In this document: positions 1 to 24,000 of the stretch, one piece after another
Layout: each line of letters opens with the position of its first letter
Position numbering within the stretch: position 1 is the stretch's first letter
Assembly: GCF_048453025.1 (NCBI RefSeq)
Contig: NZ_CP156677.1
Span: 952,613-976,612, forward strand
From: Phosphitispora sp. TUW77
Lineage (GTDB): Bacteria; Bacillota; Thermincolia; Thermincolales; UBA2595
Reading direction: 5' to 3'
Length of the DNA stretch: 24,000 nucleotides
Made by a program: the position numbers and the translations under genes
The notes under the pieces: generated by a model
Databases searched by the model: none
The model's input: the letters and a program-made list of their open reading frames with translations, nothing else
Told to the model about the DNA's origin: nothing

Positions 1-32
1 AGTATTAGGGTGCGAACGAGAATAACCAGCAA
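1..32 (-). CDS. Possible 5' end of an unidentified CDS running off the left edge (partial)
   Basis: The reverse complement of 41-48 is AAGGAGGG. A TTG (complement of 30-32) lies 8 nt downstream and opens a hydrophobic reading frame (LLVILVRTLI...). Only 10 codons are visible. Confidence 0.25.
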   Translation of the reverse strand, partial: MLVILVRTLI

Positions 33-213
33 ACTGCTGTCCCTCCTTATGTGTAACAGTGAATACTTTTAATCAAATATTTACATAAACATTTTAACCA
101 TAAGGCAGGTGTTTTATTAGAGGTGTTAAGAAAGCTGAGGGCAAAGTAATAATTACGCGTATCCTATATGGGGCCAGTGACTATCAAACCATTTTATAAA
201 AAATCAAACATAA

Positions 214-246
214 GAAAAGCACCTGTTAATCACAGGTGCTTTTCTT
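214..246 (-). terminator. Rho-independent terminator of the aminotransferase gene (palindromic, could act in both directions)
   Basis: Perfect 12-bp stem aaaagcacctgt / acaggtgctttt (215-226 / 232-243) with loop taatc. On the minus strand it is followed by a U-rich tract (TTTTCTTATGTTTGATTTTTT). It lies 18 nt past the stop at 264. Confidence 0.85.
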
Positions 247-263
247 ACTATCATTGCTAAGTT

Positions 264-1451
264 TTACGACAAACTGAACTCCTTGGCCAGTTCCCTGAAA
301 GCAGGCAGTGAGTTCAAAATTATCTGTTTATCTATACAGTATGTCATCCTGAAATAGCCCGGTTTTCCAAAACCAGCTCCCGGTACCAGGAGGATATTGT
401 ATTTTTGGGCAGCCTTTACGAACTCAACATCATCTGGAATTGGTGATACCGGGAAAAGGTAGAAGGCACCCGCAGGTTTAACCATCTTAAAGCCCATTTC
501 AGTGAGGTTGTTGTACAAAATATCGCGTTTTTCCTGGTAGAGGGCTATATCCACACTCTCCCTCTGCAGGCCGGTTACCAATTGCTGCATCAGTGCCGGG
601 GCATTTACGAAACCGAGAATCCGGTTAGAAAATGTCATTCCCTCCATAACCAGTGAGAGGTTTTTAACCCGGGGGCTTACTGCAAGATAACCTATACGTT
701 CTCCGGGGAGGGCCAGGTCTTTACTATGAGAGGTAACGATAATGCTGTTATCAATGTGTTTAAAGACATTGGGCACCTTAATCCCGTCATAACTGATTTT
801 AGCATATGGCTCGTCGGAAATGACATAGATTTCTGTCCCCAGTTCCGCTTCTTTTTTCTTCAGCAGTTTCCCCAGATTTTCCAGGGTCGCACCATCATAA
901 ACCACTCCTGTAGGGTTGTTTGGGGAGTTAATAATAATTGCCTTGGTTTTAGGTGTTATTGCAGCTTCTATAGTTCCCAGATCGAGCTGGAAGTCTTCTT
1001 TAGCAGGAGCTGCCTTGACAATCCCGCCGTGGTTGTCTATATAAAAGTTGTATTCAACAAAATAAGGAGGAATGATGATGACTTCTTCGCCTGGGTTAAG
1101 GAGTGTTTTCAAAACGACATTGAGCGCACCTCCGGCGCCAACTGTCATTACAATGTTTTCTTCGGTAAGGTCCAGGCCTGATTCTTCTGAAAGCACTTCG
1201 GCAACAGCCTGCCGTGTTTTAGAGTAGCCGGCATTGCTCATATAACGGTGCATGCCCGGAGCAGGGCTTAAAGCAGCTTTTTTTAGTTCTTCTTTAAAGG
1301 CGTCCGGGGGTTCGATGTCGGGATTACCCAGGGTGAAGTCATAAACATTTTCCGGACCGTATACTTTCCTGAGCTTTTCTCCTTCTTCAAACATAGCCCT
1401 AATCCATGAGGAACGCTTTAGATTTTCTGCAACTTTTTTTGAGATGCCCAA
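264..1451 (-). CDS. PLP-dependent class I/II aminotransferase (aspartate/alanine aminotransferase-like)
   Basis: Family motifs are present: NPTGVVY, the SHSKDLALPGERIGY Lys-PLP motif and an N-terminal KRSSWIRAMFE-type segment. I moved the start from the ORF-track 1523 to the TTG at 1451, because AAGGAGGG (complement of 1459-1466) lies 7 nt upstream. This gives 395 aa. Confidence 0.9.
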   Translation of the reverse strand: MGISKKVAENLKRSSWIRAMFEEGEKLRKVYGPENVYDFTLGNPDIEPPDAFKEELKKAALSPAPGMHRYMSNAGYSKTRQAVAEVLSEESGLDLTEENIVMTVGAGGALNVVLKTLLNPGEEVIIIPPYFVEYNFYIDNHGGIVKAAPAKEDFQLDLGTIEAAITPKTKAIIINSPNNPTGVVYDGATLENLGKLLKKKEAELGTEIYVISDEPYAKISYDGIKVPNVFKHIDNSIIVTSHSKDLALPGERIGYLAVSPRVKNLSLVMEGMTFSNRILGFVNAPALMQQLVTGLQRESVDIALYQEKRDILYNNLTEMGFKMVKPAGAFYLFPVSPIPDDVEFVKAAQKYNILLVPGAGFGKPGYFRMTYCIDKQIILNSLPAFRELAKEFSLS

Positions 1452-1618
1452 TATATTACCCTCCTTAGATTTTCCAGTGGTTTTTGGCAAAGAAATTAAT
1501 GTTATTATAGCACAAACTGCCAATTTGTCACAAATGAAACTTTATACTGTATAGACTGTGGAGGAAAAAACAAATTGTTAGTAGAACTAAAATACAGTAT
1601 TTATATTTTGAAGGAGGA

Positions 1619-2035
1619 ATGTCAAATATGGATTCGGTAGAACGGGCAGTACGGAGGATTACTTCAAATGACAGGTTTGCCAGGCTGGTTGGAACAGAGA
1701 TACAGGAGGTCAGGACGGGATACGCGCGGGTAAGCCTGAAAATAGAGGATAAGCATTTGAATTCCGTAGACATAACCCATGGCTCTGTTGTATTTACACT
1801 GGTAGATATGGCCTTTGCCCTGGCATCTAACTCTCACGGTCAGGTTTCTCTGGCTCTGAACATGAGTATCAATTTTCTCAAGGCAACCGCTGCCGGTGAT
1901 ATCCTCACCGCAGAGGCGACAGAGGATAAGCTGACCAATCGCACCGGACTTTACAGGATAATTGTAAATGATGAAATCGGTGAAATCGTCTGTGTGGCAG
2001 AAGGTTTGGTTTATAGAAAAAAAGAGCTAATTTGA
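1619..2035 (+). CDS. PaaI-family hotdog-fold thioesterase
   Basis: 138 aa with a PaaI-like pattern: FARLVGTEIQEV..GYARVSLKI..HLNS.DITHGSVVFTLVDMAFALA. The SD GAAGGAGGA lies immediately upstream of the ATG. Confidence 0.8.
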   Translation: MSNMDSVERAVRRITSNDRFARLVGTEIQEVRTGYARVSLKIEDKHLNSVDITHGSVVFTLVDMAFALASNSHGQVSLALNMSINFLKATAAGDILTAEATEDKLTNRTGLYRIIVNDEIGEIVCVAEGLVYRKKELI

Positions 2036-2070
2036 GAGGCCTGATACCAGGCCTCTCAAATTATTTGTTT
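2032..2070 (+). terminator. Rho-independent terminator after the PaaI thioesterase gene
   Basis: Stem ttgagaggcctg / caggcctctcaa (2032-2043 / 2048-2059) with loop atac, followed by attatttgttt. The stem overlaps the stop codon. Confidence 0.85.
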
Positions 2071-2172
2071 GAGTGCGTGAAACCGTATAAATGGGTTCAG
2101 CAGGAAGTAAAATATAGAGAGGAAATTTTATTTCCGAGAGACTTAGTACTAATATAAGGAGGCAGCAGAGTA

Positions 2173-3306
2173 TTGGATGACGTAAAAAGTGCTGCAGGGA
2201 ATACTGTTGAAAATGAGGTTGTTGAAAATGAGGTCAGGGAAGGCTCTGCCTTAGCTGTTTTTAAAATTGCGGCAACATATGTCGGCACGGTTGTGGGGGC
2301 AGGCTTTGCTTCGGGGCAGGAGGTACTGCAATTTTTTGGCAAGTTCGGTTTTATTGGCTTTGTCGGCTTGCTGGCCGCAACTGCTATGTTTGTCTTGTTT
2401 GGCTGGGCGGTTCTGGATATGGGAATGAGGCTTAAGGCCCAATCGCATCTTGAAATAATAAGACATATCGGGGGACGTTGGCTGGGAACTGTGATTGATT
2501 ATGTGATTACATTTTTTCTCTTTGGCGCTTTTACGGCAATGGCTGCCGGGGCAGGGGCAATTTTTGCGGAGCAGTATCAGTGGCCTTCTGTTATTGGCAG
2601 TGCCGTTATGATAGCAATAACGGTAGCCACAGTAATGTTGGGACTCAGAGGTGTGATTGCTTCAATAAGTATGGTAGTACCGGTGTTGCTGGCTTCAGTG
2701 GTTGGGATGGCAGTTTGGACGATCATTAATACAAAATTTTATGCAAACCCGGTGATAGGTACAGTTCCTTTTAAAGCTGCAGTGCCATTTTGGCCTTTGG
2801 CAGCGGTTCTGTATGTATCATATAATTTGGTAATGGCGGTAGCTGTACTGGCTCCTACAGGAGCTAGGTATAATAGACCTGAGCTCCTGGCAAAGGGGGC
2901 AATATTTGGCGGTATTGGATTAGGGCTTGGGGCAGCAGCTATTTTTTTAGCCATAGCTCCTAATCTTCCTATGGCCGGAAGATTTGAGATTCCCATGTTG
3001 TATGTGGCCGGAACTATGAACCCTTTGTTCAGGAGTTTTTACAGTATAGTGCTCTTAGCTGAAATTTATACAACAGCAGTAGGAAGTCTTTATGGTTTTG
3101 TGGTCAGACTTATCCCTGAAAACACTCCTCAGGCCAAGTATTATATTATTGGTACTGCGGCAGCTGCATTCCTGGCCAGCCTGGTTGGCTTTTCTACTCT
3201 GGTAAGGACAGTTTATCCTGCAGTAGGATATGCGGGTCTGTTGCTGTTGCTGGGCCTTACTTATAAGCTTATCTGGAAAGGAAAAGGCACTGAAAATACA
3301 ACTTAA
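2173..3306 (+). CDS. ykvI: YkvI-family polytopic membrane protein (putative transporter)
   Basis: The N-terminal motif IAATYVGTVVGAGFASGQEVLQFF matches the YkvI family signature as I recall it. The rest is multi-TM and Gly/Ala/Val-rich. TTG start with AAGGAGG about 10 nt upstream. Confidence 0.75.
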   Translation: MDDVKSAAGNTVENEVVENEVREGSALAVFKIAATYVGTVVGAGFASGQEVLQFFGKFGFIGFVGLLAATAMFVLFGWAVLDMGMRLKAQSHLEIIRHIGGRWLGTVIDYVITFFLFGAFTAMAAGAGAIFAEQYQWPSVIGSAVMIAITVATVMLGLRGVIASISMVVPVLLASVVGMAVWTIINTKFYANPVIGTVPFKAAVPFWPLAAVLYVSYNLVMAVAVLAPTGARYNRPELLAKGAIFGGIGLGLGAAAIFLAIAPNLPMAGRFEIPMLYVAGTMNPLFRSFYSIVLLAEIYTTAVGSLYGFVVRLIPENTPQAKYYIIGTAAAAFLASLVGFSTLVRTVYPAVGYAGLLLLLGLTYKLIWKGKGTENTT

Positions 3307-3387
3307 ATTTGCAGGAAATGGCAGCCTGGTGTTGAATATTGTCAAAAGGATAATCTTGACAAAACAACTGCCAGGGGGTAATAAAAC

Positions 3388-4188
3388 TTGTTTAAAAGAA
3401 TAATGTTGGTAGTAATTATTATGGTTTCAGGTCTGCTGACAGGTTATTATTCACAACCGGTGTATAATATCATTTGGTCAGGTATAGAGAAGATACCGGG
3501 TGTGTTTAAAGATGCGGAAGACCACAAAGGCCGGGCTGGTAATGCGGAAGAAAATACTGACAAATATATCCCTGCAGAAGAAGCTGTTAGTGCAGTAAAA
3601 AATATCCCATGGGTAAACAATCTAATTAGAGTATCTGAACTTGATGGAACCGAATTGATATTTGAGATTGAATGTGAACCTTCAGATGACTGCCCTATCT
3701 GGCTGGTTGAAGTTACTGAGAGGTTTCCCGACAGGGTTCCTGAAACCAAGTATTTTCAGGTTGCAGCCGAATCGGGCAGGGCCCTTGATGTTCAGGAGAA
3801 AGACTTGATAATTTCAGGCATTAGCCTTGGTATGACTAGGGATAAAGTCAAAGAGGCCGCTGGCAGTCCAAAAAAAACATGGCGCAAATGGGATAACCTG
3901 GTGCGGCAGACACTCAGAACCGATACTTATACAGGAATGGAAGTTGTTTATGATAAAAATGATGTTGTGGTTAAAGTGGCTGCTTCAGAGCAGGGGTTTT
4001 CTGGCCCAGGAGGGGTTGAGGTTGGTGATTCTAAACAGGATATTATCAGGAAACTGGGGAAGGCAGGGTCTGTGCAGACCAATTTATGGACATATACTGT
4101 TTTAGATAAGGATTGTAAACTGTTTTTGGATATTAACGGTGAATGCCGGGTAACGGTTGTCACCATTTGTTCGGGCCTGCTTGACTGA
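3388..4188 (+). CDS. Hypothetical membrane-anchored or secreted protein
   Basis: N-terminal hydrophobic anchor MFKRIMLVVIIMVSGLLTGY followed by a soluble region. TTG start preceded by AGGGGG. No family recognised. Confidence 0.6.
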   Translation: MFKRIMLVVIIMVSGLLTGYYSQPVYNIIWSGIEKIPGVFKDAEDHKGRAGNAEENTDKYIPAEEAVSAVKNIPWVNNLIRVSELDGTELIFEIECEPSDDCPIWLVEVTERFPDRVPETKYFQVAAESGRALDVQEKDLIISGISLGMTRDKVKEAAGSPKKTWRKWDNLVRQTLRTDTYTGMEVVYDKNDVVVKVAASEQGFSGPGGVEVGDSKQDIIRKLGKAGSVQTNLWTYTVLDKDCKLFLDINGECRVTVVTICSGLLD

Positions 4189-4223
4189 AGCAGGTTCTAA
4201 TTTTAATTATGAGGTGATTTTGA

Positions 4224-5057
4224 TTGCAGGATAAATGGATTTTAGGGATTATTCAAAATAGGGTAACAGAAGAAAAAGCCCGGAACATAAACAAGGCCAG
4301 GGACATGATCAGTGAAGCTGCGGCACGGGGTGCGAGAGCAGTTGCTCTTCCCGAGATGTTTAATTGTCCGTATGACAACAAGGCATTTCCATTGTTTGCC
4401 GAGTCTTATCCCGGAGGAGAAACAATACGGATGCTTTCAGAAGCCGCTGCAGCAAATAAAATTTATGTTTTTGGCGGCTCCATTCCTGAAGAAGAGGGTG
4501 ACCGCATATACAATACATGTTTTGTTTTTGGACCTGATGGCACTTTTTTGGCCAGGCACCGGAAAATGCACCTTTTTGATGTTGACATTAAAGGGAAGCT
4601 GAAGTTTAAAGAGTCGGATGCTTTGGGAGCCGGAAATGAGATAACGGTTGTGAACACATCCCTGGGGAAAATAGGTGTCGGAATATGCTATGATATCCGT
4701 TTTCCGGAATTAGCCAGGTTGATGAGTTTACAAGGTGCTGTATTGATGATTCTTCCTGCTGCCTTTAACATGGTCTCCGGCCCGGCCCATTGGGAGTTAT
4801 CTGTCCGGATGAGGGCGGTTGATAACCAGTTTTATGTCGCCGGGATAGCGCCAGCTAGGGATGAGACCGCTTCATATGTAGCTTATGGCCATTCAGTGGC
4901 AGCTGATCCTTGGGGTCAGGTAATCGGGGCTTTAGATGAAAAAGAAGGATTATTAATGGTTGAAATTGATCCTAAGAGAATAGAACAAGTCCGTAATGAG
5001 TTTCCCCTTTTGAAACACCGCCGCCAAGACATTTATGAGGTTAAAGGAAAATATTGA
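4224..5057 (+). CDS. Carbon-nitrogen hydrolase (nitrilase superfamily, omega-amidase/NIT2-like)
   Basis: The E-K-C catalytic triad is in its usual context: ALPEMF (Glu), HRKMHLFD (Lys), GICYDIRFPE (Cys). TTG start with GAGGTGA 6 nt upstream. Confidence 0.9.
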   Translation: MQDKWILGIIQNRVTEEKARNINKARDMISEAAARGARAVALPEMFNCPYDNKAFPLFAESYPGGETIRMLSEAAAANKIYVFGGSIPEEEGDRIYNTCFVFGPDGTFLARHRKMHLFDVDIKGKLKFKESDALGAGNEITVVNTSLGKIGVGICYDIRFPELARLMSLQGAVLMILPAAFNMVSGPAHWELSVRMRAVDNQFYVAGIAPARDETASYVAYGHSVAADPWGQVIGALDEKEGLLMVEIDPKRIEQVRNEFPLLKHRRQDIYEVKGKY

Positions 5058-5206
5058 TTATAATATCATTAATTGGGATATCATCAATTAGAATAGTTAT
5101 AATTCCCAAAACATATAAAAGGAGGATATTGTCTAAAAAAATAGAAATATAACGTAAGTATAAAACATGAAGTGTTTTTTCGAACTGCCACTGGGGGGGA
5201 GAGACC

Positions 5207-7435
5207 ATGGCTTTGAAAAAAACAAGACAGTCTTTATTAAATTTGATAAACCGGGTGGAGGTCAGATATTCTATAGGGTTAAGGACAAAAATGTTTATCC
5301 CTTTTTTTATCGCCACGTTCTGTGCTATTGCCGCTATTTCATATTATTCCATGAACCTGATTGGATCAAAAATTGAAGCAATGCAGCAGCAAAAGGTTAA
5401 TGATGTATTGACAGGGACTGTTGAAAATTTAAAGAACGAAACCTTCAACCTCGAAGCTTATGCCAGACTGCTGGCAGATTCGCCGGAATTAGAAAAGGCA
5501 GTGACCAGAAAAGATAAGAAAATGCTTTATGAGCTTTTGGTTCCTGTTAAGTACTATTCAGGACTTCATAAAATACAAATTTTTAATAGCAACAAAGAGA
5601 TTATAGTTGAATTATCAAGCCGAGTATTAGAAGCAAACCCTGCTGAAACTCGGCTTGTTCAACGTGCAATAGAGGGAGTAACCCGTTCTGATTTTAGTGT
5701 AACTAATAATGGCTTCGAAATTTTTGCGGCAACCCCCATTAATTTTGACCCTACCCGTTATGGTGTGCCAATTGGTGCCCTTATAGTTGACCGACATTAT
5801 GGCGATCTTGAGCTTTCACAGATAAAGGACCGGTCAGATGTAGAAATTAATGTGTTTCATGCCGGTAAACTGGTTGCTTCTACTTTAAATCAGGATACCC
5901 GTGCTGAAATAATACCCCAATTACTTGCTTCAATGGAGGATAATAGTTATCGGGTTTTGGTTTCTCAAGATCAGAATGAATACCTCAATGCTTGGCAAGC
6001 TATCGGTGATGATGGCATAATTTCCGTTATGGTCCCAAATGACTATTTGGTTGCTGCTATGGCTGAATTATCCAAGGATATCATAACAATTACCGTTGTT
6101 GCTGCAGCTTTAATATTTTTAAGCAGTTTCCTGCTGGCTGAGCTAATCCTCAGACCGCTGACCAATATGCTGAAAGTAACTACAGCAATCACTAATGGGG
6201 ATTTAAGCAAAAGAATCAAGATATTTACGGGTGACGAACTGGGACAACTTGCCAAAGCGATAAATTTTATGGCTGACAAAATTAAGGTCAGACTGGATGA
6301 AGCCGAAATGCTGGCTACAGTAGACGGTTTGACGGGTTTATACAATTACCGGTATTTTCAGCAGCGCCTTCGGGAGGAATTAAATAGGGCGGAACGTCTA
6401 AATTCGCCCATCTCCTTGGTAATGCTGGATATTGACTATTTTAAAAAGTATAACGATACTCATGGCCATCCGGCCGGTGATAAGGTAATTCATACCATAG
6501 GAGAGATTATCAAAAACAACATCAGGAGTGTGGATATTGCCGCCCGTTATGGGGGAGAGGAATTTGCCATCATTTTGGTTGATACTGTTCCAGATCAGGC
6601 ATATTATGTAAGTGAACGCATCAGGCAGGAGGTGGCCGGACACCTTTTTGCGGGCAGGGAGACTCAGCCAGGCGGTATCCTGAGTATTTCCGGGGGCATA
6701 GCCAGTGCGCCGTTTCCTGCTACTAAGCAGGATGAGCTCATAAAAATGGCAGATGATGCGCTTTACAAGGCTAAAAGAACTAACAGAAACAAGGTTGTTG
6801 TTTATTATTCGGGATTGGATGAACTTAAGCTTGTGGTTAATGAAGCTGACCATGGGCGGATTAATACTATTAATACTTTTATATCAATAATAAATTTAAA
6901 AGACAGATACACATATGGGCATTCGGAAAGGGTGGCTCAATATGCTTTTCTTATTGCAAAGGCCATGAATCTGGATGAGGCTTTGTTGAAAAAGATAAAG
7001 CTTGCCGCTTATCTGCATGACATTGGCAAGATTGAATTGGACAGAGAACTATTAAATAAAGCCGGGGAACTTTCATTGGAGGAAATAGAGATATTGCATC
7101 GCCACCCGGAAGTAGGGGCTGATATATTAAAATCAGTTAAATCCTTAAGTGATATTGCCCCACTGGTTCTGCATCATCACGAGAAGTTTAACGGGAAAGG
7201 TTATCCGGCGGGACTTTCCGGGGAAGCGATTCCTCTGCCAGCCAGAATCATCAAGTTGGCAGACAGTTTTGATGCTATGACATCTGTACGCCCATATCAG
7301 AAAAGAAAGAGTTTTCAGCAGGCTAAGGAAGAATTGGTTAAGTATTCCGGGATAGATTTTGACCCTGTCGTTGTAGAAGCATTTTTGCAGGTTCTGGATA
7401 AGACCAATTTTAATCTAACCAAAATGGTCTCCTAA
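5207..7435 (+). CDS. Membrane sensor with an extracytoplasmic (Cache-like) domain, HAMP, a GGDEF diguanylate cyclase domain and an HD-GYP phosphodiesterase domain
   Basis: Two TM segments flank an extracytoplasmic region of about 250 aa. HAMP: LRPLTNML..GDELGQLAKAINFM. GGEEF is at nt 6551-6565, with an RxxD I-site (RSVD, nt 6524-6535) five residues upstream. HD (HDIGK) begins at nt 7016, and HHHEKFNGKGYP carries GYP at nt 7199-7207. Confidence 0.9.
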   Translation: MALKKTRQSLLNLINRVEVRYSIGLRTKMFIPFFIATFCAIAAISYYSMNLIGSKIEAMQQQKVNDVLTGTVENLKNETFNLEAYARLLADSPELEKAVTRKDKKMLYELLVPVKYYSGLHKIQIFNSNKEIIVELSSRVLEANPAETRLVQRAIEGVTRSDFSVTNNGFEIFAATPINFDPTRYGVPIGALIVDRHYGDLELSQIKDRSDVEINVFHAGKLVASTLNQDTRAEIIPQLLASMEDNSYRVLVSQDQNEYLNAWQAIGDDGIISVMVPNDYLVAAMAELSKDIITITVVAAALIFLSSFLLAELILRPLTNMLKVTTAITNGDLSKRIKIFTGDELGQLAKAINFMADKIKVRLDEAEMLATVDGLTGLYNYRYFQQRLREELNRAERLNSPISLVMLDIDYFKKYNDTHGHPAGDKVIHTIGEIIKNNIRSVDIAARYGGEEFAIILVDTVPDQAYYVSERIRQEVAGHLFAGRETQPGGILSISGGIASAPFPATKQDELIKMADDALYKAKRTNRNKVVVYYSGLDELKLVVNEADHGRINTINTFISIINLKDRYTYGHSERVAQYAFLIAKAMNLDEALLKKIKLAAYLHDIGKIELDRELLNKAGELSLEEIEILHRHPEVGADILKSVKSLSDIAPLVLHHHEKFNGKGYPAGLSGEAIPLPARIIKLADSFDAMTSVRPYQKRKSFQQAKEELVKYSGIDFDPVVVEAFLQVLDKTNFNLTKMVS

Positions 7436-7452
7436 GAAAGGGGTATGGTGAA

Positions 7453-8346
7453 ATGGGCAGAAACAGATTTTTGAACGCGGTTATCTGTGTTATAATACTA
7501 ACATTTATAATAACTTTGGTTTCGGGATGCAGCAACAATGAGGCCGAAGAAAGTAAATCAGGACCCAATAATTCAGGGACAACAAACTCTGAAAAATCTT
7601 GTATTATGCTGGGCGGTTCAGGGTCTCACTTATCAATTATTGGGGAGTTGTCCAATGCGTTTATGGAGCAGAATCCCGCCATTAGGCTAGAAATAACGGA
7701 ACACCTGGGTTCCGCCGGCGGCATTAACAGCGTCAATCAAGGACTAATTGATATTGGCCTGGTTTCCCGGGAATTTCTGCCTGAAGAGCAGACACTTGGG
7801 CTGGAATATATACCTTATGCCAAGGTGCTGATAGGTTTTGCCGTTAACAATAATGTTAAGATTGAAAATCTGACCGAGGACCAGCTTCTGGGGATTTACA
7901 CCGCAAAAATCACCAATTGGAAGGAAGTTGGCGGGCCTGACCATGAAATTATTGTTCTTACCAGGGAACTGACGGAATCATCCAGGATTGTATGGGACAG
8001 GTGCCTAAATGGTTTTAAGAATGCCGGCAACTTACCTGGTGCAATATTGATAAGGACTGATCAGACGATGAACGAGGCTATTACTTCTATACCATATAGT
8101 ATTGGTTGGACAGACATGGGGGGGCTAACTCTCGAATACCCGGAACTTTCCATGCTAAAGATAAATGGAGTGAGTCCCGAGTATGAAATGGTCTTAAACG
8201 GGAAATACCCATATGCAAAAGAACTGGCCTTGGTAACAAAAGGGAAACCGGCAGGGGATGCTCTGAAATTCATTGATTTTATCCGAAGCTCAGAGGGTAC
8301 CCGGATTCTAACAGCCAAAGGTTATCTAGCTGCCGGTCAGGATTAA
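7453..8346 (+). CDS. PstS-like (PBP type 2) substrate-binding lipoprotein
   Basis: Signal peptide with lipobox LVSGC. The segment GGSGSHLSIIGELSNAF..GSAGGINSV..GLIDIGLVSRE resembles the phosphate-binding PBP fold. It starts 17 nt after the sensor gene. Confidence 0.7.
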   Translation: MGRNRFLNAVICVIILTFIITLVSGCSNNEAEESKSGPNNSGTTNSEKSCIMLGGSGSHLSIIGELSNAFMEQNPAIRLEITEHLGSAGGINSVNQGLIDIGLVSREFLPEEQTLGLEYIPYAKVLIGFAVNNNVKIENLTEDQLLGIYTAKITNWKEVGGPDHEIIVLTRELTESSRIVWDRCLNGFKNAGNLPGAILIRTDQTMNEAITSIPYSIGWTDMGGLTLEYPELSMLKINGVSPEYEMVLNGKYPYAKELALVTKGKPAGDALKFIDFIRSSEGTRILTAKGYLAAGQD

Positions 8347-8350
8347 GTAT

Positions 8351-8379
8351 TTCTCCAAAAGGCGGCATTATTGTATAAT
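8351..8379 (+). promoter_or_regulatory. Sigma-A-type promoter with an extended -10 for the GT2 operon
   Basis: TTCTCC (8351-8356), a 17-nt spacer containing TG (8372-8373), then TATAAT (8374-8379). Confidence 0.45.
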
Positions 8380-8454
8380 AGTTTTAGAGAGTATTGGCTA
8401 TATTATCCAGATAATAGGAGTTGTTTTTTAATTTGCCTCAATATGGGGGATAAG

Positions 8455-9210
8455 ATGCTAAAAGATACTGATAGTATATTGAAAGACAATAGTGTTATAT
8501 TGAAAGATAAGAGAGTGCTTGTTATTATTCCCGCATTTAATGAGGAACGAAACCTTCCCGGGATTATTGGCAGGGTTCGTGAATTTGCCGGGATAGATGT
8601 GATTGTGATTAATGACGGTTCCGAGGATGCTACCTCGGCAGTTGCCAGGGCCGCAGGGGCTAAAGTCATTGACCTTCCCTTTAATCTTGGTATAGGCGGG
8701 GCAGTCCAGACCGGCTATCTTTTTGCCCATAAAAATGATTATGATGTTGCTATACAGGTGGACGCCGACGGCCAGCACAACCCGGAAGACCTGCTCCGGA
8801 TTATTGGACCGGTAATCAGCGGTGAAGCCGATATGGTATTGGGTTCACGTTATGTTGCTAAGACCGGATACAAAACTCCTTTTGCCCGCAAAATTGGAAT
8901 GTTGGTTTTTTCTACCGTGGTTTCACTTATTAACAAACAACCTTTGAAAGATACTACCAGCGGCTACCGAGCAGTCAGTAAACGGGTTATCAGGTTTTTT
9001 GTCGACAACTACCCAACTGACTATCCTGAAGTGGAAGCCTTGGTCCTGCTGAAAAAGAGCGGTTTTTCAATTAAAGAGGTGCCTGTAACTATGGCACCCC
9101 GTGAATATGGCAAGTCCTCCATTACACCAATCAAATCGATATATTATATGATTAAAGTATTGCTGGCAATTTTCATGAACCTGCTTAGGGCACATAAAAA
9201 GGAGGCTTAA
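8455..9210 (+). CDS. Family 2 glycosyltransferase (polyprenyl-phosphate sugar transferase, DPM1/ArnC/GtrB-like)
   Basis: VIIPAFNEERNL...VIVINDGSEDAT...QVDADGQH (DxD-type motif), plus a C-terminal TM helix. The start is re-called to ATG 8455 (GGGGGA upstream; ATG 8443 is an alternative). The ORF-track start at 8371 would overlap the promoter. Confidence 0.9.
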   Translation: MLKDTDSILKDNSVILKDKRVLVIIPAFNEERNLPGIIGRVREFAGIDVIVINDGSEDATSAVARAAGAKVIDLPFNLGIGGAVQTGYLFAHKNDYDVAIQVDADGQHNPEDLLRIIGPVISGEADMVLGSRYVAKTGYKTPFARKIGMLVFSTVVSLINKQPLKDTTSGYRAVSKRVIRFFVDNYPTDYPEVEALVLLKKSGFSIKEVPVTMAPREYGKSSITPIKSIYYMIKVLLAIFMNLLRAHKKEA

Positions 9211-9215
9211 AATAA

Positions 9216-9608
9216 TTGATTAGCATATTCTTGTTTTCAGCTTTGTTCAGCTTGGGATTCCTTGTTATTGTTCTTGAGCTTGTTCGGAGCAAAAGGCTCA
9301 AGGAACAGTATTCCTTGTTGTGGTTGTTTGTCGGTGGGGTTATGTTGATACTGGCACTGTGGCGGGATTTGATTGAAAGGCTTGCCGAGTGGCTGGGCAT
9401 TTATTATGCGCCTTCACTGCTGTTTATTGTAGGGATTCTTTTTTCTTTTGCCCTGATACTCCATTACTCTGTAATTATTTCGAGGCTGCATAACCAGAAT
9501 GTCAGGCTGGCCCAGGAGGTTGGAGTGCTTAATAAGAAGGTTGAAGACCTTTATGAAACTGTCAACAGGGGGGAACAGATTGAGAACAATCGTGTTGATA
9601 ATTTTTAA
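9216..9608 (+). CDS. DUF2304-family small membrane protein
   Basis: 130 aa and 3-4 TM segments. The segment RSKRLKEQYSLLWL plus a C-terminal coiled tail are typical of the DUF2304 partner found after GT2 genes. TTG start 5 nt after the GT2 stop. Confidence 0.7.
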   Translation: MISIFLFSALFSLGFLVIVLELVRSKRLKEQYSLLWLFVGGVMLILALWRDLIERLAEWLGIYYAPSLLFIVGILFSFALILHYSVIISRLHNQNVRLAQEVGVLNKKVEDLYETVNRGEQIENNRVDNF

Positions 9609-10050
9609 TGTTGTTCTGCTGACCTCTGGGCAGATACTTTGGAAGATAGGATTGACCAGGGAAGGGGGACTTTCTCTGGACAATATGGTGCGGGTCGCCC
9701 TGTCTCCATTTATTCTTGGCGGGCTTGCTCTGTATGTGGTGGCAACAGTTATATGGTTTATGGTCCTTTCAAGGGCAGAGTTAAGTTATGCTTATCCCTT
9801 GCAGAGTATGGCTTATATTCTTGGAGTTATGGCTGGTTGGCTCTTGTTTCGTGAAACTGTGCCCATGATTCGCTGGATAGGAGTACTTGTCATAATTGCC
9901 GGGGTGATATTGGTTTCTTTTAGTACACCACAGGATAATATTAAGGTTAATGAAGGCGGAACGGATATTGATAAGGAACATACGGGTTGCGTTTCAGAGG
10001 CACCTGCAGATACCGGTTATTATATATATAAAAAAGGTGAGAACAGATGA
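9580..10050 (+). CDS. EamA/SMR-like small membrane transporter (ArnE/ArnF-like putative lipid-linked sugar flippase)
   Basis: 4 TM segments, with LLTSGQILWKIGL and a RAELSYAYPLQSMAYILGV pattern. I chose the TTG at 9580 (GGGGGGAA 4 nt upstream; GTG 9592 is an alternative). It overlaps the end of the DUF2304 gene, which suggests translational coupling. Confidence 0.65.
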   Translation: MRTIVLIIFNVVLLTSGQILWKIGLTREGGLSLDNMVRVALSPFILGGLALYVVATVIWFMVLSRAELSYAYPLQSMAYILGVMAGWLLFRETVPMIRWIGVLVIIAGVILVSFSTPQDNIKVNEGGTDIDKEHTGCVSEAPADTGYYIYKKGENR

Positions 10051-10409
10051 CGTTTGCGAAATCAGTAATACTCTTTATAATTCTGGTTATCACCTGGGTA
10101 TTAATAGTTTTTAATCGTAAATTAAAAAAACAGGTACAGGATAATGCACGGAGCTTTAATATGATGAGAAAATCCACCGGATGGGGAAACAAACCCTGCG
10201 AATGTGGCAATCCCAGGCTAAAATGGCACGTCCTATCCATGCTGCGCCCGGAAAATACTGTTTTGCTAAAATGTCCTGTGTGTGGCGGGCTTTGGGAGGA
10301 ACAGATGAGCGTATATGGAAACAAATGGCGTAAGATTGATTCTGATTATGCTAAAGATCAGTATAATTATACAAGCGAGACAGATTCTGGCAGGAACATG
10401 AAGATGTAA
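10047..10409 (+). CDS. Hypothetical single-pass membrane protein with a cytoplasmic zinc-ribbon (CxC...CxxC)
   Basis: N-terminal TM SVILFIILVITWVLIVF, then CECGNP...(27 aa)...CPVCGG. Its ATG overlaps the upstream stop (ATGA at 10047-10050). The SD is AAAGGTGAG. Confidence 0.6.
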   Translation: MTFAKSVILFIILVITWVLIVFNRKLKKQVQDNARSFNMMRKSTGWGNKPCECGNPRLKWHVLSMLRPENTVLLKCPVCGGLWEEQMSVYGNKWRKIDSDYAKDQYNYTSETDSGRNMKM

Positions 10410-10442
10410 CCGGGAAAAGGCGGTCGATGTATATTTTTCCGG
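10410..10442 (+). terminator. Stem-loop immediately after the operon's last stop (weak terminator candidate, no U-tract)
   Basis: 9-bp stem ccgggaaaa / tttttccgg (10410-10418 / 10434-10442, one G-U pair) with a 15-nt loop. No downstream T-run. Confidence 0.3.
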
Positions 10443-10490
10443 AATGTGGTATATCATAGTTAAAAACATATAAGGAGATGGTAGCAGTTT

Positions 10491-10667
10491 ATGAATAGTG
10501 ACATAGAGAATACACCGGTAATTGATGTGGCAAATGACGGGCCTACTTATAACGGGTCTTACTTTTATAAGCTTAATCAGGAATTAAGCGGGCAAGCGGA
10601 GATTGAACCATACCGGGTATATGATACAACGGAAAATCATAACCTGGAAAATGATACTCCAAATTAA
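10491..10667 (+). CDS. Small acidic hypothetical protein (58 aa), below the ORF-track cutoff
   Basis: The frame runs from ATG 10491 to TAA 10665-10667 (MNSDIENTPVIDVANDGPTYNGSYFYKLNQELSGQAEIEPYRVYDTTENHNLENDTPN). AAGGAGA lies 12 nt upstream, which is long spacing. A clean terminator follows directly. Confidence 0.35.
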   Translation: MNSDIENTPVIDVANDGPTYNGSYFYKLNQELSGQAEIEPYRVYDTTENHNLENDTPN

Positions 10668-10670
10668 ACT

Positions 10671-10702
10671 GGGTTTGCCAATGGCAAACCTTTTGTTTTT
10701 AT
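10671..10702 (+). terminator. Rho-independent terminator
   Basis: Stem ggtttgc / gcaaacc (10672-10678 / 10684-10690) with a short loop, followed by ttttgtttttatt. Confidence 0.75.
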
Positions 10703-10742
10703 TTGCCTAATTGCCGGATAATCTAAAAAAGGCGGTGAACTT

Positions 10743-11579
10743 ATGCCCTATAAAATAGCCCCCGATATTTATATTTATCAGAGTTCCATGTGGCAGACCA
10801 ACAGTGCTGTTATCATAAATGAAACAGCCAACCTGGTTATTGACCCCTGTTATTTCCCAACAGAAATCAGGATAATAGCAGATTTTGTTAGCAGGAAACG
10901 CAGTTTTAACGGGTACATAATTTTTACTCATTCTGATTTTGACCACGTAATAGGTCATCAGTATTTTAAGAATTTCAAGCTTGTAGCCCATGAACAATTT
11001 TTGTTATGTGATCGCAATTATCAAATAATCCAGTTAAATGATATTGACCAAACCTACTATGTACGGCGTACAATTCCCTTTATTTTTCCAGAGCCTGTGA
11101 TAACTTTTCAGGAGACGTACAAGATTCCCATAAAGGGTGATGAATTAATACTTGTTCATGCCCCCGGCCATACCGGGGACTGTATTTTCACCATCAGCCC
11201 GGAACGTGGCATAATGTTTGCCGGGGACTACCTGTCGAACCTGGAGTTTCCCTTTGTGAATTTTAGTCCGGCGGCGTACAGAAAAACGCTGAACCTAGCC
11301 GCAAAAATTATCACGGACTATAACATAACCTGTGTGGTACCGGGACATGGGGACATTGCTTATGGGAGAGAGGAAATTAATGACAGGATTCAAAGTGACC
11401 GGGATTATCTGACAGGTTTGACAGAAGGCACTCAGGACTTGTTGGCACGAGGTCTGCAGGCCGGGGAGATTATTGAAGCGCTTTCAGGCTTGAAATATAG
11501 AAACCGCCGTATTGAGGGGGTTATGCTTAAAATGCACATTGAAAATATTAAGATTCTTATTTCAGAGCTGCAAACCTGA
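10743..11579 (+). CDS. MBL-fold metallo-hydrolase (variant metal motif)
   Basis: THSDFDH (nt 10926-10946) sits at the HxHxDH position. HAPGHTGD and VVPGHG are downstream, in the usual order and spacing for a beta-lactamase fold. Confidence 0.8.
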   Translation: MPYKIAPDIYIYQSSMWQTNSAVIINETANLVIDPCYFPTEIRIIADFVSRKRSFNGYIIFTHSDFDHVIGHQYFKNFKLVAHEQFLLCDRNYQIIQLNDIDQTYYVRRTIPFIFPEPVITFQETYKIPIKGDELILVHAPGHTGDCIFTISPERGIMFAGDYLSNLEFPFVNFSPAAYRKTLNLAAKIITDYNITCVVPGHGDIAYGREEINDRIQSDRDYLTGLTEGTQDLLARGLQAGEIIEALSGLKYRNRRIEGVMLKMHIENIKILISELQT

Positions 11580-11631
11580 TTAAGATTCACCAATAATGCG
11601 GGATTTTTATATAATATTATGGGTGAATATA

Positions 11632-12606
11632 ATGACTGCATTAACAAGAAAAAAGCAAAAAGCCAATGCTGTTTTTGAGGGCGGAGGGATTAAAGGGATT
11701 GGAATCGCCGGGGCTCTGTCGGTTGCCAGTGAATATTACGACTGGATGTATACTGCAGGCACCTCTGCCGGGGCTATAGTGGCCTCACTGGTTGCTGCCG
11801 GGTATACTGCGGAGGAAATCAGGGATTTGATTTTCAGTATCGATTACCGCCGGTTTGAGGATAACGACATGATTTGCAAGCTGCCTATTTTTGGTCCTGC
11901 ATGGAACCTAAAGGTTAATCTGGGGCTTTACAAGGGTGACTATATTGAAAACTGGGTCAGGGAAGCCCTTAGGGCTAAAGGGGTAGAGCGTTTTGGCGAT
12001 CTTGTGGTTGTGAACAGGCCAGGTAATTTTCCGGGGCGGTACCGCCTCAGAGTTATTGCCTCTGACATAACAGCAGGTAAAATGCTGGTACTGCCCCAGG
12101 ATATTGCTCATTACGGTATAGATCCTGATAAACTTGAGATTGCTGCCGCTGTACGCATGAGCATCAGCATTCCTTTTTTCTTTGAGCCTGTCGTAGTGAC
12201 ACATAAAGGAGATGACGGCAAGGAGGTTGACAGTTACATTGTGGACGGAGGGTTATTAAGTAATTTTCCGGTTTGGCTTTTTGATTGGGATACTGGATTA
12301 AAGGATATGCCGACAATTGGTTTCAAGCTGATAGGGGCAAATGAAGAACGGCACAATGATATTAATGGTCCTATTTCAATGCTGAAAGCGCTTTTTGGCA
12401 CCATGCTGGAAGGACATGACAACAGATTTGTTGAGGAAAAAAATTTTCAGCGGACAATAGCTATTCCAACTTTTGGAATCAGAACCACTGATTTTGATAT
12501 TTCGGAAGAGTGCATCCGGTCACTGTATGATTCGGGTGCTGCAGCGGCTAGGGATTTCTTTAAAGACTGGAATTATCGTTCTTATTTACTAAAGTACAGT
12601 GACTGA
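11632..12606 (+). CDS. Patatin-like phospholipase
   Basis: Oxyanion motif FEGGGIKG, nucleophile elbow GTSAG (nt 11758-11772) and catalytic Asp in IVDGGLLSNFP. The start is re-called to ATG 11632 (GGGTGA 5 nt upstream) from the ORF-track 11596. Confidence 0.9.
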   Translation: MTALTRKKQKANAVFEGGGIKGIGIAGALSVASEYYDWMYTAGTSAGAIVASLVAAGYTAEEIRDLIFSIDYRRFEDNDMICKLPIFGPAWNLKVNLGLYKGDYIENWVREALRAKGVERFGDLVVVNRPGNFPGRYRLRVIASDITAGKMLVLPQDIAHYGIDPDKLEIAAAVRMSISIPFFFEPVVVTHKGDDGKEVDSYIVDGGLLSNFPVWLFDWDTGLKDMPTIGFKLIGANEERHNDINGPISMLKALFGTMLEGHDNRFVEEKNFQRTIAIPTFGIRTTDFDISEECIRSLYDSGAAAARDFFKDWNYRSYLLKYSD

Positions 12607-12616
12607 TCGTATTTAC

Positions 12617-12645
12617 TGGACGATACTGTTTGTTAAGCATATAAT
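12617..12645 (+). promoter_or_regulatory. Candidate sigma-A promoter for the thioesterase/Fe-S unit
   Basis: TGGACG (12617-12622), a 17-nt spacer, then TATAAT (12640-12645), about 45 nt upstream of the GTG start. Confidence 0.4.
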
Positions 12646-12687
12646 TGTATTGATAGCAGCAAAAACGGGAAAGGAGCAGCAATTTCA

Positions 12688-13134
12688 GTGGATAAAAAAC
12701 ATGAACCTCCTTTAGTTAAATATGAAATACAAATTCGGGTCAGGTATGAAGAAACCGATAAAATGGGTTTTGTTTATTATGGGAATTATTTTATTTGGTT
12801 TGAAGTAGGCCGGACCGAGCTGTTTAGGTCTTTGGGAATTCCCTATACAGTGTTTGAGGAGAGGGGTATAATGCTTCCGGTTACTGAGGCTGCGAGCAGG
12901 TATAGGTTTCCTGCGGGTTATGATGACCTGATAACTGTACAGACAACAGTAACGCGGCTGGCGCCAACCAGGATACATTTTGGATATCAATTGATTTCCG
13001 GTGAGGGCCGGGTCATTGCTGAGGGAGATACCGGACATGCTTTTGTGGACAGTGCGGGGAAGCCGGTAAACCTGACTAAAAAGGACCCCGAACTTTGGAC
13101 CAGAATTGCCGAAAAAGTGGTGGTGAATAGTTAA
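12688..13134 (+). CDS. YbgC/FadM-family acyl-CoA thioesterase (4HBT hotdog fold)
   Basis: RVRYEETDKMGFVYYGNYFIWFEVGRTELFRSLG is the classic 4HBT class I N-terminal motif with the catalytic Asp. GTG start with AAAGGAG upstream. Confidence 0.85.
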   Translation: MDKKHEPPLVKYEIQIRVRYEETDKMGFVYYGNYFIWFEVGRTELFRSLGIPYTVFEERGIMLPVTEAASRYRFPAGYDDLITVQTTVTRLAPTRIHFGYQLISGEGRVIAEGDTGHAFVDSAGKPVNLTKKDPELWTRIAEKVVVNS

Positions 13135-14144
13135 TGCAGTTACGCAGGCTGGGGAAAACAGGCCTACAGGTTTCTGTGATAGGTTTTGGAGGAATTCCCA
13201 TTCAAAGAGTTAGCTATAATCAGGCTGCAAAGGTAGTTGAAGCAGCAGTAGCAGGTGGAATTAATTTTATTGATACTGCCCGGGCATATACGGACAGTGA
13301 GTCTAAATTGGGGGATATTATCGGAGATTATAGAAATAAACTGATTATAGCGACCAAATCAATGGCCAGAAGTAAGCAGGATATGATACGGGATATTGAT
13401 ATAAGCCTTAAGGAGCTGAAAACTGACTTTATAGACTTATATCAGCTGCATAATGTTAAGGATGAAGGGAGCCTGGAAAAGGTATTGGCTCCGGGAGGCG
13501 CCCTGGAAGCTCTTCAGGATGCAAAGAATTGCGGGAAACTTCGTTTTATTGGGGTTACCGGTCACATACCGGATATTCTTGTGAAGGCTATCAGAACAGG
13601 GTGTTTTGATACCGTGCAGGTTCCATTTAACCCTGTGGAAACCGCCGCCCTTGACGAACTTTTGCCGCTGGCTTGTGAAATGAATATTGGGACAATTGCC
13701 ATGAAGCCTTTTGCCGGAGGGGCATTTAAAAATAAGGCTGCCTGTCTTAAATTCATTCTTAATAACGGACTGACAACAACCATTCCTGGAATGGATGAAG
13801 TATCCCAGGTTGCAGAAAATATCACTGCCGGGCAGGCCGATTTTATCTTATCGGGTGAAGAAAAAAATCTATTGGCTGAAGAAATGGAGCTCTTAGGCCG
13901 GAAGTTCTGCCGCAGGTGTGAGTATTGTCAGCCATGTCCCAGGGGAATAGATATCCCGACAATATTTCTGCTGGAAGCTTATTGGACCCGTTATGGATTA
14001 AAAAAATGGGCCGTGGAACGATATCAGCCTATGCCGGCTAAAATATCCGATTGTATTGACTGTGGAGAGTGTGAAGAAAAATGTCCTTACAGCCTGCCTA
14101 TTAGGGAAATGTTAAAGGAAGCCGGATTTCACCTGAAAAAATAG
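13134..14144 (+). CDS. Aldo/keto reductase with a C-terminal 4Fe-4S ferredoxin-type domain
   Basis: AKR N-terminus MQLRRLGKTGLQVSVIGFGG..IDTARAY..LYQLHN. The C-terminus has CRRCEYCQPCP and CIDCGECEEKCP. Its start overlaps the upstream stop (TAATG). Confidence 0.85.
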   Translation: MQLRRLGKTGLQVSVIGFGGIPIQRVSYNQAAKVVEAAVAGGINFIDTARAYTDSESKLGDIIGDYRNKLIIATKSMARSKQDMIRDIDISLKELKTDFIDLYQLHNVKDEGSLEKVLAPGGALEALQDAKNCGKLRFIGVTGHIPDILVKAIRTGCFDTVQVPFNPVETAALDELLPLACEMNIGTIAMKPFAGGAFKNKAACLKFILNNGLTTTIPGMDEVSQVAENITAGQADFILSGEEKNLLAEEMELLGRKFCRRCEYCQPCPRGIDIPTIFLLEAYWTRYGLKKWAVERYQPMPAKISDCIDCGECEEKCPYSLPIREMLKEAGFHLKK

Positions 14145-14163
14145 ATAGGAAGAGGGTAATGCA

Positions 14164-14925
14164 ATGTATAGACCGGTAAACAGGAAATCACCGGGAATAT
14201 CGACTCGTTTGGCCTTCTTGCTGTTTTTTACTCTATACTACTGGAGTATTCACTTTATTTCAGGGAAAAGCAATCTGCAATTGAGCCAGATTGTCTTTGA
14301 TATTTTCGCAGGCGTATTTACCGGGGCAGTTACACATGTGGCAATAGCTAAGTTTTTTGGTCCCCTTTTGTTCGGGCGCGGCTTTTGCGGCTGGGTATGC
14401 TGGAATGCTTCAGTTTTCGAGATGCTCCCCATTAGGAATGCAAGAAAAGGAATTGCGGAAAAACGTCTTATATATAAATATGTGGTACTTATAATTGCCC
14501 TGGTTATTCCTGGGTTCCTTATTGCGGCAGGTTATATTATCCGAAGTCCGAAAGCCCAGTTTGAGTGGCTGTTGATAGAAAATGCTTTGATATATCTTAT
14601 AGGAATAATCCTGGCATTAGTTTTGGGTGACCGCCGGGCATTTTGCAAGTACTTATGTCCTGCGGGGGCGTTAATGACCCTGACATCTCCAAGGAGTATC
14701 CTGAAAATAGAAAAAAATCACTTGACTTGCAGCAATTGCCGCAGGTGTGAAGAAGTTTGTCCCATGGATGTGCCTATATTGGACTATATAAAAGAAGGAC
14801 AGCGAGTCTCACATCCGGAATGTATTTTATGTACCGAGTGTGTTAATAGCTGCCCAAGAAATTGCCTGACAGTGGGAATAGGAAAAAAGTCGGATACTAC
14901 TCCGGAGTTTGGCAAGTCTTTTTAA
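14164..14925 (+). CDS. Membrane-bound 4Fe-4S polyferredoxin (NapH/MauN-like)
   Basis: Several TM helices carry CGWVCW and CKYLCPAGA motifs. The C-terminus has CSNCRRCEEVCP and CILCTECVNSCP. Confidence 0.8.
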   Translation: MYRPVNRKSPGISTRLAFLLFFTLYYWSIHFISGKSNLQLSQIVFDIFAGVFTGAVTHVAIAKFFGPLLFGRGFCGWVCWNASVFEMLPIRNARKGIAEKRLIYKYVVLIIALVIPGFLIAAGYIIRSPKAQFEWLLIENALIYLIGIILALVLGDRRAFCKYLCPAGALMTLTSPRSILKIEKNHLTCSNCRRCEEVCPMDVPILDYIKEGQRVSHPECILCTECVNSCPRNCLTVGIGKKSDTTPEFGKSF

Positions 14926-15004
14926 ATGAATCAACCATTTTTAGTATGGTTCAAAAATATTAGGGGAATAATAAATCATATTTTAAAAAGTGGTGAAAAG
15001 AGAT

Positions 15005-15583
15005 ATGCAAAATATTTTTAAAGAATTCATCAGGTTGAATCAGTCACTGGCACTTTTGCCCCTAAAGGCCGTGCGTAAGCTCCTGGATGACAAAAATACT
15101 TCCGGCAAACAGATGGTGGATGTGGCAGAAGAGTTTGTCAGTACCCCATTTGTAGCTGCTGATAAGCTTATTGGTAAAGGATGCCATTGCTGTTCTGTAC
15201 AAGAAGACCCTTCCGGACAGCAACGGTCTGTCCGGAAGGGACGGGGTCCCAGTGCAGCAAATATTTTTGTTGACCCTGAAGTTACGGTTTTATCAGATGC
15301 CGAAACAAATCCTGAAGAGAGGAAAGCAGTGCTGTCAGTTACCGGCTTATTATGCGGCGGATGAGTTAGGCGTGTCAGGCAGACTCTGGAAGAGTTTGAA
15401 GGAGTAACCAAAGTAGATTTTCAACCGGCACAGGAAGAATTTGTGGTTTTTTATACAGCAGATTTGCCGCGAGGAGAAGAGTTTGTTAAGGCAATTAATG
15501 AAGTAATAAAATTTCCTGCTGTACGCAGCTTTTTAGGTGCAGTGGGTGATAGCCTGCATAATTCCAACGACATAGGACCATAA
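15005..15583 (+). CDS. Candidate selenoprotein: HMA-like (heavy-metal-associated) domain protein with a C-G-G-U motif; in-frame UGA at 15362-15364 read as Sec
   Basis: The ORF track stops at TGA after ...AVLSVTGLLCGG. The same frame then stays open for 72 codons to TAA 15581-15583 (VRRVRQTLEEFEGVTKVDFQPAQEEFVVFYTADLPRGEEFVKAINEV...). This continues an HMA beta-alpha-beta-beta-alpha-beta pattern with the TGA at the second Cys of CxxC. A hairpin follows at 15380-15398. ATG 15005 is preferred over GTG 14990 because of the GGTGA SD. Confidence 0.6.
15380..15398 (+). promoter_or_regulatory. SECIS-like stem-loop downstream of the in-frame UGA
   Basis: CAGACUCU-GGA-AGAGUUUG forms 8 bp (one G-U pair) with a G-rich apical loop. 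The stem starts 18 nt after the U of UGA, and 23 nt separate the UGA from the loop. U15375-A15403 and C15376-G15402 could extend it below an internal loop. Confidence 0.45.
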
Positions 15584-15626
15584 TAAGACACGAATATTAT
15601 ATAACGTTATGAGGAAGCGAGGGATT

Positions 15627-15818
15627 ATGATGAAAGTTGAAGTCATTGATAATGACTGTGTTAGCTGTGGTCTTTGCATCAGTACTTGCCCTGATGTTTT
15701 TGAATGGGGTGATGATGATAAGGCTGTGGCTAAAATCCTCGATGTGCCGTCTGATTTGGAAGACCTGGCCCATGAGGCTGTAGAAGAATGCCCCACGGGC
15801 GCCATTAAAGAAGAATAA
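15627..15818 (+). CDS. Small single-cluster [4Fe-4S] ferredoxin
   Basis: MMKVEVIDNDCVSCGLCISTCP....ECPTGAI, with the CxxCxxC...CP pattern. GAGGAAGCGAGGG lies upstream of ATG 15627. The ORF-track start at 15609 lies within that SD. Confidence 0.85.
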   Translation: MMKVEVIDNDCVSCGLCISTCPDVFEWGDDDKAVAKILDVPSDLEDLAHEAVEECPTGAIKEE

Positions 15819-15828
15819 ATTGAAGGGG

Positions 15829-15903
15829 AGTGCCTTAATTGCGAAAATTAATTATAAAGGCACTTTCTGTTTTTTTATTTAAACTTAGCAAAGTTTATTT
15901 TTA
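15829..15903 (+). terminator. Tandem terminator hairpins after the ferredoxin gene
   Basis: Hairpin 1: agtgccttaatt ... aatta(attat)aaggcact (15829-15864, imperfect), followed by ttctgttttttta. Hairpin 2: aaactt-agca-aagttt (15881-15896), followed by atttttat. Confidence 0.6.
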
Positions 15904-15992
15904 TATTAAGGAGGAAAATTAGATTTGGGGAGAGAATAACAATGGCAATGAAAACCATATTTATATAAATGGTTAGTAAGGGGAGAACTGAT

Positions 15993-16394
15993 TTGTATAC
16001 TGACGGCAGGCATCTCAGGTTTAATGTTGTTATTGTTCTTGCTCTATTGAATTCGATAATAACATTAGCTTACTTTGTCCTGGTAGAACAGGGTATCCTT
16101 CAGCCGGCTTGTCTGCCGGAGGGTATCCGGGCAGCTGTATTTCCGATGGTACTTGTGGTTGTGGTTCCTATTGTTCTTGGTTCATATGGCCTGTATATGA
16201 GACGGATGTGGGGGCTGGGGTTTTTTACCATTGGAGGTGGCGGGTTCCTCTTTGCTTCATTAACAGGAATCATTTTTTCCGCAAAAAGTGATGTTTTTGG
16301 AATGTTGTTTTTCCTCTCGCTTTACTTGGTTTTATATAACATTATTGCTAATATTTATATCTGGATTTTTAGGTTTAATCTTAGAGATTTTTAG
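15993..16394 (+). CDS. Hypothetical 4-TM membrane protein
   Basis: Four hydrophobic spans. TTG 15993 has AAGGGGAG 7 nt upstream. The ORF-track ATG at 15969 lacks an SD. Confidence 0.5.
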   Translation: MYTDGRHLRFNVVIVLALLNSIITLAYFVLVEQGILQPACLPEGIRAAVFPMVLVVVVPIVLGSYGLYMRRMWGLGFFTIGGGGFLFASLTGIIFSAKSDVFGMLFFLSLYLVLYNIIANIYIWIFRFNLRDF

Positions 16395-16401
16395 CTAGAA
16401 A

Positions 16402-16429
16402 GTCCTCTGATGAGGCCTTTTTTTCTTTT
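16402..16429 (+). terminator. Weak rho-independent terminator
   Basis: Short stem gtcctc-tgat-gaggcc (one mismatch) followed by tttttttctttt. Confidence 0.4.
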
Positions 16430-16479
16430 ATTATTAAGGTATATGAAGAGACTTATGCAGTAATTTGGGAGGGAACTAT

Positions 16480-16782
16480 GTGGGAATAAAAAAACCTATT
16501 AACCCTAAACTGATTCCATTTATATCTGCTCCATTTTATATTTTTGGCATTTTTCTGGCAGCATTGAATTGGCAGCGCCTGGGGCGCCCTGAAAAAGCGC
16601 GCAGCACTATAAAGTGGGGGATAATCGGCTTAGTTTTGCTAATAATAATTGCCAGTTATTTCCCGTTGCAGCTATTGAAGGAAATGTGGTTTATTGGTGT
16701 GGGAATTAACATAGGCACAGGGATGGCCCTGAAAACCTTGCAAACTATTGAGTGTAGTAAGGGCGTGGAAAGGCCCGAATAA
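16480..16782 (+). CDS. Hypothetical small membrane protein
   Basis: GTG 16480 has GGGAGGG 5 nt upstream. 2-3 TM segments (FISAPFYIFGIFLAAL, GIIGLVLLIIIASYF). No family recognised. Confidence 0.5.
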   Translation: MGIKKPINPKLIPFISAPFYIFGIFLAALNWQRLGRPEKARSTIKWGIIGLVLLIIIASYFPLQLLKEMWFIGVGINIGTGMALKTLQTIECSKGVERPE

Positions 16783-16795
16783 AGAGGTGTTAGCT

Positions 16796-17275
16796 GTGAA
16801 ATTACATTGTTTTTGCCCAGATTTGACAGAGGAACAATTTGATAATATGGATTTAACAGAAATTGATCTCTCGGGGCGGTCCTTTTATATCTCAAAAATG
16901 CCAATGGTATCACACTTCCCCATGAATCCGGAAATCAAAATTCAAAAAACTCTTAAAGAAATAGAGGAAAAGGGATACAGGACGGTATCTCCTCTTTTTG
17001 TGCTTTTTGAGGACGGGCTTTTAATGGGTAATATAATGATTGAAATAGTTAAACCACCTGCAAAGGATAGTAATATCAAAACCTTTAACAAGCTCAGGCT
17101 TATAAGCAAAGCGTATAAAGGCCCTAAGCATTTAGTGCCTAAGGCACTGAAACAGTTTGATGGGTACCTGATCCTTAAACAAATAATCACGGCAGATTTT
17201 TTCTTTTGGTATCATTCATGTAAAGTTTGTGAAAAACAAAAAGGTGGTCGAACAATAATTCTTGCTAAAATATAA
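16796..17275 (+). CDS. Hypothetical cytoplasmic protein with a C-terminal CxxC
   Basis: GTG 16796 has AAGAGGTG 6 nt upstream. The ORF-track start at 16748 would overlap the previous gene. C-terminal segment YHSCKVCEKQKGGRTIILAKI. No confident family. Confidence 0.5.
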   Translation: MKLHCFCPDLTEEQFDNMDLTEIDLSGRSFYISKMPMVSHFPMNPEIKIQKTLKEIEEKGYRTVSPLFVLFEDGLLMGNIMIEIVKPPAKDSNIKTFNKLRLISKAYKGPKHLVPKALKQFDGYLILKQIITADFFFWYHSCKVCEKQKGGRTIILAKI

Positions 17276-17291
17276 AAGGAGCCTGCAGACA

Positions 17292-17936
17292 ATGGAAAAC
17301 TCCGCACCCGGCGTTATTCTTCAAATTTTGAATGAACTATATCCTAATCCACAGCCTGAACTTAATTTTGAAACTCCTTTTCAGTTACTGGTGGCTGCAA
17401 TTCTTTCGGCACAAACAACCGATAAGCAGGTAAATGCCATTACCGCCGGCCTGTTCAGGAAGTATTCTACACCACGGGAGTTTGCTCTTCTTACAGATGA
17501 AGAATTGGAGAAGGAAATTAAGAGCTGTGGATTGTATAAAAATAAGGCCAGAAATATTATTGCAGCCAGCAAAATTTTGTTAGAAAAATATGATTCCCGG
17601 GTGCCTGATGAATTTGCGGCATTGATATCACTCCCGGGAGTTGGGCGGAAGACAGCTAATGTAGTCTTGGCAAATGCCTTTGGAAAAGATGCTATTGCTG
17701 TGGATACACATGTTTTCAGGGTAGCCAACAGGCTGGGCTTAGCTGCTGCCGATACAACTGCAAAAACAGAAGACGACCTGATGAACGTTATCCCTAAGAG
17801 CGATTGGAATAGGGCTCATCACTGGCTGATTTTTCATGGACGCAGGGTTTGCAGGGCACAAAAACCCAAATGTCATGAGTGTCTTCTGAAAGACTACTGC
17901 AAATATTACGCCAGACAAGAAAAAAAGGGATTTTGA
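17292..17936 (+). CDS. nth: Endonuclease III (DNA-(apurinic or apyrimidinic site) lyase / glycosylase)
   Basis: HhH-GPD motifs ILSAQTTDKQVN and LPGVGRKTANVVL, catalytic D in VDTHVFRV, and a C-terminal Fe-S loop CRAQKPKCHECLLKDYC. ATG 17292 has AAAGGAG upstream. Confidence 0.95.
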   Translation: MENSAPGVILQILNELYPNPQPELNFETPFQLLVAAILSAQTTDKQVNAITAGLFRKYSTPREFALLTDEELEKEIKSCGLYKNKARNIIAASKILLEKYDSRVPDEFAALISLPGVGRKTANVVLANAFGKDAIAVDTHVFRVANRLGLAAADTTAKTEDDLMNVIPKSDWNRAHHWLIFHGRRVCRAQKPKCHECLLKDYCKYYARQEKKGF

Positions 17937-18026
17937 AAGAAAAAAATGAATATTGGTATTTGTATCCGGGAACAGCTCATATAATAAAATCATATGGATT
18001 TTGGAGGGATTTTTGGAGGTGCTGTT

Positions 18027-20531
18027 TTGCCGGAAATAAGAGAAGACATGATTACCGGAGATATGGTTTTAATTGCCACGGAAAGGAGTAAAAGGCCCCA
18101 GGATTTTAAATATGCTAATGAAAACTCAAAAGGTAGCAGTGGTTGTGTTTTCTGTTATGGCAATGAGACAGAAACTCCACCTGAGATTTTTGCGTTAAGG
18201 CCTGGTGGAGGACTACCTGACTCTCCTGGATGGATAGTCAGGGCCTTTCCTAACAAGTTTCCTGCTGTAACAGCAGAGGGTAACCCGGACTGTCATTATA
18301 TTGGAGGCAAAAAGGTCTCTAATGCAGTTGGAGCTCATGAGGTCATAGTCGACACACCGAACCATTATGAAACTTTTGGCCAACTATCCGATATCCATGC
18401 CGAACAAGTCATGGAGACAATAGTTTCAAGATACCGTTATTTTTCGGAACTCCCGCAAATTAAGTATATCCAGATTTTTAAAAACAGCGGGGCTGCTGCC
18501 GGGGCATCTCTTGAACACAGTCATTGGCAGTTAATTACGCTTCCTTTGGTTCCTGAAACAGTTGCCAGAGAGATAAAAGTGACAGAAAGGTTTTGGGAAA
18601 ACAATGGAGAATGCGCCTATTGCAGAATGATTTCTGAAGAAATAAAAGATGGTTCCAGGATTATCGAACAAACAAAGGATTTTGTAGTATTAACACCTTT
18701 TGCTTCGCGTTTTCCCTATGAAACATGGATAATTCCCACCAGGCATGAACCATTTCTCGAAAAGCTCAACATTGACGAAATAAAAACACTGGGAAGGATT
18801 CTCAAACGGTCAATAAGAAAGCTTGAGCGAACTCTATGCCGTCCGCCTTATAACCTGATAATTCATGCTTGCCCAACAGGCATACAATGCCATGGGAACC
18901 ATTGGCATATTAAAATCATGCCAAGGATTTCTACTGTAGCAGGTTTTGAAATAGGTTCAGGCATACATATTAACCCTGTGTCACCTGAAGCAGCTGCAGA
19001 TTTGCTTAGAGAAGCTGAGCCTTATATATGTAATGACAGCAGGATGAATGGAGTGAAGCCAATGATTGAAAGAAAAAAACTCAAAATTCTTTATGTGGCA
19101 TCAGAGGTATCCCCTTTTGCTAAAACCGGAGGGCTTGCCGATGTAGCGGGCTCACTGCCACACTCTTTGGCCATGATGGGGCATGATGTTAGAGTAGTAA
19201 TGCCAAGATATAAGATGATATCTCAACAGCTTAATACAATATATGATTTTCCTGTGACAATTAGCGGGCGGAAAGAGGCAGCTATAATCCGTGAGCACCG
19301 TATCTCGTTAGATAATAATGACAGTAATATGATATTACCGGTTTACTTTGTGGATAACTACAATTATTTTGATCGGGATAATCTATACTGTTATTTTGAT
19401 GAGGTGGAACGATTTGCCTTTTTCTGCCGGGCTGTTATAGAAATGCTGCCCGGAATCGGTTTTCAACCTGATATAATTCATTGCAATGACTGGCAAACCG
19501 GCCCGATTCCCATTCTCTTGAAGGAACAGTACAGTGAAAATAATTTTTACCGGAATACTGCTGTTTTATTTACTGTCCACAATATGCATTATCAGGGCAA
19601 TTATCCCAAAGACTGTCTCCGCTTGCTGGGACTTGATGACAAGTACTATAATGCTGAGAGTCTTGAGTTTTATGGGGATATCAGTTTTCTCAAGGCAGGA
19701 CTGGTATATTCAGATATAATTAATACCGTCAGCAGGACTTATGCTAAAGAAATTCAAACACCTGATTATGGTGAACGCATGGATGGACTGCTGCGAAAGC
19801 GTTCTGGTGATTTGTTCGGCATAGTGAACGGTATCGACTATGAAGAATTTGATCCTGCCAAAGATTCTCATCTAGTACAGAATTATGATTATACTTCTGT
19901 TGAACTTAAGCGGAAAAACAAATATTTCCTGCAGAAAGCAATGAAGCTTCCGCAAGGCGACCAGCCGCTTATTGCCCTTGTTTCCAGGCTGGTAGACCAG
20001 AAGGGGCTGGACCTTTTGGCGGAAATTTATGACCGTTTGATTGCTGACGATATCCAGGTAGTGGTCCTAGGGGCAGGGGATCAGTATTATGAAAGTTTTT
20101 TCAAAGAAATGGCCGGAAAATATCCTGATAAAACAGCTGTCCATATCGGGTTTAACGCCTCACTGGCACAACAAATTTATGCAGGGGCTGATATGTTTCT
20201 GATGCCTTCCAGGTTTGAACCGTGCGGACTGGGGCAGCTTATCAGCTTAAGGTATGGTTCAATTCCGATTGTACGAGCGACCGGGGGCCTTGCAGATACA
20301 ATTATGGATTATAATCACGGTGAGCGTACCGGAAATGGTTTTGTTTTTGCAAATTATAGGTCTGAAGAATTGCTGGATGCTGTTCACCGTGCTTTAGATA
20401 TATACCGGAGAAGGCCTGAACTTTGGATGGAACTTGTCAGGAAAGCCATGTCGGAAGATTTTTCCTGGTCTGCCTCAGCCCTCGAATATGTCAGATTATA
20501 TTTCGTTGCATTGGCAAAAAAATCGGATTAA
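18027..20531 (+). CDS. Fusion protein: N-terminal GalT-like HIT-family hexose-1-phosphate nucleotidyltransferase (or NDP-glucose phosphorylase) plus C-terminal glycogen/starch synthase (GT5)
   Basis: GalT part: Zn motif CVFCYGNE, HEVIVDTPNH, active-site HSHWQ (nt 18516-18530) and a C-terminal PEAAADLLRE. GlgA part starts at about nt 19062: KILYVASEVSPFAKTGGLADV (KTGGL at nt 19122-19136), HCNDWQTG, and a C-terminal GT-B half with MPSRFEPCGL. There is no stop between the two parts. TTG 18027 (GGAGGTG 5 nt upstream) is preferred. ATG 17994 is an alternative and would be nearly leaderless behind TATAAT 17980-17985. Confidence 0.85.
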   Translation: MPEIREDMITGDMVLIATERSKRPQDFKYANENSKGSSGCVFCYGNETETPPEIFALRPGGGLPDSPGWIVRAFPNKFPAVTAEGNPDCHYIGGKKVSNAVGAHEVIVDTPNHYETFGQLSDIHAEQVMETIVSRYRYFSELPQIKYIQIFKNSGAAAGASLEHSHWQLITLPLVPETVAREIKVTERFWENNGECAYCRMISEEIKDGSRIIEQTKDFVVLTPFASRFPYETWIIPTRHEPFLEKLNIDEIKTLGRILKRSIRKLERTLCRPPYNLIIHACPTGIQCHGNHWHIKIMPRISTVAGFEIGSGIHINPVSPEAAADLLREAEPYICNDSRMNGVKPMIERKKLKILYVASEVSPFAKTGGLADVAGSLPHSLAMMGHDVRVVMPRYKMISQQLNTIYDFPVTISGRKEAAIIREHRISLDNNDSNMILPVYFVDNYNYFDRDNLYCYFDEVERFAFFCRAVIEMLPGIGFQPDIIHCNDWQTGPIPILLKEQYSENNFYRNTAVLFTVHNMHYQGNYPKDCLRLLGLDDKYYNAESLEFYGDISFLKAGLVYSDIINTVSRTYAKEIQTPDYGERMDGLLRKRSGDLFGIVNGIDYEEFDPAKDSHLVQNYDYTSVELKRKNKYFLQKAMKLPQGDQPLIALVSRLVDQKGLDLLAEIYDRLIADDIQVVVLGAGDQYYESFFKEMAGKYPDKTAVHIGFNASLAQQIYAGADMFLMPSRFEPCGLGQLISLRYGSIPIVRATGGLADTIMDYNHGERTGNGFVFANYRSEELLDAVHRALDIYRRRPELWMELVRKAMSEDFSWSASALEYVRLYFVALAKKSD

Positions 20532-20572
20532 TACAATGGCATAGGAAATATTTAAGGCGGTGAGGGATTATA

Positions 20573-20770
20573 GTGCACCAAAATAAAAATGGTACCGGTA
20601 ATGGAAGAAACCATCCTGCCGGACCTTTGAAGTGTGCCAATTGCTTTGTATGTAAACAGGATACGGAGTTATGCCCTTTGAATGAGAACTATGATCCTGA
20701 TGCCTATCTTAGGTATGAGGCACGTTACTTTGAAAGAAGGAAAGAAAAGAAAAAAACAGCAAAGCCCTAG
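20573..20770 (+). CDS. Small Cys-rich, Lys-tailed hypothetical protein (65 aa)
   Basis: GTG start with GGTGAGGGA 5 nt upstream. CANCFVC....C motif and a basic tail RRKEKKKTAKP. No family recognised. Confidence 0.35.
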   Translation: MHQNKNGTGNGRNHPAGPLKCANCFVCKQDTELCPLNENYDPDAYLRYEARYFERRKEKKKTAKP

Positions 20771-20780
20771 CGCGAAAGTT

Positions 20781-21497
20781 TTAGTGCGGCCAAATTGTAC
20801 TGTTTTTTAGTGCGCTTAGTAAATTATCACGAAGGGACGGACTTAGTTTTTCCCAGCAGGAAATAACTTTTTTCATATCCTGCCTTTTTGTCAGGCCATT
20901 TTCTGGGCAGGGGTTAGGAATAACGGGAAGGGACAGTCTGTTCACCAGTTTTATAATAGTCCTTTCCTCTACATATATCATGGGGCGTATCAGGGTAATA
21001 TCTGCCCTGTCAAGGTACGTCTTAGGCTTGAAAGTTTTTAAACAGCCTTCAAACGACATGCACAGGAGCAGGGTTTCTAGGGCATCATCCAGGTGATGCC
21101 CTAGGGCAATTTTATTACACCCCATTTTTTTGGCAATACCGTGTAATGTTCCCCGCCGCAGTTTTGCGCAAAGTGAACAAGGGTTTGATTCCTGCCTTGT
21201 TTCAAATACAATGGGGCCAATATTGGTTTGTTCAATATGATAAGGGACAGTGAGCTCGGCACAATAGTTTTTCAGTGGTGATAGGTCGCTGCCCCATCCC
21301 ATATCAAGGGAAATGGCGGTTATTTTGAAGCTGACCGGGGAAAACTTCTGCCATTCAGTCATAACATATAGGAGTGCGGCACTGTCTTTGCCGCCGGAAA
21401 TCCCTACTGCAATATGGTCCCCTTCCTCAATAAGCCTGAAATCTTCGTTGGCTTTTCCAATTCGCTGCCACAACTCTTTTCGATAAATGCGCTTCAA
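20781..21497 (-). CDS. ttcA: PP-loop ATPase, TtcA-family tRNA 2-thiolation protein
   Basis: PP-loop GISGGKDS, CSLCAKLRRG and a C-terminal PNPCPENG Cys motif. Its TTG start overlaps the upstream TGA stop (TTGA). Confidence 0.8.
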   Translation of the reverse strand: MKRIYRKELWQRIGKANEDFRLIEEGDHIAVGISGGKDSAALLYVMTEWQKFSPVSFKITAISLDMGWGSDLSPLKNYCAELTVPYHIEQTNIGPIVFETRQESNPCSLCAKLRRGTLHGIAKKMGCNKIALGHHLDDALETLLLCMSFEGCLKTFKPKTYLDRADITLIRPMIYVEERTIIKLVNRLSLPVIPNPCPENGLTKRQDMKKVISCWEKLSPSLRDNLLSALKNSTIWPH

Positions 21498-22798
21498 TGT
21501 ATGATTTCCGCCAGAACCTGGTTAAATTCATCCATAAAAATTATTGAATTAATAGGTTTGTCTGGAATTGGAACTTTGACCATTGAGTAGGGATAAGTAA
21601 TCATTTCAATAACCATGGCATTTTTTGCCGGATCAGTCCTGGTGGTCCAAACCCTATATGTGATTCCTTTCTCATTGCTGACTGTGGATACTTTCGTTAT
21701 ATCTACAGTATAGCCCCCGGTCTTTTTCTCTCCACGGGTGACAAGGAAATAAAGGTTATTATCAAATAATGTGGCAAGGTAATTTTCTGAAGCCTTATTT
21801 GTGTTAGCCCATTGCTCAAGTTGGGGCAGGGTACAATCATTTACAGGTATAATTGAAACAGGTGTGCCGTTATCCGGAATAATTGACTCGGCTATTATTA
21901 CTGTCAGGCTGTTATCCTTAGAAATGTTAACCTTAATGTAAGTACCGGAAGTTAATTGTTCAATTGAAGCCGGTTTGTCATTCAGGTAAACCAGAAAATG
22001 TCCGGACAGCTTAACTTGGCGAATATTGCCCGCTGCATCACTGATATCAATAATATCTTTTTTAGGTTCAATATTTTTAATAAATCCTGTGATACTGTCT
22101 GAGTTTAAATGGAGTGCAATATGGCTCAGCACTACTGCCATTTCAGCCCGTGACAACGGTGTGTCAGGCTGAAATCTACCATCAGGGAAGCCGTTCATAA
22201 TTTTGTATTCACATGCCAGTGAGACATATCCTATTATATTCTCTTCGATTTTTTGGGAATCCGAAAAAGGCAGAACAGTGTTGGTTTTCTTCCGTGCCAG
22301 TTTTGTAAGGCCCAGGCTTCTGACTGCAAACACAGCTGCTTCCTCCCTGGTAAGGGGCTGCTGCAGAGATGCTTTCTGCAATTCACTGTATAGGAGAAGT
22401 TCCTGTTTTAAAGCTAAAGCTACATAACTAATTGCCCACTCGGGAATATTGAAGTTTATTTGCAGATACTTATTTGAACTAATATCAACTTCTGCTGGGT
22501 CGTAATTTAACAATTTCCCCAAAACAACTACTGCTTCAAGCATTGTTATCGGTTTATTCGGCTTGAACGTTGAATCCGGGTAGCCATCAATAACACCTTT
22601 AGCGTACATTTCAGCAATTGCTGCCTCAGCCCAGTTGTTTTTGGCATCACTGAATGGAAATGGGTCCGGAGCTGATTGAGAAATTACTGACGACAGATTA
22701 AATTCATGAATATATGAAAAAGAAAACCCTGTCGTGAAAAAACAGGAAGCCATTAGAGAAAAAACCGTGAATATGGATACTATTTTGGTTCGAAGCAT
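21494..22798 (-). CDS. SLH-domain cell-wall protein with a C-terminal PrcB-like domain
   Basis: Signal peptide, then three SLH repeats (F.D......WA...I......G...GY.DG.F.P....TR.E). The C-terminal FLVTRGEKKTGGYTVDITKV resembles the PrcB C-terminal domain. The start is re-called to ATG 22798 (GGGAGG 9 nt upstream) from 22843. Confidence 0.8.
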   Translation of the reverse strand: MLRTKIVSIFTVFSLMASCFFTTGFSFSYIHEFNLSSVISQSAPDPFPFSDAKNNWAEAAIAEMYAKGVIDGYPDSTFKPNKPITMLEAVVVLGKLLNYDPAEVDISSNKYLQINFNIPEWAISYVALALKQELLLYSELQKASLQQPLTREEAAVFAVRSLGLTKLARKKTNTVLPFSDSQKIEENIIGYVSLACEYKIMNGFPDGRFQPDTPLSRAEMAVVLSHIALHLNSDSITGFIKNIEPKKDIIDISDAAGNIRQVKLSGHFLVYLNDKPASIEQLTSGTYIKVNISKDNSLTVIIAESIIPDNGTPVSIIPVNDCTLPQLEQWANTNKASENYLATLFDNNLYFLVTRGEKKTGGYTVDITKVSTVSNEKGITYRVWTTRTDPAKNAMVIEMITYPYSMVKVPIPDKPINSIIFMDEFNQVLAEIIH

Positions 22799-22973
22799 TG
22801 GGCGAGGCCTCCCTTCTATTAAAATAATGGTTAATATAAACATCGAAGCCAGAAAATGTTTTCTGGGGGTAATTTTATTATTTTAGAAACTAAAACAGAA
22901 TAAAAACCCTCAGGTTTTCACAATCTAAGATAAGGCTATTCTTTAGCAAAAACCATTTTTTGGAGGAAAAAAT

Positions 22974-24000
22974 ATGATGCTTGACAGGAATTTGAAGGTA
23001 CTGCTAGTAGGAGCAGAGGTTGTGCCATTTGTTAAAACCGGTGGACTTGCCGATGTTATGGGATCCCTCCCTAAGGCCCTAACTGCAATGGGAAACGATG
23101 CCAGAATAATTCTCCCGAGATATCAGGGTATCGATAATTTTTCCACAGTTATTGATTTTCCGATAAATATAGGAGGGCGGAAAGAGACATGTATTGTCAG
23201 GCAGTCCCATGTTGAAGCCAAATTGCCTGAAGGAGGAATAAAGCGGGTTCCTGTATATTTCATTGACAATTATCACTATTTTGACCGTGAAGGCATATAC
23301 TGTCACTTCGATGATGCTGAAAGGTTTGGTTTTTTTGACATAGCTGTATTGGAAATGTTGAAACAAATCAGTTTCCAGCCTGATGTTATTCATTGTAATG
23401 ATTGGCAGTCGGGAATGATTCCTTTTCTGCTGCGGGAAAAATACAGCCGTCATGACCCCTTTTACAGCAGGATAGGCACTGTTTTTACGGTCCATAATTT
23501 GCTTTATCAAGGAAATTACTCTCCAGAGATAATGAATATACTTGGAATTGGGGATGAGTATTTTAACCCCAACTCCCTTGAGTTTTTCGGTCAGGCCAGT
23601 TTTATGAAGGGCGGACTTGTATATGGTGATGTTATTAATACTGTCAGCAAGAAATATGCGCAGGAAATCCAAACCCCTGAATATGGGCTGGGTTTTGAAG
23701 GCTTGCTGCGGAAAAGGTCCCAGGACCTTCATGGCATAGTGAACGGAATTGACTATCATGAGTTTAATCCGGAAACTGACCCGCGGATTTTCAAAACGTA
23801 TAATTCCCGTTCCGTTAAGGATAAATACGAAAACAAATACAGCCTGCAGAAGGAAATGGATCTGCCTGTTAAAGACGTGCCGGTAATCGGCTTGGTTTCA
23901 AGGCTGGTTGAACAGAAGGGTCTTAATCCTATTTCAGAAATTATAGATGAAATGCTAAAAGAGGATATTCAATTCGTTGTTTTGGGAGAAGGTGACAAAT
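22974..24000 (+). CDS. glgA: Glycogen/starch synthase, second paralog (3'-partial, runs off the window)
   Basis: Not in the supplied ORF track. ATG 22974 has GGAGGA 6 nt upstream. My translation reads MMLDRNLKVLLVGAEVVPFVKTGGLADVMGSLP...HCNDWQSG...VSRLVEQKGL, and the frame is open to nt 24000. By eye it is roughly 55-60% identical to the GlgA half of the fusion protein. Confidence 0.9.
   Translation, partial: MMLDRNLKVLLVGAEVVPFVKTGGLADVMGSLPKALTAMGNDARIILPRYQGIDNFSTVIDFPINIGGRKETCIVRQSHVEAKLPEGGIKRVPVYFIDNYHYFDREGIYCHFDDAERFGFFDIAVLEMLKQISFQPDVIHCNDWQSGMIPFLLREKYSRHDPFYSRIGTVFTVHNLLYQGNYSPEIMNILGIGDEYFNPNSLEFFGQASFMKGGLVYGDVINTVSKKYAQEIQTPEYGLGFEGLLRKRSQDLHGIVNGIDYHEFNPETDPRIFKTYNSRSVKDKYENKYSLQKEMDLPVKDVPVIGLVSRLVEQKGLNPISEIIDEMLKEDIQFVVLGEGDK

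What the first reader, a model, noticed from the sequence alone, without database searches (positions are those of the whole stretch)
15005..15583. In-frame UGA at the second Cys of an HMA-type CxxC loop: candidate unannotated selenoprotein
The called ORF ends at TGA 15362-15364, right after ...RKAVLSVTGLLCGG. The same frame then continues for 72 sense codons to TAA 15581-15583, which is unlikely by chance in an AT-rich sequence. The joined peptide AVLSVTGLLCGG-U-VRRVRQTLEEFEGVTKVDFQPAQEEFVVFYTADLPRGEEFVKAINEV follows the heavy-metal-associated (ferredoxin-like beta-alpha-beta-beta-alpha-beta) layout. In that layout the metal loop is normally CxxC followed by a helix and a GV..V.V strand, and the TGA falls exactly on the second Cys, giving CGGU. 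Sec replacing one Cys of a CxxC motif is the usual pattern in bacterial selenoproteins. A standard gene caller would output a truncated 124-aa hypothetical protein plus about 220 nt of false intergenic DNA, as the ORF track does. The N-terminal 100 aa (with a CHCC motif) is unrecognised, so the whole architecture may be undescribed.
Basis: partly seen in the sequence, partly recalled or inferred. Interest (0 to 1): 0.8.

Follow-up and report, generated by a model that had tools for sequence, protein, structure and literature searches.

The report
Unannotated selenoprotein with metal-binding HMA domain
A gene that databases record as two small "hypothetical proteins" is almost certainly one 192-residue protein in which an in-frame UGA encodes selenocysteine at a metal-binding site, founding a small, previously unrecognised selenoprotein family in anaerobic Firmicutes.

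Summary
ORF 15005-15361 stops at TGA 15362-15364, and the same frame stays open for 72 codons to TAA 15581-15583. Fifteen independent relatives, down to 30% identity, all carry TGA at this exact column and never TAA, TAG or a sense codon. These include Thermincola MAGs, Calderihabitans maritimus and a sulfate-reducer-like contig. The downstream frame is under the same purifying selection as the upstream part (pN/pS 0.37 vs 0.33). No conserved start codon follows the TGA. With U read as C, all 14 full-length members match Pfam HMA, and the TGA aligns with the second Cys of GMTCxxC, giving C-x-x-U. A 7-8 bp hairpin with a GGA loop lies 23 nt after the UGA. It meets all four published bacterial SECIS criteria, shows compensatory changes in 4 of 8 pairs, and suppresses synonymous variation. 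No Cys-containing or uninterrupted homolog was detected in 5.8 billion proteins. NCBI annotates two fragments (119 aa and 46 aa). The N-terminal about 60 residues are a predicted helical hairpin with no known relative, and the "CHCC" motif is not conserved. Two things were not shown: Sec machinery in this genome (untestable here) and the metal or redox function.

The parts
15005..15583 (+). Complete selenoprotein coding sequence: 192 codons including Sec120, then TAA.
   Evidence: The read-through translation is conserved over its full length in 14 relatives. pN/pS is 0.33 upstream and 0.37 downstream of the TGA.
15362..15364 (+). In-frame UGA, inferred selenocysteine codon (residue 120).
   Evidence: The codon is TGA in 15 of 15 distinct sequences down to 30% identity, and never TAA, TAG or a sense codon. 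TGA is an ordinary stop for 8 of 24 other ORFs in the window.
15353..15364 (+). C-G-G-U motif (Cys117-x-x-Sec120), the metal-binding loop of the HMA fold.
   Evidence: It aligns with GMTCxxC of ATP7B, CopA, CopZ and MerP, with the TGA on the second Cys. C117 and the TGA column are the only invariant Cys-type positions in the family.
15380..15398 (+). SECIS-like hairpin: an 8-bp stem (15380-15387 paired with 15391-15398) and loop GGA (15388-15390), 23 nt after the UGA.
   Evidence: 96.4% of cells are paired in 14 sequences, and 4 of 8 pairs show compensatory changes. No shuffle out of 500 reaches the observed covariation, and slid controls reach at most 64%. It meets all four bSECIS criteria of PMC13188914. 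Synonymous codon identity is 0.83 here against 0.42 elsewhere, p=0.0007.
15329..15499 (+). HMA (heavy-metal-associated, ferredoxin-like) domain, residues 109-165, split by the TGA.
   Evidence: Pfam PF00403 E=3.8e-9, 37.2 bits against a cutoff of 24.8; 14 of 14 members match. The family profile matches HMA domains in the PDB with E down to 5e-19.
15008..15178 (+). N-terminal antiparallel two-helix hairpin (residues 2-58), family-specific.
   Evidence: The AlphaFold2 model places helices at 2-26 and 32-58 with pLDDT 77-84. There is no Pfam or NCBIfam match, and no structural match with E below 1.
15185..15268 (+). Variable, predicted-disordered linker (residues 61-88) holding the non-conserved CHCC motif and a strain-specific 13-bp palindrome (15208-15240).
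   Evidence: pLDDT is below 50. The columns are gapped and variable. The palindrome has a free energy of -25.4 kcal/mol and is not conserved.
15500..15580 (+). Conserved C-terminal tail after the HMA profile (..FP.VR..LG..G..), function unknown.
   Evidence: P171 and R174 are invariant; L177 and G181 are nearly so. The tail lies outside the Pfam HMA match.
15627..15818 (+). Small single-cluster [4Fe-4S] ferredoxin gene 43 nt downstream; probable co-transcribed partner.
   Evidence: Pfam Fer4_13/Fer4_15. It sits directly downstream in 12 of 15 contexts. No terminator-like site lies between the two genes.
14164..14925 (+). Upstream NapH/MauN-like membrane ferredoxin-type protein; a frequent but not universal neighbour.
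   Evidence: Pfam Fer4_5. NCBIfam TIGR02163 scores 78.6 bits, below its cutoff of 213. It is present upstream in the window, L001, L003, L005, L014 and L015, and absent in L004, L016-L018 and L020.

Best explanation
Window 15005-15583 is a single gene for a 192-residue selenoprotein of Phosphitispora sp. TUW77.

Proposed mechanism of translation: when the ribosome reaches UGA at codon 120, the hairpin at 15380-15398 recruits SelB carrying Sec-tRNA(Sec). The hairpin has loop GGA and lies 23 nt past the UGA. Selenocysteine is then inserted instead of terminating, and translation runs on to TAA 15581.

The product has four parts:
- an N-terminal two-helix hairpin;
- a flexible linker;
- a C-terminal HMA (beta-alpha-beta-beta-alpha-beta) domain whose metal loop reads Cys117-Gly-Gly-Sec120;
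- a conserved tail.

The Cys/Sec pair most likely chelates a soft metal ion, as the CxxC of CopZ, MerP and the ATPase HMA domains does. Alternatively it cycles as a selenenylsulfide redox couple, possibly served by the ferredoxin encoded 43 nt downstream.

Shown: the conserved UGA, the coding constraint across it, the conserved and covarying hairpin, HMA homology, and the position of the UGA on the second Cys.

Inferred: actual Sec insertion, the ligand or redox role, and the partnership with the ferredoxin.
For: - TGA is at the same column in 15 distinct sequences from at least two orders of Clostridia, down to 30% identity.
- The downstream frame shows purifying selection equal to the upstream part, with a third-position excess and no in-frame stops.
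- No conserved start codon follows the TGA.
- All 14 read-throughs match Pfam HMA.
- The TGA aligns with the second Cys of GMTCxxC in solved structures.
- The hairpin is 96.4% paired, 4 of 8 pairs are compensatory, and 0 of 500 shuffles reach the observed covariation. Synonymous variation is suppressed over it.
- All four published bSECIS criteria are met in 14 of 14 sequences.
- TGA is an ordinary stop elsewhere in the window, so there is no global recoding.
- All 31 database entries that match the family profile, and the distant family members from the exhaustive N-terminal search, are truncated at this point. None is full length.
- Thermincola potens JR is listed among Sec-utilising organisms, with 10 selenoproteins.
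- HMA-type selenoproteins already exist as a kind.
Against: - The Sec machinery (selA, selB, selC, selD) of TUW77 could not be examined. None lies in the window, and the strain's paper does not mention selenium.
- No Rfam SECIS family matches.
- The folding energy of the hairpin in single sequences is not better than shuffles (z from -1.5 to +0.4).
- No Cys-containing ortholog exists to form the classical Cys/Sec pair within the family.
- The motif reads GLLC rather than the GMTC typical of Cu(I) HMA domains, so the metal is uncertain.
- There are no protein-level data.
Confidence: 0.88

Rival explanations
1. The TGA is a genuine stop. The region holds two genes, a 119-aa protein and a separately initiated small ORF (for example GTG 15443, 46 aa), as in the deposited NCBI annotation.
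For: NCBI annotates exactly these two hypothetical proteins. Gene callers placed 61-72-aa ORFs after the stop in L004, L005, L015, L016 and L017.
Against: Protein-level conservation and purifying selection start at the first codon after the TGA. The codon after the TGA is GTT, GTC or GTA in 7 of the 12 sequences examined, and the first in-frame start ranges from codon 1 to codon 53. The stop would cut an HMA domain between strand beta1 and helix alpha1. A true stop would be expected to drift among TAA, TAG and TGA, yet it is TGA in 15 of 15.
Confidence: 0.02
2. The UGA is read through without selenocysteine. Either a near-cognate tRNA inserts Trp, Cys or Arg, or a programmed read-through is stimulated by the downstream hairpin.
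For: Sequence analysis alone cannot identify the inserted residue. The Sec machinery of this genome was not examined. The hairpin is short.
Against: The UGA falls exactly on a metal-liganding Cys position of a CxxC motif, the classic Sec site. The hairpin fits the SelB-type bSECIS model in loop sequence and spacing. A related genus decodes Sec. If Cys or Trp were acceptable, sense-codon variants should exist, and none is found in 5.8 billion proteins.
Confidence: 0.06
3. The gene is a pseudogene, or the TGA is a sequencing or assembly error.
For: One metagenomic ortholog (L013) carries an additional upstream frameshift.
Against: The same TGA occurs in 15 independent assemblies, including a PacBio HiFi complete genome. 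Both halves are under purifying selection.
Confidence: 0.01
4. The selenoprotein reading stands, but the function differs. The C-x-x-U pair is not a metal chaperone site. Instead it is a selenenylsulfide redox centre taking electrons from the adjacent ferredoxin or the NapH-like module.
For: A small ferredoxin is directly downstream in 12 of 15 contexts, and Fe-S proteins lie upstream in many. Reviews note that most CxxU/UxxC selenoproteins are redox proteins. GLLC replaces the Cu-type GMTC.
Against: The fold is HMA, whose characterised members bind metals. The closest selenoprotein model is a 'metal-binding (seleno)protein'. The ferredoxin is absent in the three most divergent contexts.
Confidence: 0.3

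Closest known systems
NCBIfam NF041115 'UxxU_metal_bind', metal-binding (seleno)protein (listed as 'putative mercuric reductase', UxxU, in PMC13188914 Table 1)
   Same: It is an HMA-fold bacterial selenoprotein with Sec in the metal-binding xxxx loop. It is the best NCBIfam hit for all 14 members.
   Different: The score is 35 bits against a cutoff of 95. That family has two Sec residues (UxxU) and is a single domain of about 74 aa. This family has one Sec in the second position (CxxU), an N-terminal extension of about 105 residues, and a conserved C-terminal tail.
Sec-containing cation-transporting P-type ATPase (TIGR01525, UxxC; PMC13188914 Table 1)
   Same: Sec replaces a Cys of the CxxC motif in an HMA domain.
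   Different: In that family Sec is the first residue of the motif, and the domain is fused to a large membrane ATPase. This protein is soluble, 192 aa long, and has no ATPase domain. The CopA and ZntA models hit only through the HMA region, at 11-15 bits.
CopZ / MerP / Atx1-type metallochaperones (Pfam PF00403; PDB 1cpz, 6ff2, 1afi)
   Same: The beta-alpha-beta-beta-alpha-beta HMA fold is the same, and the liganding pair is at the same positions.
   Different: Those proteins use Cys-Cys, a GMTC context, and about 70 aa with no extensions. All CopZ and MerP NCBIfam models score far below their cutoffs (21-31 bits against 62-112).
GrdA (glycine reductase selenoprotein A)
   Same: It is a CxxU selenoprotein family reported to lack known Cys-containing homologs, as this family appears to.
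   Different: The fold and pathway are unrelated. The resemblance concerns only the evolutionary pattern of obligate Sec.

Membership tests
Bacterial selenoprotein gene (Sec-UGA + bSECIS) | In-frame UGA conserved among orthologs, with a conserved coding frame downstream. | tested here: met
   TGA is at the same column in 15 of 15 sequences. pN/pS downstream is 0.37 against 0.33 upstream.
Bacterial selenoprotein gene (Sec-UGA + bSECIS) | Stem-loop right after the UGA that fits the bSECIS model: loop 3-9 nt, upper stem 4-16 bp, G in the first two loop positions, 16-37 nt spacing, MFE <= -7.5 kcal/mol (PMC13188914, Fig. 2). | tested here: met
   In 14 of 14 sequences the loop is GGA, GGC, UGA or GGU, the stem is 6-8 bp, the spacing is 23 nt, and the MFE is -7.7 to -15.9. 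Covariation is reported.
Bacterial selenoprotein gene (Sec-UGA + bSECIS) | UGA aligns with Cys in homologs (Cys/Sec pair). | tested here: met
   This is met at superfamily level: the TGA aligns with the second Cys of CxxC in HMA structures. Within the family itself no Cys form was detected.
Bacterial selenoprotein gene (Sec-UGA + bSECIS) | The host genome encodes selA, selB, selC (tRNA-Sec) and selD. | not testable with these tools
Indirect support: Thermincola potens JR is listed as Sec-utilising with 10 selenoproteins.
Bacterial selenoprotein gene (Sec-UGA + bSECIS) | Selenium demonstrated in the protein. | not testable with these tools
   This needs 75Se labelling or mass spectrometry.
Pfam HMA (PF00403) | Score at or above the gathering threshold over the domain. 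| tested here: met
   37.2 bits against 24.8 over profile positions 1-57 of 62; 14 of 14 members match.
Pfam HMA (PF00403) | Two thiol(ate) ligands in a C-x-x-C loop between beta1 and alpha1. | tested here: met
   C117-G-G-U120, with Sec in place of the second Cys.
Cu(I) chaperone CopZ (NF033794, NF033795, TIGR00003) | Score above the curated cutoff, and the GMTCxxC context. | tested here: not met
   26-31 bits against cutoffs of 62-95. The motif is G-L-L-C.
NF041115 UxxU metal-binding selenoprotein | Score >= 95 bits, two Sec residues (UxxU), about 74-aa single domain. | tested here: not met
   35.4 bits, with a best E of 5.9e-10 among the 14 members. The protein has a single TGA, a CxxU motif and 192 aa.
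Sec-containing P-type ATPase (TIGR01525, UxxC) | HMA domain fused to an E1-E2 ATPase, with Sec as the first residue of the motif. | tested here: not met
   There is no ATPase region, and only HMA-limited hits to the CopA and ZntA models. Sec is the second ligand.

The most novel reading that the evidence does not exclude
This is an HMA family in which selenocysteine is obligatory. Every detectable member, across at least two orders, has UGA, and no Cys form was detected in 5.8 billion proteins. That would imply chemistry that cysteine cannot replace. One possibility is handling of a specific soft metal or metalloid, or of selenium itself. Another is a low-potential selenenylsulfide relay fed by the co-transcribed ferredoxin. 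In either case the novel N-terminal helical hairpin would act as a docking or dimerisation module. This would be a new functional use of the HMA fold rather than another CopZ-like chaperone.
Probability: 0.2. Interest if true: 0.7.

Novelty: new variant of a known kind. Interest (0 to 1): 0.52.

Why it matters
First, it corrects a systematic annotation error. RefSeq and GenBank record this gene as a truncated 104-134-aa hypothetical protein in every carrier, sometimes with a spurious small ORF after it. The carriers include two cultured organisms, Phosphitispora sp. TUW77 and Calderihabitans maritimus KKC1.

Second, it adds a family to the catalogue of prokaryotic selenoproteins. The layout is distinctive: helical hairpin, linker, HMA domain with CxxU, and tail. 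The family also has the unusual property that no Cys-containing counterpart was detected. That makes it a good test case for why some sites require Sec.

Third, it gives a compact, well-conserved Firmicute SECIS example. A 19-nt hairpin is embedded in the codons for T-L-E-G-F, and RNA pairing visibly constrains both synonymous and non-synonymous sites.

Fourth, TUW77 is culturable and already has proteomic and RNA-seq data, so the prediction can be tested directly.

Tried and rejected
- Rfam, with gathering thresholds on the whole window and permissive thresholds on 15300-15500, gave no SECIS or other credible hit. Bacterial SECIS elements are diverse and poorly covered, so this is uninformative.
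- Single-sequence folding z-scores for the hairpin region are not significant. The case rests on comparative data instead.
Because structure prediction carries the same restriction, the full-length protein was not modelled. Only the N-terminal 119 residues were modelled.
- The fold search of the N-terminal model returned only generic helical hairpins with E above 1.
- Literature searches for selenium use in Phosphitispora or TUW77 found nothing. The TUW77 paper has no 'selen' term and no supplementary text is held. The P. fastidiosa enzyme paper has none either. The Calderihabitans co-mention was irrelevant. Haft & Tolstoy 2025 is not held.
- A scan of the window for a second selenoprotein, which would be independent evidence of Sec decoding, found only spurious frames.
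- The search with the 72-aa downstream peptide found only NCBI's 46-aa fragment.
- Considered and rejected: an independent downstream ORF, a pseudogene or sequencing error, global TGA recoding (TGA ends 8 of 24 window ORFs), and a functional role for the CHCC motif (not conserved).

Full report
**Observation.**
An ORF starts at ATG 15005; GTG 14990 is the longest-ORF start.
- The ORF stops at TGA 15362-15364, after ...AVLSVTGLLCGG. The same frame then runs for 72 sense codons to TAA 15581-15583.
- An exact protein match identifies the source as Phosphitispora sp. TUW77: a 119-aa 'hypothetical protein' on a 2,878,163-bp contig. This is the genome size published for that strain.
- The open frame alone is weak evidence. 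Its chance probability from composition is about 0.008. The window also contains eleven other, spurious, TGA-bridged frames with at least 35 open codons.
- The window is about 42% GC.

**Comparative evidence for a single gene.**
- All 24 database homologs in the first search were 112-134 aa long and covered only the first 62% of the read-through.
- DNA was fetched for relatives from genomes and metagenomes. Every distinct sequence has TGA at the same column (C-G/S-G-TGA-V). The frame then continues for 72-78 codons to a TAA.
- An exhaustive HMMER scan of 1.84 billion representatives with the N-terminal 119 residues found more distant members at 29-47% identity. These also end two residues after the Cys...VTGLLC-HT, -GL, -DA, -EA, -GA, -SG.
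- DNA for four of these distant members again shows TGA, followed by V-x-RV-x-x-AL-x-x-F and the rest of an HMA domain. They are L016, L017, L018 and L020. L016 is Calderihabitans maritimus KKC1 (WP_088553085.1). L020 is a contig carrying AprA and Sat.
- The carriers span Peptococcaceae (Eubacteriales) and Calderihabitantaceae (Neomoorellales).

**Coding constraint and the independent-ORF alternative.**
- Downstream of the TGA, mean pN/pS is 0.37, against 0.33 upstream.
- Differences concentrate at third codon positions: 0.57 against 0.27 and 0.24 at the first two positions.
- The frame has no stops, against 1-9 in the other frames.
- No start codon is conserved after the TGA. The next codon is GTT, GTC or GTA in 7 of the 12 sequences examined, and in L001 the first in-frame start is codon 53.
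- The separate-ORF reading is what NCBI annotates: a 46-aa protein from GTG 15443. The points above show that it is not tenable.
- TGA ends 8 of 24 ordinary ORFs in the window, so the codon is not globally reassigned.

**Identity of the protein.**
- With U written as C, the protein matches Pfam HMA (PF00403). E is 3.8e-9, at 37.2 bits against a gathering score of 24.8, covering residues 109-165 across the TGA. All 14 full-length members match.
- Against solved structures, the TGA column aligns with the second Cys of GMTCxxC in ATP7B, CopA, CopZ and MerP domains. The family profile reaches E = 5e-19.
- The motif is therefore C117-G-G-U120. These two positions are the only invariant Cys-type columns.
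- The CHCC motif lies in a gapped, variable linker and is absent from divergent members.
- Residues 1-105 match nothing in Pfam or NCBIfam.
- An AlphaFold2 model built from 24 sequences gives two long helices (2-26 and 32-58, pLDDT 77-84). It also gives a disordered stretch (61-88) and a beta hairpin (92-113) that leads into the HMA domain.
- Foldseek against the PDB finds only generic helical hairpins with E above 1.
- A conserved tail (FP-x-VR-x-x-LG) follows the HMA profile.

**The recoding signal.**
- A hairpin starts 16 nt after the UGA, at window 15380-15398: CAGACUCU-GGA-AGAGUUUG. It is part of the minimum-free-energy fold in the seven sequences folded individually.
- In 14 sequences, 96.4% of cells are paired and 4 of 8 pairs show changes on both sides. 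No shuffle out of 500 reaches the observed covariation. Sliding the partner by even one column drops pairing to 64% or less.
- The window itself carries one compensatory pair, C-G to U-A. It arises from ACC to ACU (synonymous) together with GGG to GAG (Gly to Glu).
- L016 carries another compensatory pair, from CUG to UUG with GGG to AGG.
- Codons under the hairpin have twice the synonymous codon identity of the rest of the gene (0.83 against 0.42; Mann-Whitney p = 0.0007).
- The published bacterial SECIS model has four requirements (PMC13188914, Fig. 2):
  - an apical loop of 3-9 nt;
  - an upper stem of 4-16 bp;
  - a G in the first two loop positions;
  - 16-37 nt between the UGA and the loop, with MFE <= -7.5 kcal/mol.
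- All 14 sequences comply. The loop is GGA, GGC, UGA or GGU, the stem is 6-8 bp, the spacing is 23 nt, and the MFE is -7.7 to -15.9.
- Rfam has no matching family. Single-sequence z-scores are unremarkable. The support is therefore comparative.

**Sec-decoding capacity.**
- The window has no tRNA and no sel genes, and the tools gave no access to the rest of the genome.
- The TUW77 paper does not mention selenium.
- Indirect support comes from Thermincola potens JR. It appears in the table of Sec-utilising organisms with 10 known selenoproteins (Peng et al. 2016, Table S2), and most family members come from Thermincola-labelled genomes.
- This remains the main untested link.

**Absence of Cys forms.**
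- The exhaustive N-terminal search and a profile search with the 14-member full-length alignment against 5.8 billion proteins both found no member longer than 134 aa. In the profile search all 31 hits cover 62% of the profile or less.
- The 72-aa downstream peptide retrieves only NCBI's 46-aa fragment.
- The family therefore appears to be Sec-only. This pattern has been noted for GrdA but is unusual, since nearly all selenoproteins have Cys homologs.

**Context.**
- A single-cluster [4Fe-4S] ferredoxin (Fer4_13/15) lies 43 nt downstream, with no predicted terminator between the genes.
- The ferredoxin occupies this position in 12 of 15 contexts. It is absent in the three most divergent contexts.
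- A NapH/MauN-like membrane Fe-S protein and an aldo-keto reductase with an Fe-S domain lie upstream in many loci.
- This suggests a redox link but does not prove one.

**Comparison with known families.**
- HMA-related selenoproteins are already catalogued. They include the UxxU 'metal-binding (seleno)protein' (NF041115), the UxxC P-type ATPase (TIGR01525) and MbdU.
- The present family scores 35 bits against NF041115, whose cutoff is 95. It also has one Sec rather than two, places it in the second ligand position, and has extra N- and C-terminal modules.
- No model in NCBIfam release 20 (June 2026) or in Pfam covers it.
- The 2026 review's table has no HMA CxxU entry.

**Verdict.**
This is an unannotated selenoprotein gene founding a small family in anaerobic Clostridia.
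- The decoding mechanism is conventional, and the kind (Sec in an HMA metal loop) is known. The family, its architecture and its apparent lack of any Cys counterpart are new.
- I rate it a new variant of a known kind, of moderate interest.

Noticed in passing
window 15443-15583: NCBI's annotation of TUW77 contains a 46-aa 'hypothetical protein' (P0042) that corresponds to the GTG-15443 ORF. It is a fragment of the selenoprotein's C-terminal half. Gene callers likewise placed spurious 61-72-aa ORFs after the TGA in L004, L005, L015, L016 and L017.
   Followed up: yes
window 15208-15240: A perfect 13-bp inverted repeat with a 7-nt loop (CCCTTCCGGACAG-CAACGGT-CTGTCCGGAAGGG, -25.4 kcal/mol as RNA) lies inside the gene's variable linker. 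It is flagged as terminator-like on the minus strand. It is not conserved as such in the orthologs.
   Followed up: partly
window 17994-20531: A single 845-aa ORF joins a GalT-like/DUF4921 domain to a glycogen (starch) synthase. In L001, L003 and L005 these are two adjacent genes (about 347 aa and about 495 aa) that overlap by 8 nt. This is either a gene fusion in TUW77 or a frame difference.
   Followed up: no
whole window: The window is 40-44% GC throughout, whereas the TUW77 genome paper states 55.3% G+C for the 2,878,163-bp chromosome. Either the published figure is wrong or this region is atypical.
   Followed up: no
window 17262-17936; L016 5306-5944; L020 8661-9293: Endonuclease III (HhH-GPD, an Fe-S DNA glycosylase) is immediately adjacent to the selenoprotein gene in the two most divergent genomes, and lies within 2 kb in the others. 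A family-4 UDG often lies just upstream (L004, L005, L014, L015, L017). This could be ancestral synteny or a functional link.
   Followed up: no
L013 175-757 (Ga0247259_111605): This metagenomic ortholog has a frameshift about 20 codons before the Sec codon, and its motif reads C-S-G-U. It is a probable assembly error or a decaying copy.
   Followed up: partly
L017 6568 and L018 2929: In these two divergent members the terminal stop of the full-length gene is also TGA, whereas it is TAA in the other 13. The same mRNA would therefore carry one UGA that is decoded and one that terminates.
   Followed up: no
window 15969-16782: Two conserved small genes of unknown function (141 aa, apparently membrane; 105 aa) follow the ferredoxin in nearly all syntenic loci. 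Neither has a Pfam or NCBIfam match.
   Followed up: no
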